Part shown: positions 1 through 64,000 of the stretch, piece by piece
How the letters are laid out: the number at the start of each line of letters is the position of its first letter
Position numbering within the stretch: the first letter of the stretch is position 1
Source of the DNA: Salinivirgaceae bacterium
GTDB lineage: Bacteria; Bacteroidota; Bacteroidia; Bacteroidales; SZUA-534
NCBI GenBank assembly: GCA_024405635.1
Contig: JAKSOL010000013.1
Coordinates: 1 to 64,000, forward strand
DNA length: 64,000 bases
Reading direction: 5' to 3'
Notes under the pieces: model-generated
The model's input: the letters and a program-made list of their open reading frames with translations, nothing else
Databases searched by the model: none
What the model was told of the DNA's origin: nothing
Translations under genes and position numbers: made by a program

Positions 1-53
1 AACAATCCCTATTTTCTTTACTTTGAGCACTTTTTTTTATATCGAACTCACGT
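1..53. mobile_element. Probable terminus of an IS982-family insertion sequence (remainder lies left of the window)
   Basis: TCGAACTCACGT at 42-53 (reverse complement ACGTGAGTTCGA) resembles, from memory, Bacteroidales IS982-family inverted repeats. It abuts a truncated T9SS C-terminal domain. No transposase is visible. Confidence 0.5.
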
Positions 54-178
54 TACTAGGCAAATTAGTTTTAAAGCAAAATGTTGGTCAAAACGAAACA
101 ATAAACATAAGCCACTTGGCACAAGGCACCTACATTGTATTGGTTGATGGCATAGCAACCAAACTAACCAAAGAATAA
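53..178 (+). pseudogene. 3' remnant of a T9SS type A sorting-domain protein gene
   Basis: Manual translation LLGKLVLKQNVGQNETINISHLAQGTYIVLVDGIATKLTKE* fits the CTD pattern (G-x-LV...L-x-x-G-x-Y-I...K-L-x-K). The upstream in-frame sequence is not CTD-like. Confidence 0.65.
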
Positions 179-291
179 GATTTTCAACTCTACATTTTAA
201 ACAAGACGGCCTTAAGAACATAGTTTTTAGGCTGTCTTGTTTTGCAATATTCATACTACAACGTAACAAATAATTGTAACAAAATCGCAAC

Positions 292-324
292 AAAAAAGGC
301 TGCCGGAGAAACCAGCAGCCTTTT
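292..324. terminator. Bidirectional intrinsic terminator
   Basis: AAAAGGCTGC...GCAGCCTTTT hairpin between convergent genes. Confidence 0.75.
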
Positions 325-360
325 GTTATTATATAAGTTCTACTTATATCAAAGTATGAA

Positions 361-1845
361 TTACATAACTTTTGACAAACGTGTTTTCCACAAATCGTAA
401 GCAGCCTCGTAAGCCGATTTGTTGTTAACGTCAGGTTCAACAGTTAAAATATGCTCAAGAGTGCTAAATGCCTCGGCACTATCTTTGTAAATACCAGCAC
501 CAATTCCTGCACCTTTTGCTGCACCTACCGAGCCATCGGTATCGTACAAATCGATGGTAGCACCAGTAATGCTTGCCAAAGTTGAGCGGAACATTGGATT
601 TAAGAACATATTAGCATAACCAGCATGAATGTTTGTAATCTTCATACCCATTGCCTCCATAATCTCAATTCCTTGTTTGAACGAGAACACAATACCCTCT
701 TGTGCGGCACGCAACAAATGCTCTTTGCGGTGAATGTTGAAGTTGATACCTTGAACTGAGCAACCAATTTCACGGTTTTGAAGAATACGTTCAGCACCGT
801 TACCGAAAGGAATAATGCTCAAGCCATTTGAACCAATTGGAACAGAATCGGCCAAAGCATTCATATCAGAATAAGAGCAGCCCTCAGGAGCTACATTGCG
901 TTTCATCCACGCGTTAAGAATACCTGTACCATTGATGCAAAGCAATACACCAAGACGAGTTTGCTCATCGGTGTGGTTAACGTGAGCAAATGTGTTAACA
1001 CGACTCAATTTGTCGTAATTAACCTCACCAAGCACACCATAAACAACACCAGAAGTACCTGCGGTTGCAGCAATCTCACCAGGATTCAACACATTCAAAC
1101 TCAATGCATTGTTTGGTTGGTCACCACCACGATAAGTAACAGGAGTACCTTCTTTCAAGCCAAGTTCAGCAGCTGCTTTAGCTGTCATTGTACCTTGATT
1201 GCTGAAAGTTGGAACAATGGTTGGAATTAACGACTCGTCGAAACCATAGTAATCAAGCAAGAATTTTGCAACCTTATTTTCTTTAAAGTTCCACATCATG
1301 CCCTCTGATAGACCCGATGCAGTAGTTGTTATCTCACCAGTCATCTTCATAGCGATATAGTCGCCAGGAAGCATGATTTTGTAGATTTTTTCATACAAAG
1401 CAGGCTCGTTTTCTTTAACCCAAGCCAATTTAGACGCTGTAAAGTTACCAGGTGAGTTCAACAAGTTGCTCAAGCACTTTTCAGAACCAAGTTCGTTAAA
1501 TGCTTTTTCTCCGTAAGGAACAGCACGCGAATCGCACCATATAATTGAAGGACGAAGAACATTTTTGTCTTTGTCGATACAAACAAGACCATGCATTTGG
1601 TACGAAATACCAACAGCCTTAACCTCAGCAGGAACAACGCCCGACTCTTTCATTACTTGATTTACCGAAAGTTTAAGGTTTTCCCACCACATTTCTGGCT
1701 CTTGCTCTGCCCAACCTGGCTGAACTGCGGTAATTTTAGCCTCTGTTTTAGGGAAGAATGTGCTAGCAACACACTTTCCAGTTTCAATATCAACAAGGCT
1801 AGCTTTAACTGACGAACTACCAACGTCAACTCCTAATGTGTACAT
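361..1845 (-). CDS. xylB: Xylulokinase (FGGY carbohydrate kinase)
   Basis: LGVDVGSSSVK, GISYQMHGLV, IIWCDSRA and GGDQPNNALSL motifs; ATG at 1845 preferred over TTG at 1851. Confidence 0.85.
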   Translation of the reverse strand: MYTLGVDVGSSSVKASLVDIETGKCVASTFFPKTEAKITAVQPGWAEQEPEMWWENLKLSVNQVMKESGVVPAEVKAVGISYQMHGLVCIDKDKNVLRPSIIWCDSRAVPYGEKAFNELGSEKCLSNLLNSPGNFTASKLAWVKENEPALYEKIYKIMLPGDYIAMKMTGEITTTASGLSEGMMWNFKENKVAKFLLDYYGFDESLIPTIVPTFSNQGTMTAKAAAELGLKEGTPVTYRGGDQPNNALSLNVLNPGEIAATAGTSGVVYGVLGEVNYDKLSRVNTFAHVNHTDEQTRLGVLLCINGTGILNAWMKRNVAPEGCSYSDMNALADSVPIGSNGLSIIPFGNGAERILQNREIGCSVQGINFNIHRKEHLLRAAQEGIVFSFKQGIEIMEAMGMKITNIHAGYANMFLNPMFRSTLASITGATIDLYDTDGSVGAAKGAGIGAGIYKDSAEAFSTLEHILTVEPDVNNKSAYEAAYDLWKTRLSKVM

Positions 1846-2227
1846 ATTCAAAATATTTTATTTATACATTTTTGCTTGTAAAAATAAAAGCAACTGTACA
1901 TTGATTGCTTTATTTTTTAGACAAAAAATAGTATTAATGCGCCAAACTAAAAACCTAAAAACTACCACCAAAAATATTAAACGAATTTGATTTACAACAA
2001 ATTACACGCATCAACTAGCAACAAGCACGGCATGTAAAAAAAGTTAAATTTTACTATTATACCATTTTTACATTGCTTTTATAACATAATAGACACCATA
2101 AATTTACATTTCACAAACTGACAGAAGATGGCAAGAATCTAAGGCCTCGCAAATGCATATTTTTTAAGCAAAACACGTAATTGGAACTTTTGTAACATAT
2201 ATATATTGCGCAAGGTGAAAAAGTAGA

Positions 2228-2235
2228 TAAATTTG
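2228..2235 (+). promoter_or_regulatory. Bacteroidota sigma-A -7 element for leader-lysC-lysA
   Basis: TAAATTTG fits TAnnTTTG; TTG at 2206-2208 lies 19 nt upstream. Confidence 0.7.
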
Positions 2236-2253
2236 CGCCGCAATTTTTTAAAA

Positions 2254-2325
2254 ATGAAAGGGTTGAAAAACATAGTTAAGATAAAACAGGTCAAACGCAT
2301 AAAACCTGTGTATAAACGTATGTAA
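2254..2325 (+). CDS. Putative Lys-rich attenuator leader peptide (MKGLKNIVKIKQVKRIKPVYKRM, 23 aa)
   Basis: Manual translation; 7 of 23 codons are Lys; lies between the promoter and a terminator upstream of lysC. Confidence 0.65.
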   Translation: MKGLKNIVKIKQVKRIKPVYKRM

Positions 2326-2326
2326 A

Positions 2327-2397
2327 AAGCCCTGATATAAGTATGAAATTCAGATAATTAATATGTAAGTCGGGGTTTGTATAATTCCGACTTTTTT
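2327..2397 (+). promoter_or_regulatory. Attenuator: antiterminator (2327-2336 with 2369-2378) competing with terminator (2367-2377 with 2383-2393 plus U-tract)
   Basis: Pairing checked by hand with G-U allowed; both helices use GTCGGGGTT. Confidence 0.7.
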
Positions 2398-2432
2398 GTG
2401 TATATAAGTTAAACAAAAAAATAAAACGCAAG

Positions 2433-3752
2433 ATGCAAGTACTAAAGTTTGGAGGAACCTCAGTTGGTTCACCAGAAAGAATTAAAGAGGTGGCCCGTTT
2501 AATTGACGACGGAAAACCAAAAATCGTAGTGCTATCGGCAATGTCGGGCACAACAAATGCTTTGGTTGAAATTTCTAACTATTTGTACAAAAAGAACTTT
2601 GATGCAGCAAGTGAAAAGATTAGCGCATTGGAGCAAAAATATTTTACAGTAGTTGACGAATTACTCTCAACCGAAAAATACAAAGCTCTTGGCAACGACC
2701 TTATCAAAGGACATTTTGGATATATCCGCTCGTTTGTTCGCGACATGTTCACCATGTACGAGGAAAAGGAAATTTTGGCACAAGGTGAGCAAATTTCAAC
2801 AGCATTGATGAACTACTACCTACAAGAAAGCGGTCGCCACTCCGATTTGATTTCGGCTTTGAACTTTATGCGCATCGACAAAAATGGAGAGCCAGACGAC
2901 TATTACATTCGCGAGAACATTAACCGCGAGTTGCGTCAATTAGGCGATTACTATCTTGTTATTACACAAGGATTTATATGTCGCAATACAATGGGTAAAG
3001 TTGACAATCTACAACGTGGAGGTTCCGACTACTCTGCTTCAATTATTGGTGCTGCAGTTGATGCTGAAGAAATTCAAATTTGGACTGACATTGACGGCAT
3101 GCACACCAACGACCCTCGTGTAGTTGACCATACTCACGCTATTGCCGAACTTTCGTTTGACGAAGCTGCTGAGTTGGCATACTTTGGCGCAAAAATTTTG
3201 CACCCAACTTGCGTGGTTCCTGCAAAATTGGCAAACATTCCTGTTCGTATTAAAAACACACTTGAACCATCGGCTGCAGGAACAATCATTAAAAAAGATG
3301 TTCCAAAAGTGCCAATTCGTGCAATTGCCGCAAAAGACGGCATCACTGCAATCAAAATTAAGAGCGACCGTATGTTGATGGCTCACGGTTTCTTGCGCAA
3401 AGTATTTGAGATTTTTGAAACCTACGAAACTTCTATCGATATGGTTACCACATCGGAGGTTGGTGTTTCGGTTACCATTGACAACACAAAAAATCTTGAA
3501 CCAATTCTTTCAGAATTGCGCAAATATGGTACTGTTGAGGCCGAAGGCGATTACGTAATTGTTTGTGTAGTTGGCGATCTTTCGGCTCAAGTAAACGGCA
3601 TTGCTGCTGTTGTATTAACTGCAATGAAAAACATTCCAATCCGCATGATTTCATACGGTGGTAGCAACTACAACATCTCAATGTTGGTTAAATCAGAATA
3701 CAAGAAACAAGCTTTGCAAGATTTGAGCAAAAACATTTTCAAAGAATTCTAA
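2433..3752 (+). CDS. lysC: Aspartate kinase
   Basis: VLKFGGTSVG, RGGSDYSA, WTDIDG, FGAKILHP; C-terminal ACT domains. Confidence 0.95.
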   Translation: MQVLKFGGTSVGSPERIKEVARLIDDGKPKIVVLSAMSGTTNALVEISNYLYKKNFDAASEKISALEQKYFTVVDELLSTEKYKALGNDLIKGHFGYIRSFVRDMFTMYEEKEILAQGEQISTALMNYYLQESGRHSDLISALNFMRIDKNGEPDDYYIRENINRELRQLGDYYLVITQGFICRNTMGKVDNLQRGGSDYSASIIGAAVDAEEIQIWTDIDGMHTNDPRVVDHTHAIAELSFDEAAELAYFGAKILHPTCVVPAKLANIPVRIKNTLEPSAAGTIIKKDVPKVPIRAIAAKDGITAIKIKSDRMLMAHGFLRKVFEIFETYETSIDMVTTSEVGVSVTIDNTKNLEPILSELRKYGTVEAEGDYVIVCVVGDLSAQVNGIAAVVLTAMKNIPIRMISYGGSNYNISMLVKSEYKKQALQDLSKNIFKEF

Positions 3753-3766
3753 AATCTTGAACTACA

Positions 3767-4909
3767 ATGAGTTTCGATTTAAATAAATTTCAAGAAATCA
3801 AAACACCATTTTATTGGTACGATGTTGATTTGCTAGAACAAACTTTGAAATGCGTAAAAGAAAATGCCGATAAATACGGATACAACGTTCACTATGCAGT
3901 AAAAGCCAACGGCAATTTGGGCATTTTACGCAAAATGAAAGAGTTTGATTTTGGTACTGATTGCGTTAGTGGCAACGAAATTAAACAAAGTATTGCAGCG
4001 GGCATCGATCCAAAAAAGATTGCGTTTGCAGGTGTTGGTAAAAGCGACGAGGAAATAACCATCGGTTTGGAAAATGGCATTTTTTGCTTCAACTGCGAAT
4101 CGATTCCTGAACTTGAAAACATTAACTCAATTGCAGGCAAATTGGGTAAAAAAGCCGACGTTGCTTTGCGCTTGAATCCAAATGTGCACGTTTCAACGCA
4201 CCACTATATTACTACTGGTATTGAAGAAAACAAATTCGGTATTAACGAGTGGGATTTTGAAGAGGTGATTGCTGCTTTACAAAACATGGAGAATGTAAAT
4301 CTAATAGGATTGCACTTTCATGTTGGTTCGCAAATTCTTGATATGCAGGATTTTAGAAATCTTTGTGTACGCGTAAACGAATTGCAAGAATGGTTTTATG
4401 CTCACAACATAATTGTTGACCACATTAATGTTGGTGGAGGTTTGGGCATTAGTTATACACAACCAAACGAAGAACCAATTCCTGCATTTGCCGAATACTT
4501 CAAGGTTTTTGCTGAAACTTTGAAACTTCGTCCAAAGCAACAACTTCACTTTGAGTTGGGACGTTCGTTGGTTGCTCAATGCGGCAGTTTGATTACCAAA
4601 GTGCTATACGTAAAACGCGGCGTTAACACCAAGTTTGCCATTGTTGATGCAGGTATGACTGAATTGATTCGCCCTGCATTGTACCAAGCTGTTCATAAAA
4701 TTGAAAACATATCGAGCAACTTGCCTAGCGAGAGATACGATGTTGTTGGCCCAATTTGTGAATCGTCAGACTGCTTTGCAAAAGGTATTGACATGGCCGG
4801 AACAAAACGTGGCGACTTGTTGGCAATTCGCTCAGCTGGCGCTTATGGCGAGGCTATGGCTTCAACCTATAACTTAAGAACATTGGTAAAGGGTTATTTT
4901 TCAAAATAA
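3767..4909 (+). CDS. lysA: Diaminopimelate decarboxylase
   Basis: YAVKAN (PLP Lys), HFHVGSQ, INVGGG, GPICESSD, GAYG. Confidence 0.95.
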   Translation: MSFDLNKFQEIKTPFYWYDVDLLEQTLKCVKENADKYGYNVHYAVKANGNLGILRKMKEFDFGTDCVSGNEIKQSIAAGIDPKKIAFAGVGKSDEEITIGLENGIFCFNCESIPELENINSIAGKLGKKADVALRLNPNVHVSTHHYITTGIEENKFGINEWDFEEVIAALQNMENVNLIGLHFHVGSQILDMQDFRNLCVRVNELQEWFYAHNIIVDHINVGGGLGISYTQPNEEPIPAFAEYFKVFAETLKLRPKQQLHFELGRSLVAQCGSLITKVLYVKRGVNTKFAIVDAGMTELIRPALYQAVHKIENISSNLPSERYDVVGPICESSDCFAKGIDMAGTKRGDLLAIRSAGAYGEAMASTYNLRTLVKGYFSK

Positions 4910-4929
4910 CAAGCAACCGATATACAAAC

Positions 4930-4964
4930 AAAAAGCCGCAATTTTATTGATTGCGGCTTTTTTT
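4930..4964. terminator. Bidirectional intrinsic terminator
   Basis: AAAAGCCGCAAT...ATTGCGGCTTTTTTT. Confidence 0.85.
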
Positions 4965-4982
4965 ATGCATTAAACGTTGTGT

Positions 4983-6374
4983 TTACATCAATCGCTTTAC
5001 CAAAGCAAAAAATTTATATGGCATGTAGCGGAATGGCAAATCGAACCAAGTAGGAGTAGACACAACACCTCTGCAATGAGTAAACGCATCAAAACTCAAC
5101 TTACCATGATAATGTCCCATTCCTGAATTACCAACGCCACCAAACGGCAAGTTTGCATTAACTATGTGCATAATGGTGTCGTTGATGCAACCTCCTCCCG
5201 ACGATGTGCGTTTTATCATATTCCAACCATCGCGCTCGTTGCCAAAATAGTAGAATGCAAGAGGTTTTTCGCGGTCGAGAACAAAATCAACAACTTGGTC
5301 GGCAAATGACTTTTGACCATCGGAGAAAGTAATTACTGGGAAAATTGGGCCAAAAATTTCCTCGGTCATTATTGGCGACGAAAGGTCTTCAACTTCAATC
5401 AAAGTGGGCTCAATGTAACGTTGTGATGCATCGGTTTGGCCACCACAAATAATCTTTCCGTTTGATAAATAGCCACTTACACGTTCAAAAGCCTTGTCGG
5501 TTACCATTCGCACAAAGTGCTTGCTTTCGGCAACATTTTGGCCATGTAAAAGTTCAAGACTACGTTTAAATTCAGCCACAAATTGTTCATTTACATCGGC
5601 ATGAATCAAAATATAATCGGGAGCAATGCAAGTTTGACCCGAATTAAGAGTTTTTCCCCATGCAATGCGGCGAGCTGCAAGTTTTATGTTTGCAGTACGG
5701 TCAATTACACAAGGACTTTTACCGCCAAGTTCGAGCACAAGTGGCGTAAGATGCTCGGCGGCAGCGGCCATAACAGTTTTGGCCAAAGCTGGGCTTCCGG
5801 TAAAGAATATCAAGTCAAATTTTTGACGAAACAGGTATGCGTTTACTTCTCTATTTCCTTGAACAACAGCCACATAATTAGAATCGAAGGTATCAGCAAT
5901 CATCTGCTCAATTACAGCCGAAACATTTGGAACGTATGGCGATGGCTTGAGCACAGCAGTGCATCCTGCTGCAATGGCTCCAACAAGTGGATTGAGTAAA
6001 AGTTGTATTGGGTAGTTCCATGGCGACACAATAAGAGCACTTCCAAGAGGCTCTTTAACAATGTAACTGCTTGAACCAAATATGGCAATTGGAGAATGTT
6101 TACGCTCGCGTTTTGCCCACGAGCGCACATGTTTACGAGCCTCGCGTATTTCAGCATTAACCAAACAAATTTCAGTAAGATAAGCCTCCTCATACGATTT
6201 ATGCAAATCGGTCCAAATAGCTTCGGCCAGCTTACTCTCCCATTTTTTCATGGCAGCAGCAAACTTTTTAAGCATTGAAATTCGATATTGCACACTAAAA
6301 GTTGCGCCAGTTCTAAAATACTGACGTTGAGCTTTTAGCATCGCATCAATTTGTATTGACGAAGTATTTTCCAT
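4983..6374 (-). CDS. Aldehyde dehydrogenase (ALDH3/fatty-aldehyde-like)
   Basis: SPWNYP, FTGS, LELGGKSP, GQTCIAPDY, EEIFGP, PFGGVGNSGMG. Confidence 0.9.
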   Translation of the reverse strand: MENTSSIQIDAMLKAQRQYFRTGATFSVQYRISMLKKFAAAMKKWESKLAEAIWTDLHKSYEEAYLTEICLVNAEIREARKHVRSWAKRERKHSPIAIFGSSSYIVKEPLGSALIVSPWNYPIQLLLNPLVGAIAAGCTAVLKPSPYVPNVSAVIEQMIADTFDSNYVAVVQGNREVNAYLFRQKFDLIFFTGSPALAKTVMAAAAEHLTPLVLELGGKSPCVIDRTANIKLAARRIAWGKTLNSGQTCIAPDYILIHADVNEQFVAEFKRSLELLHGQNVAESKHFVRMVTDKAFERVSGYLSNGKIICGGQTDASQRYIEPTLIEVEDLSSPIMTEEIFGPIFPVITFSDGQKSFADQVVDFVLDREKPLAFYYFGNERDGWNMIKRTSSGGGCINDTIMHIVNANLPFGGVGNSGMGHYHGKLSFDAFTHCRGVVSTPTWFDLPFRYMPYKFFALVKRLM

Positions 6375-6377
6375 AGT

Positions 6378-7184
6378 TTATTTACGTCCTGTAAAGTGAT
6401 CCATTGTGTGATAAACGCCCACCACTTCGCCAAAAATAAAATCGAAGACACAAGTAGGCAACAGACCTTGCCAAAAGCGAATGAAATGGAAACCGAATGG
6501 AATGCCTGCAAAATTTTTATTGCGCTCAATGGCTCGCAAAATTTTCTTTGAAGTTTTTTCAGGATCAAGAATTGGGAACAACCACGACGAAACGCCATCA
6601 AACATACCAGTATTAATGTAATAAGGTGCAACTGTTGTGATGCGAACTTTGCTTTTAGCAACAGCCAACTCGATGCGAACCGAATCGCTCCAACCAATTG
6701 CAGCCCATTTACTAGCTGCATAAATGCTCATTTTAGGGTTTGAAAGCATTCCGGCAGCCGAAGCTATGGTACAAATATGACCGCAGTTTCGAGCAATCAT
6801 ATCGGGCAACATTGCATGAGCAACATACATTGGAGCAATTGCATTGATGGTCATTGTGCGATCAATGTCTGAAATGGTGTTTTGGTCAAACGTTTTGTTG
6901 CTTGTAACAACACCTGCACATTGGATTAAGATATCAATATTGCCACATTCGGACACTGTTTTGTTGTAAGCATCAACCACATTATCGTTTTTCGACACGT
7001 CAACTTTGTAACCTGTTGCTTTTCCTATTTTTTCGTGTTCAGCTACTACTGCAGCAATATTTTGCTCGTTAATATCCCAAATAACTACTTGTTTGGCTCC
7101 TTTTTCTAAAGCCATTCGACCCATAATTTTTCCAATACCAGAAGCTCCTCCAGTAATTAGGACTGTTTTTTCTGCAATTTTCAT
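6378..7184 (-). CDS. Short-chain dehydrogenase/reductase (retinol dehydrogenase/17beta-HSD11-like)
   Basis: TGGASGIG, YAASK catalytic motif, PYYINTGMF. Confidence 0.85.
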   Translation of the reverse strand: MKIAEKTVLITGGASGIGKIMGRMALEKGAKQVVIWDINEQNIAAVVAEHEKIGKATGYKVDVSKNDNVVDAYNKTVSECGNIDILIQCAGVVTSNKTFDQNTISDIDRTMTINAIAPMYVAHAMLPDMIARNCGHICTIASAAGMLSNPKMSIYAASKWAAIGWSDSVRIELAVAKSKVRITTVAPYYINTGMFDGVSSWLFPILDPEKTSKKILRAIERNKNFAGIPFGFHFIRFWQGLLPTCVFDFIFGEVVGVYHTMDHFTGRK

Positions 7185-7418
7185 AGATTAAATTTTATAT
7201 TTATTTGAATAACAAACCTTTAGAATAAAATCACTTTTTTGGTTTTAGCATCAGCAAAAACATATCATTACTAAAATGCAATCATTTTATAAACAAAAAC
7301 AATCGTAAATTGTTATACATTATTTAAACACAAAAAGTTACACAATAATTATGCCTTTTAGTTTCTTTCTAAAAAGGAAGATATTTGTTAGTTTCACAAA
7401 CTTTTCAATACAACTGAT

Positions 7419-9602
7419 ATGAAGAAAATATTGCTGCTATGTGCGGCCGTTGCAATAATTACAAATATGTCGGCACAAGAAAAAGAAGAAATAACAATAG
7501 ACAAGATATTCAAGAGTGGCCAACTTCGAGCTAAATCGATTCGCAGCATTAGGTCAATGGACGATGGTAATCATTACACAACGCTTGAAGATGGCAAAAG
7601 CATTGTTAAGTATAGTTACAAAACAGGTAAACAAGTGGCAGTGCTGGCTTCTGTAAACAATTTTGGCGATGCTCAAATTTCAACAATCGACGATTACGAA
7701 ATAAATAGCAAAGCGGGTAAAATTCTTTTCTACACCAACCGCCAAGACGTTTACCGCCGCTCGTTTTATGCAAAGTACTATGTGTGGGACATTGCAAATC
7801 AAAAACTTGAGGCAATTGAAAACGGCGACATGCTGCAAATGGCCATTTTGTCGCCCGATGGAACAAAAGTTGCATTTATTCGCGACAACAATTTATACGT
7901 CAGCAATTTCGACAAAACCACTCAAGTTACAACCGATGGCACATTCAATAAAATAATAAACGGCATACCCGACTGGGTTTATGAAGAAGAGTTTGAATAT
8001 AACAAAGCACTATGTTGGTCAGTAGATAGCCGATATGTTGCTTGGTGCCGTTTTGACGAAACTCTTGTGCCTCAATACTCGCTGCAACTATTTGCAGGAC
8101 AGGCTCCTAAGCTTGAAAAAAACAAACTTTATCCATCAAATTATTCATACAAATACCCCAAAGCTGGCGAGGACAATTCAATTGTTTCGGTTTGGACCTA
8201 CAACGCCAACAACCAAAAAGTTACCAAAATGGACATTGGCACCGAAACCGACCAATACATTCCTCGCATTAAATGGTCGCCAGCAGGCAAACTAGTTATT
8301 TACCGACTTAACCGACTGCAAAACCACCTTGAAATGCTTTATGCCAATGCCGACAACGGCAAAACTGAAGTGTTCTATTCTGAAAAAAACGACCGTTACA
8401 TTGACGAAATTTTGTTTGATAACCTAACATTCAATGCCGATGGCTCAAAATTCTTATTCACAAACGAACAAAATGGTTGGGTTCACATTTATTTGTACAA
8501 TGCTGACGGAACGCTAATAAACCAAGTAACCAATGGAAACTTTGATGTAACCGAATTTTACGGCTACGACGAGGGGACACAAACTATTTACTACCAAAGC
8601 GCTGAGCCAAAACCAAGTCAACGCACAGTTTACTCAATAAAAACCGATGGTAGTGCAAAAAAACAACTATCGACACAAGTAGGAACCAACGAAGCTTACT
8701 TTAGTTCAAACTGCAAATTCTACATAAACAATTATTCAAGCACCTCAACACCAAACATTTACACACTCAACGACAATAAAGGCAAAACACTTCGCACTCT
8801 TGAAGACAATGCCAATTTGAAAAATGAACTTGCTCAAACAACATTCAGCGCAAAAGAACTTATTGATGTAAAACTATCAGACAGTTTAACTCTATGTGGT
8901 TGGATAATAAAGCCACACAACTTCGACTCAACTAAGAAATATCCAGTATTGATGATTCAATATAGCGGACCAAACTCGCAACAAGTACTTGACCGCTATA
9001 GCGCAGGTTGGGAACAAGCATTAAGTGCAAAAGGCTACATTGTTTTGTGTTGCGATGGCCGAGGAACAGGCGCACGAGGCGAAGAATTCCGCAAATGCAC
9101 ATACCTTCAACTCGGCAAATACGAAGTTCAAGACCAAATATCGGTTGCCAAATGGGCAAAAACACTACCCTTCGTTGATGCCGAACGCATTGGCATTTGG
9201 GGTTGGAGTTTCGGTGGATTTATGGTGCTAAACTGTATGACACAAAGCACCAACGTATTCCGCGCTGGAATTGCAGTAGCACCCGTAACCAACTGGCGCT
9301 ACTACGACAACATTTACACCGAACGCTTTATGCGCAAACCACAAGATAATGCCGCTGGCTACGACAACAACTCACCAATTACCCACGCCGCAAACCTCAA
9401 CGGCAGCCTGCTACTTATGCACGGTTCGGCCGACGACAATGTTCATTGGCAAAACTCTGCCGAAATGTCTGAAGCCTTTGTTCAAGCTGGCAAACAATTC
9501 GACTACTTTGTGTTTACAAACCGCAACCACAGCATTTACGGGGGAAACACCTCACACTACATTTATACAAAAATGTTGAATTTCATTATGAACAAATTAT
9601 AA
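7419..9602 (+). CDS. S9B dipeptidyl peptidase IV with signal peptide
   Basis: DWVYEEE, YPKAG, GWSFGG nucleophile, HGSADDNVH, NHSI triad His. Confidence 0.92.
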   Translation: MKKILLLCAAVAIITNMSAQEKEEITIDKIFKSGQLRAKSIRSIRSMDDGNHYTTLEDGKSIVKYSYKTGKQVAVLASVNNFGDAQISTIDDYEINSKAGKILFYTNRQDVYRRSFYAKYYVWDIANQKLEAIENGDMLQMAILSPDGTKVAFIRDNNLYVSNFDKTTQVTTDGTFNKIINGIPDWVYEEEFEYNKALCWSVDSRYVAWCRFDETLVPQYSLQLFAGQAPKLEKNKLYPSNYSYKYPKAGEDNSIVSVWTYNANNQKVTKMDIGTETDQYIPRIKWSPAGKLVIYRLNRLQNHLEMLYANADNGKTEVFYSEKNDRYIDEILFDNLTFNADGSKFLFTNEQNGWVHIYLYNADGTLINQVTNGNFDVTEFYGYDEGTQTIYYQSAEPKPSQRTVYSIKTDGSAKKQLSTQVGTNEAYFSSNCKFYINNYSSTSTPNIYTLNDNKGKTLRTLEDNANLKNELAQTTFSAKELIDVKLSDSLTLCGWIIKPHNFDSTKKYPVLMIQYSGPNSQQVLDRYSAGWEQALSAKGYIVLCCDGRGTGARGEEFRKCTYLQLGKYEVQDQISVAKWAKTLPFVDAERIGIWGWSFGGFMVLNCMTQSTNVFRAGIAVAPVTNWRYYDNIYTERFMRKPQDNAAGYDNNSPITHAANLNGSLLLMHGSADDNVHWQNSAEMSEAFVQAGKQFDYFVFTNRNHSIYGGNTSHYIYTKMLNFIMNKL

Positions 9603-9623
9603 CAATCAATAAATCAAATTATT

Positions 9624-11084
9624 ATGAACAACAATCTATCAAACTTAAAACCAGAGTCGGTATGGAACTACTTTTACCAACTCACACAAATACCAAGACC
9701 ATCAAAGCACGAAGAAAAAGTGCAAGAGTTTATGCTAAACTTTGGCAAAAGTCTTGGTTTAGAGACTATTAAAGACGAAATAGGCAACATAATAATTCGC
9801 AAGCCAGCCACCGCTGGAATGGAAAACTGCAAAGGCGTAATTCTGCAAGCGCATCTTGACATGGTGCCACAAGCCAACAGCAACAAAGTTCACAACTTTA
9901 AAACCGACCCAATAAACGCATACATTGATGGCGAATGGGTAACCGCCGACGGCACCACACTTGGCGCCGACAACGGAATAGGAGTTGCCACAGCAATGGC
10001 AATTTTGGCATCAACCAACATTGAACACGGACCAATTGAAGCCCTATTTACCATTGACGAAGAAACTGGAATGACAGGCGCCAACAACCTTAAACCAAAC
10101 GTACTTAAAGGCAACATTTTGCTAAACCTTGACTACGAAGACGAAGGCGAACTTTGCGTAGGATGCGCAGGTGGAATAAATGCCAAATTTACATTTGACG
10201 CTAAACTAAAAACCGCCCCACTATACCACGTTGCCTATAGCCTATCAATAACAGGATTGAAAGGCGGACACTCAGGTATAGACATTGCGCTTGGCAGAGC
10301 AAATGCAAACAAACTTATGTTCCGATTGCTAACCAAAATGATTAGAGAATACCACATTTTGATTGACAAAATTGACTGCGGAAACATGCGCAACGCTATA
10401 CCTCGCGAGGCTTTTGTAACCGTTTTGGTTCCCGATAGTTTGGTTAAAAGTTTTACAAGCGATGTTATTGAATTTGAAAAAACAGTAAAAGCCGAATACG
10501 CATCGGCCGACCCCGACTTGACAATAAAACTTGAAGCTATTGACATGCCTAGCGAAGTTGTTTCCGATGGTGTTGGTAGCCGACTTGCAAAATCGGTTTT
10601 TGCTTGCCCCGACGGTGTTATTCGCATGAGTCCCGATGTGCCAGGACTAGTTGAAACATCAACCAACCTTGCCATAGTAAAACGCAACTGTAATAAAATT
10701 GAAGTTTGCTGTTTGCTACGCTCGTCAGTCGATTCGGCAAAACAAGCACTTGCCGACCAAATGCAATGCATATTTGAAATGGCCGAAGCCGAATGCGAAT
10801 TTGACGGAGCTTATCCAGGTTGGAAACCCAACATGAATTCAGAAATACTTGATGTGATGCGCAAAACGTCAAAAGAGATTTTTGGACACGAAGCCGAAGT
10901 TAAAGCCGTCCACGCAGGTTTAGAGTGCGGCATTATGGGCGCTCAATACCCAAATTGGGACATGGTAGCCTTTGGCCCAACTTTGCGTCACCCACACTCA
11001 CCCGACGAAAAAGTGAACATTGCATCAGTTGAGCGTTTCTTCAATTGGGTCGTTCTAACATTAAAAAATATTCCTGCATTATAA
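9624..11084 (+). CDS. pepD: Cytosolic dipeptidase PepD (M20C)
   Basis: QAHLDMV, GADNGIG, DEETGM, GGHSG, HAGLECG, HSPDE. Confidence 0.92.
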   Translation: MNNNLSNLKPESVWNYFYQLTQIPRPSKHEEKVQEFMLNFGKSLGLETIKDEIGNIIIRKPATAGMENCKGVILQAHLDMVPQANSNKVHNFKTDPINAYIDGEWVTADGTTLGADNGIGVATAMAILASTNIEHGPIEALFTIDEETGMTGANNLKPNVLKGNILLNLDYEDEGELCVGCAGGINAKFTFDAKLKTAPLYHVAYSLSITGLKGGHSGIDIALGRANANKLMFRLLTKMIREYHILIDKIDCGNMRNAIPREAFVTVLVPDSLVKSFTSDVIEFEKTVKAEYASADPDLTIKLEAIDMPSEVVSDGVGSRLAKSVFACPDGVIRMSPDVPGLVETSTNLAIVKRNCNKIEVCCLLRSSVDSAKQALADQMQCIFEMAEAECEFDGAYPGWKPNMNSEILDVMRKTSKEIFGHEAEVKAVHAGLECGIMGAQYPNWDMVAFGPTLRHPHSPDEKVNIASVERFFNWVVLTLKNIPAL

Positions 11085-11113
11085 ACTTTTGATAATTAAA
11101 ACATTACGAAAAC

Positions 11114-12478
11114 ATGCAAGTTAAATTAAGTAATACGCCAGCAATGCGTTGGACCGCGCTAATAATTGTATCGGTAGCCATGATGTTTGGCTACTTTTTT
11201 ACCGATGTCATGTCGCCACTTGAGCCATTACTAACCGCAGCAAAAGGCAGCGAAGGCGGACTTGGTCTTGGTTGGTCGTCGCTCGAATATGGTTTTTTCA
11301 GCGGTGCCTATGGTTTAATGAACGTTTACTTGTTGCTGTTGTTTTTTGGCGGCATCATTCTCGACAAATATGGAATTCGATTCACAGGACTCACAAGCAC
11401 ACTGCTGATGTTTGTTGGAGCCATTGTTAAATGGTACGCAGTTAAAGGCAACTTTGAAGGCACAATGTGGGTTCCATTTGGAGGCGAATGTCAAATGCAA
11501 GTAGTGCTTGCCAGCCTTGGTTTTGCCATATTTGGCGTTGGTTGCGAAATTGCAGGAATTACAGTAAGTAAAGTAATTGTAAAATGGTTTACTGGCCACG
11601 AGTTGGCTTTAGCTATGGGTTTGCAAGTTGCATTAGCCCGAATAGGTACAGCTGTTGCACTTGGTGCATCACTACCAATTGCACGCGCATTTGGCGGCGT
11701 TTCAGCTTCAGTTGGTCTTGGAGCTGCATGCCTATGCATTGGTGTAATTGCATTTTTGGTTTACAACGTAATGGACAAAAAAGAAGATGCAGCAACTGCA
11801 GCAAACGGCTCAACCGAAGTTGACGAAGGTTTTAAATTTGCCGATCTTAAAATTCTATTCCTCAACAAAGGATTCTGGTTCATTACCCTACTCTGCCTAA
11901 TGTTTTACGCTGGAGTATTTCCGTTCTTAAAATTTGCGACCAAACTGATGGTTTTCAAATACAATGTTAATCCCGATTTAGCAGGTCTTATTCCTGCTAT
12001 GCTACCATTTGGAACCATATTCCTTACACCGTTTTTTGGTGGCATTTACGACAAATACGGACGTGGTGCAACATTAATGATTATTGGTTCGGTGTTGCTT
12101 ACTTTGGTGCACATAACATTTGCCTTGCCTGTATCGAGTGTAATATTGGCCATTTCGGTAATGATAGTGCTTGGCGTTGCCTTTGGTTTGGTTCCATCGG
12201 CAATGTGGCCTTCGGTGCCAAAAATTATTCCTATGAAATTGTTAGGCACTGCCTATGCAGTAATTTTTTACATTCAAAACATAGGATTGTCAATGGTTCC
12301 AATGCTTATTGGTTCAGTTAACGAAAAAAATACCGATGCATCTGGAGTTATTAACTACACCGATTCAATGACCATTTTTGCTGCATTTGGTGCAATTGCG
12401 GTTGTTATTTCGGTTTTACTTTTAATTGAAGACAAAAAGAAAGGCTATGGTCTTGAAGAGGCCAACATTAAAAAATAA
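11114..12478 (+). CDS. MFS transporter, MFSD1-like
   Basis: About 12 hydrophobic segments; GGIILDKYGIR, KWFTGHELALAMGLQVALARIG, MWPSVPKIIPMKLLGTAY..IQNIGL. Confidence 0.8.
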   Translation: MQVKLSNTPAMRWTALIIVSVAMMFGYFFTDVMSPLEPLLTAAKGSEGGLGLGWSSLEYGFFSGAYGLMNVYLLLLFFGGIILDKYGIRFTGLTSTLLMFVGAIVKWYAVKGNFEGTMWVPFGGECQMQVVLASLGFAIFGVGCEIAGITVSKVIVKWFTGHELALAMGLQVALARIGTAVALGASLPIARAFGGVSASVGLGAACLCIGVIAFLVYNVMDKKEDAATAANGSTEVDEGFKFADLKILFLNKGFWFITLLCLMFYAGVFPFLKFATKLMVFKYNVNPDLAGLIPAMLPFGTIFLTPFFGGIYDKYGRGATLMIIGSVLLTLVHITFALPVSSVILAISVMIVLGVAFGLVPSAMWPSVPKIIPMKLLGTAYAVIFYIQNIGLSMVPMLIGSVNEKNTDASGVINYTDSMTIFAAFGAIAVVISVLLLIEDKKKGYGLEEANIKK

Positions 12479-12502
12479 CCTTTTAGTTCACCATTAAATA
12501 AG

Positions 12503-12530
12503 AAAGGCAGAATTATGTTCTGCCTTTTTT
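12503..12530 (+). terminator. Intrinsic terminator of the dpp-pepD-MFS operon
   Basis: AAAGGCAGAA...TTCTGCCTTTTTT. Confidence 0.8.
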
Positions 12531-12561
12531 GCATCAGCTAAAAACGAAAAAAGTCGTTTAT

Positions 12562-12595
12562 AAAAAAGCACCCGACCAAATGGCCAGGTGCTTTT
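12562..12595 (-). terminator. Intrinsic terminator of pta
   Basis: AAAAAAGCACC...GGTGCTTTT. Confidence 0.7.
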
Positions 12596-12614
12596 AATAT
12601 TTATGCTAATGCGA

Positions 12615-13613
12615 TTAAATTGCTTGGTTTGCAGTAATTGCAATCACATTTACAATATCCTCAACCGAGCATCCGCGCGACAAATCGTTTACAGGAGCTG
12701 CCATGCCTTGAAGAATTGGTCCATAAGCCTCAGCGCCAGCCAAGCGTTGAACTAGTTTGTAGCAGATATTGCCAACTTCCAACGAAGGGAACACAAGTAC
12801 ATTTGCTTGTCCTGCAATATCGCTGTTTGGTGCTTTCTTTTTAGCTACTGTTGGAACAAGAGCAGCATCGGCTTGCAACTCGCCATCAATTTTCATATCT
12901 GGAGCCATTTCTTTAGCCATGTTTGTAGCCTCAATCACCTTATCAACCATTTCGTGTTTTGCACTTCCTTTAGTCGAGAAACTTAGAATTGCCACTTTAG
13001 GATCGTCAATTCCTGCAAGCACTTTGGCAGTACGACCTGTTTCAACCGCAATACCGGCCAACTCTTTTGCAGTTGGATTTGGAGTTACAGCGCAATCGGC
13101 AAAAACCATTATACCATCTTGGCCATAGGTTTTGTCCTTCATTACCATAAGGAATGCACCCGAAACGGTGGTTACACCTTGTTTGGTTTTTATAATTTGA
13201 AAAGCAGGACGAAGAACATCGCTAGTTGCATTATCGGCACCAGCAACCTCGCCATCGGCTTGTCCCATTTTTACCATCATCGAACCCAAATAAAGAGGAT
13301 TTTTTAGCATTGCCTCAGCTTGTTCAATAGTCAAGCCTTTGTTTTTACGCAAATCGTAAAGTTTATCAATGTATTGTTGACGCTCTGGAAAATCATCGGG
13401 ATCAACAATGCGAGCCTTACCTATGTTTTTCAAACCAAACTCGTTTGCCTTGGCTTCAATATCGGCAGGTTTGCCAATCAACACAATGTTTGCAATTCCT
13501 TGCGCAAGCACGGCATCAGCGGCCTTAATAGTACGTTCTTCGTAGCCCTCGGGCAACACAATGGTACGTGTATTTTGCTTTGCCCTCTCTCTAATTTGAT
13601 CAATAATATTCAT
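12615..13613 (-). CDS. pta: Phosphate acetyltransferase
   Basis: IVLPEG, FADCAV, LSFSTKGS, DGELQADAA, GNICYK, NDLSRGC. Confidence 0.95.
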   Translation of the reverse strand: MNIIDQIRERAKQNTRTIVLPEGYEERTIKAADAVLAQGIANIVLIGKPADIEAKANEFGLKNIGKARIVDPDDFPERQQYIDKLYDLRKNKGLTIEQAEAMLKNPLYLGSMMVKMGQADGEVAGADNATSDVLRPAFQIIKTKQGVTTVSGAFLMVMKDKTYGQDGIMVFADCAVTPNPTAKELAGIAVETGRTAKVLAGIDDPKVAILSFSTKGSAKHEMVDKVIEATNMAKEMAPDMKIDGELQADAALVPTVAKKKAPNSDIAGQANVLVFPSLEVGNICYKLVQRLAGAEAYGPILQGMAAPVNDLSRGCSVEDIVNVIAITANQAI

Positions 13614-13650
13614 CTGCTTTATGTTTTAGTTCGATATTTTTAAAGTATCG

Positions 13651-13699
13651 CAAACTTAAAATTTTTCGCCGTTTTATTTGGCGGCAATCCTTAATTTTG
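13651..13699. promoter_or_regulatory. Divergent -7 elements for pta and xerD
   Basis: TAAGTTTG on - strand (13651-13658) and TAATTTTG on + strand (13692-13699). Confidence 0.6.
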
Positions 13700-13724
13700 A
13701 AGGTCATTTATAATAATCTGCATT

Positions 13725-14630
13725 ATGATTTGGGAAGAGACAATTGAAGGTTATAGGAGCTACCTAAAATTGGAAAAATCGCTTTCGGCAAACACTGTTG
13801 AAGCCTATTTGAAAGACATTCGCAAATTGGCAGGATGGCTAATAAGCCGGCCTGGTGTTGCTCCAAAAATGCCAGAACTGGTTACACAAAACGACATTGT
13901 TCAGTTCATAAACACAATAAACGAAAAGGATATGAGCGTGAACTCGCAGGCTCGAATATTATCTGGCATCCGCTCGTTTTTCAAGTACTTGCAATTGCAC
14001 GACATTATTGAAATTGACCCCACCGCACTTATTGAAACGCCAAAAAACGGACGCCATTTACCCGAAGTGCTGTCGCCACAAGAGGTTGAAGACTTAATTA
14101 TGGCTGTTGACTTGAGCAGCGAAACTGGATATCGAAATCGCGCCATTTTAGAAACACTTTATGGTTGTGGCATCCGCGTATCAGAACTTGTTACGCTACG
14201 AATTACCGACATTCATTTTGACGACAATTTTATAAAAGTGAAAGGTAAAGGCAGCAAAGAGCGACTTGTTCCTCTTGGCGGCAAAGCAAAAGATGCCATT
14301 AGAGACTATATGCGTTACTACCGCTCTACTCTGAACATTTATTACAAAGACGAGAATATTTTGTTTTTGAATCGCCGCGGCAAAATGCTCACAAGAGTTA
14401 TGATTTTTACAATTATTAAAGATTTGGCCGAAAAAATAGACCTAAAGAAAACCATAAGTCCACACACTTTTCGCCACTCGTTTGCTACTCATTTACTTGA
14501 GGGCGGAGCCGACTTGCGCGCCATACAAGAGATGCTTGGCCACGAATCGATAACCACAACAGAGATTTACACTCACATAAACAAAGATTTTTTGCGCGAC
14601 ACCATTCTAAGGTTTCATCCTCGTTCGTAA
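13725..14630 (+). CDS. xerD: Site-specific tyrosine recombinase XerD
   Basis: YGCGIRVSEL, KGKGSKER, HTFRHSFATHLL, LGHESITTTEIY. Confidence 0.85.
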   Translation: MIWEETIEGYRSYLKLEKSLSANTVEAYLKDIRKLAGWLISRPGVAPKMPELVTQNDIVQFINTINEKDMSVNSQARILSGIRSFFKYLQLHDIIEIDPTALIETPKNGRHLPEVLSPQEVEDLIMAVDLSSETGYRNRAILETLYGCGIRVSELVTLRITDIHFDDNFIKVKGKGSKERLVPLGGKAKDAIRDYMRYYRSTLNIYYKDENILFLNRRGKMLTRVMIFTIIKDLAEKIDLKKTISPHTFRHSFATHLLEGGADLRAIQEMLGHESITTTEIYTHINKDFLRDTILRFHPRS

Positions 14631-14708
14631 TTGCATACAACTAAAAAACAACGTCTTACAAACTTTGGCTCGCAATTTTATCAATAATAAAAATCAACGA
14701 TTATAAAC

Positions 14709-14716
14709 TACCTTTG
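14709..14716 (+). promoter_or_regulatory. -7 element for truA
   Basis: TACCTTTG. Confidence 0.6.
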
Positions 14717-14736
14717 CAGCAAAATTAAATATCACT

Positions 14737-15528
14737 ATGTCACGATTCAAAATAACAATAGAATACGACGGCGGCCGATATGCAGGCTGGCAAGTTCAAC
14801 GAGGCGAAAAGACCATTCAAGGCGCTTTTTTTGATGCTTGCAAAAAATTATTTGGCGAGGGCAAAAAGTTCGAATTTTTTGGTTCGGGCCGCACCGATGC
14901 TGGAGTTCATGCGCTGGCTCAAATTGCCCACCTTGATGTTGACACAACATTCAGCACCGAGCGCATTCGCATGGGATTAAACGATGGGTTGCCATACGAC
15001 ATAAATGTGCTAAAAGTTGAACGTGCTCCTGAAACTTTCCATGCTCGCCACGACGCTGTTGAACGTAGCTATGTTTATTTAATTTCAAAACGCCGCACTG
15101 CTTTTGGCAAAAGCAACATTTGGTGGATAAAAGATCACTTAGACTATAACGAGATGCGCAAAGCTGCACTAGTAATGCGCGGACGCCACGATTATGCTTC
15201 ATTTACCGACAAAGAAGCCGAAACAACTTCGACCATTGTAAATATTACAGGTGTTGACCTATACGAAACCGAAGATTTGATTGCAATACATATAACAGGA
15301 TCGCACTTTTTATGGAAAATGGTTAGACGTATGGTGGGTATTTTGGTTGAAGTTGGGCGTAACAACATCACTCCTGAAGATGTGGAAAAGATGCTTGAGA
15401 AATATTCAAGCGAACCAGCACGTCGCACTGCGCCCGCTTCGGGTCTTTACCTTGAACGTGTTTACTACAAAGGTGAGCCTACCGAACGTGGTCGTCACAT
15501 TGTTCCGCAAATTTTAAGACTAAAATAG
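14737..15528 (+). CDS. truA: tRNA pseudouridine(38-40) synthase
   Basis: EYDGGRYAGWQ, GSGRTDAGVHA, FHARHDA, FLWKMVRRMVG. Confidence 0.92.
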   Translation: MSRFKITIEYDGGRYAGWQVQRGEKTIQGAFFDACKKLFGEGKKFEFFGSGRTDAGVHALAQIAHLDVDTTFSTERIRMGLNDGLPYDINVLKVERAPETFHARHDAVERSYVYLISKRRTAFGKSNIWWIKDHLDYNEMRKAALVMRGRHDYASFTDKEAETTSTIVNITGVDLYETEDLIAIHITGSHFLWKMVRRMVGILVEVGRNNITPEDVEKMLEKYSSEPARRTAPASGLYLERVYYKGEPTERGRHIVPQILRLK

Positions 15529-15551
15529 TTTAATCAACAAGTGATTAAAAC

Positions 15552-15593
15552 AACAAAAACGCCACCGTGATAATTTGCGGTGGCGTTTTTGTT
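15552..15593. terminator. Bidirectional intrinsic terminator
   Basis: AACAAAAACGCCACCG...CGGTGGCGTTTTTGTT. Confidence 0.85.
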
Positions 15594-15607
15594 AAAAATA
15601 TAGTAGA

Positions 15608-18187
15608 CTAAACTGCTACTTTTTCAAGCATAAAACTAAAGGTTGTGCCAATATTAACAGTACTCTCAACCTTTATTTCGGTATCGTTCATGTGCGCAAA
15701 TTGTTGGCACACAATTAAACCTAAGCCTGTGCCCTTCTCCTTGTTTACACCAAGTGTGGTAATTGGATGATTGGCATCAAACAACTTGTCAATCATATCT
15801 TGTTGCATGCCAACGCCTGTGTCCGATATTGAAACCTTTACATGGTTGTCGTCAACATTAGTAGCAACAACCGAAATGGTACCGCCGTCGTGAGTAAACT
15901 TTATTGCGTTACCTATAATGTTTCTAAAAATAGTCATAAGCATTGCACGATCGGCCCGTACAATACACTCATCGTCAATCTGTTGATTAACTTTAATGTG
16001 TTTGTCGCTCATGTTGCAGTTAAACAATTGCAAGGCCGTTATTGCAACATCTGAAAGTGGAAAATTCGATTTTACACAAGTTTGAATACCCGACTGAACA
16101 CGCGACCAGTCGAGCAAGTTTGACAACAAGCTAAAAATTTGCGTTGCCGACTCGTTAATAATTTTCAAATAACCGTAAATATCCTCCTTGCTATACGAGT
16201 CATAATACTCAAGCAACAATTCGGACATGCCAATTACGCCATTGAACGGATTTTTCAAGTCGTGAGCAAAAATGCAGAAGAATCGATTTTTTGCATCAAG
16301 CGCCTCTTTTAATTGGTCACGAGTTTTAATTAATTCTTTTTGCGACTTGCTAATTTCTGTAACATCAATTATAGTAATCATTCGGAATTGGTCATTTGCA
16401 ATAGCATTGGCCTCGGCACCAAGCGACATTACATAACACATAACTTCGTGAACCGACCCATCGGCATATTGTATTTCGCCAGGTTGATAAACGTATGGTT
16501 TGTCAATATTAAACTCGTCAGCCAAAATTTCGGTAAAATCCCACTGATTGTTGGTTTTTTGATTCAAATCGTGCAATGTATAATTTTCGATTTGGTTTGC
16601 TGGCAATCCGCAGGCCTTTACAAATGCGTTATTACATGCACATATAATTCCTTTTGAGTCAATTACAAATTCGACATTGGGTATTGAATTGAATATGGCC
16701 GACAAACCACGGAACACAATATCGCGACCCGAAATGGTGCTTTGCTTTGCTTTTTTTCGTTTTCTGCTTAACAGAATTGTATGCACCGATGCTATTAATA
16801 CAATTAACACCAAAAAGGAAATCACAATTGTCTTTATGTTTTGCATCCAATAGTGTTGCAAATTCATTTCGTTGTGATAAAAATTTATGTTTTGGTTAAA
16901 CTCAGAGTTCCGTGCTCTTGATTGAATTTGGCGATTGATATCAGATTCGGTACTAACATTAATAGGAGTAAACACACTATCACGAATATCGTTTATCAAC
17001 TTTACTGCACCAAGTTGATGACTATTGTCGCCCATTGTGCCGTATGCCATAGCCAATTCAAGCAAAACTGCCGTTTGCATATAAACGCTGTCGGTTTTTG
17101 AAATACTTGCATACGACTTTTTAAAACAATTAATAGCTTGTTGTGTGTTGCCTATATTCATGTACACTTTTCCCAAATTGAAATAGGCATTTGTTTGTTC
17201 AATTATGTTGCGTTTAACTTGACAAAAATCGATGCATCTGTTCAAGTATTTTATTGCCGAATCGGGTTCTTGTTGCCTAATGTATATTCTACCAATTATG
17301 CCCAAAAGTCGAATATTATTTGCTGTATCGGCCACACGAGTCGATAGTTTGTAGGCTCGTTTTAGATATGTTTGTGCATCATCGAATCTCAACTGTTCTT
17401 CGTACAATTCACCTATTTGCGAAAAAATATTCTTACGAATTTCAATATTCGAATCTTTGTACGACAGATTCATTGTTTTGAAAAAATACTCAAGCGACTT
17501 GCTGTAATAATGCAAGCTGCGGTATGCAACGCCAATAGCGTAATACACATTTATTTTATCAAAATAACCCGATATTTGGTTCGCCAATTCCTCGCAACGC
17601 AAATAAGCATACAAGGCTTCAGATGGTTCGCCAATTGATAAGTATATGTTTCCAAGTAACATAGTAGCATCTATTTGGTCTATTATGTTACCCATGTTCA
17701 TATACTCACGTATTGCCTTGTAAGCTACCTCAATTGCATTGATATTATCTTTTAAATTCACAAAATGTTGGCTACAACGAATATATAATTGTGCTACCAA
17801 TTTGCGATTTTTTATCGAGTTCAGTTTTTCATCGTTTCGCTCAATACAATTCTGAACTTGCTCATACACACCCACTTGTGCATACAAATCAACTGCCATT
17901 GACATAAATTCGCACCACAGTTCTTCGTCGGCTGAACTTTGCGCAAACAACTCAATTGCTTCATCAATATAGCACATTTGCTGATACACATCGCCTTGCT
18001 CCAATGTCACCAATTGCCTATAGCACTCGGCCTTCTGCTGAACACTACGAGCATTTTCCAACTCAACAATTAAACTATCTCTCTCTGTTACAAATTGTTG
18101 AGCTTGCAAAAAATGCGGAACTATCAGCATCTGCAAACCAATTAGCAATACCTTTATTCTATTAATAAAAACGCAATCCATCAGCAT
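15608..18187 (-). CDS. TPR-TM-PAS sensor histidine kinase (no response regulator in window)
   Basis: TPR repeats, one TM, PAS-like region; H-box AHDLKNP, N-box NIIGNAIKF, G1 DTGVG, G2 GTGLGL. Confidence 0.88.
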   Translation of the reverse strand: MLMDCVFINRIKVLLIGLQMLIVPHFLQAQQFVTERDSLIVELENARSVQQKAECYRQLVTLEQGDVYQQMCYIDEAIELFAQSSADEELWCEFMSMAVDLYAQVGVYEQVQNCIERNDEKLNSIKNRKLVAQLYIRCSQHFVNLKDNINAIEVAYKAIREYMNMGNIIDQIDATMLLGNIYLSIGEPSEALYAYLRCEELANQISGYFDKINVYYAIGVAYRSLHYYSKSLEYFFKTMNLSYKDSNIEIRKNIFSQIGELYEEQLRFDDAQTYLKRAYKLSTRVADTANNIRLLGIIGRIYIRQQEPDSAIKYLNRCIDFCQVKRNIIEQTNAYFNLGKVYMNIGNTQQAINCFKKSYASISKTDSVYMQTAVLLELAMAYGTMGDNSHQLGAVKLINDIRDSVFTPINVSTESDINRQIQSRARNSEFNQNINFYHNEMNLQHYWMQNIKTIVISFLVLIVLIASVHTILLSRKRKKAKQSTISGRDIVFRGLSAIFNSIPNVEFVIDSKGIICACNNAFVKACGLPANQIENYTLHDLNQKTNNQWDFTEILADEFNIDKPYVYQPGEIQYADGSVHEVMCYVMSLGAEANAIANDQFRMITIIDVTEISKSQKELIKTRDQLKEALDAKNRFFCIFAHDLKNPFNGVIGMSELLLEYYDSYSKEDIYGYLKIINESATQIFSLLSNLLDWSRVQSGIQTCVKSNFPLSDVAITALQLFNCNMSDKHIKVNQQIDDECIVRADRAMLMTIFRNIIGNAIKFTHDGGTISVVATNVDDNHVKVSISDTGVGMQQDMIDKLFDANHPITTLGVNKEKGTGLGLIVCQQFAHMNDTEIKVESTVNIGTTFSFMLEKVAV

Positions 18188-18230
18188 TTATATAGTTTGT
18201 TAAAACTATGATATTTTCACGTCATAACAA

Positions 18231-18761
18231 TTAAAAAAAGCCATTTGATGTTTCATTAGTAATTGTATGATTTTTAGGCATTTCCCAAACTTCAAGATTT
18301 TCAATTTTGTTGCCATCAATAGTAAACCTAAGCATTGTGCGAACCATGTGAAAACCAAATAAACCGGCCGCACCGGGATTCATATGCATGCAGTTTAATT
18401 GCTTGTCAAACATCACTTTTAATATGTGCGAATGTCCACTAATAAACAATTGAGGCTTTTCTTCTCTTATTTTTTTTGCAATTCCCAGACTATATCGACC
18501 TGGATATCCACCAATATGTGTCATTAGAACCTTAACATCTTCAATGTTAAAAATCACGCACTGAGGTAGTTTAGTCCGCATTTCAGCATCATCAATGTTA
18601 CCAAAAACAGCTACCGTAGGTTTATAATTTTGCAACTGGTTCAAAACATTGACATTTCCTACATCGCCAGCGTGAATCACCATATCGGCAGGCTCAATAA
18701 ATTTGAGCATTTTGTCGTCGATGTGCGAGTGTGTATCCGATAGAAGAACAATTTTTTGCAT
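18231..18761 (-). CDS. YfcE-like metallophosphoesterase
   Basis: SDTH, HAGD, GNID, GHSH, NPG. Confidence 0.88.
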   Translation of the reverse strand: MQKIVLLSDTHSHIDDKMLKFIEPADMVIHAGDVGNVNVLNQLQNYKPTVAVFGNIDDAEMRTKLPQCVIFNIEDVKVLMTHIGGYPGRYSLGIAKKIREEKPQLFISGHSHILKVMFDKQLNCMHMNPGAAGLFGFHMVRTMLRFTIDGNKIENLEVWEMPKNHTITNETSNGFF

Positions 18762-18766
18762 ATGCC

Positions 18767-18794
18767 CAAAAGTAACTTGCTAAACTTATATTTG
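18767..18794. promoter_or_regulatory. Back-to-back divergent -7 elements
   Basis: TACTTTTG on - strand (18767-18774) and TATATTTG on + strand (18787-18794). Confidence 0.65.
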
Positions 18795-18812
18795 CGCAAA
18801 AAAATTAACGAT

Positions 18813-19520
18813 ATGCACATTTTCTATACCCCCAATGTCAATGGAAATAGCTACACGCTTTCAGAAGAAGAATCAAAACACTGTGTAAAGGTTTTAAGAT
18901 TAACACCAGGCAGCCAACTACTTATGGTTGACGGCATTGGCAACCTTTATCAAGGACACATAACCGATGCCAACGCAAAGCACTGCACCATTGGCATCGA
19001 TAGCGTACAGCATAATTTTGGCAAACGCCCATTTTCAATTCACATTGCAATGGCGCCAACCAAAAACATTGAGCGATTTGAATGGTTTTTAGAAAAAGCC
19101 GTAGAAATTGGCATCGACAAAATAACACCATTGCTAACTCAACACTCTGAGCGAAAAGTAGTAAACACCGACCGCCTTGAAAAGATTATTATGTCGGCAA
19201 TGAAACAATCAATAAAAGCTTACAAACCAGAACTTGGCCCTCTTACCGATTTTAGCACATTTATAAAAGAGCAACAAAACGGAGCCAAGTTAATTGCCCA
19301 TTGCATCGACACTCCCAAACCACTTCTAAAAAACGTACTGGCCAACTATTCCGAATTCACTATTTTAATTGGTCCCGAAGGCGATTTTTCGCCAGAAGAG
19401 GTTGCACTTGCAAAACAATATGGCTACACCGATATCAGTCTTGGCAAAAGCCGATTACGAACAGAAACTGCTGGTGTTGTTGCTTGCCACACTGTGAATG
19501 TGATTAAAGAGGATGAGTAA
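18813..19520 (+). CDS. rsmE: 16S rRNA m3U1498 methyltransferase
   Basis: HCVKVLR, EKAVEIG, IGPEGDF, LRTETAG; start moved to ATG 18813 downstream of the promoter. Confidence 0.92.
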   Translation: MHIFYTPNVNGNSYTLSEEESKHCVKVLRLTPGSQLLMVDGIGNLYQGHITDANAKHCTIGIDSVQHNFGKRPFSIHIAMAPTKNIERFEWFLEKAVEIGIDKITPLLTQHSERKVVNTDRLEKIIMSAMKQSIKAYKPELGPLTDFSTFIKEQQNGAKLIAHCIDTPKPLLKNVLANYSEFTILIGPEGDFSPEEVALAKQYGYTDISLGKSRLRTETAGVVACHTVNVIKEDE

Positions 19521-20175
19521 TACAAAGTACATATTTTGCTTACTATTTTGGCTGTCGTTGCTTAGCCTAACCGCAACCGCGCAAGGCACTCGCATCGGAT
19601 TACTAAAATATCAAGGCGGCGGCGATTGGTATGCAAACCCAACATCGCTACCCAACCTTATTGCATTTTGCAATAGCAACATTGGCTCTAATATAAATGA
19701 GGCCCCAGTTACTGTTGAAGTTGGCAGCAAAGAGCTATTTGGGTTACCAATGGTTCACATGACTGGGCACGGAAATGTGTTTTTCAACGAGCACGAAGTA
19801 AACAATCTCAGACAATACCTTAGTGGTGGCGGTTTTTTGCACATTGACGACAACTATGGCATTGACGCCTTTGTTCGCCGCGAAATGAAAAAGGTATTTC
19901 CCGACAAAGATTTTGTTGAGCTACCACTAAACCACGAGATATACAACATGATATACCCATTTCCAAACGGATTGCCCAAAATTCACGAGCACGACAACAA
20001 AGCCCCACAAGGCTTCGGTTTGTTTGTTGATGGCCGCCTAGTATGTTTCTACACCTACGAATGTGATCTTGGCGATGGTTGGGAAAGTGCAAGCGTACAC
20101 AACGATTCGGAACAAATCAGAACTCAAGCTTTAAAAATGGGTGCAAACATAGTAACCTACGTTTTTAGCCACTAA
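19513..20175 (+). CDS. DUF4159-like exported protein
   Basis: Signal peptide; GGGDWYANP, HMTGHG, GGFLHIDDNYG, DLGDGWE. Confidence 0.75.
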   Translation: MSNTKYIFCLLFWLSLLSLTATAQGTRIGLLKYQGGGDWYANPTSLPNLIAFCNSNIGSNINEAPVTVEVGSKELFGLPMVHMTGHGNVFFNEHEVNNLRQYLSGGGFLHIDDNYGIDAFVRREMKKVFPDKDFVELPLNHEIYNMIYPFPNGLPKIHEHDNKAPQGFGLFVDGRLVCFYTYECDLGDGWESASVHNDSEQIRTQALKMGANIVTYVFSH

Positions 20176-20231
20176 CAATAGTAGCACCACACAACCAACA
20201 TTATTGAATTGTTGCAACAAATACTACACAC

Positions 20232-20262
20232 AAAAAAAGCCACTTTTTGATGTGGCTTTTTT
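20232..20262. terminator. Bidirectional intrinsic terminator
   Basis: AAAAAAAGCCAC...GTGGCTTTTTT. Confidence 0.8.
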
Positions 20263-20277
20263 AGTATTTAATCTTAG

Positions 20278-20655
20278 TTATTCAATTGCAATAAATTTGA
20301 AAGGCAAATCAACCAAATCACGAAAATATTCACCGGCATCAAGCATATCTTCATCGTCCTTTTGATAAAACCAGTGAATTTCAACCGATTTACCATTCTT
20401 AAACATATTGTTCATTTTCTTTATCAAACTAAAGAACATACGCGAAGTTGCAGTGTTATAATAACGCATTTTAAAAGTTAAAACCGTTTTAGGTGCAGGA
20501 TTATTTGAGTATTCGTCAACCCAATTCAAAACCGAATCGTAAAGCAATACAACATTTTCAGGCAACGATTGCCCTGCAATAGACAACTCGCCAGTACTTG
20601 CAATAAACTGCAAATCTGGATTTTGTTTGCTTGGTAGAATAATCAAATCTTTCAT
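20278..20655 (-). CDS. SiaC/DUF1987-family regulatory phosphoprotein
   Basis: GQSLPEN, YYNTATS, WFYQKDDEDMLDAGE; TAAATTTG on - strand at 20678-20685. Confidence 0.8.
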   Translation of the reverse strand: MKDLIILPSKQNPDLQFIASTGELSIAGQSLPENVVLLYDSVLNWVDEYSNNPAPKTVLTFKMRYYNTATSRMFFSLIKKMNNMFKNGKSVEIHWFYQKDDEDMLDAGEYFRDLVDLPFKFIAIE

Positions 20656-20811
20656 AAGTAAAATATAATTTGAGCGCCAAATTTAGAAACAAAATACCAC
20701 AAAACACATAAAAGCATACGATTTTTGAACACATAACCAGTTGATAAAATTACGTAACATACGTATAACACTAAAAAAGCAGCAAGTGCCATTTATATGG
20801 TTTTTATTAAG

Positions 20812-20819
20812 TACATTTG
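20812..20819 (+). promoter_or_regulatory. -7 element for serC-serA
   Basis: TACATTTG. Confidence 0.6.
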
Positions 20820-20855
20820 CGGCTCATTATAAAATGTGCAAGTAATATTTAAACT

Positions 20856-21941
20856 ATGAGAAAACATATTTTCAACGCAGGTCCATGCAAACTATCAGAC
20901 ATGACCTTGGAGAACACAGCTAAAGCTGTAATGGAACTTGAAAATTGCGGACAATCAATCCTTGAGGTTTCGCACCGTTCAAAAGATTTTCAAGCCGTAA
21001 TTGATGAGGCTGTTGCCTTGTTTAAAGAAGTAATGAACATTCCAGACAACTACCACGTATTATTCCTTGGCGGTGGCGCAAGCACACAATTTGGAATGAT
21101 TCCTTTCAACTTCTTGAAGAAAAAAGCTGCTTACGTTGATACCGGTACATGGTCATCAAAAGCTATTAAAGAAGCTAAAATTATGGGCTTTGGCGAAGTT
21201 GAAGTTATTGCTTCATCTGAAGACAAAAACCACACTTTCTACCCACAAGATTTCAAAATCCCTACAGATGTTGACTACCTACACATCACCACAAACAACA
21301 CCATTCGTGGTACTGAGATTTTGAAAGATATTGACTCTCCTGTTCCATTGATTGCCGACATGTCATCAGATATTTTGAGCCGTCCAGTTGACGTTACAAA
21401 ATATGCTATGATTTATGCTGGTGCACAAAAGAACGTTGGTCCTGCAGGTGCTACAATCGTAATTATCCGCGACGACATGTTGCAAAAAGTTGCAGAGCGT
21501 CCAATCCCAACAATGTGGCGCTACGACATTCACGTTAAAGATGGTTCAATGTACAACACACCTCCATGCATCAACATTTTCGCTATTCGCGAGACCTTGA
21601 AATGGGTTAAGAGCATGGGCGGTTTGAAAGCTATGGAAGATCTTGCAATTAAACGTGCAAAAGTTGTATATGACGAAATTGAACGCAATAGCTTGTTTAT
21701 GTCGCCAGTATCACCAGAGTCACGTTCTCGCATGAACATTCCTTTTGTTTGGACTCCAGGCAACGAGCAATACCAAGATGCATTTATGGATTATGCTAAA
21801 AAATGCAACATTGTTGGTATTAAAGGCCACCGTTCAGTAGGCGGTTTCCGTGCATCAACCTACAACGCTTGCAGCATGGAAGATGTTGAAGCTTTGGCAA
21901 AATGCATGGCAGAGTTTGAAAAACAAGTAAAAAACAAATAA
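20856..21941 (+). CDS. serC: Phosphoserine aminotransferase
   Basis: FNAGP, SHRS, GGASTQF, DMSS, GAQKN, YNTPP, GHRSVGGFRAS. Confidence 0.95.
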   Translation: MRKHIFNAGPCKLSDMTLENTAKAVMELENCGQSILEVSHRSKDFQAVIDEAVALFKEVMNIPDNYHVLFLGGGASTQFGMIPFNFLKKKAAYVDTGTWSSKAIKEAKIMGFGEVEVIASSEDKNHTFYPQDFKIPTDVDYLHITTNNTIRGTEILKDIDSPVPLIADMSSDILSRPVDVTKYAMIYAGAQKNVGPAGATIVIIRDDMLQKVAERPIPTMWRYDIHVKDGSMYNTPPCINIFAIRETLKWVKSMGGLKAMEDLAIKRAKVVYDEIERNSLFMSPVSPESRSRMNIPFVWTPGNEQYQDAFMDYAKKCNIVGIKGHRSVGGFRASTYNACSMEDVEALAKCMAEFEKQVKNK

Positions 21942-21953
21942 ACCTAAATTGAG

Positions 21954-22877
21954 ATGAAAAAGATTTTGATAGCAACCCAAAAACCATTTGCTGCAGCAGC
22001 TGTAAAAAGCATGACTAGCATTGCAGAAGGTAAGGGATACGAAGTAAAATTGCTTGAAAAATATGCTGAACAAAGCGAATTTGTAGCTGCAGCTGCTGAT
22101 GCTGACGCAATCATTATTCGTAGCGACATTGCCGACAAAGATGTGTTGGCAAATGCTAAGAACTTGAAAGTGATTGTTCGTGCAGGTGCTGGTTACGACA
22201 ACATCGACCTTGAGGCTTGCACCGCTAATGGTGTTTGCGCAATGAACACTCCAGGCCAAAACTCAAACGCAGTAGCTGAGTTGGTTTTCGGAATGTTGGT
22301 TTATGCTGTTCGCAATTTCTTCAACGGCAAATCAGGTAGCGAGTTGATGGGCAAAAAACTTGGTATCCTAGCATTTGGTAACGTTGGTCGCAATGTGGCT
22401 CGCGTAGCTAAAGGCTTTGGCATGGAGGTTTATGCTTACGATGCATTCTGCCCTAAAGAAGCTATTGAAGCTGCTGGTGTAAAAGCAGTTGAATCTCAAG
22501 ATGCTTTGTTTGAAACCTGCGACATTGTTTCACTTCACATTCCTGCAACAGCAGAAACAAAAAATAGCATCAACTACGCTTTAGTTAACAAAATGAAAAA
22601 AGGCGGTATCGTTGTAAATACAGCTCGCAAAGAGGTTATCAACGAGGCTGAACTTATCAAGTTGATGGAAGAACGTGAAGACTTGAAATACATTACCGAC
22701 ATTATGCCAGACGCAAACGAAGAGTTTGCTGCAAAATTTGCTGGTCGCTATTTCTCAACTCCAAAGAAAATGGGTGCACAAACTGCAGAGGCTAACAACA
22801 ACGCTGGCATTGCAGCTGTAAACCAAATCATCGATTTCTTTGAAAACGGAAACGAAAAGTTTAGAGTAAACAAATAA
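21954..22877 (+). CDS. serA: D-3-phosphoglycerate dehydrogenase (short type)
   Basis: RAGAGYDNID, NTPGQNSNAVAE, FGNVG, VNTAR; follows serC. Confidence 0.8.
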   Translation: MKKILIATQKPFAAAAVKSMTSIAEGKGYEVKLLEKYAEQSEFVAAAADADAIIIRSDIADKDVLANAKNLKVIVRAGAGYDNIDLEACTANGVCAMNTPGQNSNAVAELVFGMLVYAVRNFFNGKSGSELMGKKLGILAFGNVGRNVARVAKGFGMEVYAYDAFCPKEAIEAAGVKAVESQDALFETCDIVSLHIPATAETKNSINYALVNKMKKGGIVVNTARKEVINEAELIKLMEEREDLKYITDIMPDANEEFAAKFAGRYFSTPKKMGAQTAEANNNAGIAAVNQIIDFFENGNEKFRVNK

Positions 22878-22898
22878 TATTTGCTCAAGAAAAGCACT

Positions 22899-22932
22899 AA
22901 AAAATCCCAAGCACATTACTTGGGATTTTTTT
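22899..22932 (+). terminator. Intrinsic terminator after serA
   Basis: AAAAAATCCCAAG...CTTGGGATTTTTTT. Confidence 0.8.
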
Positions 22933-22960
22933 ATTTTCACCGATAATAAAATGTACAATT

Positions 22961-24208
22961 ATGGCAATAGTAAAACCATTTAAAGGTGTTAAACCACCAC
23001 AAGCAATAGCAAAAAATTTATCGTGCCTACCATACGATGTTATGAACTCAGAGGAAGCTGCTGCAATGGCTGAGGGCAAAGCAGAGTCGTTGCTACACGT
23101 AACTCGCGCCGAAATAGACTGCCCTGCAGGCACCGACATTCATTCAGCAACAGTTTATAACAAATCGGTAGAAAACTACAAAAAAGCAAAAGACAATGGT
23201 TGGCTTGTGCAAGACGAAGATGCAAAGTACTACATCTACGCTCAAACCATGAACGGCCGCACACAATATGGCATTGTTGGTTGCGCATCATGCGAAGACT
23301 ACAACAACGGCATTATTAAAAAACACGAACTTACTCGTCCAGACAAAGAAGAAGACCGCATGGTTCTTACTCGTTACTTGAATGCGAACATTGAGCCTGT
23401 ATTCTTCTCATACAAAGCTGTACCTGAGATTGATGCAATTGTTGAAAACATTGTAAAGAACCAAGCTCCTGACTACGATTTTGTTGCAGAAGATGGTTTT
23501 GGTCATCATTTTTGGAGCATCAACGACAAAGCTACAAACAAAGAACTTGAGCAATTGTTCTTAACCAAAGTTCCTTATACTTATGTTGCTGACGGACACC
23601 ACCGCACCGCAGCTGCTGCTCGTATCGGCTTGGAGAAAAAAGGTCAAAATCCAAACCATACTGGCAACGAGGAATACAACTTCTTTATGGCTGTTCATTT
23701 TCCTGACAACCAACTAAAAATTATTGATTACAACCGTGTGGTAAAAGATCTTAACGGCTTGAGCGACAGCGACTTTTTGGCTGCATTGAACAAAGATTTT
23801 GTTGTAACACCAATGGGAGCCGACATTTACCAACCAGCTCAACTACACGAGTTTAGCATGTATATCAATGGTCAATGGTATAAACTAAACGCCAAAGAAG
23901 GCACATACAACGATTCAGACCCAATTGGAGTTTTGGATGTTACCATTCTTTCGAACCTTGTACTTGACAATATTTTGGGAGTTAAGGACTTGCGTACTAC
24001 TACACGAGTTGAATTTGTTGGTGGTATTCGCGGTCTTGGCGAATTGAAAAAACGTGTTGATTCTGGCGAGATGAAGGCTGCATTTGCTCTTTATCCTGTT
24101 TCAATGAAACAACTAATAAACATTGCCGACTCTGGTAACATTATGCCTCCAAAAACTACTTGGTTTGAACCAAAATTGCGTTCAGGACTTGTAATTCACG
24201 AGTTGTAA
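22961..24208 (+). CDS. DUF1015 family protein
   Basis: PYDV, KKHELT, YVADGHHR, MPPKTTWFEPKLRSGL. Confidence 0.85.
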   Translation: MAIVKPFKGVKPPQAIAKNLSCLPYDVMNSEEAAAMAEGKAESLLHVTRAEIDCPAGTDIHSATVYNKSVENYKKAKDNGWLVQDEDAKYYIYAQTMNGRTQYGIVGCASCEDYNNGIIKKHELTRPDKEEDRMVLTRYLNANIEPVFFSYKAVPEIDAIVENIVKNQAPDYDFVAEDGFGHHFWSINDKATNKELEQLFLTKVPYTYVADGHHRTAAAARIGLEKKGQNPNHTGNEEYNFFMAVHFPDNQLKIIDYNRVVKDLNGLSDSDFLAALNKDFVVTPMGADIYQPAQLHEFSMYINGQWYKLNAKEGTYNDSDPIGVLDVTILSNLVLDNILGVKDLRTTTRVEFVGGIRGLGELKKRVDSGEMKAAFALYPVSMKQLINIADSGNIMPPKTTWFEPKLRSGLVIHEL

Positions 24209-24231
24209 TATCTATAGATGCACATAATCAC

Positions 24232-24266
24232 AAAGCTCTGATTGCTATTGCAGTCGGGGCTTTTTT
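24232..24266. terminator. Intrinsic terminator
   Basis: AAAGCTCTGATTGC...GCAGTCGGGGCTTTTTT (with G-U pairs). Confidence 0.7.
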
Positions 24267-24270
24267 ATTG

Positions 24271-25554
24271 TCATTTTATTGATTGGTCATAAACTTTAAC
24301 CAACTTAAACAACCAAAACAAGAAAACCAGTTTCAGCAGAAAATTACCAATTCCATACAAAGCAATGCCAAGCATAAAATTACCCATACACACACCTAGT
24401 AAAAGTGCTGATAATCTGATTAATAAATACATTATTTCAAAAATCAAATTTGCACGTTGACACTGAAACACATCAACTATATAACTAACCGATTCTGTAA
24501 TAAAATTCAGAGCTAACCAAGGAAGTAAAAGTCTAATATACAGACCGGTAACGCTCCATTCTTCGCCTAAAAGCCAACCTGTAAAACTTGGTAAAACAAT
24601 TGCTAATACAACAAATAGAGGAACAAGCAAAGACAACGAGCAAAAAACAAACTTTCTAAAAAATGGCATAATTCGCTCGCCACAATTAACTTGCTCGCTT
24701 GTACGCTGAAAAAAAACCTGATACAATGATGCACTAACCGTGCTTATCGGCTTAAATGCAAGAGTAAACGCCATTCCAAAAAAACCAACTTGATATGCAC
24801 CAAAAAAAGGGACGAGCAAAAGCACCGGCAAATTGGCACTAATACTATTAATCAACGACTTTGGCAACGAATATCTTGGGAAATTGGAAAATTCGCATGC
24901 AGCACTAGCAATTTCAGTTCTATCAAACTTAAACAATGGCGCAAAAATGTACTTTGGAACCGACAAAACACTAATTATCAACGACACAATAGGAGCAATC
25001 ACAGTTGGGTAAACTAAACCAAAAGGCGCTTTTGCACAACCAAGCCCAACTTTTGCCCCAGCACTAACAATACTTTGCGACATTTGGTAACCACTTATAG
25101 CGCCAAACCTTTTAACTCTTGTGTACCAATAATTTAACAGCATCCATATTGACGAAACAAGAACATAAAACGGCATAAGCCAAAGCAAATTGGCCAAACT
25201 CGGTTCATTAAACATTTTGGCAATAGGAGTTGAAAAAGAAGTTGCAAAAAACAACACAACAAATGACACCAACGATGTTATTATTCCAACATGAAACACT
25301 CCAACTGCGCGCTTGTGGCTAGCAGGAAGTACAATTGCATATTCATACTCGGCCAACGATATCAATATCAAAATTGACCCTATAGATACAAAGAGATTGA
25401 ATAAACCAAAATCGGCAGGAGAATACATTCGTGTTAGAATGGGATACACAACAAGTCCAATTGCTTGAGCCAACACATTAGCCATCAGCAATTTGGCAGA
25501 ATTGCGCGTAATATCTAACGACATAAAATTAAATACTGCTCCTATTTTTATCAT
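24271..25554 (-). CDS. Oligosaccharide flippase (Wzx/PST family)
   Basis: PILTRMYSPADFG and multiple TM segments; start is 25554 or 25524; TACTTTTG on - strand at 25559-25566. Confidence 0.8.
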   Translation of the reverse strand: MIKIGAVFNFMSLDITRNSAKLLMANVLAQAIGLVVYPILTRMYSPADFGLFNLFVSIGSILILISLAEYEYAIVLPASHKRAVGVFHVGIITSLVSFVVLFFATSFSTPIAKMFNEPSLANLLWLMPFYVLVSSIWMLLNYWYTRVKRFGAISGYQMSQSIVSAGAKVGLGCAKAPFGLVYPTVIAPIVSLIISVLSVPKYIFAPLFKFDRTEIASAACEFSNFPRYSLPKSLINSISANLPVLLLVPFFGAYQVGFFGMAFTLAFKPISTVSASLYQVFFQRTSEQVNCGERIMPFFRKFVFCSLSLLVPLFVVLAIVLPSFTGWLLGEEWSVTGLYIRLLLPWLALNFITESVSYIVDVFQCQRANLIFEIMYLLIRLSALLLGVCMGNFMLGIALYGIGNFLLKLVFLFWLFKLVKVYDQSIK

Positions 25555-25652
25555 ACAACAAAAGTAATTGCGCAAAACATAAACGCATATACTCACCAAC
25601 TATTTTTTTGTGCAACATAAATCAGCAACTTTGCCACAACAAACACAAGCCA

Positions 25653-27272
25653 ATGAATCTCTTTCAACGACACATTTCACCCTCCGAATTGCCACAACAA
25701 TTCACCTACCCTTTTTGCTACACTCCGCACCCTCTTTGTATTGAAGCAAAAGAAATTGTTATGAAACTTATTGCTAGTAAAACCGAATGGCACAACGAGT
25801 TACAACAAGGAAAGATGTTTGGTGTTCTTGTGGTTGAAAAGAATAATCAAGTTGGTTTTCTTTCTGCATTTTCAGGAAATCTCAACGGCAAAAACCAACA
25901 CGATTATTTTGTGCCACCTGTTTTCGATTTTATGTCACCTACTGATTACTTCAAAATTGAAGAAGGCAATATATCGGCCATTAATAAAGAAATACAAGAC
26001 TTACAGCAAGGTGGTGAATATCAAAAGCTTAAGCTGCGAATAAAACAATTATCAAGCGATATTGAGCAACAATTAAGCAACAAAAAAGAGGCACTTAAAA
26101 AATCGAAATTGCAACGCGATGCAATACGACAAGGACACCCTAACAACGAAACATTGCAAAAACTGATTGCCGAAAGCCAATTTGAGAAGGCTGAATTTTC
26201 TCGATTAAAACGTCTATTATCTGCTAAACTTGAGCAAGAAACTTCCAAGTTGCATAGTATTGAGAAACTGATTGAAAATAAAAAAAACGAATGCCACCAA
26301 CGGTCGGCAGCACTGCAAACTTGGCTATTCAATCAGTTTCAAATGCTCAATGCTAAAGGTGAAACGCGCTCACTCAACGACATATTCAACGACATAGGCA
26401 TCAACCTTCCACCTAGTGGCAGCGGTGAGTGTGCCGCTCCAAAATTGCTTCAATATGCATATATAAATGGCTATAAACCAATTGCTATGGCCGAATTTTG
26501 GTACGGCAACTCTCCTATTGGCGAAATTCGCACACATGGCAACTTCTATCCATCATGCCGACACAAGTGTTTTCCAATCTTAAGGTTTATGCTACAAGGT
26601 TTAGATGTAGAGCGCAACCCGTTGATGCAACACATTGATGCCGAGTTAACTATAGAATACGAAGACGAGTATTTAATGATTGTAAACAAACCTGCAGGGC
26701 TTCTTTCAGTACCTGGCAAAGAAAGCGACGACTCGGTTCTTGACAGAATTATAGCGATGCGACCAACAGCAAGTGGGCCTCTAATTGTTCATCGACTTGA
26801 TCAAGCCACATCAGGTCTTTTAATAATTGCAAAAGACAAAAATACCCATGCACTTTTACAGCAGCAATTTACGAACAGACTGATACACAAGCACTACGCC
26901 GCACTTTTAGATGGTGTTCCATTGCAAGCAAGGGGAATAATAGAGCTACCTCTTTGCCCAAACATACATGACCGACCACGGCAAATGGTTTCAAAACAAT
27001 TTGGCAAAAAAGCAACCACCAAATATCAAGTTATTAGCACTTTAAACCAACGAACTCTGATTGATTTTGAACCACTCACAGGCCGCACCCATCAACTACG
27101 AATTCATTCGGCTCACAAACTTGGACTAAACTGCCCTATTGTTGGCGATAATTTATATGGCACCCCAAATTCTCGACTATTTTTACATGCATACAAGCTC
27201 CTGTTTACACATCCCATAACGCTTCAATTAATTGATATTGAAATAAATATACCTTTCGGCATAAATCAATAA
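25653..27272 (+). CDS. Long RluA-family pseudouridine synthase with an N-terminal extension
   Basis: NKPAGLLSVPG, VHRLDQATSG, TGRTHQLR, IVGDNLYG; N-terminal coiled coil and GECAAPKLL...PSCRHKC. Confidence 0.88.
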   Translation: MNLFQRHISPSELPQQFTYPFCYTPHPLCIEAKEIVMKLIASKTEWHNELQQGKMFGVLVVEKNNQVGFLSAFSGNLNGKNQHDYFVPPVFDFMSPTDYFKIEEGNISAINKEIQDLQQGGEYQKLKLRIKQLSSDIEQQLSNKKEALKKSKLQRDAIRQGHPNNETLQKLIAESQFEKAEFSRLKRLLSAKLEQETSKLHSIEKLIENKKNECHQRSAALQTWLFNQFQMLNAKGETRSLNDIFNDIGINLPPSGSGECAAPKLLQYAYINGYKPIAMAEFWYGNSPIGEIRTHGNFYPSCRHKCFPILRFMLQGLDVERNPLMQHIDAELTIEYEDEYLMIVNKPAGLLSVPGKESDDSVLDRIIAMRPTASGPLIVHRLDQATSGLLIIAKDKNTHALLQQQFTNRLIHKHYAALLDGVPLQARGIIELPLCPNIHDRPRQMVSKQFGKKATTKYQVISTLNQRTLIDFEPLTGRTHQLRIHSAHKLGLNCPIVGDNLYGTPNSRLFLHAYKLLFTHPITLQLIDIEINIPFGINQ

Positions 27273-27330
27273 TTATCCAACAACACGTTTGGCGCGTTTT
27301 TTGCTTGTTATTTCATAAAAAAATTGAAAT

Positions 27331-27960
27331 ATGGGAACAATACAAACTTGCATTTTGCTTTGCATTTTGGCTTATTTAATCGGTTCAATTCCTTCAGCAG
27401 TATGGATTGGTAAAGCATTTTACGGCATTGATGTCCGCGAACATGGTAGCGGCAATGCAGGAACAACCAACACCATTCGTGTTTTAGGAACAAAACCAGG
27501 CATTGTTGTTTTTGCCATCGACATGTTGAAAGGCATGTTGGCTGTTAGCATGATTAAGTTATTTCAAATTGCCCCAGAAAGCAACCTATTTATAAACACA
27601 CAACTTTTGTTGGCTGTATTTGCTGTTTTAGGTCACATATTTCCATTGTATGCACAATTCCGCGGAGGAAAAGGTGTTGCTACAATTTTGGGTGGAGTTT
27701 TTGCATTTATGCCATTTGAGGCATTGTGTTGCCTTGTCATTTTTATTGTAATCTTAAGCCTTACCCGTTACGTGTCGCTAGGATCAATGATTGGCGGACT
27801 ATGTTTCCCTTTACTTACTATATTTATTTTCAAAGAGCCAATTCAATGCATCATTTTTTCAATAATGGTTGGCATGTTGCTCATCGCAACTCATAAAAAG
27901 AATATCGTTAGACTAATTAACAAAGAGGAAAACAAATTCTCATTTAAAAAGAGCGTTTAG
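27331..27960 (+). CDS. plsY: Glycerol-3-phosphate acyltransferase PlsY
   Basis: YLIGSIP, GSGNAGTTN, GHIFP..FRGGKGVAT, HKKNIVRL. Confidence 0.93.
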   Translation: MGTIQTCILLCILAYLIGSIPSAVWIGKAFYGIDVREHGSGNAGTTNTIRVLGTKPGIVVFAIDMLKGMLAVSMIKLFQIAPESNLFINTQLLLAVFAVLGHIFPLYAQFRGGKGVATILGGVFAFMPFEALCCLVIFIVILSLTRYVSLGSMIGGLCFPLLTIFIFKEPIQCIIFSIMVGMLLIATHKKNIVRLINKEENKFSFKKSV

Positions 27961-27983
27961 TTATTTCATAAACATAAACATAC

Positions 27984-28018
27984 AAAAAAAGCACTTACCA
28001 ATGGCAAGTGCTTTTTTT
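27984..28018. terminator. Bidirectional intrinsic terminator
   Basis: AAAAAAAGCACTT...AAGTGCTTTTTTT. Confidence 0.85.
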
Positions 28019-28035
28019 ATGGTTAAAAACTTAGT

Positions 28036-28422
28036 TTATTCGGTTTCCATTATAGTTTCAAACGGCACATCAACACGTTCTCTGTAAATTTCACCCGACT
28101 CAAGGATCTCCTCGTCATCTTCGGCATAAAACCATTTAATAGCAACTCGGCAACCGCTATGACTAATAAGTTCAAACTTCTTCATAATGTCAAGAAACAT
28201 TTTTGAACTTGAAGTATTGAAATAAATCATGTGAAACTCAATATTGAACTCAATATTTGGTTCAAGCGAGAAATCATCAATCCACTTCATTATTGGCTTA
28301 AAAAAAGCGGCAGGGTTCTCTGGCAACGATTTTCCTTTGAACAAGAATGTATTTGTATCCTTGTCAAGAACAACAGTTGGAGTAACTTCGGTACCTTCAA
28401 TAATTAAAGGATTAATTGCCAT
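28036..28422 (-). CDS. SiaC/DUF1987-family regulatory phosphoprotein (second copy)
   Basis: TPTV, GKSLPEN, YFNTSSSK, WFYAEDDEEILESGE. Confidence 0.85.
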   Translation of the reverse strand: MAINPLIIEGTEVTPTVVLDKDTNTFLFKGKSLPENPAAFFKPIMKWIDDFSLEPNIEFNIEFHMIYFNTSSSKMFLDIMKKFELISHSGCRVAIKWFYAEDDEEILESGEIYRERVDVPFETIMETE

Positions 28423-28449
28423 GGTTAATTACGATTTCACATTGTTGCG

Positions 28450-28525
28450 CAAAAGTAAAAATTATACGATAGCAACTCTATTTTTTTTGAAAAATCTAGC
28501 GATGGTCGCATTTATAGTATATTTG
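28450..28525. promoter_or_regulatory. Divergent -7 elements for the siaC-like gene and mtaB
   Basis: TACTTTTG on - strand (28450-28457) and TATATTTG on + strand (28518-28525). Confidence 0.65.
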
Positions 28526-28538
28526 CGGCAAATAACTA

Positions 28539-29843
28539 ATGGTAATGACAAACAAAACAGTTGCATTTTCAACATTAGGTTGCAAACTGAATTTTTCCGA
28601 ATCGTCGTGGCTATCGCAGCAATTTGAAAATGCTGGATACGAACGTGTTGCTGGCAATTGTCCAGCCGATGTTCATGTGGTTAACACTTGTACAGTTACC
28701 GAGTTGGCAAATAAAAAAAGCCGCCAAGCCATTAAAAAAATCATAAACGCAAAACCCGATACCATTGTGGTTGCTGTAGGTTGCTACACTCAGTTAAATC
28801 CACAAGAAGTGGCAAACATTGAAGGTGTTGACATTATTCTAGGATCAAATAACAAAATGAATTTGGTAAGCATGATTAGTTCGCTTACCAAGCATCCTGA
28901 AAAACCTATTGTGCTTGTTGACAACGAAAGTTCGGTTTTTGAACCTGTCTATTCTTTTGGTGACCGCACACGTAGTTTCTTCAAAGTACAAGATGGTTGC
29001 AACTATTTTTGCTCATACTGCGCCATTCCACATGCTCGCGGACGTAGCCGCAGCAATACACTTGAGCGCACACTTGATGTGGCTCGCGAAATTGCATCAA
29101 AAGGAGTTAAGGAAATTGTGCTAACTGGAGTAAACATTGGCGAATTTGGGAAAACTTACAATCAAACTTTGTTTGACTTGATACGCGGCATTGAATCCAT
29201 TGACGGCATTGAAAGGCTTAGAATATCATCAATTGAACCAAACTTGCTTACCGATGAAATAATAGAGTATGTGGTTAATAGCAAAGTTGTTATGCCCCAC
29301 TTTCACATCCCATTACAATGTGGAACTGACGAACTGCTACAAAGCATGCACCGTCGTTACTCAACAAGTTTTTATGCCCAACGCATCGAAAAAATAAAAC
29401 AACTTATGCCCGATGCATGCATAGCTGCCGATGTTATTGTTGGTGTGCCTGGAGAAACCGAAGAGTTATTTAACCAATCGTGCAATTTTGTTAGTAACCT
29501 TCCTTTGTCGTACTTGCATGTATTCCCCTATTCAGAACGTGCCAATACGTTGGCTGCTCGCATGCCAAACCAAGTTCCAGTAGCTGAACGCCACCAACGT
29601 AGCCAACACATGATTGCGCTTGGCGAACAACTAAGCAAAAAATTCATTACCAGCCAGTTAGGTAAAAAAAGAGCTGTGTTATTTGAATCAAAACCTTTTG
29701 ACGAATACATGTATGGTTTTACCGACAACTACATAAAAATTCGCACTACTGCTAATAGCAGCTACATTAATCAAATAAAACAAGTTGAAATAATTGAACA
29801 AATAGATTCAAACGAGGCTTTTGGCAAAATAATAGAGCCATAA
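28539..29843 (+). CDS. mtaB: tRNA t6A37 methylthiotransferase
   Basis: TLGCKLNFSES, NTCTVT, GCYTQL, KVQDGCNYFCSYC radical SAM motif. Confidence 0.9.
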   Translation: MVMTNKTVAFSTLGCKLNFSESSWLSQQFENAGYERVAGNCPADVHVVNTCTVTELANKKSRQAIKKIINAKPDTIVVAVGCYTQLNPQEVANIEGVDIILGSNNKMNLVSMISSLTKHPEKPIVLVDNESSVFEPVYSFGDRTRSFFKVQDGCNYFCSYCAIPHARGRSRSNTLERTLDVAREIASKGVKEIVLTGVNIGEFGKTYNQTLFDLIRGIESIDGIERLRISSIEPNLLTDEIIEYVVNSKVVMPHFHIPLQCGTDELLQSMHRRYSTSFYAQRIEKIKQLMPDACIAADVIVGVPGETEELFNQSCNFVSNLPLSYLHVFPYSERANTLAARMPNQVPVAERHQRSQHMIALGEQLSKKFITSQLGKKRAVLFESKPFDEYMYGFTDNYIKIRTTANSSYINQIKQVEIIEQIDSNEAFGKIIEP

Positions 29844-29895
29844 GAATCTCCAACTATTATACTTGTACTATCTTTCGCAAAAAAAAATACTACAA

Positions 29896-31260
29896 ATGAA
29901 AAGGCTAACATTTTTGAGCATCGCATTACTTGCCAGCATTAACGTATTTGCACAACTTGAAGCTGCTTTTGATTATGCAGTTTTTCAAATGCCAGACCAC
30001 CGCACATACATTGAAACATACATTCAGATTGGAGGCGAAAGCGTGGTTTATATGCCCAAAGACGTAAATCTAGAATCGAAAATTGATGTTACAATGGTGT
30101 TGAAAAACGCCGATAAAATGGTTGAATTTCGCCACTTTACAATAAGTAATCCCCCTTTGCCCGACACAACCATTGTGTTCAATGACTTTTCAGACCTACA
30201 ACGAATTTTTATACCTCAAGGCGTTTACAATTTTGAACTCAAAATGCGCGATATAAATGCGCCAAAAGATAAAGCTCAAACAATTGAATGCCACGAAATT
30301 ATAACCGTTGATATACCTGACAAATCCGCATCATTTAGTGGTATTGAATTTATTGACGAAATGACGCCAACCATACAAAAAGACATTTTCACCAAAACCG
30401 GATTTGATTGCAAGCCATACAGCAAAAACTCATTCAACCCCGAAACTGAAACTCTACGTTTCTACACCGAAATATACAACGTTGCCGATGCATTGAACAA
30501 TACTGGCGACTGCCAACTTACCATTGCAATTAACGAAGTAGCTACCAAGAAAACAATAATGTTCCAAAAATCGAAGTTAAATGCTCTTAACTACTATCAA
30601 CTAATTAAGGAAATTGACATAAAAAACTTGCCACAAGGCGACTACTTTATTGAATTGAAAGTGCTTAATAGCAAAAACGTTGAATACGCATCGGCTCAAA
30701 AATACTTTCACCGAAATGGTGTTGCAGCAACCATACAACCATTGGCAGCAAACAGCAACGAACTACAAGCTGCAATGCACTACAATTCAGCCGATTCGCT
30801 ATACACTATTTTGCAAATGCACTTATCAATTGCCGACTCGGCCGAAAATAAAGCCATTACACGTGCATCAAAAAACGACCTTTCGTCGATGCGACAACTG
30901 CTTTACACTTTTTGGGTTCGCCGCGATGCAAACAACCCAAACATCGCATTTAGCAACTTTGAAAAATGCCTAAAAATGGCCCAACAAAACAACTACACCA
31001 ACGAACAATTACGAACAATTGCTCGTTACGGTATTCCTAACAACATTGACAAGATTAACGAAGGCGTTGAACAACCTTTTGAGATTTGGCACTACTATAA
31101 AATTGCCAATTTAACTAACGTGAAATTCATTTTTGTTGGCAACAAAAACGCTAAAATGATTTACAACAACATACCTTGCGAAACAACCCCAAATGTCGAT
31201 TGGAAAAAACAACTACTTAAAGGCGCAAAAGAACCCGAAGGTTTATTCAATGGTCTGTAA
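29896..31260 (+). CDS. Exported GWxTD-domain-like protein (degenerate)
   Basis: Signal peptide; FWVRRD, YGIPN and PFEIWHYY present, but the GWxTDRG motif is not recognisable. Confidence 0.55.
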   Translation: MKRLTFLSIALLASINVFAQLEAAFDYAVFQMPDHRTYIETYIQIGGESVVYMPKDVNLESKIDVTMVLKNADKMVEFRHFTISNPPLPDTTIVFNDFSDLQRIFIPQGVYNFELKMRDINAPKDKAQTIECHEIITVDIPDKSASFSGIEFIDEMTPTIQKDIFTKTGFDCKPYSKNSFNPETETLRFYTEIYNVADALNNTGDCQLTIAINEVATKKTIMFQKSKLNALNYYQLIKEIDIKNLPQGDYFIELKVLNSKNVEYASAQKYFHRNGVAATIQPLAANSNELQAAMHYNSADSLYTILQMHLSIADSAENKAITRASKNDLSSMRQLLYTFWVRRDANNPNIAFSNFEKCLKMAQQNNYTNEQLRTIARYGIPNNIDKINEGVEQPFEIWHYYKIANLTNVKFIFVGNKNAKMIYNNIPCETTPNVDWKKQLLKGAKEPEGLFNGL

Positions 31261-32169
31261 ATGAAAATCTTTAGCAAAATTGGATACGCCATAACATTGG
31301 CATTTTTTGGTTTAATTTGGATTCTTCCTCGTCCAATAAAACAACTACTCGCCTTTGTTATTTATATACTTGTTGGTCACGTAATTCGATACCGACGCAA
31401 AGTTGCACTAACCAATTTGCGCAACTCATTCCCCGAAAAGAGTAAAAAAGAATTGCGTCGCATTGTAAACCAATACTACTTACACTTATCGTATTTGGTG
31501 ATTGAAATAATCGATTTAAGGTTGTCGCCAATAAAGTGGATTCAAAATTCATGCAAGGTTGAAAACACCGACGAAGTTATACGACTTCGTACCGAAAAAC
31601 GCAATTTATACATTGTGCTTGGGCACTTTGGCAATTGGGAATTTGGAAATGCCCTATTACAATTGTTTAATTACAAATCGGTAGCCATTTACAAGAAAAT
31701 TGAAAACCAAGTTTTTGACCAACTGATGTTTGATATGCGCAGCCGTCTTGGTTCTGAGCCCATTGAGATGCACAGCGCAGTGCGCCAATTAGTAAAAATG
31801 GTGCAAGAAGAACCATTTGCTGTTTTAAGTGTTGCCGACCAATCGCCACTTTATAGCGAAACGCAACTTTGGATTGACTTTTTAAACCAAGACACAAACG
31901 TATTTATTGGCCCCGAACGCCTTTCGAAAAAGTTTGATATGGCAGTTGTGTACGTTGAAATTCGCCGAATAGGGTTCCACAAATTCAACGTTTGTGTAAA
32001 AACCATAACCGACAAACCAAAAGAAACTGCTGAATACGAAATAATTACAGCATATTACAAGTTACTTGAAGAGTCAATTCGCAAATACCCAAGCAACTGG
32101 ATGTGGACTCATCGTCGATGGAAACGCCGCCGCGAGAAAGCGCCAGCCAACCACCAAAATCATTTATAG
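31261..32169 (+). CDS. Lipid A late acyltransferase (LpxL/HtrB family)
   Basis: NLRNSFPE, GHFGNWE, ADQ, WMWTHRRWK. Confidence 0.85.
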   Translation: MKIFSKIGYAITLAFFGLIWILPRPIKQLLAFVIYILVGHVIRYRRKVALTNLRNSFPEKSKKELRRIVNQYYLHLSYLVIEIIDLRLSPIKWIQNSCKVENTDEVIRLRTEKRNLYIVLGHFGNWEFGNALLQLFNYKSVAIYKKIENQVFDQLMFDMRSRLGSEPIEMHSAVRQLVKMVQEEPFAVLSVADQSPLYSETQLWIDFLNQDTNVFIGPERLSKKFDMAVVYVEIRRIGFHKFNVCVKTITDKPKETAEYEIITAYYKLLEESIRKYPSNWMWTHRRWKRRREKAPANHQNHL

Positions 32170-32170
32170 G

Positions 32171-32650
32171 CTAAAAACCTAAATTGCTGCACATTTCCTC
32201 AATCTCAGCCCAATTGTGACTGCTGTTGAATCTATCAATATCAACACAATTAGCGTTTTCAATAAGCAACTGATGAACGCTCAAACGTTTAATACGTTTT
32301 TTCATCATTGCGCTTGGATGATCCTCATCGGCAACCATTGACGCATAAAAAATTGTCATTAGCATATCGAACTCCATTTGGTGTTTTGGATATTGCAACG
32401 ACTCCATGTAAATATAACGTAACACATCCTCGTCAATTCGAGTTGACAAACGATCGTAAATAGTAACAAAGGTGTCGTAAAGTCGTTGACCTCCAAAAAT
32501 ATCGCGCAATTTTACAAGTTTAGCAAAGCAATGCTCGGGCGATGCAAAAAAGCCATCGCGGTTAGGGCGCTTTAGGTAAACGTGTTTAATGTGATCTATT
32601 TGCTCGTAGTACAATTGACCGCAATCGGGAAAAGTATGTATTAAATTCAT
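32171..32650 (-). CDS. Hypothetical protein (159 aa)
   Basis: Non-overlapping ORF filling the gap; C-terminal YASMVADE...KKRIKRLSVHQLL...W...GF pattern. Confidence 0.7.
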   Translation of the reverse strand: MNLIHTFPDCGQLYYEQIDHIKHVYLKRPNRDGFFASPEHCFAKLVKLRDIFGGQRLYDTFVTIYDRLSTRIDEDVLRYIYMESLQYPKHQMEFDMLMTIFYASMVADEDHPSAMMKKRIKRLSVHQLLIENANCVDIDRFNSSHNWAEIEEMCSNLGF

Positions 32651-32772
32651 AGTAAGTGTGTTACAAATCTATTGGCTCGCAACTTGGCGATGCCGTGCAA
32701 TTTAGCGATTTTACAAAGTGTGCAAACTAATATTTGTGCAAAATGTTGGACACACATCAAATAACTTATAAC

Positions 32773-32806
32773 AAAAAGGTCCCTAAACATACAGTTAGGG
32801 ACCTTT
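32773..32806 (-). terminator. Intrinsic terminator of argS
   Basis: AAAAAGGTCCCTAA...TTAGGGACCTTT. Confidence 0.8.
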
Positions 32807-32831
32807 ATGATATGTTTATTATAAACAAAAC

Positions 32832-34652
32832 TTACATTCTCTCAGGAACTTCAATTCCAAGCAAAGCGCAACCTGTTTTAATTACATGTGCAACTAACTT
32901 GCTCAAGTTCAAACGGAATAGTTTTGCATCGGCATTCTCTTCTTTCAAAATTGAGCAATCGTGATAGAATTGATTGAATTCTTTTGCCAATTCGTAAATA
33001 TAGTTTGCAATAACAGCAGGACTGAAGTTTGCTCCAGCATCAGCCACAGTTTCGGGGAATGCTGAAAGGTCCTTAACAAGTTGAAGTTCTTTTTCGTTAA
33101 AGTCGCTGTATTTCAGTTCGTTATTCAAGATAATGCCTTGCTCGTCGGCTTTGCGCAAAACTGAACAAATGCGAGCGTAGGTGTATTGAATAAACGAACC
33201 TGTGTTTCCGTTAAAGTCAATTGACTCTTTTGGGTTAAACAACATTGTCTTTTTTGGATCGACTTTAAGAATGAAATACTTAAGTGCACCCAAGCCAATC
33301 ATACGATAAACTTGCTCGGTGTATTCTTTATCAAAGTCTTGTAGTTTGCCAAGTTCTTCCGATGTTTCGCGGGCTGTTTGAATCATTTCAGCAATCAAAT
33401 CGTCGGCATCAACAACAGTACCTTCGCGCGATTTCATTTTTCCCTCTGGCAACTCAACCATACCATACGAAAGGTGAGTAATGCTGTCGCCCCACTCAAA
33501 GCCTAATTTTTTTAACACAAGTTTAAGCACCTGGAAGTGATAATTCTGCTCATTACCAACAACATACAACAACTCGTTGAATTTAAATTGCTCAAAACGT
33601 TGATGTGCAGTACCAAGGTCTTGGGTCATATAAACCGAAGTGCCATCGCCACGAAGTAGCAATTTTTGGTCAAGTCCGTCGGCTGTAAGGTCAATCCAAA
33701 TTGAGCCGTCTTCCTTTTGGAACAAGACACCATCTTGCAAGCCTTTCATAACAATTGACTTACCAAGCATATAGGTTTGCGATTCGTAGTAAACCTTATC
33801 AAAATCGACGCCAAGAGCTTTGTAAGTAACATCAAAACCTTCGTAAACCCAACCGTTCATGGTTTCCCAAAGGTTGCGAACTTCAGCATCGCCGGCCTCC
33901 CATTTACGTAGCATTTCGCGAGCCTCAGCCATAAGTGGCGATTGTGCTTCGGCTGCTGCTTTGGCTTGTTTTTGTTCTTCTTCTAATAAAGTATCGTAAT
34001 TAGCTGGAAGTAAAGATTTTACTTCGGCTTTAAAATGTTTATCAAATTCAACATAGTAGTCACCAACCAAGTGGTCGCCTTTAATGTTAGCACTTTGAGG
34101 TGTAGCACCGTTACCCCATTTTTTCCAAGCTAACATCGATTTGCAAATGTGGATACCACGGTCGTTAACAAGGTTGGCTTTAATAACATTATGACCATTT
34201 GCTTTTAGAATTTGAGACACTGAATAACCGTAAAGGTTGTTACGAATGTGACCTAAATGCAAAGGTTTGTTTGTGTTTGGCGATGAATACTCAACCATAA
34301 ATGTTTTGCCAGATGAGCCAGCTGCTTTGCATCCAAAATTTTCGTCGGCAAGCATATCAATTGTATAGGTGCGCCAAAAATCAGCTGATAGTTGAAGGTT
34401 TAAGAATCCTTTAACAACATTAAATGCCGACACTTGAGGGCACGAGTTGCAAATAAACTCACCCAACTCGTTTGCTGTAGCCTCAGGACTTTTGCGTGCC
34501 ATTTTAACATACGGAAAAACAACTATGGTAAAATCGCCAGCAAACTCTTTTCGGGTTGCTTGAAGTGTTATGCTTTCTACCTCAACATCAACATTATACA
34601 ATGTTTTTACAGCCTTTACTGCGGCCTCTTTTACAATCTTCTGAATATCCAT
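32832..34652 (-). CDS. argS: Arginine--tRNA ligase
   Basis: VEYSSPNTNKPLHLGH, KMKSREG, YIQYTYARI-like, VPERM; ATG 34652 downstream of TATATTTG (34677-34684). Confidence 0.95.
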   Translation of the reverse strand: MDIQKIVKEAAVKAVKTLYNVDVEVESITLQATRKEFAGDFTIVVFPYVKMARKSPEATANELGEFICNSCPQVSAFNVVKGFLNLQLSADFWRTYTIDMLADENFGCKAAGSSGKTFMVEYSSPNTNKPLHLGHIRNNLYGYSVSQILKANGHNVIKANLVNDRGIHICKSMLAWKKWGNGATPQSANIKGDHLVGDYYVEFDKHFKAEVKSLLPANYDTLLEEEQKQAKAAAEAQSPLMAEAREMLRKWEAGDAEVRNLWETMNGWVYEGFDVTYKALGVDFDKVYYESQTYMLGKSIVMKGLQDGVLFQKEDGSIWIDLTADGLDQKLLLRGDGTSVYMTQDLGTAHQRFEQFKFNELLYVVGNEQNYHFQVLKLVLKKLGFEWGDSITHLSYGMVELPEGKMKSREGTVVDADDLIAEMIQTARETSEELGKLQDFDKEYTEQVYRMIGLGALKYFILKVDPKKTMLFNPKESIDFNGNTGSFIQYTYARICSVLRKADEQGIILNNELKYSDFNEKELQLVKDLSAFPETVADAGANFSPAVIANYIYELAKEFNQFYHDCSILKEENADAKLFRLNLSKLVAHVIKTGCALLGIEVPERM

Positions 34653-34694
34653 TTCGCTTTTTATTATTTGAAGGCGCAAATATAGCAGTTGCGC

Positions 34695-37600
34695 TTATTG
34701 CTTAATAATTATTATTTGCTCTGTTTTGGTCCATTTTAGCGTACTAATACGCAGTATGTATATGCCACTTGGTAAGTTTAGTTCAACTTTTGACTCTCGC
34801 TCAAGTAATTCATACTCAGCCTCTTTCAATCCACATGTATTGTAAACCGAAAGATGTGCTGAATTTGAAGATTCTAATTCGATGTTAAAAATTCCGTTGC
34901 TTGGATTGGGCCACAATTTAAAGCTACTAAATTGCTGATTGTCAACACCAAGCAGTTTAATCATTGCTATTTGTATATTTTTACTCTCGTCAAGTTCAAC
35001 TAGCACTGTATCGTTTTTAAAACCGCTGTTGCTTATAACAAATGTGCAAGTTCCGCCTTTTGGCAAAGTAACAATGGCAACACCTGTTTCGTTTGTCAGC
35101 ACTTCGTTCCCATCAAACAAAAGGCTTGCTCCAACCATTGGCACTTGCTCGCTTGTTACATAAAATTTCAATCTAACTTTTTGTTCTTCAATAGAAGTAT
35201 CTTGCTGATGCAAATAAACATTAACAGTTTGATTTTCAGAAATTAATGCAACAGTATCATAAAGCGACATGCCTCCATAATGGACTTCAAAAGGCAAAGC
35301 ATCGGTTGATATTAATCCTGTAAATGTTGTGGCCCCTAACTTGTTTGTCATTTGATTTTGCCCATACACCGTAACAATTGCACTAGATAACAATGCGCTA
35401 TCTTGCGTATGAACATAGAAAACCACATTGCATTGCTTTTTCAATAGTTTTATCTTGATGTTTGAATCATAATCAACTACTACACTGTCAGTTACCATAG
35501 CGCACCCCGATGCTAAAACTGAATATTTCAACTTATCTTGACGAACATTGCAAATAGTAACAACGCCTTGCGAATCGGAGAAATAAGATTGTCCATCAAC
35601 TTGAACTTCAGCATTTTGAATTGCATTATTACCGTCGGTGATATTAAATGTTACACAAAATGGACTTTGCAAAACCACATCTATTTGGCCATTTGATTGC
35701 GACACGCTAACTTTTTGATAATAAGTCTGAAAATCATGATGTTCAATTTTCAAATCATAGTATTCGAACATTGCACCATAAACAGTTGCCTCACCATTGG
35801 CATCAGTTATAGTTTGTTGCAGATTATCAAACAAAACCGATGCTCCAACAACAGCATTAACGCCATCGGTTACACGCAATTTAATGCTTGAACTTTTATC
35901 AAGATTCACAATAAATGCAGTATCGGCAGTTGTAATCACTTTATCGGCATAAGGGACACAACCTGTAGAACGAATTTCGAGTTGGGTTTCGCCATAGTAA
36001 CGACCTGTAAATGTTACAGTTCCGTTTACCGTTTGCAAAGTTTGATTGCCAAATGTCACAGTGGCATTATTAACAAACTGTTCGCCATTGATAACATTTA
36101 TGGTCACGTTCCACATATCGCCAAGTTGCATATTTACAACAAGTTGCGTGGTATCGTCAATTGCAAGAACTTCGCCCTCTTCTATTTTATAATTCTGCGC
36201 CTGTACTTTATACCGATGCAATGCTCCAACTCCATAAATGGGAACCATAACTTGACCAAATGAGTTTGTTTCGCACACAATATCGGCCACCGAAACCAAA
36301 GCACCAGGAATTGTTTTATTGTTAGGATCTTTTACCGTAACGCTCAACCAATTAGGTCGAACCACATTAAAGCGCGTGTTTGGTCTTATTTTTTTTCTAT
36401 CGTAATAATCAGGAGGAGCAAGGCTATCGGAATAGCCATAACTAACTGAATAAAAGCTAGTTGAATGGCATTTAACTACAGTTCGAAATGTATTGTTAAC
36501 ATATAAATCGTTATCGCCCCAAACAATTTCAGCTAACAAATTATCGGTTCCGTTGTATAAAAAACCTCTATCAAAATCAATTATCTCCCACCCAGTTTGC
36601 GACGATAGCATATAACCATCAACATCAACAACTGGCTCACAATCAGACATATCGACAAATTCGCCCAACGAATTCAAACTTGTATGCTTTAGCCTAATAA
36701 CAAAGTTTGCCAAAGGAACTTGCAAATTTTCAGGTGTTGCTTTGTAAATATCAAAAGCCAAATTTCTGATTTGCAATGGTTTGCCACCTAAATCAGCTGC
36801 GGTGTACAAAATTTGAGTTTTGTTGTTTTCGTACACATTATTAAATGGATAATCTGAAGCAACTTTCGTTCCTGCACCAACAGTAACATACTCCTCCTCG
36901 CCAACACTAACAACGTAAGATGCCGAATGGCTAGTAAGATTGCGTTTATCGACAACAGAAGCCGATATCGCAACCATTGCAACTGGCGCAGTTATACGTT
37001 GCGACGAAATTGCAAAAGCAACGTCTACCTCGCTATTCGGTTCAATATTGGGCAAAACAATCTGCTGTTTAAGCAAATTTACAAAGTCAGATTCCCCTTC
37101 AAGTGCTAAATCAACAATTGGCGTTTCGGCTGTAAAATGGCCTTCGTTTATAACTTTTACAACAAGATTTACGGTTTCGCCATAATCCCACAAATGGTTG
37201 CCATTTGCTTTTGAATCATCAACTTTTATTGTCGATAACAACTTGATTTTAGGCACTTTAACCGTAACATTGGTTTCGTATTCAAATGTATATTCGCCCG
37301 AATTGATAGTTATTTTAAAAGGAATGATAGTTAAATCGGGGACACTATTATTTAAAGTAAAATAGCACTTTTGGGTGGTTGTACTCAACTGATTTTCAAG
37401 GTCTTGAATTGGAATATTGGTGTTATTTTCTTTCAGAGTAACAAAATTGCTTGTAGTAGTAATACTAACAGTAGCATTGCTCGATGCCACTTTTCCTAAA
37501 TTGGCTATTTTCAATTCAATAGCAAATTGTTCTCCACTCTCAACAACTCCATTTGAGTTTTGGTCAGAAATGTTAGTTTCATTAATCACCAAGAAAGGCT

Positions 37601-39659
37601 GATTGGGTAAAACTGACGAAATTGTAGTGATAACAGGTTTACGTTGCGCTTTGGTAACAACAATGTCGTAGACGGCAACATCAGTTAACAACGAAGTGTT
37701 AAGTACAGCTACTCCATCAACCGCAACTGCACTATTAATCAGCACATTATCCTTACTAATTGCCACCAACGAACCGCTCTCGGCTTTAACCGACAAAGTT
37801 GGCGAGCCAAGCATAATCACACTGGGCAATTCAACTGTATTTTCAGTAGCCGCAGCATAGTATGGAGCAAGCGATGGGTCGCCAAGACAATTGTATGTTT
37901 CCCAATAATATTGTGTACCTTTTTGCGATGGATAGTTACTATCGTGGGCTTCCGAAACAGCCAAATTTCCAACAAACATTATAGCTCCAGCCGTAACATT
38001 ATCGCTAACAAAAGGAGCATCATAAGCGCCAGTTGTACTATTTTCAACCGTAGGATAATCGCCTAACGAAAGGCTATGCGCACCTACCGCCCAATAAAAA
38101 TCCTCATACCAAAACGACTCGTCGATACTGCCAATGTAGCACACAGCACCTGCATTAGGTTTTCGCAACCAAGCCTCGCCTATGCAAGTTTTTGTTCCTG
38201 ACGAAGGAAAATTGCCTGAATAACAGCAATTTGCAACCACAAAAGGATACTTGCCTATATTCTGAAACTCGTTAACTGTTGCAATTTTCAACTCTGGGTC
38301 TACCCAAGTTGTTGTGCTTCCGTGTCCCGAATAATTATAAAAACCAACCGAAACCGATTCATTAGAATAACAACCTGTGTAGTTTATTGTTAAATAAGAA
38401 TTTACGGTTGTATAACCATGACTTTCATTAAAATAGTTTTCCAACGCATATTTAATTGTTGGCCTAACAATTTTAGAAGTGTAAGAAGCATCGTAACCTG
38501 CAACAAGTGTTGCCGAGTTAAGATACTTATCGTCAACAAATTTATACTGCTCGTAGGTTAAGGTTTTGTCAATAATTGCCTGCAAATCATCGGTAGTTGA
38601 AGCCGAAAAACGGCCAAAGTACATATCGGGCACATAGTCGTCATCGCCATCGATACACGCATAGTACAAGTCGGTTCCCAAACCTGTTTTAATGCCAATT
38701 TGCGAATAAGGCAAATCTTTTGTATCACCAACCAAAAGCAAATAAGTTGGTGCGCTATCAACCGCAGCCAATTGATTGTAACGTTCTTTTATCCAAGATT
38801 TTATATTGTCTGATGTTGTTCCTGTGGTTGCGGTTGAAACCAACTCTACCGAATACCCTTTCCTGCTCTTCCATTGAGCAAACTGGCGCATTTGATTTAC
38901 AAAAGCATCGGGACAAATAATTAGATATTTTATTGGATAATCAGTACAATCGGATTTTGCTGACGACTTCGAAGTTAAGACTTCAGCATTTAGCAGTTGC
39001 TTGTAAACACTCTGAAAATTAACCAATTGCGACTTACTATCGATTGCACCTTCAAAATTCACCTTAATATCAATACCACTATAAACTTTTAGTTCGTTGG
39101 TTGATGGATTATAGTCAATTGGCGATACTGTTATTTGAGCCAAATCGGCACCTCTAAATGTACCAATGCGCTCAATTTCAACAAGTTTTCGATTGGCAAA
39201 GCGTTTATTTTTGTAATGTTTTTTATCGTAATGGAATTTTATATTACGCGCCTTTTCGTTTTTTGAATACGAAGGTTGAAATGGCACTAATTTATGCTCA
39301 TAACCAAGGCTATCAAGCTGATAAATAGTAGTATCGGCAAATGTTGCGCGCACTGTACATTCGGCTCCACGAGGAATCAAAATCAATCGTTTGTATGCTG
39401 GTATTTGCGGTTTTCCAAGCTCTCCAACACGGTATGCTCCATCAAACTGCATTTCAAAAAAAGTGGCTCCATCAAATGTAACTTGGTCCATATTGACCGA
39501 CTCTACATTAACTTTTAGAGCAAAGCCCTTGCTGCTTACATTGCTTATTTTGAACTGATTAGCCGATTTGCCATTGCTGAAATGCAATGTACTTTGCGCC
39601 TGAGCATGAGCAAAAAACGCAAACAACAAAAAAAGTAATGTTTTAAGCCGTTTCATCAA
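34695..39659 (-). CDS. C25 (gingipain, Kgp-like) cysteine peptidase with Ig-like repeats and T9SS CTD
   Basis: Signal peptide, propeptide (GKPQIP), LLVGD, TDLYYA, GRFS, YSGHGS (His), ANCCYS (Cys), LGDP; CTD WPNPSNG...LPSGIYIL. Confidence 0.88.
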   Translation of the reverse strand: MMKRLKTLLFLLFAFFAHAQAQSTLHFSNGKSANQFKISNVSSKGFALKVNVESVNMDQVTFDGATFFEMQFDGAYRVGELGKPQIPAYKRLILIPRGAECTVRATFADTTIYQLDSLGYEHKLVPFQPSYSKNEKARNIKFHYDKKHYKNKRFANRKLVEIERIGTFRGADLAQITVSPIDYNPSTNELKVYSGIDIKVNFEGAIDSKSQLVNFQSVYKQLLNAEVLTSKSSAKSDCTDYPIKYLIICPDAFVNQMRQFAQWKSRKGYSVELVSTATTGTTSDNIKSWIKERYNQLAAVDSAPTYLLLVGDTKDLPYSQIGIKTGLGTDLYYACIDGDDDYVPDMYFGRFSASTTDDLQAIIDKTLTYEQYKFVDDKYLNSATLVAGYDASYTSKIVRPTIKYALENYFNESHGYTTVNSYLTINYTGCYSNESVSVGFYNYSGHGSTTTWVDPELKIATVNEFQNIGKYPFVVANCCYSGNFPSSGTKTCIGEAWLRKPNAGAVCYIGSIDESFWYEDFYWAVGAHSLSLGDYPTVENSTTGAYDAPFVSDNVTAGAIMFVGNLAVSEAHDSNYPSQKGTQYYWETYNCLGDPSLAPYYAAATENTVELPSVIMLGSPTLSVKAESGSLVAISKDNVLINSAVAVDGVAVLNTSLLTDVAVYDIVVTKAQRKPVITTISSVLPNQPFLVINETNISDQNSNGVVESGEQFAIELKIANLGKVASSNATVSITTTSNFVTLKENNTNIPIQDLENQLSTTTQKCYFTLNNSVPDLTIIPFKITINSGEYTFEYETNVTVKVPKIKLLSTIKVDDSKANGNHLWDYGETVNLVVKVINEGHFTAETPIVDLALEGESDFVNLLKQQIVLPNIEPNSEVDVAFAISSQRITAPVAMVAISASVVDKRNLTSHSASYVVSVGEEEYVTVGAGTKVASDYPFNNVYENNKTQILYTAADLGGKPLQIRNLAFDIYKATPENLQVPLANFVIRLKHTSLNSLGEFVDMSDCEPVVDVDGYMLSSQTGWEIIDFDRGFLYNGTDNLLAEIVWGDNDLYVNNTFRTVVKCHSTSFYSVSYGYSDSLAPPDYYDRKKIRPNTRFNVVRPNWLSVTVKDPNNKTIPGALVSVADIVCETNSFGQVMVPIYGVGALHRYKVQAQNYKIEEGEVLAIDDTTQLVVNMQLGDMWNVTINVINGEQFVNNATVTFGNQTLQTVNGTVTFTGRYYGETQLEIRSTGCVPYADKVITTADTAFIVNLDKSSSIKLRVTDGVNAVVGASVLFDNLQQTITDANGEATVYGAMFEYYDLKIEHHDFQTYYQKVSVSQSNGQIDVVLQSPFCVTFNITDGNNAIQNAEVQVDGQSYFSDSQGVVTICNVRQDKLKYSVLASGCAMVTDSVVVDYDSNIKIKLLKKQCNVVFYVHTQDSALLSSAIVTVYGQNQMTNKLGATTFTGLISTDALPFEVHYGGMSLYDTVALISENQTVNVYLHQQDTSIEEQKVRLKFYVTSEQVPMVGASLLFDGNEVLTNETGVAIVTLPKGGTCTFVISNSGFKNDTVLVELDESKNIQIAMIKLLGVDNQQFSSFKLWPNPSNGIFNIELESSNSAHLSVYNTCGLKEAEYELLERESKVELNLPSGIYILRISTLKWTKTEQIIIIKQ

Positions 39660-40357
39660 GCCTCCATATTGATTGACGATACGTATTCAAGTTCGCTCAT
39701 TTTTTTGCGAAGTTCTTGCTGCGACACTCGCGAATGAACTGAAACTTTGATTGTTACAACGCTTTGATTTTTTTCAAAATCGCATTGATAAGTATGACTT
39801 GAAGAGCGAACGCCTGCCGATTCGAGTACATTTTTCAGTTCATCAACATTAGGCAACGCAGTTGAACAATGCACCACAAGAATACGATTAGCTCCACCTA
39901 TTGACGAAAAACGCTCAAGATATTCGCCGCACACCAACACAAAAAGTGTAAGCAATGTAGCAATAACGGCTCCTCCAAAGAAACCAGCACCTACCGCTAA
40001 TCCAATAACCGACACAATCCAAATACAAGCCGCCGTGGTAAGACCTTGCACGCTACCTCGGCCGCGCAAAATTGCTCCTGCACCTAAAAATCCAACGCCA
40101 GTTAAAACCTGCGCAGCTATTCGACCAGGATCGCCATTCAAAAAATCGGGATAAAGTTGTGGAATCCAAATAGATATGAGCATTGCACAAGTTGAACCAA
40201 TACAAATCAAAGTAAACGTGCGCAATCCCGCATCACGGTGACGCAATTGACGTTCAAACCCTATAGCTCCACCAAGCAACAAACTGATTATCAACCTAAT
40301 TAACGCTGATAGTGTATCGATTTGAGTTGACCAAATAATTGAACTGATGGCATCCAT
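39656..40357 (-). CDS. MgtC/SapB family membrane protein
   Basis: IGFERQ, AGLRTF, DPGRIAAQVLTGVGFLGAG, GLTTAA; TAATTTTG on - strand at 40379-40386. Confidence 0.9.
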   Translation of the reverse strand: MDAISSIIWSTQIDTLSALIRLIISLLLGGAIGFERQLRHRDAGLRTFTLICIGSTCAMLISIWIPQLYPDFLNGDPGRIAAQVLTGVGFLGAGAILRGRGSVQGLTTAACIWIVSVIGLAVGAGFFGGAVIATLLTLFVLVCGEYLERFSSIGGANRILVVHCSTALPNVDELKNVLESAGVRSSSHTYQCDFEKNQSVVTIKVSVHSRVSQQELRKKMSELEYVSSINMEA

Positions 40358-40691
40358 ACCTACTTATATTATAAGTAGCAAAATTATGAAAAAAAGGCGA
40401 CTAACCCGATTTAACAAGTTGGCTTATTACCAAAAAACAACACAACGAAAAATAACAACTTTCAGCACAATAAAAGTAAAATAGACTTTTATTATTTTTT
40501 TAACACCATTTAGCATCATTCATTATTTAAAAACAGAGACAAATTAGTCAAAAAAGCAATGTATAACGTTGATTTACAATGAAATAAAACAGCAGCCTCA
40601 GACCACAAAAAAAGCTAACAGGCAAAAAGTGATTTTTATACTTTCGCATCGCAATTTTTGAGACAATTTTTAATACTAATCATTCAAAATT

Positions 40692-42251
40692 ATGGATTTG
40701 AAAAAGATTATTGGTTTAATTGCCACCTTGGTAGTTACCATCTTCTTGTGGGCAGTTCCAACCGATTTTTATGGTATGGAAGGGCTAACAGTTCTACAAC
40801 AGCGTGTAATTGCGCTATTTGTGTTTGCTGCACTTATGTGGATTTTGGAAATTATTCCAAGTTGGACCACATCTGTGCTAATTATTGTTCTATCGCTTTT
40901 GTTCTTGTCGGACAAAGGACTAGGATTTTTAATGGTAGATGCTGACGGTGCCAAACTTGAGGGCATTATGAAGTATCAAAAACTAATGTCGGCATTTGCC
41001 GATCCTGTAGTAATGCTATTCCTTGGCGGTTTTGCATTGGCTATTATGGCTCAAAAGTATGGCCTTGACGTAACATTGGCTCGCATGCTTTTGAAACCAT
41101 TTGGAACAAACCCAAAAATGGTATTGCTTGGTTTCCTAGTGGTAATTGCCATCTTCTCAATGTTTATGAGCAACACCGCTACAGCAGCAATGATGCTAGC
41201 CTTCCTTGCTCCTATTCTTGCAACATTCCCTGAGGGCGACAAAGGAAAAATTGGACTTGCACTTTCAATTCCAGTTGCAGCAAACATTGGTGGTATTGGT
41301 ACCACAATTGGAACACCTCCAAACGGCACCGCTGTAAGTAACCTTGAAACTTACTTCGGCATGAACATTTCATTTGGCGAATGGGCTATCCACATGATGC
41401 CATTTGTATTCATTATGATTGTAATTGCTTGGGTAGTTCTTCAAGTAATGTTCCCATTCTCAACAAAAAAACTTGAGGTTAACATTCCAGAAAACGATAA
41501 ACCACACACATGGCGCACCACTTTGGTATGGATTACTTTTGGTATTACCATTTTGCTATGGGCTACCGAAAGCATCACCAAAATCAGCTCAAACATTGTG
41601 GCTCTAATACCATTGGCAGTGTTTGTATGCACAGGCACATTCACCAAAGACGACATTAAACAAATTGACTGGAGTGTTCTTTGGTTGGTAGCTGGAGGTT
41701 TTGCACTTGGTTACGCAATGCTAGACATTTCAAAAGGCGGAACCGGATTGGGTTCAACTCTTGTAAACTCAATTCCTTTTGGCGACATGAGCATTATTCT
41801 AGTATTTGTGGTTGCAGGTTTGGTTTGCTATCTATTATCAAACTTTATCAGCAATTCAGCTACTGCAGCATTGCTCATTCCAATCCTTTGCGCTGTATCA
41901 ACTGGTCTTTCGGCAAACCCTGCATTTGCAAGCTTTGGCGGAACAAAAGCAATGATTTGCTTTGTTGCAACATGCGCTTCATTGGCAATGTTGATGCCAA
42001 TCTCTACCCCACCCAACGCAATTGCTTTCTCAACAGGTTTGATTAAAACAAAAGACATGCTTAAAGTTGGCGCTGTAGTTGGTGTAATTGGTCTTGTATT
42101 TGCATTCTTGTGGCTTACAAAGATTTTCCCTTTTGCTAACGATGCAGTTGCAGCCCCAGCTACTACAAAAACCGAAGTTGTAGCAGCTCCTGCAGTTGTA
42201 GCCGACAGCATTGTTGTTGATTCAACCGCAATTGATAGTATTGCTAAATAG
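40692..42251 (+). CDS. DASS/SLC13 anion:sodium symporter
   Basis: SNTATAAM, GTPPN, SNSATAA, STPPNAI hairpin motifs. Confidence 0.9.
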   Translation: MDLKKIIGLIATLVVTIFLWAVPTDFYGMEGLTVLQQRVIALFVFAALMWILEIIPSWTTSVLIIVLSLLFLSDKGLGFLMVDADGAKLEGIMKYQKLMSAFADPVVMLFLGGFALAIMAQKYGLDVTLARMLLKPFGTNPKMVLLGFLVVIAIFSMFMSNTATAAMMLAFLAPILATFPEGDKGKIGLALSIPVAANIGGIGTTIGTPPNGTAVSNLETYFGMNISFGEWAIHMMPFVFIMIVIAWVVLQVMFPFSTKKLEVNIPENDKPHTWRTTLVWITFGITILLWATESITKISSNIVALIPLAVFVCTGTFTKDDIKQIDWSVLWLVAGGFALGYAMLDISKGGTGLGSTLVNSIPFGDMSIILVFVVAGLVCYLLSNFISNSATAALLIPILCAVSTGLSANPAFASFGGTKAMICFVATCASLAMLMPISTPPNAIAFSTGLIKTKDMLKVGAVVGVIGLVFAFLWLTKIFPFANDAVAAPATTKTEVVAAPAVVADSIVVDSTAIDSIAK

Positions 42252-42268
42252 CAAACAATCAACCAAAT

Positions 42269-42304
42269 AAAAAAAGCGCCTTTAGATTCTAAAGGCGCTT
42301 TTTT
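42269..42304 (+). terminator. Intrinsic terminator
   Basis: AAAAAAGCGCCTTTAG...CTAAAGGCGCTTTTTT. Confidence 0.85.
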
Positions 42305-42405
42305 ATTGCTCTAATTATAAACGTACATAAATAATCTATTATATTGCGATGCCTTATTTTTCCCACTCAAGGAGAATAAGAACCATTATCCCATTAAGGA
42401 AAAAC

Positions 42406-44283
42406 ATGAACTTCAAACAACTGATTTTTAGCATTTTGCTATCAATTACCATATTCAACGCATCGGCACAAGATGACGTTGAAATGCTAATTGGTCAGTT
42501 AACAGAAATTGCCCAAACTCAACTAAACGAAGGCAACGACAAACGCGCAGCCTACACACTTAACAAACTTGGCTTATTATATTGGCAAGAAGGAATGATT
42601 CCTCAAGCCGTAAACTCGTTGCGTCAAGCCGCAGAGTTGTTTGAACACAGCAAGATGCAAGCCGAAGCCCGCAACATTTACACCAATCTGGGCACAGCTT
42701 ATAGTGATATTAACGACATAAACATGGCCATTTGGAGCTATGAGCAAAGTTTGAGAATGCGACGAGCCATTGGCGACAAAAACGGCATTGCATCAGGCTT
42801 AATTGACCTTGCCCATGCACAAATGGCAAACGAATATTACCAAGACGCTACCGATAATTTGGAAGAGTCGCTAAAACTAACAACCGAGACAAAACACATT
42901 GACTTGTCAATTGAAAGTTGCAAGCGACTAGTTAAAACCTACAGCGCAATGGGCAATAACAAAAAATCGGCCGAATATGCAGCAAAAGCCGAATCGTTTA
43001 AAGCCTACGCAAACGAGCAATCGGTTCGCGAAACACTTGCACAACAAGAACTTGAATCAAAAATACAGCTTGCCAAATCGGACGAAGAATTGCGCGAAGA
43101 ACGACTTCGCAGCGAATTGGAACGTTTGAGAGGCGAAAACGAGCGCATTGCATTCGACAACGCCATTCGCCGCAAACAAGATAGTTTGTTCCTTGCCGAG
43201 CAACTAGCTCAAAACCGGCAAAACCAAATCGACATTCTGAACAAGGAGAACGAGCAAAAGCAACGAGAACTTGCACTTAAGGCCGAAACCGAAAAAATGA
43301 TGAAATGGCTTTTGCTTGCTGGTGTAATCATCATTATTCTAACGCTTATATTCCTAACATCGGTGGCCATAAGCAGCCGCAAGCGCAAACGCATGAACCA
43401 AATGCTTAACGAGAGTAACAAGAACATTAAGCGAATTAATGCTGAAGTAGTTGAAAAAAACAAGGAAATACAACAACAGAAGGCCGACATTGAAGCCAGT
43501 ATATCTGCAGCACTATCAATTCAGTCGGCAATGTTGGGCGAAGCAAGCCAAATAACCAATCACATTGAAGAGTCGTTCATATTCTTCCGCCCTCGCGATG
43601 TTGTAAGCGGCGACTTTTATTGGATGCGAGAAGGTAAAGACCTAAAATTCAACAAAGTAAACAACACATCACCCGAACTAAACAATAAATTTTTTGTTTC
43701 GGCAATTGACTGTACTGGACATGGTGTCCCTGGTGCGTTTATGACTATGATGGGCTTTAATGCGTTGAATAACATTACAGACGACGGCATTGTTGAGCCA
43801 AACGAAATATTAAGCGAGCTGCACCGCAACATTTACCACAACATGAAACAAGAGTCGAGCGATAGCCACGAAGGTATGGACATGACTATGTGTGTAATTG
43901 ACCGTGCTACCAAAACAATGGACTTTGTTGGGGCAAACAACCCTTTGCTTTACATACAAAATGGCGAATTACTACAAATAAAAGGAGACCGATATGGTAT
44001 TGGTGGCGGACACGAAGAAAACCTTGCGTTTACCAAGCATACAATTGATGTTAGCCAACCAACTTGGTGCTACATATTCTCCGATGGTTACACCGACCAG
44101 TTTAACAGCGACGGTACTCGCAAATTTATGATTGGCACATTCAAGAAACTTCTTCTTGAGATTTATGACAAATCGCCCGAAGAACAAATGCAAATTCTTG
44201 AGCAACGCCACCTCGATTTCCGTGGCACTCATCGCCAACTTGACGATATGCTAGTTATTGGCTTTAAAATCAATTTAAAATAG
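42406..44283 (+). CDS. TPR/coiled-coil-TM-SpoIIE (PP2C) phosphatase
   Basis: Signal peptide, TPRs, TM; PRDVVSGDFYW, DCTGHGVPGAFM, FSDGYTDQF, QLDD. Confidence 0.88.
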   Translation: MNFKQLIFSILLSITIFNASAQDDVEMLIGQLTEIAQTQLNEGNDKRAAYTLNKLGLLYWQEGMIPQAVNSLRQAAELFEHSKMQAEARNIYTNLGTAYSDINDINMAIWSYEQSLRMRRAIGDKNGIASGLIDLAHAQMANEYYQDATDNLEESLKLTTETKHIDLSIESCKRLVKTYSAMGNNKKSAEYAAKAESFKAYANEQSVRETLAQQELESKIQLAKSDEELREERLRSELERLRGENERIAFDNAIRRKQDSLFLAEQLAQNRQNQIDILNKENEQKQRELALKAETEKMMKWLLLAGVIIIILTLIFLTSVAISSRKRKRMNQMLNESNKNIKRINAEVVEKNKEIQQQKADIEASISAALSIQSAMLGEASQITNHIEESFIFFRPRDVVSGDFYWMREGKDLKFNKVNNTSPELNNKFFVSAIDCTGHGVPGAFMTMMGFNALNNITDDGIVEPNEILSELHRNIYHNMKQESSDSHEGMDMTMCVIDRATKTMDFVGANNPLLYIQNGELLQIKGDRYGIGGGHEENLAFTKHTIDVSQPTWCYIFSDGYTDQFNSDGTRKFMIGTFKKLLLEIYDKSPEEQMQILEQRHLDFRGTHRQLDDMLVIGFKINLK

Positions 44284-44336
44284 ACATTAAAAGTGTTTTC
44301 ATTCAGCAAATGAAATTGTACAAAATAACGCGCAAC

Positions 44337-44377
44337 AAAAAAGCGGGAACCTTTACATAATAAAGATTCCCGCTTTT
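44337..44377. terminator. Bidirectional intrinsic terminator
   Basis: AAAAGCGGGAA...TTCCCGCTTTT. Confidence 0.8.
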
Positions 44378-44394
44378 GTTTTTATCGGTTGCTA

Positions 44395-45039
44395 TTATTT
44401 CTCCTTTTGATTAGGCTTTTTAACTGGTTTTGCATAAACCGACTCATTAATGTTTGGATTGAAAACCTTCGATTTGGTGTCGTAAGTTGTAACATTTCCG
44501 TTATTCTCTTCCATTACCAACGAGCACAAAGTCAAATCCTTTTTGCTGTAACTAAGCACCATTTTAGTCATTTTGGACTTAGAACCTTTTTCTTTTTGCA
44601 TAGTAAAGATGTAATAATCAGCCGATTGCGAAAATTCAGCCTTGGTAGCGTTTTCTGCAGCAACAGCATTCACATCACCTGCAATGCTCATAAGCAAAGT
44701 GTTTTTCAATGTGCGCATCTGCACATTATTCTTTGTATTGAAATCGTTTCGACGATCGCCAGAAATGATTAACAACGACTCGCCTGTTATAAGCAACAAA
44801 TTACCTTCAGGATTGGTGTACTTCATGCAAAGTTTATCGGCCCTGTTAAAGTACAAATCGCCAGAATTAACCACCTCTTTGTCCATCATAGCCATTTTTT
44901 TTGTTTGAGTAAACTGACACGAAACTGTGTTATACTTCTCGTTGGCTTTCAATATTTTAGCTATAATCTCATCGGCCGATTGTGCCATACTTGCAAACGT
45001 TGCTGACACTAGCAACATTAATAATGTTATTTTTCTCAT
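44395..45039 (-). CDS. LolA-like periplasmic carrier protein
   Basis: Signal peptide; FTQTKKM, SGDLYF, KYTNP; start moved to ATG 45039. Confidence 0.75.
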   Translation of the reverse strand: MRKITLLMLLVSATFASMAQSADEIIAKILKANEKYNTVSCQFTQTKKMAMMDKEVVNSGDLYFNRADKLCMKYTNPEGNLLLITGESLLIISGDRRNDFNTKNNVQMRTLKNTLLMSIAGDVNAVAAENATKAEFSQSADYYIFTMQKEKGSKSKMTKMVLSYSKKDLTLCSLVMEENNGNVTTYDTKSKVFNPNINESVYAKPVKKPNQKEK

Positions 45040-45049
45040 TTTCAATAGT

Positions 45050-45778
45050 TTAAGAATACAAACCACCATTAATTGAAATCACCTCGCCTGTAATATATGC
45101 AGCATTTGGCGAAGCTAAAAATCCTATAAGATCAGCAACCTCCTCAGGTTGACCAAATCGGTTTGCTGGAATTTGAGCCTTAAGAGCAGCCTCGTCAAGA
45201 CCTTCAACCATATCGGTTTTAATAAAACCAGGAGCAACGGCATTAACAGTAACGCCCTTACGTCCAACCTCTTGCGCCAAAGCTTTTGTGGCTGCTATAA
45301 CTCCACCCTTGGCAGCCGAATAATTAGTTTGTCCAGGCAGTCCTTTTAGTCCCGAAAGTGAAGCAACATTGATAATTCGACCATACTTTTTGCGCAACAT
45401 ATTTTTAATAAGTGGACGTGTTACGTTATAGAACGAGTTGAGCGCAATGCCAAGCACTTTGTACCAATCGTTTGGCTCCATAAATACAAGTAAATTGTCT
45501 TTGCGGATACCTGCATTGTTCACCAAAACCTCAATGTAACTATCGGCATGAGACTCTTGCCACTCGTTTAATTTTTGTTCGGTTTGTTCAAGATTCGACA
45601 CATCAAACTTTAGCAACTCGCCATCAGAGCCAGCCTCGCGCACAAGGTCAAGTGTTTTTTCGGCTTCAGCATCGTTCGACACATAATTAATTACCACATT
45701 GTAGCCCATTGAAGCTAGTTTGACGCATACCGCACGGCCTATTCCACGGCTGCCCCCAGTTACTAATGCATATTTCAT
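45050..45778 (-). CDS. fabG: 3-oxoacyl-ACP reductase (aryl-polyene/flexirubin-cluster type)
   Basis: TGGSRGIG, NNAGIRKD, GQTNYSAAK, VAPGFIKTDM. Confidence 0.85.
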   Translation of the reverse strand: MKYALVTGGSRGIGRAVCVKLASMGYNVVINYVSNDAEAEKTLDLVREAGSDGELLKFDVSNLEQTEQKLNEWQESHADSYIEVLVNNAGIRKDNLLVFMEPNDWYKVLGIALNSFYNVTRPLIKNMLRKKYGRIINVASLSGLKGLPGQTNYSAAKGGVIAATKALAQEVGRKGVTVNAVAPGFIKTDMVEGLDEAALKAQIPANRFGQPEEVADLIGFLASPNAAYITGEVISINGGLYS

Positions 45779-45799
45779 ATATTACTGATTAATAGTTAA

Positions 45800-47272
45800 T
45801 TATTTAAATTTTAAATCGCTTATTGCAGCCTCCATTCCAACAACTTCGGCACAAGTAAAAAACGATGACATTGTTACGCCCAATACACCATGCAAATTTA
45901 GGTTTTGTCCAGTAAGTAGCAAATTTGGCACTGGTGTGCGCGGAGTAAGCAATGTGTATAGCAAATTACCATAGTTTTTGCGTATTCCATAAGCCGAACC
46001 TTGAGCTGTTGCTGTGTAGTCGCGATAAGTTAATGGTGTACTAGTATAAACTTTGTCAACTGCTTCTGGCAAATTTGGTAAAACACTAGACGCCAAACTA
46101 ATACACTCGTCAGCTTTGCGTTGCTTAAACAACAAATAATCGTTACCGCGCCTACCCACATGCGTTTCGGACCATTTTTCAACTTCGCTCCATTGCATTG
46201 GTGTCAAAATATCGATGTTTGTTGCATAATATCCATTTTGCGGCACTCGGTAACTTATAAGAGCCGATTGCGTTTTACCAACAGTTGCAGCATTCCACAA
46301 ATCGCTAGTTGAATAAACAAACTGATTGCGATTCAAGTACTTAACAGCATTTGGTTTTAGACTGATATTGGCAGTAAACATGCCAAAAGTGTTTTCTAAG
46401 TTACTTATGCGTTTACGATATATATTACGAACCAATTTACTATCCTTCAACAAGTTGAGCGTTGATGCTGGATGAATATCTGAAATAACCGTATCGGCCT
46501 CAATCAATTCTGCGCCATTAACCTCAACCGCCGAAATACGACCTTCGGTTTCAATAAGTTTTGTAACCGCAGCATTTGATTTAATAGTTCCACCCAACCG
46601 CTCGATATTAGCAGCCAGTTTATCAGCAATCTGCGAGCCAGAGCCTTGCAAACGCCATGCGCTTTGAATAAAAGAGCTATTTATTTGTGCAAAAATATAA
46701 AGCGGTAAAGTGCTGGCATTCAGCTCCATTTTAAGCGATGTACCACTTAAAACATTCCGAAGTAGTGGATCGCTGATTGTTTCGTTAAGGTACTCGTATG
46801 CCGAACGAGCAAACAACGATTGACTAAAAATAGCATCGCCTTTGGGATTAAAACTATCGGCAATGCCGTTGCCCACCTTTTGCAAAAATTCGGTATATGT
46901 GCGCAAATTTTGGCGCTGCGATGGAAATTGTTCCGACAATCGCTCAGCAAATTGCTCATAACCATTGGCAAAAAAATACGATTTTCCCCCAATAACAACT
47001 TCGTCAAAGGCATTGTTATCAAGCTGATGCCAAGGTAAATCCATCAAACCAAAGTAGTTGAACAATATATTAAGAGGTTGACCATCTGCTAAACCTCCAA
47101 CATAATGAAAGCCAGTATCGAATTCATTTTCAGCACGTTTAAAAGACTGCAAGCAACCACCTAACACATGCTCCTTTTCAAGAATACAAATGTTTAGTCC
47201 TTTTTTTGCCAAAATGTATCCGCATTGCAAGCCACCCAAGCCTGCTCCAATTATGATAACATCGTATTTCAT
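45800..47272 (-). CDS. Phytoene desaturase/retinol saturase-like FAD oxidoreductase
   Basis: GAGLGGL, GGCLQSFKR, FDTGFHYVG, STPLTYRDY, LTGQNLNLHGVLG; TACTTTTG on - strand at 47293-47300. Confidence 0.8.
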   Translation of the reverse strand: MKYDVIIIGAGLGGLQCGYILAKKGLNICILEKEHVLGGCLQSFKRAENEFDTGFHYVGGLADGQPLNILFNYFGLMDLPWHQLDNNAFDEVVIGGKSYFFANGYEQFAERLSEQFPSQRQNLRTYTEFLQKVGNGIADSFNPKGDAIFSQSLFARSAYEYLNETISDPLLRNVLSGTSLKMELNASTLPLYIFAQINSSFIQSAWRLQGSGSQIADKLAANIERLGGTIKSNAAVTKLIETEGRISAVEVNGAELIEADTVISDIHPASTLNLLKDSKLVRNIYRKRISNLENTFGMFTANISLKPNAVKYLNRNQFVYSTSDLWNAATVGKTQSALISYRVPQNGYYATNIDILTPMQWSEVEKWSETHVGRRGNDYLLFKQRKADECISLASSVLPNLPEAVDKVYTSTPLTYRDYTATAQGSAYGIRKNYGNLLYTLLTPRTPVPNLLLTGQNLNLHGVLGVTMSSFFTCAEVVGMEAAISDLKFK

Positions 47273-47687
47273 TGTTTCGTATTGCGAATTGACAAAAGTA
47301 TTCAAATGACCCAAGTTTAACGCTTTGTTAACACAAGTTTAACTCACACTAGGCAAATTCACTTTATAGGCAATACTTATAAAATCAGATGCATTTATAG
47401 CTCTAACCTACTAAGAAACAATATGTTTAATAACAAAAAGCACAAAACAAGCGCCTGCTATTAGCAAATTTTAAAATGGTGCATAACTATGGTTAAAAAG
47501 AGTTAAAAAAGCATTGTGAACAACTTTGCTAATTGCTCTGCAAACGCATTGAAAAATAGGCTTTTGCGCTTGTTAAAAAAAATAATCGCGACTTTTGTTT
47601 TATACTGATTATCAAGGCATTACATTTTTGTTGATAATGATGTGAATAACAAAAAGCCAAGTCCACAAGGCTACATTTTTACATTGA

Positions 47688-47695
47688 TAAATTTG
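47688..47695 (+). promoter_or_regulatory. -7 element for nrdDG
   Basis: TAAATTTG 185 nt upstream of the nrdD ATG. Confidence 0.6.
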
Positions 47696-47700
47696 CATGT

Positions 47701-47820
47701 GTTAATCGTCATCTTCAAAACACGAGCCCTAATAGCCAAAGTTTGAAGGAAACCATAACAAATGCAAAAAAAAGCACCTAAACAAAAGTTTGGGCTAGGA
47801 ATTGTGGGCGAAGAGCGAAA
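47701..47820 (+). ncRNA. Candidate structured cis-regulatory leader of nrdD
   Basis: Helices CTTCAAA/TTTGAAG, AGCCC/GGGCT, CCTAAAC/GTTTGGG and TCTTC/GAAGA found by eye. Confidence 0.35.
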
Positions 47821-47879
47821 CAAAAAGTGGATTATTAGCATTGAGTGCACACAAAGTAAAACGTTATTAAACAAAGGGT

Positions 47880-50087
47880 ATGATACAAACGGTAGTAAAA
47901 CGCGACGGGCGAATCGTAGGGTTCAATCAAGAGAAGATTGAAGCAGCAATTAGAAAAGCAATGTTCCAAACCGATGCAGGTGAAGACGAGAGTTTAATTC
48001 TCAAAATATCAGACCGCATTGCATACAAAGGCAAAAACCAAATGTCGGTTGAAGCAATTCAAGACATGGTAGAGAACGAGTTAATGAACTCGTCGCGCAA
48101 AGACGTTGCTCGCGTTTACATTTCGTACCGCGACAAACGTAGCGTTGCCCGTAAAGCCAAAACTCGCGATATATTCACCGAAATTATTGAGGCAAAAAGC
48201 AACGATGTAACTCGCGAAAATGCAAATATGAATACCGACACACCTGCCGGTATGATGATGAAATTTGCAAGCGAAAGCACCAAGCCATTTGTTGACGATT
48301 ACCTACTATCGCCCGATGTAAAATCGGCTGTGCGCAATGCCTACCTTCACATTCACGACAAAGACTACTACCCTACCAAGTCGCTTACCTGTGTTCAACA
48401 TCCACTTGACAAAATATTGAACTACGGATTTACCGCCGGTCATGGCGAAAGCCGCCCTGCAAAACGTATTGAAACAGCTGGAGTATTGGGCTGTATTTCA
48501 ATGGAAACTGTGCAAAACGAAATGCACGGAGGACAAGCTATTCCTGCCTTCGACTTTTACTTGGCTCCATACGTTCGCTATTCATACATTGAGGAAATAA
48601 AAGTACTTGAACGTCTTTATGGCGAACAATTCAACGATTTGTACAACGCTGAAATTGAAGACTATCTAATTAAAGACCTTGATGGTTTGCAAGGCAAAGA
48701 GCGAGTTATGCAACACGCTATAAACCGTACAGTGAACCGTGTACACCAATCAATGGAGGCCTTTATTCACAATATGAACACCATTCACTCACGCGGAGGT
48801 AACCAAGTGGTTTTCAGTTCAGTAAACTACGGAACCGACACCTCGGCCGAGGGACGTTGCATTATACGAGAATTACTTTTGAGCACCTACGACGGTGTAG
48901 GTAATGGGTCAACCGCCATCTTCCCAATTCAGATTTGGAAAAAGAAACGCGGAGTAAACTATTTGCCAGAAGACAAAAACTACGACCTATACACTTTAGC
49001 GTGCAAAGTAACAACCAAACGATTCTTCCCTAACTACCTTAACCTTGACGCCACTTTTAACCAACACGAAAAATGGCAAGCAAACGACCCAAATCGCTTT
49101 GAGTACGAAGTAGCTACAATGGGATGCCGCACCCGCGTGTTTGAAAACCGATTTGGCGAAAAAACATCAATCGGACGTGGCAATATATCGTTCTCAACAA
49201 TAAACATTGTACGTCTTGCCATTGAATGCATGGACATTAAAAACCAAGACGACCGCATTGAGCAATTCTTCAAGAAACTTGACGATGTATTGGAAATAAC
49301 TGCAACACAATTGGAAGAACGCTACAATTTCCAAAAAACAGCATTGGCAAAACAATTCCCTTTGCTAATGTCGCGACTATGGGTTGGCAGCGAAAACCTA
49401 AAACCAAACGACACAATTGAAAGCGTAATAAACCAAGGCACATTAGGCATTGGCTTTATTGGATTGGCCGAATGTTTGAAAGCTCTTGTTGGATACCACC
49501 ACGGCGAAAGCGAAGAGGCTCAAAAACTTGGTTTACGCATAGTAACCCACATGCGCGACCGAGCTAACGAATTCAGCGAAAAAAGAAAACACAACTATTC
49601 AATATTGGCTACTCCAGCCGAAGGCCTTTCGGGTGCATTCACTCGCAAAGACAAAAAAACCTTTGGCATAATTGAAGGCGTTACTGACCGTGAATACTAC
49701 ACAAACTCAAACCACGTGCCAGTTTATTTCAAATGTACCGCCATGAAAAAAGCCGAAATTGAAGCACCATACCACGATTTAACTCGCGGCGGTCATATTT
49801 TCTACGTTGAACTTGATGGCGACGCAACCCACAACCCCGATGTTGTAATGCGCGTGGTTGACATGATGGACAAATTCAACATGGGTTACGGTTCGATAAA
49901 CCACAACCGCAACCGTTGCATGGATTGCGGATACGAAAACGCCGACAAGGAAATGACAGCTTGCCCAAAATGCGGCTCAACTAACATTGACCGATTGCAA
50001 CGCATTACTGGCTACTTAGTTGGCACCACCGACCGTTGGAACCACGCTAAACTTTGCGAATTAAACGACAGAACAACCCACAAATAA
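47880..50087 (+). CDS. nrdD: Anaerobic (class III) ribonucleoside-triphosphate reductase
   Basis: ATP-cone VVKRDG, HIHD, TMGCRT, YYTNSNH, CMDC...CPKC, RITGYL glycyl-radical motif. Confidence 0.95.
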   Translation: MIQTVVKRDGRIVGFNQEKIEAAIRKAMFQTDAGEDESLILKISDRIAYKGKNQMSVEAIQDMVENELMNSSRKDVARVYISYRDKRSVARKAKTRDIFTEIIEAKSNDVTRENANMNTDTPAGMMMKFASESTKPFVDDYLLSPDVKSAVRNAYLHIHDKDYYPTKSLTCVQHPLDKILNYGFTAGHGESRPAKRIETAGVLGCISMETVQNEMHGGQAIPAFDFYLAPYVRYSYIEEIKVLERLYGEQFNDLYNAEIEDYLIKDLDGLQGKERVMQHAINRTVNRVHQSMEAFIHNMNTIHSRGGNQVVFSSVNYGTDTSAEGRCIIRELLLSTYDGVGNGSTAIFPIQIWKKKRGVNYLPEDKNYDLYTLACKVTTKRFFPNYLNLDATFNQHEKWQANDPNRFEYEVATMGCRTRVFENRFGEKTSIGRGNISFSTINIVRLAIECMDIKNQDDRIEQFFKKLDDVLEITATQLEERYNFQKTALAKQFPLLMSRLWVGSENLKPNDTIESVINQGTLGIGFIGLAECLKALVGYHHGESEEAQKLGLRIVTHMRDRANEFSEKRKHNYSILATPAEGLSGAFTRKDKKTFGIIEGVTDREYYTNSNHVPVYFKCTAMKKAEIEAPYHDLTRGGHIFYVELDGDATHNPDVVMRVVDMMDKFNMGYGSINHNRNRCMDCGYENADKEMTACPKCGSTNIDRLQRITGYLVGTTDRWNHAKLCELNDRTTHK

Positions 50088-50096
50088 TAGCGCAAA

Positions 50097-50651
50097 ATGA
50101 AGTTAATGCTGATGGATGTGATAGAATATACCACATCTGACGGACCTGGGTTTAGAACATCGATTTACTCGTCGGGTTGCAGCCACCAATGCAAAAATTG
50201 CCAAAATCCGCAAACGTGGAACTTGGCAGCCGGAAACCCTGTTGAGGTTGACGACTTGCTAAAAATGGTGATGAACTTTGAGTTTGCCGACGTAACTTTT
50301 TCGGGCGGCGACCCTTTCTTTCAGGTTGAAGCATTTACCGAATTGGCTCAAAAAATTAAAGCAAATAGTTCAAAAAACATTTGGTGCTACACTGGTTATA
50401 CTTTTGAACAAATTGTGGCAAACAAACACTTGAGCATGATGCTGCCTCACATTGACGTGTTGGTTGACGGTAGGTTTATTGAGGAACTTAAAGACCCTGA
50501 CTTGTTGTTTCGCGGCAGCTCAAACCAACGACTGATTGATGTGCAAGCTTCAATAAAAAAAGGTGAGACTGTTTTGTTAGACTACAATCCATTCAACCTA
50601 AAAACGCAAGCTAAGCACGCATCGTCGGCACTACAATTTCAGCATGTATAA
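50097..50651 (+). CDS. nrdG: NrdD activating enzyme
   Basis: DGPGFR, CSHQCKNC, SGGDP, FRGSSNQR. Confidence 0.93.
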   Translation: MKLMLMDVIEYTTSDGPGFRTSIYSSGCSHQCKNCQNPQTWNLAAGNPVEVDDLLKMVMNFEFADVTFSGGDPFFQVEAFTELAQKIKANSSKNIWCYTGYTFEQIVANKHLSMMLPHIDVLVDGRFIEELKDPDLLFRGSSNQRLIDVQASIKKGETVLLDYNPFNLKTQAKHASSALQFQHV

Positions 50652-50668
50652 ATAATTTATACCATAAC

Positions 50669-50708
50669 AAAAACGGGAACCTTCAAAACTGAAAGTTCCC
50701 GTTTTTTT
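50669..50708. terminator. Bidirectional intrinsic terminator
   Basis: AAAAACGGGAAC...GTTCCCGTTTTTTT. Confidence 0.85.
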
Positions 50709-50726
50709 GCATTATCAAGTTGCAAA

Positions 50727-51641
50727 CTACTCTGTCTGCAAGCTATCAATTAGTTCGCTAACCGAATTCATATTGTGACGCTCCAAATAGTCTCTAATAC
50801 CATCAACAATCTTAACAGTAATAGTTGGATCAATAAAGTTTGCAGTGCCCACTTCAACAGCCGACGCTCCTGCAATAAGGAATTCAACAGCATCGGTTGC
50901 ATTCATTATACCCCCCAAACCAACTACTGGAATTTTAACAGCATGCGACACTTGCCAAACCATGCGCAGCGCAATAGGTTTTACCGCAGCACCACTCATT
51001 CCTCCTGTTATGGTTGAAATAACGGGACGTCGGCGTTCAGCATCAATAGCCATACCTAGCAAGGTGTTTATTAGCGATACCGAATCGGCACCACCAGCCT
51101 CAGCAGCTTTTGCAATATCAACAATAGAGGTTACGTTAGGCGTAAGTTTAACCATAAGATGTTTGTGATACACCTTGCGAATAGCGCTCACAATTTCCTC
51201 TGTAGCAACAGGATTGGTGCCAAAAGCCATTCCTCCGTGCTTAACATTTGGGCACGAAATATTCAATTCAATAGCAGGAATAGCGTCCAACTCGTTGATG
51301 CGAGAAGCACACTCAACATAATCGTCGATGGTTGACCCAGATACGTTAACCAACACATTGGTGGTGTACTTAGTAAGTTTAGGATAAATATTCTTGCAGA
51401 AATAGTCAACGCCCTTGTTTTGCAAACCAACAGCGTTAATCATTCCCTGTGGAGTTTCGGCCAAACGAGGGTAAGCATTACCTTCGCGAGGCGCAAGTGT
51501 AGTTCCTTTAACAATGATGCCGCCAAGTGACGAAACATCAATAAAATCGTCGTACTCGTAGCCGTAACCAAACGTGCCCGAGGCTGTCATTACCGGATTT
51601 TTAAGTTGCAATCCGTTTAGGTTTACTGATAAATCTACCAT
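50727..51641 (-). CDS. pyrD: Dihydroorotate dehydrogenase 1B catalytic subunit
   Basis: [32 protein letters not shown]. Confidence 0.93.
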
Positions 51642-52411
51642 TTCAATTCATTTATTTCAAAAACAGGCCCTTGCGAGCATACACATTTATGGCCCTCTTT
51701 GGTTTCGGTTACGCAACATAGGCAAACGCCAATGCCGCAAGCCATTTTATTTTCAAGCGAAACCTCGCAACGCACACCAGCAGCTTTTGCTTTTGCTGCC
51801 ACAGCCTTCATCATTGGCATTGGACCACAAACCAACAAACTGCTGTAATTGGCTATGTTGCTTTCAATTGCACTATGGTTAGTAACAAAGCCTTTGGTTC
51901 CAACTGATCCGTCTTCGGTTGTTATGTTCACTTTTGCAATTTTTTCAAACTCGGCTAAGCGTAACAAACCCGATTTGTTTCGGGCTCCAAAAAGGAACTC
52001 GGGTTGGGCTCCCATTTCAACCAAACGTTTGCCCAAATAAAGCATTGGTGCCACACCAACGCCTCCGCCAACTAACAACGGACGATTACCTGCCTTATCA
52101 AGCGAGAATCCGTTTCCAAGCGGATAAACAAGGTTTAATTTGTCGCCAATTGTAAGCAAACTCAACAATTTAGTGCCATTACCCACTACTCTGATAAGTA
52201 GCTGAAGAGTTTGATTGTCGCGGTTTACATCGTGAATTGAGATTGGACGACGCAAGAATGATGTAGCCGAATCGGGAAGCTTAACCTCCACAAACTGACC
52301 AGCATTTATTTCTGGCAGTTGCTCGGGATGCTTAAGGGTGAGTAACACATACTCACAATCAATCATCTCGGCGGCTACAACAGTAAAATCTGTTGTAAAT
52401 CGTTTTAACAT
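51635..52411 (-). CDS. pyrK: Dihydroorotate dehydrogenase electron-transfer subunit
   Basis: [35 protein letters not shown]. Confidence 0.92.
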
Positions 52412-52435
52412 ATCGTGTTGATTTTTAATATTTTA

Positions 52436-55210
52436 TTATTTCCCTTTTTTAAGAACCAAATACTGAGTTGCATGATTAAGTCCAACCGACTGAATTTCAA
52501 TGCGCCCCCCTACTTGCGATGCAAAATACTGGCAAAAACGCAAACGGAGTGCGCTTCTTGATTTTTCGTCGTTACCTATTTCAATTGTTTCCCAGCCAGA
52601 ATACGACAACGCAGGAGGACAAGCGCCATTTACGCTTATAACTATTTGTGTATCGAGAGCCTTTGCCGATACCACAATTCTATCGCCAGTTTTTGAACAT
52701 GCTATTGCGTTGGCAATAAAATTATCAACTACCAATGCAACAATTTCATTATCGGCACAATAAGTAACAGCTTCAGGTTCGCATTCAAATTCAAACTTAT
52801 TATCATTAACATGTTGAATTTCTGACAGCAAAGCCATTTGCAAAGTCTCATTACTTATTATCTCATTTTGCATTTGTGGTTTTGTTTCGCCATTCAGATA
52901 AGCAATGGCTAGTTTAACGTTTCGCAATATTAGCATTGCGTTAAACTTAAGTTGCTGAACATCGCGTTGAAGGTTTGCATGATCCGATTCAGAAAAATCG
53001 ACATCGCCACCGCTGTACACTTTTAAATGGTTTACAATTGAATTAACAATCGTTCTCGCATCATTAATTGTACTGATAATTGACCTATACAGCTGTTTGT
53101 CGGAGTGTTTACGTTTAAGCAATCGGACCGCCAAAATAGTTGACAAAACTAGTAGTAGCAATAGCACAACAAAAAGCAGTTGCAAGTTTGCGCGTTGAAC
53201 ATCTATTATATTTACAGCCTTTTGCGAAGTTTGTTGCAACGATTTTATGGTGTGTTGCAAAATGCTAACGTCATAATCGGCTTGATACTTTGTTGTGTGT
53301 TGGCGCGTATGATCTTCAAATATCGAATCTTTAAGTTGCGTACACAATTTCATGTATTTCAAAGCATTAGCATTGTCGCCCACCAATTCGTAGGCTTTTG
53401 ACAATTCAAGAACGGTTTTTTGCTTAAAGTCGGTATTGTTCAACTCTTTGGCTAGTCCGTATGATTTTTGCAAATAGCCAATTGCCCGAGTTCCTTTTCC
53501 AATGTTGTTGCAAAGTTTGCCAAGTAACCATAACGAATTGATGCAACCCAATCTATCTTTTTCTTTTTCGAACAAACTGAGCGAGGCTTGATATTGCTGT
53601 TCTGCAAAATCGGCTTGTTTTTTACTTACAAACATGTCGCCCAAATGATTATACGCATAAGCCACATATCGCTGGTTTCCAATGCTTTTGTATGTTGCAA
53701 GTGCCTCTCGCAGAAATGATTCTGATTTTTCAAAATCGCCAATATCTTTATAAATACGACCAAGGTTAACAAGAGAATTGGCAACCGAAGGCAAGTCATT
53801 AGTTTCTTGTCGCAAACGCAATGCCTCCATGTGACTGTTCAACGCTTGCGTGATACTATCAGCCAAAATGTAAGTATTACCTAAGTGATTGTATGTTACA
53901 GCTTTTTGCACTTTGTCGTTCAAGCGATCGTATAGTACCATTGCCTGTTTATGAAACAAAAATGCATTTGTCAAGTCGTTCATCTCGCGGCAAATCATTC
54001 CTATATTATTCAGGGTTGATGCAATATGTAACGTATCGTTTGCATTTTGGTAACTTGTTAACGCGTAGTAATAGCTGTTTAATGCTGGCGAATACATGGT
54101 CATTTTCCAGTATGCCGAACCAATGTTTGCATACGATAAGGCCAAATCGGCGCCTTCAATTTCAGATCTGAGTTGCAACGCCATATTATAATAGTGCAAA
54201 ACAGAATCGTACTGATCGCTTATTTTAAACGTATTACCAATATTGTCGTACAAGTTGGCTAGTTTAACATAGTCCGAATCGGCTTTATATATGTCGGCAA
54301 CAATGCGGTAGCACATCAAAGCACTGTCGTACACATTTTTTCGCCAATAAATGGCACCAAGGTGGTTGTACACTTCGGCTCTTGAACCTGATCCTTGATA
54401 TTTATTTACAACCGACAAGGCTTTTTTATAATAAGCAGCGGCTTGTGTATAATCGCCCATGTTGCGGTATGCTAGTCCAACATTAACTAACGAGTTTACA
54501 ACTTCGCGAACTGTGCCGCAACTTTTTCGCAGTTCAAGTGCTTTTCGATAATTATCAAGCGCTTTTGAATATTGGCCCATATTCCAGCAATAACTACCTA
54601 ATGCATTATAGGTTGTAGCCTTCTGCGCATAATCGTTGTGCTTGGTATCGTACTCAACAGCTCGCAAAATAGAGCCTTGCCACTTATCGTTAATTCCTGC
54701 CGAACGATAAATTGAAGCCAAGGTATTGGCAGCCTGCGACGCCACAATGTATTGCTGGTGTGCATCGGCATATTTTATTGCTTCATCAAATAAATCGGCT
54801 GCATTTTTTTCTTCTTTTGCTTTGGATATCAGCGCTTTACAATAATTATGTATTGCCAAGTATTCACTATTGCCTGAGCGTCGCGCCAAGTAGTTAACTC
54901 TTGAATTTAGTGTTTCAGCTTGTTTAATATTGCGAGCCTCGCAGGCTATCGCAATTTTTTCTTTAAGCACTTGAACTTCAACATCTTTGTTTTCGTTTTG
55001 CTCAGCCCAATCGCTTAATTCATCTAACATTGATTGCGCATACTCGCTATTTGAAACTAAAAGATGTTTTACAAGTTTAAGTTTTGTAAACATCAGTTGT
55101 TCTCCGTTTTGCAACATTGCAACCTCGCGCAAGCTGTCGGCCACTGGTTGTGCAACCAACTGTGTTGCAATAACTTGAGCTGTAATTATTAATAACAGTA
55201 TTCTTTTCAT
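52436..55210 (-). CDS. TPR-TM protein with degenerate histidine-kinase domain (pseudokinase)
   Basis: Signal peptide, long TPR array, TM; N-box-like DNFIANAI and GGRIEIQS retained; H, G1 and G2 boxes lost. Confidence 0.75.
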   Translation of the reverse strand: MKRILLLIITAQVIATQLVAQPVADSLREVAMLQNGEQLMFTKLKLVKHLLVSNSEYAQSMLDELSDWAEQNENKDVEVQVLKEKIAIACEARNIKQAETLNSRVNYLARRSGNSEYLAIHNYCKALISKAKEEKNAADLFDEAIKYADAHQQYIVASQAANTLASIYRSAGINDKWQGSILRAVEYDTKHNDYAQKATTYNALGSYCWNMGQYSKALDNYRKALELRKSCGTVREVVNSLVNVGLAYRNMGDYTQAAAYYKKALSVVNKYQGSGSRAEVYNHLGAIYWRKNVYDSALMCYRIVADIYKADSDYVKLANLYDNIGNTFKISDQYDSVLHYYNMALQLRSEIEGADLALSYANIGSAYWKMTMYSPALNSYYYALTSYQNANDTLHIASTLNNIGMICREMNDLTNAFLFHKQAMVLYDRLNDKVQKAVTYNHLGNTYILADSITQALNSHMEALRLRQETNDLPSVANSLVNLGRIYKDIGDFEKSESFLREALATYKSIGNQRYVAYAYNHLGDMFVSKKQADFAEQQYQASLSLFEKEKDRLGCINSLWLLGKLCNNIGKGTRAIGYLQKSYGLAKELNNTDFKQKTVLELSKAYELVGDNANALKYMKLCTQLKDSIFEDHTRQHTTKYQADYDVSILQHTIKSLQQTSQKAVNIIDVQRANLQLLFVVLLLLLVLSTILAVRLLKRKHSDKQLYRSIISTINDARTIVNSIVNHLKVYSGGDVDFSESDHANLQRDVQQLKFNAMLILRNVKLAIAYLNGETKPQMQNEIISNETLQMALLSEIQHVNDNKFEFECEPEAVTYCADNEIVALVVDNFIANAIACSKTGDRIVVSAKALDTQIVISVNGACPPALSYSGWETIEIGNDEKSRSALRLRFCQYFASQVGGRIEIQSVGLNHATQYLVLKKGK

Positions 55211-55213
55211 ACG

Positions 55214-57769
55214 CTAATCTATTTTAATGCCAATTACCAACACATCGTCGAGTTGGCGAAAATTGCCTTTCCACTCGTCAAAGTATTGGTTTAGTTTTGT
55301 TTTTTGCTCATCCATAGATAGTTGGCTCGATTCTACCAACAAATTTTTAAAGTTTTTGGTTAGTAGTTTTCTACCGTTTTTGCCGCCAAACTGGTCAGCA
55401 TATCCATCAGAGAATATGTATAGTTTATCGCCTTGCATAAGGTCAAACTCGTTGTTTGTAAACGGTTCTTCTTCGGTTAAGTGAATGCCTATCGGCATTC
55501 TATCGGGCTCTATTTCAATCAATTCACCATTTCGAACTATAAAAACCGGATTATTAGCACCGGCAAATTGCAATTTATAGTTCTGTTGATCAATCATGCA
55601 AAGGGCGCAATCCATTCCGTCGTTTGCACCACTTGTGCGCGATTGCTGATGCAGTAAGGTTTTTACCATTCCGCGCATCTGCTCAAGAATATGCGCAGCA
55701 TTGTTTATTTGGCCTTTTGATGCAATTTGATTTAGCAAAGTGAGCCCCAACATACTCATAAATGCCCCTGGCACACCATGTCCGGTGCAATCAACTGCTG
55801 CTATTACTGTATATTGACCACAATTGGCAGCCCAATAAAAGTCGCCACTAACTATATCGCGTGGCCTGAACAAAATAAACTTATTGGGTATCAGGGCGTT
55901 AACCATATTAATAGGTGGCAACATTGCATTTTGAATGCGACTTGCGTACTCAATACTATCGGTAATTTTCTCCTTTTGCATTGCAATTTGGTCGCGTTGC
56001 TGAGTTACAAAATCGCGTTGGCGCTCAATCTCCTCGTTTTGTTGCAAAATTTGTTTGTTCTTAATGTCGAGTAACTCATTGGCTTTGCGCACTTTTTTGT
56101 TTTGGTTGGCTATCAGCACTGCAAAAACCGAAACCACCAACAACACTACTACCGAAAACATAATCAGAATAAACTGCCTGCGGTTTTTCTCCTCTTGTTG
56201 CAAAATCTGTATATCCTTTATTTTCAGTGCTTTTTCTTTCTTTTCGGTTTCGTAACTTATTTGCATATCGGCAATACGCTTCACACTTTCAAGGCTCAAA
56301 ATACTGTCTTTCAGAGCAGTATAGCTTTCCAAATTCTCGTATGCTTTTTTAAAGTCGTTACCAACTGCATAAGTTTGCGCCATTGCTAAACGCACATCTT
56401 TTTCCAACTCGCTATTTTTTAAGCGCTGAGCACGATTCAAAGCATCGTTTAAAATTGGCAAAGCATGCTGATGCTTTTTTTGTTTAACTAACAACTGTCC
56501 CAAATCAAGTTCAGTGTAAGCAACGCCCACATGGTCGGATATTGCTCGACGTTGGTCAAGTGCTAACTTAAAATTATGCTCAGCTTCGGTGTGATTATTA
56601 AACTTTAGATAAAGGTTTGCAATGTTGTTAAGAATACCTGCCGCGCTTTTCTTGTCGCCAAGTTGGTTATAAATTTCAAGTGCGGCTTGATATTGTGCCA
56701 ACGACGAGTCGCGTTCGTTTAAGTTCTTGAAAACCAATGCTATATTGTTGTGAGCCCGGGCAATATATCGTTTATCGCCTACAGTAATGCGCATTTGCAA
56801 AACACGTTTATAAACATCTAATGCCGATTTGTAATTGCCTGATTGCCAATAAACTCCGCCAATAAGATTTAGCGCCTCGCTTTGACGGAATGTGTCGTGC
56901 GTTTCTTCGTATTGCTCAAGCGACTTGTTGTAATATTCAAGGGCCTTATCAAAGTTGCCCAAATCTTTGTAAATCAAGCCGATATTGTTCATTGTGCTAG
57001 CAATCACGTTGTTATCGCCAAGTTGTTCGCGAATGTCGAGTGCCAGCAAATAGTTTTGCAACGATTCTTTGTATCGTTTGTCTTGCCAATAAATGCCTCC
57101 CAAATTGTTGTACGCATCAGCAAGACTTTTCTGATTGTTTATTTTTTGAAGAATTGCAATGGTCCGATTGATGTAAACCAATGCCGAATCGGTATTGTTA
57201 AAATTCTTGTAAGCCGTTGCTATATTATTGAGCGACTGTGCAATAGAAGTTGAATCGGCCAAACGAACACGAATATCAAGCGCCTCGCGATAACGCATCA
57301 AAGCAGAATCGAAAAGATTCTGTAACAAAAACATACTGCCGATATGATTTACCGTTGATGCGTAATCTTTTTGGTAATTAACTATGCGCCAATTGGTTAA
57401 CGACTTTTTGTAGTAATACAAAGCAGAATCGTATTTGCCTACGGCTTGGTTCACTAACCCCAGATTATCAAATACTTTTGCCGATATTTCAGGACTACCT
57501 TGCTCTTCGCAAATTACCAATGCTTGTTTGTAATAAAACGTAGCCGAATCGTACTTGTTTGCCCTCCAATATGTTGAACCTAAGGCATTTAGAATAGTTA
57601 TCTTATCTTTTGCGTCAGAAACGTTTAGGAGTTTTGCTTGCAACTGTGCCACATCGCTTGCACACAACGCACTATAACTCAACAACATAACAGCCGACAT
57701 TATGGCCGTTTTTAGAATCAATTTGGTTTGCATCAATGTTCGTTTTTCAAGCCGATTTGTTTTCGGCAT
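55214..57769 (-). CDS. TPR-TM-SpoIIE (PP2C) phosphatase
   Basis: TPR array, TM, coiled coil, ITDSIEYASRIQ, PRDIVSGDFYW, DCTGHGVPGAFM, SDGYADQFGG, QLDD; start may be 57733. Confidence 0.88.
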   Translation of the reverse strand: MPKTNRLEKRTLMQTKLILKTAIMSAVMLLSYSALCASDVAQLQAKLLNVSDAKDKITILNALGSTYWRANKYDSATFYYKQALVICEEQGSPEISAKVFDNLGLVNQAVGKYDSALYYYKKSLTNWRIVNYQKDYASTVNHIGSMFLLQNLFDSALMRYREALDIRVRLADSTSIAQSLNNIATAYKNFNNTDSALVYINRTIAILQKINNQKSLADAYNNLGGIYWQDKRYKESLQNYLLALDIREQLGDNNVIASTMNNIGLIYKDLGNFDKALEYYNKSLEQYEETHDTFRQSEALNLIGGVYWQSGNYKSALDVYKRVLQMRITVGDKRYIARAHNNIALVFKNLNERDSSLAQYQAALEIYNQLGDKKSAAGILNNIANLYLKFNNHTEAEHNFKLALDQRRAISDHVGVAYTELDLGQLLVKQKKHQHALPILNDALNRAQRLKNSELEKDVRLAMAQTYAVGNDFKKAYENLESYTALKDSILSLESVKRIADMQISYETEKKEKALKIKDIQILQQEEKNRRQFILIMFSVVVLLVVSVFAVLIANQNKKVRKANELLDIKNKQILQQNEEIERQRDFVTQQRDQIAMQKEKITDSIEYASRIQNAMLPPINMVNALIPNKFILFRPRDIVSGDFYWAANCGQYTVIAAVDCTGHGVPGAFMSMLGLTLLNQIASKGQINNAAHILEQMRGMVKTLLHQQSRTSGANDGMDCALCMIDQQNYKLQFAGANNPVFIVRNGELIEIEPDRMPIGIHLTEEEPFTNNEFDLMQGDKLYIFSDGYADQFGGKNGRKLLTKNFKNLLVESSQLSMDEQKTKLNQYFDEWKGNFRQLDDVLVIGIKID

Positions 57770-58082
57770 TTTTTACCAATAATGCGCTAATTTAGAGCAT
57801 TTAAACGGTTTTTTGCCGAACTAAATACCGCTCAAACCATGCAGTTATCAACCATATAAAAAACTGAATATTTGGTTGTTACAGAGATTTATCAATAAAG
57901 CAAAAAGATTGTATCAATTGCCACAACTTAATTTTTGTATCAATAAATTCTCAAAACATTTGATGCAGTTTCTGTACAAAAGCTTCAGTAAACCAAACAA
58001 GGTTCACAAACACAGATATAGCTCTGATTAACAAGCAAATACAGGGTTAAATAATAAAACATTAACCATCATAATTAATAAT

Positions 58083-58090
58083 TACTTTTG
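58083..58090 (+). promoter_or_regulatory. -7 element for mltG
   Basis: TACTTTTG. Confidence 0.6.
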
Positions 58091-58107
58091 CCGCACTTAA
58101 AATTGGA

Positions 58108-59214
58108 ATGACAGTGGCAACCAAAGGAAAAACAAAGCCAAAAGGCACAAAGAAACACTCTGGCAAAAAAGGTCGAAAGAGCACAATTAAAGTAGTTGTT
58201 TTAATTGCGCTTGTTGCATTAGTTGCAGGTTCTGCATGGCTATACAAAAGATACACCGACTTTAACGGTGCAAATATTAACCTACAAGGACGCCAAACCG
58301 CTTACATTCACATTCCCAAAAATGCAAAGTTCAACGATGTTGTTAAACTGCTGACTGACAGCGCTTTTGTTACCAATATAGAATCGTTTAAATGGGTTGC
58401 CGATTTAAAAAAATACCCAACTAAAGTAAAACCAGGACGGTATAAAATTCGCAACGGCATGAGCAACAATCAGTTGATAGATATTTTACGTAGCGGAAAA
58501 CAAGAAACAATACGCATCACCATTAACAAATTCAGGTCGCTTAAATCATTAGCTGATTTGGTAGGTTCAAAAATAGAAGCCAAGCCTAACGAAATATACA
58601 AACTACTGATTGACAACAACTTTCTTCAACAATATGGGTTAAATAAAGAAACTGCATACGCTCTTTTCATTCCAGACACATATTACTTTGAATGGGGAAC
58701 GTCGGCCGAAGAGTTTTTGGCGCGAATGAACACCGAACGCAATAAATTTTGGAACGAGCAACGTACAAGCAAAGCTCAAAATGCACAAATGAGTCCTGTT
58801 GAAGTTTATATTTTGGCATCGATTGTTGAAGAAGAAACAAACAAAGACAGCGAAAAGCCCGATGTTGCTGGTGTTTACGTAAACCGACTTCACCGCGGAA
58901 TGCCACTTCAAGCCGACCCAACTGTTAAATTTGCACTCAACAACTTTGAGATAAAACGAATACTAAACAAGCATTTGCAAACCAACAGCCCATACAACAC
59001 TTACAAAAATAAAGGTCTGCCACCCGGACCAATATGCACACCGTCGAAAACTACAATTGACGCCGTACTTAACTACAACAAACACAAGTACTTATACTTT
59101 TGTGCAAAAGACGATTTTTCGGGATATCATACGTTTGCAAACACGCTGATTGAGCATAACAAGAATGCCGAAAAATACCGCAAAGCATTGAACAAAAGGA
59201 AAATATACAAATAG
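58108..59214 (+). CDS. mltG: Endolytic murein transglycosylase MltG
   Basis: N-terminal TM, PDTY, LASIVEEET, LQADPT, SPYNTY, GLPPGPI, YLYF. Confidence 0.93.
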   Translation: MTVATKGKTKPKGTKKHSGKKGRKSTIKVVVLIALVALVAGSAWLYKRYTDFNGANINLQGRQTAYIHIPKNAKFNDVVKLLTDSAFVTNIESFKWVADLKKYPTKVKPGRYKIRNGMSNNQLIDILRSGKQETIRITINKFRSLKSLADLVGSKIEAKPNEIYKLLIDNNFLQQYGLNKETAYALFIPDTYYFEWGTSAEEFLARMNTERNKFWNEQRTSKAQNAQMSPVEVYILASIVEEETNKDSEKPDVAGVYVNRLHRGMPLQADPTVKFALNNFEIKRILNKHLQTNSPYNTYKNKGLPPGPICTPSKTTIDAVLNYNKHKYLYFCAKDDFSGYHTFANTLIEHNKNAEKYRKALNKRKIYK

Positions 59215-59250
59215 CGGTTTTCATTTACGGCCAACACAAACAGCATTTTT

Positions 59251-59264
59251 TGCATAAAAATTCA
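59251..59264. promoter_or_regulatory. Putative ArgR operator (ARG box)
   Basis: TGCATAAAAATTCA fits TGMATWWWWATKCA upstream of the arg operon. Confidence 0.55.
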
Positions 59265-59432
59265 CACTTCGGCAAATTCGGCACTCATACGTTTTTAATC
59301 CGATTGTGACTTGAAAAAGCACATCAAAACAATAGTTTCAAAAGCAATCATCACTTATAATCCTTACAAATAAAGGATTTCAGGCTTTTTTCAAAATAAG
59401 AAAAAGGCAAGTTAACGTATTGAATAAAACCC

Positions 59433-59480
59433 TAAATTTGCGGCTCAAAAATGTAAAACCAAAAAAGGAATAAATATTCA
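59433..59480 (+). promoter_or_regulatory. arg operon -7 element and second ARG box
   Basis: TAAATTTG (59433-59440); GGAATAAATATTCA (59467-59480). Confidence 0.6.
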
Positions 59481-59513
59481 ATATATACTAACATTTAGAA
59501 TATAGATAAAGAA

Positions 59514-60194
59514 ATGAGTGAATTTAACATTGTTGTGGCTTCAGAAGAGCACATTAAGTATGTTGACGAGATTTTGGAAACAATTGCAGCAGCTGCCAAA
59601 GTACGCGGCACAGGCATAGCAAAACGCAATCCCGAATACGTAAAACAAAAAATGGCCGAAGGCAAAGCAGTTATAGCTCTTCATGGTGAAGAACAAGAAT
59701 TTGCTGGTTTTAGTTACATTGAAACATGGGATAACAAGCAATATGTTACCACTTCGGGCTTAATTGTGAAAGATAAATTTCGTGGAATGGGACTATCGCG
59801 ACTTATTAAGCACATGACATTTTCACTTGCTCGCCGACGTTGGCCTGAGGCTAAAATATTCAGCCTAACGAGTGGTGCTGCGGTAATGAAACTTAACACT
59901 CAACACGGTTACAAGCCTGTTACATTTGCTCAACTTACCAACGATGAGGCTTTTTGGCATGGTTGCGAGGGCTGCATCAACTTCGACGTTTTGCAACGCA
60001 CTGGCCGCCGTTACTGCATCTGCACTGGCATGCTTTTCGACCCAAAAGACGACGACTGCGTAGCTATTGCACAAAAAGAACTTGACTTAGACCCAAAATG
60101 CAAAGCAACAATGGATCAAATGTTTGGCAAATTGCCTAACGACAAAGCAGGAAAAAACATCATCACTAAATTGAAATCAATAATTAAAAAATAA
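59514..60194 (+). CDS. GNAT acetyltransferase of Bacteroidota arg operons (probable N-acylglutamate synthase)
   Basis: AKVRGTGIAKR, SGLIV..FRGMGL, FWHGCEGC, CICTGM; directly upstream of argG. Confidence 0.75.
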   Translation: MSEFNIVVASEEHIKYVDEILETIAAAAKVRGTGIAKRNPEYVKQKMAEGKAVIALHGEEQEFAGFSYIETWDNKQYVTTSGLIVKDKFRGMGLSRLIKHMTFSLARRRWPEAKIFSLTSGAAVMKLNTQHGYKPVTFAQLTNDEAFWHGCEGCINFDVLQRTGRRYCICTGMLFDPKDDDCVAIAQKELDLDPKCKATMDQMFGKLPNDKAGKNIITKLKSIIKK

Positions 60195-60199
60195 AGAAT

Positions 60200-61405
60200 A
60201 TGGAACAGAAAAAGAAAGTAGTAGTTGCATTCAGCGGTGGTCTTGACACATCGTACACTGTAATGTATCTTGCAAAAGAAAAAGGTTATGAGGTTTACGC
60301 AGCTTGCGCCAACACTGGCGGTTTTAGCGCTGAACAACTAAAAACTAACGAAGAGAATGCTTACAAACTTGGCGCTACCAAATATGTTACTCTAGACGTT
60401 ACAAAAGAATACTACGAAAAGAGTTTGAAATATATGGTTTACGGAAACGTATTGCGTAACAACTGCTACCCTATTTCGGTTAGTTCAGAGCGCATTTTCC
60501 AAGCCATTGCCATTGCTCGTTATGCTAAAGAAATTGGCGCTAGTGCCATTGCTCACGGATCAACTGGCGCAGGCAACGACCAAATTCGATTCGACATGAC
60601 TTTCCTTGTTATGGCTCCTGGTGTTGAAATTATCACCCTTACCCGCGACAGCAACCTTAGCCGCCAAGAGGAGGTTGATTACTTGAACAAAAACGGTTTC
60701 TTTGCCGACTTTACAAAACTTAAATACTCGTACAACGTTGGTATTTGGGGAACTTCAATCTGCGGTGGCGAGATTCTTGACTCAAAACAAGGCTTGCCAG
60801 AATCGGCTTACTTAAAACACCCAGTTAAAGAAGGGCCAGAGTTGCTTAAACTTGGTTTCGAAAAAGGTGAACTTTCGTCGGTTAACGGCAAAAAATACGA
60901 CGACAAAATTGCTGCTATTCAAGCTGTTGAAGAAATTGGCGCAGCATACGGCATAGGTCGCGATTGCCACGTTGGCGACACCATTATTGGCATTAAGGGC
61001 CGCGTTGGTTTTGAGGCTGCTGCTCCTATGCTTATCATTGGTGCTCACCGTTTCCTTGAAAAATACACCTTGTCGAAATGGCAACAATATTGGAAAGACC
61101 AAGTTTCAAACTGGTATGGAATGTTCCTTCACGAGAGCCAATATCTTGAGCCTGTTATGCCCGATATTGAAGCTATGCTTGCAAGCAGCCAACGCAACGT
61201 AACTGGCGAAGTTACTCTTGAACTTCGTCCTCTTGGTTTCCAAACCGTGGGCGTTGACTCTCCAAACGACCTTGTAAAGAACAAACTTGGCGAATATGGC
61301 GAGACAGCAAAAGCTTGGACTTCAGACGACGCAAAGGGCTTTATAAAAGTTACCTCAACCGCATTGCGCGCTTACTATTTGGCGCACCCAGACGAAAGAA
61401 AATAG
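60200..61405 (+). CDS. argG: Argininosuccinate synthase
   Basis: AFSGGLDTS, HGSTGAGNDQIRFD, GIKGRVGFEA. Confidence 0.95.
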   Translation: MEQKKKVVVAFSGGLDTSYTVMYLAKEKGYEVYAACANTGGFSAEQLKTNEENAYKLGATKYVTLDVTKEYYEKSLKYMVYGNVLRNNCYPISVSSERIFQAIAIARYAKEIGASAIAHGSTGAGNDQIRFDMTFLVMAPGVEIITLTRDSNLSRQEEVDYLNKNGFFADFTKLKYSYNVGIWGTSICGGEILDSKQGLPESAYLKHPVKEGPELLKLGFEKGELSSVNGKKYDDKIAAIQAVEEIGAAYGIGRDCHVGDTIIGIKGRVGFEAAAPMLIIGAHRFLEKYTLSKWQQYWKDQVSNWYGMFLHESQYLEPVMPDIEAMLASSQRNVTGEVTLELRPLGFQTVGVDSPNDLVKNKLGEYGETAKAWTSDDAKGFIKVTSTALRAYYLAHPDERK

Positions 61406-61440
61406 AAAAAGTTGTAAGTTTTTTTAGACAATACAAAACT

Positions 61441-61626
61441 ATGACACAACCAAAAAGACTTGTCAAATCGCAAAGCCGAGTTATATGCGGCGTTTGCGGC
61501 GGGCTATCCGAATATTTGAACTTAGACCCTGTTATTATGCGCATTCTATGGATTTTATTCGCCATTTTAGGGGGTTCTGGAATTTTAGTTTATCTAATTT
61601 TTGCACTTGTAATGCCTAACAAATAA
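61441..61626 (+). CDS. PspC-domain small membrane protein
   Basis: KRLVKS..RVICGVCGGLSEYL..DP..MR...YLIFALVMP; true start ATG 61441. Confidence 0.85.
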   Translation: MTQPKRLVKSQSRVICGVCGGLSEYLNLDPVIMRILWILFAILGGSGILVYLIFALVMPNK

Positions 61627-62663
61627 TGATACGAGTTGGAATACTTGGCGCTGCAGGATATACTGGTGGAGAACTGCTTCGCATTTTAATTAACCACCCA
61701 CAAGTTGAAATTGTTTTTGCAAACAGCGAGTCAAACGCAGGCAACAGCGTGAGCGATGTTCACGAAGGTTTGATTGGCGAGACAGACCTAAAGTTCTCGG
61801 CCGAAATGACTTTTGACCAAGTAGATGTTGTTTTCTTCTGCTTTGGCCACGGTAAAAGCGAGGCTTTTCTAAAGGAGCACACAATTCCTGATAATGTGAA
61901 GATTATTGACCTTGCTCAAGATTTTCGCATTGCTGCACCAACCCACGACTATGTTTATGGTTTGCCAGAAATACACAAAGAGCAAATTGCTAAATGCCAA
62001 CATTTGGCCAACCCGGGTTGCTTTGCCACCTGCGTTCAACTTGGATTGTTGCCTCTAGCAAAAGCCGGTTTGCTTAAACACGATGTGGCTGTAAATGCCA
62101 TTACAGGATCAACGGGCGCGGGACAAAAACCATCAGCAACAACACACTTCTCGTGGCGCAACAACAACATGAGCATCTACAAAGTGTTTACCCACCAACA
62201 CTTGCACGAGATTTGCCAAACAATGAACGAACTACGCCCTAGCAACGCTCCTGCAGTAATCGACACATTGGTTGCTCAACCTGCAAACGACGACATCACC
62301 ATCGACTTTATTCCTTATCGTGGCGATTTTGCCCGCGGCATCTTCTGCACCGAGGTTGTAAAATTCGATGGCGAAGAAGGCAGCGCAACCAACCCAACTG
62401 CCGAGCAATTGGCCAACATGTACAAGTCGTTTTATGCCGATGCCGCATTCACTTTCTACAGCGACAAAGAAATTGACCTTAAGCAAGTGGTAAACACCAA
62501 CAAAGCCCTTGTACACATTGACAAATTCGGCAACAAAGCCGTCATTACTTCAATGATTGACAACTTGCTAAAAGGCGCAGTTGGACAAGCAGTACAAAAC
62601 ATGAACATCATGTTTGGCATTGACGAAAAAACTGGATTGGGACTAAAAGCAACAGCGTTTTAA
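61626..62663 (+). CDS. argC: N-acetyl-gamma-glutamyl-phosphate reductase
   Basis: GAAGYTGGELLR, YGLPE, ANPGCFAT, TGSTGAG, DNLLKGAVGQAVQNMN. Confidence 0.95.
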   Translation: MIRVGILGAAGYTGGELLRILINHPQVEIVFANSESNAGNSVSDVHEGLIGETDLKFSAEMTFDQVDVVFFCFGHGKSEAFLKEHTIPDNVKIIDLAQDFRIAAPTHDYVYGLPEIHKEQIAKCQHLANPGCFATCVQLGLLPLAKAGLLKHDVAVNAITGSTGAGQKPSATTHFSWRNNNMSIYKVFTHQHLHEICQTMNELRPSNAPAVIDTLVAQPANDDITIDFIPYRGDFARGIFCTEVVKFDGEEGSATNPTAEQLANMYKSFYADAAFTFYSDKEIDLKQVVNTNKALVHIDKFGNKAVITSMIDNLLKGAVGQAVQNMNIMFGIDEKTGLGLKATAF

Positions 62664-62691
62664 TAATGTTTAATGTTTAATGATTAATAAC
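62664..62691 (+). repeat. Left heptamer array TAATGTT-TAATGTT-TAATGAT-TAATAAC
   Basis: Read directly; starts immediately after the argC stop. Confidence 0.85.
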
Positions 62692-62693
62692 GC

Positions 62694-63059
62694 ATGGGGG
62701 CTAATGTGCTGAAGGAAAAAAGTTTTTCGTTCGCTATAAGAATCACTAAACTGAATCGGTTTCTTATAGAAGAGAAAAACGAATATGTTCTTTCAAAACA
62801 GATTCTACGGTCTGGCACATCAATCGGCGCTATGGTGCGTGAAGCCGAATTCAGCGAAAGTAAAAGCGACTTTGTTCACAAAATGGCTATTGCCCAAAAA
62901 GAAACAAACGAAACTATTTATTGGATTGATCTTTTGGCATCTGTCAATTACATTGACGAAAACTTAAAAGAAAGTTTACAAACCGATGCCACTGAACTTA
63001 TGAAAATAATAACCGCTAGCATAAAAACGGCCAAAAACTCATTAAACATTAAACACTAA
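62694..63059 (+). CDS. Four-helix-bundle protein (TIGR02436/23S-IVS-protein-like)
   Basis: KSFSFA, LSKQILRSGTSIGAMVREA, SKSDFVHK..IAQKE..ET.YW. Confidence 0.9.
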   Translation: MGANVLKEKSFSFAIRITKLNRFLIEEKNEYVLSKQILRSGTSIGAMVREAEFSESKSDFVHKMAIAQKETNETIYWIDLLASVNYIDENLKESLQTDATELMKIITASIKTAKNSLNIKH

Positions 63060-63081
63060 TCTTTAATCATTTATCATTATC
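63039..63081 (+). repeat. Right heptamer array (CATTAAA x2, CACTAAT, CTTTAAT, CATTTAT, CATTATC), inverted relative to the left array
   Basis: 63039-63058 matches the reverse complement of 62664-62683 at 19 of 20 nt. Confidence 0.85.
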
Positions 63082-63082
63082 T

Positions 63083-64000
63083 ATGGATTTATTCAACGTT
63101 TACTCACTGTTTCCTGTTGAGATTGTAAAAGGCAAAGGTTGCCATGTATGGGACAATAACGGAACAGAATATCTTGACCTTTATGGTGGTCATGCCGTAA
63201 TTTCGGTTGGCCATGCACATCCTAAATATGTAAAGGCTATAAGCGAGCAAGTTGCAACTTTGGGCTTCTACTCAAACTCTGTAATCAACAACTTGCAAAA
63301 GAAATTTGCCGAAAGACTTGGCAAGATATGTGGATACGACGACTATTCGCTTTTCCTTATCAACTCGGGCGCCGAGGCCAACGAAAACGCACTTAAACTT
63401 GCATCGTTCCACAACAATCGCAACAAAGTATTGGCTTTCAAGCACTCGTTTCATGGACGCACCTCGGCAGCCGTAAAGGTTACCGACATTCCAAAATACA
63501 TTGCACCAGTAAACGAAGGTCTTGAGGTTACTTTTGTTGAACTAAACGATGTTGAAAGCGTTCGCACCGAATTGCAAAAAGGCATCTACTCTTCTGTTAT
63601 AATAGAAGGTATTCAAGGCGTTGGTGGCATCCAATTGCCAACCGACCAATTCTTGCGCGACCTTCGCGAAGAGTGCACAAAAACCGGAACAGTACTCATT
63701 CTCGACGAAATTCAATCAGGATACGGCCGAAGCGGAAAATTCTTCGCTCACCAATATAGCGGCATCAAAGCCGATATTATAACCGTAGCTAAAGGCATCT
63801 GCAATGGTTTGCCAATGGCTGGAATGATTATCAGCCCAATGTTTGCTCCTGTTGTTGGTCAACTTGGAACTACATTTGGTGGCAACCACCTTGCTTGCGC
63901 TGGTGCCATTGCTGTTCTCGACATTATTGAAGAGGACAAATTGGTTGAAAATGCCGCAAAGGTTGGCGAGTATCTTATTTCGGAACTGAAAAAGATTGAC
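63083..64000 (+). CDS. argD: Acetylornithine aminotransferase (truncated by window end)
   Basis: Manual translation MDLFNVYSLFP..., YLDLYGGHAV, NSGAEANENA, FHGRT, DEIQSGYGRSG, AKG, TTFGGNHLAC; not in the ORF track. Confidence 0.92.
   Translation, partial: MDLFNVYSLFPVEIVKGKGCHVWDNNGTEYLDLYGGHAVISVGHAHPKYVKAISEQVATLGFYSNSVINNLQKKFAERLGKICGYDDYSLFLINSGAEANENALKLASFHNNRNKVLAFKHSFHGRTSAAVKVTDIPKYIAPVNEGLEVTFVELNDVESVRTELQKGIYSSVIIEGIQGVGGIQLPTDQFLRDLREECTKTGTVLILDEIQSGYGRSGKFFAHQYSGIKADIITVAKGICNGLPMAGMIISPMFAPVVGQLGTTFGGNHLACAGAIAVLDIIEEDKLVENAAKVGEYLISELKKID

Follow-up and report, generated by a model that had tools for sequence, protein, structure and literature searches.

A candidate lysine-sensing leader-peptide attenuator upstream of lysC-lysA in a Salinivirgaceae bacterium

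The operon formed by lysC and lysA in a Salinivirgaceae bacterium (assembly GCA_024405635.1, contig JAKSOL010000013.1) is preceded by a leader of approximately 155 nt that is probably a ribosome-mediated, or leader-peptide, transcription attenuator sensing the supply of charged Lys-tRNA, as judged from the DNA sequence of the window (the whole 64,000-nucleotide stretch that was analysed) and its comparison with related genomes. An attenuator of this kind had been proposed in a first-pass annotation of the same DNA. The interpretation is supported computationally by a layout that recurs in relatives, by lysine codons that are specific to the reading frame of the leader ORF, by the absence of a lysine riboswitch or T-box, and, for a ribosome at the stop codon or at the last lysine codon, by a geometry that fits the mechanism.

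Architecture of the leader and its operon

The promoter consensus of the Bacteroidetes consists of TTTG at -33 and TAnnTTTG at -7. A box of the latter type, TAAATTTG, can be read at 2228-2235 on the forward strand, where the other elements of the leader also lie, and a weak candidate for a -33-like element, ATTG (2205-2208), which matches TTTG at three of four positions, is found 19 nt 5' of it. Placed from the TAnnTTTG box, transcription would be expected to start at about 2240-2243. The distance from this predicted start to the ATG of the leader ORF (uORF) is approximately 11-14 nt, falling to as little as 2-4 nt between the predicted starts and uORFs of relatives, and an exact TAnnTTTG begins 17-26 nt 5' of the uORF ATG in 12 of 16 related leaders. 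The uORF lacks a visible Shine-Dalgarno sequence.

The uORF itself, MKGLKNIVKIKQVKRIKPVYKRM (2254-2325), comprises 23 codons from the ATG at 2254 and a TAA stop codon at 2323-2325, and is retained as a lysine-rich ORF in relatives. Within it, ACAGGU (2286-2291) can pair with ACCUGU (2304-2309) to form a hairpin spanning 2286-2309, found both in the sequence and in the predicted fold. Two nucleotides past the stop codon begins segment 2, the 5' strand of a putative antiterminator, with the sequence AAGCCCTGAT (AAGCCCUGAU in the RNA; 2327-2336). Its partner, GTCGGGGTTT (2369-2378), is shared with segment 3, the 5' arm of an intrinsic terminator (2367-2377), a dual role to which the terminator scan, duplex test, alignment and folds all point. 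This terminator, located between the uORF and the first structural gene, has an 11-pair stem (2367-2377 with 2383-2393), a 5 nt loop and a T run extending to 2397, and is separated by 35 nt from the lysC start codon at 2433. The promoter, the 23-codon ORF with its seven lysine codons, the internal hairpin, the complementary box, the terminator and the 35 nt gap listed in the first-pass annotation were each confirmed at the positions given there. An element it had not recorded is segment 1, AGGGUU (2259-2264), which occupies uORF codons 2-4 and forms a helix with AGCCCU (2328-2333) in the fold of lowest energy, giving the leader a four-segment design; the homologue of segment 1 in relatives is a CAGGR box at uORF codons 3-5.

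The identification of the downstream genes as lysC and lysA was likewise upheld by Pfam and NCBIfam. The first (2433-3752) encodes a monofunctional aspartate kinase with an ACT domain, according to its Pfam AA_kinase and ACT matches; its top NCBIfam match is to lysine-sensitive aspartokinase 3, at 399 bits, under the cut-off of 455. The second (3767-4909), which begins 14 nt 3' of lysC, encodes diaminopimelate decarboxylase, its TIGR01048 score of 399 bits exceeding the cut-off of 297.9 and Pfam being in agreement. Their products catalyse the opening and closing steps of lysine synthesis. A terminator-like hairpin of 13 pairs (4930-4962, which the scan assigned to the minus strand) lies between lysA and a convergent gene (4983-6374), and from its position may mark the end of the operon. 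The 35 nt between the leader terminator and lysC contain no TAnnTTTG motif, such that lysC would rely on read-through from the leader promoter.

Under the proposed mechanism, transcription would begin a few bases past the TAnnTTTG box and the first ORF on the RNA would be the 23-codon, seven-lysine frame. When lysine is ample, the ribosome would reach the stop codon at 2323-2325 and its footprint would hide segment 2 (2327-2336); with segment 2 covered, segment 3 would pair with segment 4, and the resulting terminator (2367-2393 plus the U run) would release the RNA 35 nt short of lysC. During a shortage of Lys-tRNA, the ribosome would instead halt at an upstream lysine codon, leaving segment 2 open to capture segment 3 (2369-2378) once this has been transcribed; terminator formation would be blocked and the polymerase would read on into lysC and lysA. 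In a leader that is not translated, segment 1 (2259-2264) would bind segment 2, again permitting the terminator to form. Translation of the uORF, ribosome stalling and a response to lysine are the predicted components of this scheme.

The folding of the leader agrees with these steps in part. Of 200 dinucleotide shuffles, 199 fold less well than the leader itself (z = -2.89). Positions 2327-2336 are complementary to 2369-2378 at 10 of 10 positions, including three G-U pairs, and this duplex between stop box and terminator arm has an energy of -13.2 kcal/mol, compared with -7.2 +/- 1.6 kcal/mol in shuffled sequences, of which it beats 997 of 1000 (p = 0.003). The energies of the competing structures are nearly equal, at -12.8 kcal/mol for the terminator and -11.2 kcal/mol for the antiterminator helix. 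In equilibrium folds in which an assumed ribosome footprint was masked, a ribosome at the stop codon left the terminator as the predicted structure, with 11 of 11 pairs, while one at the last lysine codon, K21, left the antiterminator, with 10 of 10 pairs. The idea, put forward in the first-pass annotation, that stalling at lysine codons frees the antiterminator was borne out for masks at K5, K11, K14 and K21 but not for those at K2, K9 and K17, which returned the terminator; these outcomes too are those of equilibrium folds with an assumed footprint size.

Conservation and lysine codons of the leader

Conservation was assessed in a family of Salinivirgaceae-like Bacteroidales represented by 33 species genomes in eight genera, 30 of which contain an ortholog of lysC. 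The full layout, consisting of a promoter box, a uORF with at least four lysine codons, a stop box complementary to the 5' arm of a terminator and the terminator itself, is present in 14 of these 30 genomes and six of the eight genera, so the expectation that lysine-rich uORFs would recur upstream of lysC in Bacteroidales was realised along with the associated stop box and terminator. Three further members of the family keep the boxes with only two or three lysine codons in the uORF: two species (L012 and L015) with two in 15 codons, and one (L121) with three in 31. The peptides diverge widely whilst retaining their lysine codons, and beyond these the sole conserved feature is a [S/T/K]-G motif near the N-terminus, which coincides with segment 1 of the RNA.

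In all 16 loci the pairing partner of the terminator arm falls inside a range of -14 to +15 nt around the stop codon, and in 10 of them the duplex between the two is stronger than in shuffled sequences. Across 14 aligned leaders, 91% of antiterminator cells are paired, compared with 26-56% in slid controls; for the pairing of segments 1 and 2 the figures are 78% and 24-46% with a slid partner. The terminator stem is conserved, 5 of its 11 pairs showing compensatory changes. Covariation, for which the first-pass annotation had suggested looking, is not significant in the other helices, double changes occurring at two antiterminator pairs and 80 of 500 shuffles matching the observed share of paired cells, with a likewise non-significant result for segments 1 and 2. 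Support for these two pairings therefore consists of conserved complementarity among relatives rather than of independent compensatory change. Six of the 14 aligned leaders share the hairpin within the uORF, its pairs varying among GC, GU and AU and between UA and CG, and other leaders have a different hairpin in the corresponding place; the hairpin could possibly act as a pause or timing hairpin for RNA polymerase.

The seven lysine codons of the uORF (six AAA and one AAG, encoding K2, K5, K9, K11, K14, K17 and K21) are to be set against a lysine fraction of 6.5% in the proteome of this genome, and the uORF ranks 8th by lysine fraction among the 1573 ORFs of 15-40 codons that open with ATG between the genes of this genome. 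AAR triplets number seven in frame and two and three in the other frames (shuffle p = 0.0095). These counts bear on a different account of the leader, in which termination is set by uORF translation itself, through ribosome availability or coupling, and the lysine codons are a by-product of an A-rich, unstructured coding sequence. A-rich sequence is expected near start codons in this phylum and raises the background of AAA; most of the uORF loci are 43-48% A, and dinucleotide shuffles already contain means of 2.7-5.2 lysine codons per uORF, the observed number exceeding them at p < 0.05 in 10 of 16 uORFs. The dispersal of the lysine codons through the uORF, with no run, would also suit this account, as would the family members that keep the boxes with few lysine codons and the failure of the equilibrium folds to separate every lysine-stall position from the stop position. 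Against it, AAR triplets summed over 16 uORFs amount to 92 in frame versus 34 and 35 off frame, and the coding frame is the richest in 16 of 16. This frame specificity means that A-richness alone, which the first-pass annotation had regarded as potentially fatal to its proposal, is insufficient to explain the lysine content.

The genes regulated, standing at the two ends of lysine synthesis, and the character of other leaders in the same genome also argue against an attenuator indifferent to lysine, which we consider unlikely overall. Leader ORFs rich in the amino acid made by their own operon precede hisG (His), pheA (Phe), thrA (Thr) and ilvD (Val/Leu/Ile). The cognate codons of such leaders come as runs of six His, seven Phe and five Thr, and in the pheA leader, MTRFFTHFFFFFTQQ, the complement of the terminator arm directly follows the stop codon. 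No leader of this kind was found at dapA, asd or dapB of this genome. Elsewhere in the phylum, leader-peptide attenuators of ilvE and hisG have been annotated in Flavobacterium psychrophilum with transcriptome support (PMC9723704, supplementary file 8), and lysC had no matches in the searched part of the same file.

Metatranscriptome Logan contigs from two RNA runs map to 2421-2646, 2630-2862, 2958-3234, 3020-3445, 3645-3676 (32 nt), 4700-4859 and 4826-5000, thus spanning portions of lysC and lysA, the leader lying outside them. The sequence of a DNA run (X2) departs from that of the window at just two leader positions, 2348 and 2415, both outside the uORF and boxes, which is too little variation to be of use.

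Riboswitch searches and lysC leaders of other lineages

A search with the lysine riboswitch model RF00168 found no match in 41 related genomes, although four known control genomes were matched, and its five-helix aptamer was absent from 1800-2600 at E values up to 10. An Rfam scan of 1800-2600 found no T-box, and no family reached its threshold, including Thr_leader, His_leader, Leu_leader, Trp_leader and Phe_leader. A sub-threshold match to L20_leader, scoring 24.4 bits against a gathering score of 58.7, aligned on the terminator alone, and a snoRNA match in the same scan was spurious. The lysC leader would work like the amino-acid leaders in Rfam, yet it belongs to none of those sequence families.

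Comparison with other lineages reveals considerable variety at this locus. In a sister genus, 11 species have a lysC leader consisting of a hairpin and terminator without any uORF, meaning that regulation without a ribosome sensor exists there. Candidate lysine leaders are found in seven further families of Bacteroidales, represented by L027 and six distant loci, the latter recognised by uORF content and spacing; of the 83 lysC places at the level of the order, the survey covered all but G281, G101 and G201. Among named genome contigs, 80 loci yielded a lysine-rich uORF only in three members of the family (L032, L046 and L097), and in Prevotella and many others the gene preceding lysC is ABC-ATPase-like and a leader is absent. 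Metagenome contigs returned 80 lysC loci, of which two without a lysC start were dropped and 78 analysed; none of them came from a close relative of the window's genus. Eight of the 78 have a terminator-like hairpin, three of these being of the uORF-less type, and none has a convincing lysine uORF.

The uORF-less leaders, along with the excess of structure in the window's leader over its shuffles, are what might be expected if a ligand, protein or small RNA were to switch the leader, in the manner of a riboswitch or of protein-mediated antitermination, with the uORF incidental. We regard this as very unlikely. Besides the failure to match any Rfam family or RF00168, the stretches separating the boxes show little sequence conservation, whereas the uORF frame, its lysine codons and the position of the stop codon beside segment 2 are kept; a binding pocket would require conserved unpaired nucleotides, and the leader alignment (A1) contains none.

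The promoter, ORF and terminator would equally make up a complete short transcription unit, and the uORF might then be an independent gene for a small protein or small RNA, lysC being expressed from a promoter of its own. A sigma-70-like sequence at 2358-2385, matching at 10 of 12 positions, could be cited as that promoter; however, promoter-like matches number 12 in the region and 10.8 in shuffles, amounting to no excess, promoters in this phylum do not follow the sigma-70 consensus, and the TAnnTTTG motif that they do follow has no instance between the terminator and lysC. As the encoded peptide is unconserved save for its lysine codons and the [S/T/K]-G residues that match segment 1, and the unit lies directly upstream of lysC wherever it is found, an independent gene is highly improbable. 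A chance arrangement is scarcely credible: AT-rich spacers often harbour short ORFs and weak hairpins, and 1800-5200 contains six terminator-like matches compared with 3.3 +/- 2.2 in shuffles, but the comparative data already contradict it, the layout being kept across six genera despite divergent sequence, as do the shuffle tests of fold, lysine frame and duplex and the rank of the uORF among intergenic ORFs.

With the leader-peptide attenuator as the preferred reading, the wider evidence tilts towards these leaders being an undescribed class of Lys-tRNA-sensing attenuators that would replace the lysine riboswitch at lysC across the Bacteroidales. They would be specific for lysine in the Salinivirgaceae-like family and are candidates for multivalent Lys/Met/Thr sensors in at least six to seven other families, with ORFs whose start codons lie very close to the RNA 5' end. 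Such a class would be the first for lysine, and the sensor would appear to have been swapped within one genus for the uORF-less leader.

Relation to known attenuators and riboswitches

Leader-peptide attenuation is the textbook mode of control for Trp, His, Thr, Leu, Phe and Ile/Val, and lysine is the textbook case of a riboswitch. The statement in the first-pass annotation that no lysine leader-peptide attenuator had been characterised held up in the literature searched, in which none was found described; this search did not extend to Rodionov et al. 2003, which reportedly concerns lysine regulation, or Vitreschak et al. 2004, said to treat attenuators, either of which could bear on novelty. 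The mechanism itself is not new; what was not found in print is its specificity for lysine, no lysine leader peptide being described in the searched portions of PMC4833913, PMC9723704, PMC2965389, PMC8632094, PMC2211319, PMC2659441 and PMC7366714.

If the interpretation is correct, a gap would be filled, ribosome-mediated sensing having evolved for lysine too, in a phylum whose searched genomes contain no lysine riboswitch. It would also supply a regulatory part, simple and open to testing, for Bacteroidales of the gut and rumen. Annotation would gain as well, since ORFs of the sizes seen across relatives, 19-35 codons, could be marked as leader peptides rather than being ignored. Furthermore, the lysine-only leaders, the possible Lys/Met/Thr leaders, the degenerate uORFs and the uORF-less leader would form a natural series in which to follow the exchange of sensors at one locus.

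In the lysine riboswitch, or L box (RF00168), lysC has its classical regulator in Bacillus subtilis and Escherichia coli, the output in B. subtilis being premature termination. The present leader resembles the L box in the gene regulated, in the presumed signal of lysine sufficiency, and in sharing premature termination with the B. subtilis form. It differs in being a leader of about 155 nt with a putative translated ORF, as opposed to a five-helix aptamer of approximately 180 nt, and in that the proposed sensor is the ribosome with Lys-tRNA and not the free amino acid.

The closer parallel is with the classical attenuators, such as E. coli thrL (RF00506) and the trp, his, leu, pheA and ilv leaders, in which a ribosome at the stop codon covers the 5' strand of the antiterminator and the pairing of segments 1 and 2 promotes termination in the absence of leader translation. 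In common with these, the lysC leader has a short ORF enriched in end-product codons, a terminator before the first gene, a putative antiterminator that overlaps the terminator in its 5' arm, a stop codon that may be similarly placed and predicted pairing between segments 1 and 2; with thrL it further shares control of an aspartate kinase gene and regulatory codons that are dispersed rather than strictly tandem. It is distinguished from the classical leaders by the use of lysine codons, a Bacteroidetes-type promoter, the lack of a visible Shine-Dalgarno sequence and the absence of a match to any Rfam leader family. The same design is found in the pheA, hisG, thrA and ilvD leaders of this genome and the ilvE and hisG leaders of F. 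psychrophilum, although the lysC leader spreads its seven lysine codons over 23 rather than presenting a run of the cognate residue as the pheA, hisG and thrA leaders do.

The lysC leader and its operon

The lysC leader, on the forward strand of the window, begins with the promoter box TAAATTTG (2228-2235), followed by a 23-codon uORF, MKGLKNIVKIKQVKRIKPVYKRM, that runs from an ATG at 2254 to a TAA at 2323-2325 and has seven Lys codons (six AAA, one AAG). Inside the uORF, ACAGGT (2286-2291) forms a hairpin with ACCTGT (2304-2309). Segment 2, the 'stop box' AAGCCCTGAT (2327-2336), pairs along its full length (ten pairs, three being G-U) with GTCGGGGTTT (2369-2378) in the 5' arm of a terminator, which comprises an 11-pair stem (2367-2393) and a T run to 2397, 35 nt from the lysC ATG at 2433. 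These elements, listed by the first-pass annotation, were all found in the sequence of 1900-2700 and by a terminator scan. The minimum-energy structure predicted for 2242-2400 includes the terminator and the hairpin within the uORF, as well as a pairing missing from that annotation, between AGGGUU (segment 1; 2259-2264, codons 2-4) and AGCCCU (2328-2333); 199 of 200 dinucleotide shuffles fold less stably (z = -2.89). As this 1:2 pairing is found beside the 2:3 (antiterminator) and 3:4 (terminator) pairings, the leader is a four-segment leader in the classical sense. An independent DNA run, X2, has leader substitutions only at 2348 and 2415, both outside the uORF and boxes.

The lysC gene (2433-3752) encodes an ACT-domain aspartate kinase that NCBIfam matches best to lysine-sensitive aspartokinase 3, at a score below that model's cut-off, and lysA (3767-4909), starting 14 nt past lysC, encodes a diaminopimelate decarboxylase scoring above its cut-off. 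The lysC start codon is ATG in the window and GTG in most family orthologs (20 of the 25 loci listed; L002-L021). Directly past lysA, the terminator scan reported a 13-pair terminator-like hairpin on the minus strand (4930-4962), in the loop region of which X2 has a 2-nt insertion (at 4947). Upstream, the gene at 361-1851 is on the strand opposite to lysC, so the terminator at 2367 is not one that ends a preceding gene.

lysC upstream regions in related genomes

Among named records, the closest are MAGs from rumen and gut that carry the label Salinivirgaceae. Among 33 species genomes of the window's GTDB family, 30 have a lysC ortholog (E <= 1e-100), and the upstream regions of all 30 were examined. 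The same layout, a TAnnTTTG box, uORF, stop box and terminator in that order, was found in 14 of the 30, representing six of eight genera. In these, uORFs of 19-35 codons with 4-8 Lys have a stop box, usually YCCTGA, at or adjoining their stop codon; its complement, usually GTCAGGG or GTCGGGG, forms the terminator 5' arm, and the terminator lies 20-39 nt from lysC (95 nt in one genome). Three more genomes (L012, L015 and L121) keep the boxes and terminator with only 2-3 Lys, L119 has yet another type of leader, and no lysC leader was found in L024. In L012 and L015, both of genus g7, a stop is present at codon 3 after the ancestral uORF start; from a second ATG runs a 15-codon frame, with two Lys and many Phe and Leu, whose end falls immediately before the conserved stop box. 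The L012 terminator is without a good T run. The attenuator of these two genomes may be decaying or retuned.

Exact TAnnTTTG sequences begin 17-26 nt upstream of the uORF ATG in 12 of 16 leaders. Transcription from Bacteroides promoters starts a few bases past this box; if that is the case here, the uORF lies 2-14 nt from the RNA 5' end.

The first-pass annotation had proposed aligning lysC upstream regions for conserved Lys-rich uORFs and covarying helices: the uORFs do recur, and in A1, an alignment of 14 leaders, 5 of the terminator's 11 pairs show compensatory changes, but covariation of the antiterminator is not significant, double changes occurring at only two pairs and 80 of 500 column shuffles doing as well. 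The antiterminator as specified nevertheless pairs in 91.0% of 133 cells, against 26-56% with the partner slid by 1-3 columns, and segment 1:2 in 78.3% against 24-46%, again with no significant covariation. What supports the predicted alternative pairings is thus conserved complementarity, together with a position that is fixed with respect to the stop codon, and not independent covariation. At 10 of 16 loci, pairing of the stop box to the terminator arm is stronger than in shuffles (p < 0.05), the six with p >= 0.05 being L013, L019, L021, L027, L012 and L015; at all 16 the paired stretch lies within -14 to +15 nt of the stop codon's first base. The hairpin within the uORF recurs as ACAGRY/RYCUGU in six of the 14 aligned leaders, with GC, GU and AU at one pair and UA and CG at another, and other leaders form a different one there.

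Eleven genomes of a single genus (L002-L008, L115, L117, L118 and L120) have a different type of lysC leader, comprised of a TAnnTTTG box, a long hairpin of ~40 nt (CUGAAAAUCG...CGAUUUAUCAG, its inner stem varying) and a terminator, with no conserved ORF and no match in Rfam. In a six-sequence alignment (A2), the hairpin has one-sided changes and two double changes. Two species of this genus still have a Lys uORF (L009, 7/26 Lys; L116/L032, 4/21). It appears that the lysC sensor has been exchanged in these 11 sister-genus species, the Lys uORF leader having been replaced by the uORF-less one, possibly a riboswitch or protein-binding leader.

Among the 80 best-matching named genome contigs, a Lys-rich uORF was found in only three, all from the window's family (L032, L046 and L097); in those of Prevotella, Barnesiella and others, there is no leader between lysC and the gene that precedes it. 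In Prevotella, Barnesiella and Tannerellaceae MAGs (L050, L051, L053-L055, L058, L059, L065, L066 and others), the gene immediately ahead of lysC encodes a product with an ABC-type-ATPase-like end (MSTHNI...), and neither terminator nor leader lies between, so lysC regulation differs widely within the order. None of 78 metagenome loci analysed had a convincing Lys-rich uORF. An even sample of 251 Bacteroidales genomes included 88 with a lysC ortholog, and 80 of the 83 lysC places outside genomes already studied were examined. A terminator-like hairpin lies within 200 nt at twelve of them, and six of the twelve (L259, L264, L268, L270, L271 and L276, of five families by database labels) have a uORF with 4-8 Lys, ending 21-40 nt ahead of a GCCUGCAG-type terminator that is itself 20-39 nt from lysC. 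Another family adds L027, likewise of this type. These seven loci are candidates, known by uORF content and spacing; several distant-family uORFs are also rich in Met and Thr, and such leaders may act as multivalent attenuators serving the aspartate family.

The attenuation model and its alternatives

The best-supported model for the lysC leader, and a probable one, is classical leader-peptide attenuation, in which the leader would act as a ribosome-mediated attenuator of lysC-lysA sensing Lys-tRNA; comparative evidence favours this interpretation, already put forward in the first-pass annotation. Terminator and antiterminator helix differ little in energy (-12.8 and -11.2 kcal/mol), and forcing the latter costs 1.8 kcal/mol overall. 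A stalled ribosome was simulated by barring 28 nt from pairing, an assumed footprint reaching 15 nt upstream and 12 nt downstream of the first base of the A-site codon, in equilibrium folds of the full leader that ignore order of synthesis, the deciding factor in known attenuators. The annotation's switching model, in which a ribosome at the stop codon permits termination and stalling at Lys codons frees the antiterminator, was reproduced in part: the full terminator formed with the ribosome at the stop codon and the full antiterminator with it at K21, K14, K11 or K5, but the terminator formed at K17, K9 or K2.

That the leader is instead a non-specific translation sensor seems unlikely. Over 16 related uORFs (L121 and L122 left out), whose counts are not independent, the in-frame total of AAR triplets is 92 and the off-frame totals are 34 and 35; frame 0 has the most in all 16, with shuffle p < 0.05 in ten.

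An RNA switched by a ligand or protein, its ORF incidental, has slightly less to recommend it. The sister-genus leaders may be of that sort; the window's leader has no match among Rfam leader families, L box or T-box, and the lysine riboswitch model matched none of 41 related genomes and all four control genomes.

It is improbable that the uORF is an independent small gene: the peptides are widely divergent, having in common Lys codons and an [S/T/K]-G motif near the N-terminus that coincides with RNA segment 1 (CAGGR), a pattern that would be expected of a leader peptide, unlike a functional small protein.

Chance is scarcely credible: in this genome of 40% G+C, where Lys makes up 6.5% of a crudely predicted proteome and 7.7% of intergenic ATG ORFs of 15-40 codons (n = 1573), only eight such ORFs, including the uORF, have a Lys fraction of at least 7/23; AAR triplets number seven in frame against two and three in the other frames, a count reached by 0.95% of dinucleotide shuffles, and the duplex of 2327-2336 with the terminator arm has an energy of -13.2 kcal/mol, where shuffling the same 37-nt stretch gives -7.2 +/- 1.6 (p = 0.003).

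Other leaders of the genome and known systems

A scan of the window's genome for a uORF and terminator ahead of genes, followed by family assignment, identified four other leader ORFs (L111-L114): MNNTLHHHHHHCNSSR before hisG (C34:99859), with six consecutive His; MTRFFTHFFFFFTQQ before the prephenate dehydratase gene pheA (C32:122686), with seven Phe of 15; MKQLVNNIVKVLLVVVCE before ilvD (C13:47009), rich in Val, Leu and Ile; and one ending ...ITFIPFTTTTTPWGVM before thrA, encoding a bifunctional aspartate kinase/homoserine dehydrogenase (C35:108787), with five consecutive Thr and no clear T-run terminator seen after it. The pheA leader, a sub-threshold match to Rfam Phe_leader (30.4 bits), has the complement of its terminator 5' arm directly 3' of the stop codon, the design found at lysC. 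With these four further leader ORFs, and a pheA design like that of lysC, the organism appears to use leader-peptide attenuation routinely. Of its two aspartate kinases, one has a Thr-rich leader (thrA) and one a Lys-rich leader (lysC); no such leader was found at dapA, asd or dapB.

Upstream regions at C36:109401, C23:174914 and C16:7009 contain a repeated element with a (CA)n-like tract encoding THTHTH... in short ORFs, which have the common motif NNFV.SQNLLNTH, and each copy is followed by a strong hairpin (-24 to -25 kcal/mol). On C34, a 29-codon, extremely basic ORF (10 Lys, 5 Arg and 4 His), followed by a hairpin, lies upstream of the minus-strand gene at 69098-70649, and is likelier to encode a genuine small basic protein than a leader peptide.

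The first-pass annotation knew of no characterised Lys leader-peptide attenuator, and none was found described in the portion of the full-text literature searched, the scope of which excludes older comparative work from 2003-2004. The available part of Naville and Gautheret 2010 makes no mention of lysC or Bacteroidetes (PMC2965389); in the Flavobacterium psychrophilum transcriptome, the table of leader-peptide elements seen gives ilvE and hisG with no lysC entry (PMC9723704), and the Bacteroides thetaiotaomicron transcriptome, in the part available, notes only sORFs reminiscent of leader peptides (PMC7366714). The kind of mechanism is textbook; what seems to be new, no description having been found in the literature searched, is the amino-acid specificity for Lys and the lineage. 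By three structural criteria (a Lys-rich leader ORF, a terminator and an alternative antiterminator pairing), and in part by a fourth, the placing of the stop codon, the lysC leader is a predicted member of the leader-peptide attenuators, and would work like the thr, trp, his and pheA leaders.

Follow-up and report, generated by a model that had tools for sequence, protein, structure and literature searches.

The interval 62664–63079 of the window (the whole stretch of 64,000 nucleotides that was analysed) is probably one copy of a widespread, promoterless and selfish hitch-hiker of operons, which spreads horizontally and consists of a four-helix-bundle (4HB) protein gene framed by inverted arrays of tandem heptamers. 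As part of the same probable reading, and by analogy, the cassette would be an mRNA-borne counterpart of the ORF-bearing intervening sequences (IVSs) of 23S rRNA and an ORF-bearing relative of the STRR-type hairpins.

The cassette (416 nt, + strand) lies between argC, which encodes N-acetyl-gamma-glutamyl-phosphate reductase (61626–62663, + strand; TIGR01850, E = 3.2e-82, 276.5 bits against a cutoff of 233.6), and an argD-like class III aminotransferase gene (63083–64000 and beyond the window end, + strand; PF00202, E = 1.2e-82; TIGR00707, E = 6.3e-91, with a score under the family cutoff because the window end truncates the ORF). The left (5′) array (62664–62688, + strand), in which TRF called ~3.5 copies of the period-7 unit TAATGTT/TAATGAT, begins 0 nt beyond the argC TAA stop (62661–62663), and the right (3′) array (63039–63079, + strand; TRF period 7, TCATTAA/ACATTAA/TCATTTA) ends 3 nt short of the argD ATG. 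Between the two lies the 4HB gene (62694–63059, + strand, 121 aa; PF05635, E = 2.7e-24; TIGR02436, E = 3.5e-27). The right array covers the last six codons of this ORF and its stop; beginning 21 nt within the ORF, it therefore encodes the C-terminal residues SLNIKH. In the left array, TAATG stop/start overlaps occur at 62664, 62671 and 62678 and, being spaced 7 nt apart, are present in all three frames. The first-pass annotation had described a cassette that fills the interval between the argC stop and the argD ATG, a right array coding for the last residues of the protein and a left array with TAATG in every frame, and each of these descriptions was borne out. An Rfam scan of 62300–63400 (E ≤ 1) returned no rRNA or other family, with one chance-level match to a xanthine riboswitch (17.9 bits; gathering score 36). 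A scan for sigma-70 promoters and intrinsic terminators gave three and one sites, against 2.2 and 0.7 expected, with a tool that excludes Bacteroidota promoters. At 0 mismatches, TAATGTTTAATG has no second copy in the 64-kb window.

The units of the right array are the reverse complement of those of the left, and the arms 62664–62683 and 63039–63058, which form the 5′ and 3′ sides of the stem, are 95% complementary over 20 nt. Further registers are available at 25 nt (84%), 17 nt (88%; 62671–62687 with 63063–63079) and 12 nt (100%). The inverted-repeat score of the cassette was 17, whereas 50 shuffles averaged 7.5 and peaked at 10. The minimum-free-energy RNA fold of 62640–63100 joins both arrays with a z-score of −3.3, equalled by 0 of 100 shuffles. 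The earlier claim that the arrays are reverse complements able to pair in several registers as a ~20-bp stem around the ORF thus stands.

The encoded protein exceeds the cutoffs of both families, with 85.9 bits for Pfam (cutoff 33.8) and 94.8 bits for TIGR02436 (cutoff 24). Residues 3–116 match the PDB entry 2rld_A (five chains) at E = 3.7e-34, a match of sequence alone, and a pentamer is reported for a Xanthomonas homologue in the available excerpt of PMC4990558. We found 6,396 homologues. The protein is strongly conserved, with 55–83% identity across phyla and 32 residues invariant in an alignment of 26 4HB sequences. A homologue of 83% identity shows a sister lineage to exist. It fits the published family motif GxxRxxxSxxxNxxE (PMC3936711) at three of five positions (R39, S43 and E50), the G and N being replaced by Q36 and M47, the latter invariant within its subfamily. 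In CPR bacteria, members of the family also occupy insertions of 16S and 23S, according to the accessible part of a preprint (bioRxiv 10.1101/2024.02.27.582315).

The same anatomy was found in related loci. The comparison set comprised 79 related loci and the window, a non-random sample made up of the best 80 of 591 tblastn-confirmed hits, with neighbouring ORFs called by a simple longest-ORF rule. Strong inverted flanks, defined as an inverted-repeat score of at least 12, were present at 62 of the 80 4HB genes compared to 5 of 340 other ORFs from the same loci (Mann–Whitney p = 1.8e-32), and of these five control ORFs one is another PF05635 gene and two are PDDEXK_3 genes. The remaining 18 4HB genes fell under the threshold, some of them having arms in swapped or direct arrangement, as in L004, L017 and L051. 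Period-7 arrays flanked both sides in 72 of the 80. Across these 72 loci the cassette has a median length of 455 nt (interquartile range 429–513). The arrays have a median length of 38 nt. Relative to the upstream stop, the left array starts at a median of −4 nt (within 5 nt in 50 of 65), and the median gap from its end to the ATG is 3.5 nt; in 51 of 72 loci the right array begins within the ORF, and the median gap that it leaves to the following start codon is 5 nt. Upstream stops in all three frames accompanied 67 of 80 4HB genes and 98 of 362 controls. The arms also have a handedness: of 58 informative loci, 51 have the G-rich, C-poor arm on the 5′ side (p = 2e-9). Distant members (39–44% identity) on Planktothrix and Nostoc plasmids carried inverted heptamer arrays of quite different units in both cases examined. 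The first-pass annotation had proposed to look for inverted 7-mer flanks in paralogues and would have been refuted by their absence; homologues elsewhere do carry them. A literature search retrieved no link between the 4HB gene family and heptamer arrays.

The arms are part of the cassette rather than of the genome. The heptamer unit varies among cassettes, and the left and right arms of one cassette match: the median score of a left arm with its own right arm was 16, compared to 9 for arms paired across loci (n = 80 and 640; p = 9e-15). L049 carries three cassettes within a single operon, and the two with called arm pairs have differing, self-matched units (TTAGTGG/CTAACAA and AAATTGA/AATTTTC). 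On the protein tree, cassettes of the same heptamer class group together, with 22 changes compared to a mean of 31.7 in shuffles (0 of 200 as low), and all 11 cassettes of TTGAyA type, drawn from four phyla, form one well-supported clade. Inverted-array hairpins that enclose no gene were present at 16 or more of the 79 loci, frequently next to a cassette. In L026, L029 and L049, the ORFs between array pairs appear to be ordinary operon ORFs that separate neighbouring cassettes or hairpins; the one in L029 has no family match.

Cassettes were found in several bacterial phyla, with Labilibaculum filiforme, Flavobacterium sp. TMP13, Parabacteroides sp. and Nostoc punctiforme among the culturable carriers, many of the 79 loci coming from metagenome bins in which mis-binning is possible. 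Co-orientation was seen for the upstream neighbour in 71 of 74 cases, for the downstream neighbour in 64 of 78 and for the two together in 59 of 73. The junctions that they occupy are unrelated to one another and include rpoB>rpoC1, atpE>atpF, kdpA>kdpC, trpE>trpG, oppC>oppD, AcrB>OEP and response regulator>kinase. A cassette occupied the argC–argD site in 0 of the 79 related loci, with dozens of other operon junctions used instead; the 4HB gene is not bound to that site. A search of the 79 loci for ArgC, ArgG and ArgD found an ArgD homologue only in L015, where 61 nt of sequence lie upstream of it. The first-pass annotation had also called for empty argC–argD sites in relatives. At another junction, that of a 2-hydroxyacid dehydrogenase gene with a DUF1015 gene (2-Hacid_dh>DUF1015), the window has no cassette, whereas two Parabacteroides genomes (L034 and L063) have one at the homologous position. 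A 3-kb Planktothrix region (drmD>4HB>pglX) was likewise searched for empty sites; all three matching plasmids were filled, and the region is hence uninformative. Movement was not observed: neither a strictly orthologous empty site nor a target duplication or an excised form came to light, which counts against the mobile reading. No transposase was found in the window cassette or among the immediate neighbours at the 79 loci, inverted termini being present. The recurrence of the cassette in many unrelated operons of several phyla suggests that the element propagates itself and is probably selfish.

A mechanism can be proposed that accommodates these observations. The cassette sits in host transcription units in the sense orientation, exactly filling an intergenic junction, and the host operon promoter would transcribe it, as its shared orientation with the neighbours and the narrow spacing between them lead us to infer. 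The C-poor 5′ array, with its stops in all three frames, may close any upstream reading and offer start codons, and the G-poor 3′ array, which is devoid of start codons, may supply the cassette's own stop at any repeat number; insertion and slippage of the repeats would consequently be non-polar. Pairing of the arrays in several registers would yield a stem of ~20 bp, loop out the ORF and set the argC stop beside the argD start. Such a stem would permit translational coupling, or else cleavage by RNase III as in rRNA IVSs. More speculatively, the Avd-like and probably pentameric protein may work on the element's own nucleic acid.

The pairing of the arms could also matter in DNA, because both the duplex energies and the mismatch types are symmetric. 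No pairing signal specific to the sense RNA was seen, the sense duplex being the stabler in 39 loci and the antisense duplex in 41 (Wilcoxon p = 0.78), and arm mismatches showed no asymmetry (36 of G·U type and 47 of A·C type). An RNA role for arm pairing is not favoured above a DNA role. We therefore considered that the arms act in DNA as hairpins or cruciforms, single-stranded or supercoiled, that serve as sites of recombination, replication slippage or mobilization in the manner of REPIN–RAYT elements or attC sites, with the RNA stem as a by-product. Besides the strand symmetry, this possibility draws on the gene-less hairpins, which resemble non-autonomous copies, and on array lengths that vary between orthologous insertions, as slippage would lead one to expect. 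However, no recombinase, HUH transposase or integrase accompanied the cassettes among the immediate neighbours at the 79 loci. That the cassettes so strictly share the orientation of the upstream gene, and that the arrays fit the neighbouring stops and starts to the codon, suggests constraints from transcript or translation, and a plain cruciform does not predict the G-rich 5′ handedness. We thus consider action in DNA possible but unlikely.

A second alternative concerns the 4HB gene itself, which may be an accessory of benefit to the host, for example a defence-linked regulator or nucleic-acid-binding factor, with the arrays as ordinary STRR-like stabilizing or coupling hairpins that are not mobile. 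By our own tally, restriction–modification neighbours, many of them type I operons, were present at 30 of the 79 loci; one plasmid copy is located between drmD and pglX, and 18 genes of the family have been reported within cas loci (PMC3936711). These associations and the strong conservation of the protein, including the 32 invariant residues, weigh against a selfish reading and make a host-useful, defence-linked function possible, and ORF-free hairpins have been described between genes of an operon (PMC2670836, in the excerpt available). On the other side, the other host operons are housekeeping and mutually unrelated (rpoB–rpoC1, ATP synthase, trp, kdp, opp and arg), the arms covary with the cassette and not with the genome, nearly the same protein (55–66% identity) recurs across phyla and a single operon can hold three copies. 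A host-beneficial, immobile gene is therefore an improbable account of the cassette in our judgement. Two other explanations fare far worse. That the 4HB gene is the Avd component, or a remnant, of a diversity-generating retroelement is suggested by the resemblance of PF05635 to Avd, as stated in the available part of PMC10053308, but it is highly improbable and was rejected at the window locus: a reverse-transcriptase domain was found in 0 of the 43 other window ORFs of at least 90 aa (about 0.9 kb being visible downstream) and in 0 of the 152 neighbour ORFs of the 79 loci, and the neighbours here are argC and argD. That AT-rich intergenic DNA of low complexity is complementary here by chance is barely credible, for although the cassette region has a G+C content of 29–33%, both the shuffles and the control ORFs reject this explanation, and units rich in G+C, such as GTCGGAG/CCGACCT, show the same pattern.

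If the favoured reading of the cassette as a selfish operon hitch-hiker is right, thousands of operon-borne genes annotated as four helix bundle protein would be instances of a single type of self-framed element. Copies in cas, restriction–modification, capsule, RNA polymerase and ATP synthase operons would then not be functional partners of those systems, and guilt-by-association in defence islands would have to be read differently. It would also offer a testable system, in which a 400-nt unit that can sit non-polar in an operon combines covarying arms with a small protein that has solved homologues. A bolder extension, to which we give little credence, is that PF05635 proteins are dedicated to maintaining or mobilizing a hitherto unrecognized class of transposase-free, inverted tandem-heptamer elements. 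As part of this doubtful extension, a pentameric toroid might read about five heptamers, in line with the median array length, and spread the hairpins into hairpin loops that are transcribed, whether in mRNAs, rRNAs or RNAs of other kinds; protein and hairpins would then stand to each other as RAYT does to REPINs, except that the protein would be non-catalytic and bind nucleic acid. If true, it would unite ORF-bearing rRNA IVSs, the STRR hairpins of cyanobacteria and the heptamer arrays that precede start codons in several phyla. To our knowledge, the function of the rRNA-IVS ORF has been an open question since the early 1990s, as has the origin of the cyanobacterial STRR and other heptamer arrays.

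Among known systems, REPIN–RAYT elements share with the cassette a gene of single-copy type with inverted flanking repeats and gene-less hairpin copies elsewhere in the genome. RAYT is a HUH/Y1 transposase, whereas the 4HB protein has no recognized catalytic domain, and the cassette carries tandem heptamers in place of REP palindromes. Avd-type proteins bind both nucleic acid and reverse transcriptase. The Avd of diversity-generating retroelements belongs to a homologous four-helix-bundle fold family (PMC10053308, accessible part), but here the 4HB gene stands alone in metabolic operons, with neither reverse transcriptase, template nor variable repeats.

The STRR hairpins of filamentous cyanobacteria are likewise tandem 7-bp intergenic units that lie within operons and can form hairpins, and a layout of this type, with inverted tandem 7-bp units inside an operon, is present between argC and argD. 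STRRs are also said to have been located, by Vioque in 1997, within RNase P RNA genes. Between hupS and hupL, 7-bp repeats make hairpins for which roles in transcript stability and translational coupling have been proposed (PMC2670836, excerpt), and the TAACTGA repeats of Beggiatoaceae, cyanobacteria and Bacteroidetes resemble the present arrays in ending a few nucleotides from start codons and in spanning several phyla (PMC4679880, available text). The gene-less inverted-array hairpins at the 79 loci extend the likeness to STRR. The reported STRR and TAACTGA repeats enclose no gene, whereas the cassette arrays enclose a conserved ORF and their arms covary; the window arrays, unlike the gene-less STRR hairpin, enclose an ORF of 121 aa, and the genes of the window, like the nearest homologues, indicate Bacteroidales and not filamentous cyanobacteria. 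The available text of PMC4679880 does not mention intervening sequences, four helix bundles or 23S.

The cassette also resembles the IVSs in the 23S rRNA of Leptospira, Coxiella and Brucella, which carry in their loop an ORF of the same protein family, PF05635. The kinship with IVS-encoded proteins named in the first-pass annotation is consistent with the published anatomy: according to the excerpted text of PMC4990558, an rRNA IVS measures 428–444 nt, carries an S23p ORF and has a terminal stem of 28 bp at which RNase III cuts, and the window cassette is of the same size class (416 nt) with the terminal inverted repeats enclosing an ORF that an IVS would have, giving stems of 20–28 bp across the two. 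Both are without a transposase, and both have a sporadic distribution that suggests horizontal transfer (same excerpt). The two differ in setting and detail. Excision by RNase III has been shown for the IVS and may also act on the cassette; the arms of the cassette are tandem heptamer arrays fitted to the stop and start of its neighbours, whereas those of the IVS are described as terminal inverted repeats; and the window cassette lies not in an rRNA helix but in an mRNA, between the protein-coding genes argC and argD.

In the window, a four-helix-bundle (4HB) cassette occupies the interval between argC (TIGR01850 match; TAA stop at 62661–62663) and an argD-like aminotransferase gene starting at 63083. 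Its 121-aa ORF (62694–63059) belongs to the family of proteins encoded in rRNA intervening sequences, matching PF05635 (E = 2.7e-24), TIGR02436 'four helix bundle protein' (E = 3.5e-27) and the solved Bacteroides-type structure 2rld (E = 3.7e-34). Period-7 arrays were called by TRF on both sides. The left array (62664–62688) starts at the first base after the argC stop and contains three copies of TAATG spaced 7 nt apart, giving stop/start overlaps in all three frames. The right array (63039–63079) sets in 21 nt within the 4HB ORF and encodes its last residues, SLNIKH, together with the stop codon, finishing 3 nt short of the argD ATG. A repeat search returned inverted arms of 20 nt and 95% identity (62664–62683 and 63039–63058) together with four other registers, and the arrays are paired around the ORF in the RNA fold of 62640–63100 (z = −3.3). 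The position, family membership, reverse complementarity, coding tail, triple overlap and potential pairing claimed in the first-pass annotation were thus all borne out. Neither a further copy of the repeat motif nor a second 4HB gene was found within the 64-kb window. The arg operon holds a second small extra gene, a PspC-domain ORF without heptamer arrays (61315–61626 (+); PF04024, E = 1.2e-21, residues 47–102), located between argG (60200–61405) and argC, its stop overlapping the argC ATG at 61626 in a TAATG-type junction. Unrelated to the cassette are a 1,653-aa Peptidase_C25 (gingipain-family) protein (34698–39656 (−)) and a XerC/D-type tyrosine recombinase (13725–14627 (+)); judged from gene content, these and anaerobic NrdD/NrdG suggest an anaerobic Bacteroidales host.

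The window protein has 6,396 homologues at E ≤ 1e-3, with Asn/His/Thr/Ile-rich C-terminal tails (for example, SLTTNH, SINH and NINN), as expected if the tails are encoded by repeats. From the best 80 of 591 confirmed matches to the protein alignment (55–66% identity), 79 related loci were fetched from reference genomes, and almost all of them proved on inspection to carry a heptamer array on either side of the gene. By an ungapped inverted-repeat score that matched the stop region against the 90 nt preceding the gene, 62 of the 80 4HB genes (79 loci plus the window) reached the threshold of 12 (median 16), compared to 5 of 340 control ORFs of ≥100 aa in the same DNA (median 7; p = 1.8e-32); inverted 7-mer flanks in homologues had been named beforehand as a check on the annotation. 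The five control ORFs comprise one further PF05635 gene, one DUF4290, one AAA ATPase and two PDDEXK_3 genes (PF13366; 132–136 aa; L067 2208–2615 (−) and L078 5127–5522 (+) among the related loci). The PDDEXK_3 genes have inverted flanks, such as CATAGAAACATAG / CTATGTTTCTATG, in which 7-nt periodicity is not clear, and could represent another family of small genes that travels similarly.

TRF period-7 arrays flank 72 of the 80 genes on both sides. The left array starts at a median of −4 nt from the upstream stop (50/65 within 5 nt) and ends a median of 3.5 nt before the ATG, while the right array begins inside the ORF in 51/72 and ends a median of 5 nt before the next start (41/58 within 30 nt). 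The whole cassette has a median length of 455 nt (interquartile range 429–513). Inverted heptamer arrays likewise flank two more distant members (39–44% identity) on plasmids of Planktothrix and Nostoc, their units being unrelated (GATTTAC/CGTAAAT with CCCCAAT; GTCGGAG/CCGACCT). In the Planktothrix plasmids (L080 2221–3011), the gene lies between drmD (DISARM) and pglX (BREX) with a complete inverted-heptamer hairpin on each side (GATTTAC... / ...CCCCAAT, CGTAAAT), an arrangement more complex than that of the window. At another related locus (L053 4466–4820), an in-frame TAA cuts the 4HB gene after 62 codons and homologous reading resumes beyond; this likely pseudogene was excluded from the protein tree.

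The heptamer units are diverse across loci (TTAATGG, TTAGTGG, ATTGAyA, GAACAnT, CAGTTGA, TTAAGAA and others). A left arm scores a median of 16 against its own right arm, versus 9 between arms of different loci (p = 9e-15); the arms belong to the cassette and covary, the right complementing the left within a locus. One type I restriction–modification operon (L049 4168–7676; hsdM > 4HB > rhuM > 4HB > ... > 4HB) contains three cassettes, and the two with a called arm pair have differing, self-matched units. On the protein tree (79 proteins, 120 columns, poorly resolved), heptamer class requires 22 changes, versus a shuffled mean of 31.7 (0/200 shuffles as low). All 11 TTGAyA-type cassettes form one clade (SH-aLRT 96) spanning Cyanobacteriota, Acidobacteriota, Pseudomonadota and Bacteroidota, a spread that includes possibly mis-binned metagenome contigs; confirmation of the family in Bacteroidota, Cyanobacteriota, Treponema, Monoglobus and Chlorohelix comes, however, from isolate genomes and complete plasmids.

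We think it fairly probable that the cassette is a promoterless, selfish unit that spreads horizontally by riding host operons. The operons would carry it along, and the arrays would keep insertion and repeat slippage non-polar, since they contain stop codons in each of the three frames and also terminate the cassette's ORF. Pairing of the arms would loop out the ORF and bring the upstream stop and downstream start together; a likely consequence would be translational coupling or RNase III cleavage, the latter established for rRNA intervening sequences in passages of PMC4990558. More speculatively, the Avd-like protein might act on the repeats of its own cassette.

Of 58 informative loci, 51 have the 5′ arm as the one rich in G and poor in C (p = 2e-9), which gives the frame a handedness. 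Every stop and start codon is C-free, and the C-poor 5′ arm therefore accommodates stops in three frames and stop/start overlaps. All three frames are closed by a stop in the 42 nt preceding 67/80 4HB genes versus 98/362 controls, with a median of 3 versus 0 stop/start overlaps. In the G-poor 3′ arm, TAA is possible and a start codon impossible. The 4HB gene is co-oriented with its upstream ORF in 71/74 loci, its downstream ORF in 64/78 and both in 59/73, with neighbours called by a simple rule. Taken together, handedness, codon content and sense co-orientation suggest that the frame is constrained by translation. A DNA-level hairpin element is on the unlikely side, although arm complementarity shows no strand preference: the loci divide into 39 with a stabler sense RNA duplex and 41 with a stabler antisense one (p = 0.78), and arm mismatches number 36 of G·U type versus 47 of A·C type with no sense-RNA excess, so that sense RNA is not singled out. 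However, the G-rich 5′ arm is not what a palindrome alone would predict. Exceptions to this handedness are five loci (L004, L017, L051, L054 and L061) with a C-rich array upstream and a G-rich one downstream, or same-sense arrays on both sides, arrangements that may derive from adjacent gene-less hairpins with shared arms. Gene-less inverted heptamer arrays, 12–62 nt apart, occur in at least 16 of the 79 loci, often adjoining a cassette.

When 74 neighbours upstream and 78 downstream were scanned against Pfam, the host junctions proved to be mutually unrelated; they include rpoB>rpoC1 (L060), ATP synthase c>b (L041), kdpA>kdpC (L018), trpE>trpG (L055), prephenate dehydrogenase>DAHP synthase (L071), ribulokinase-like>aldolase (L014), oppC>oppD (L069), AcrB>OEP (L079) and response regulator>histidine kinase (L016 and L048). 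Type I or other restriction–modification neighbours were present, by our tally, in 30 of 79 loci; that the gene is useful to the host and linked to defence, its hairpins being ordinary ones, nevertheless seems to us quite improbable. None of the 79 loci occupies an argC–argD site. An uncultured Bacteroides locus (L015 1–61) has a period-9 repeat, AATCCGnGn ×3, directly upstream of its argD homologue. The 2-hydroxyacid dehydrogenase>DUF1015 junction of the window (22875–22960) is a plain 83-nt spacer in which a simple, GC-containing hairpin precedes a T-run. In two Parabacteroides genomes (L034 and L063), with flanking genes 63–67% identical to those of the window, the same junction holds a cassette, of a different arm type in each. 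Intergenic hairpins already in place may be entered by cassettes or give way to them.

Beside the selfish operon-riding unit, a remnant of a diversity-generating retroelement is very improbable and chance scarcely conceivable. Each component is already known: the PF05635 proteins, intervening sequences in rRNA, heptamer arrays (STRR and others) and the occurrence of the gene in cas loci. Published gene tables place the family inside other operons, between cmr3 and cmr2 (PMC3936711) and, in a capsule locus, between wbpP and ugd (PMC13688083), the flanks uncommented in the passages concerned. No description of PF05635 genes as heptamer-array-framed operon cassettes was found in the literature searched outside subscription journals. 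According to sections of MacGregor (PMC4679880), heptamer arrays ending directly before start codons are common to Beggiatoaceae, cyanobacteria and Bacteroidetes; a term search of that paper did not return the 4HB gene family. The gene-less hairpins of the related loci look like the STRR (short tandemly repeated repetitive) heptamer hairpins between hupS and hupL of cyanobacteria, as portrayed in excerpts of PMC2670836.
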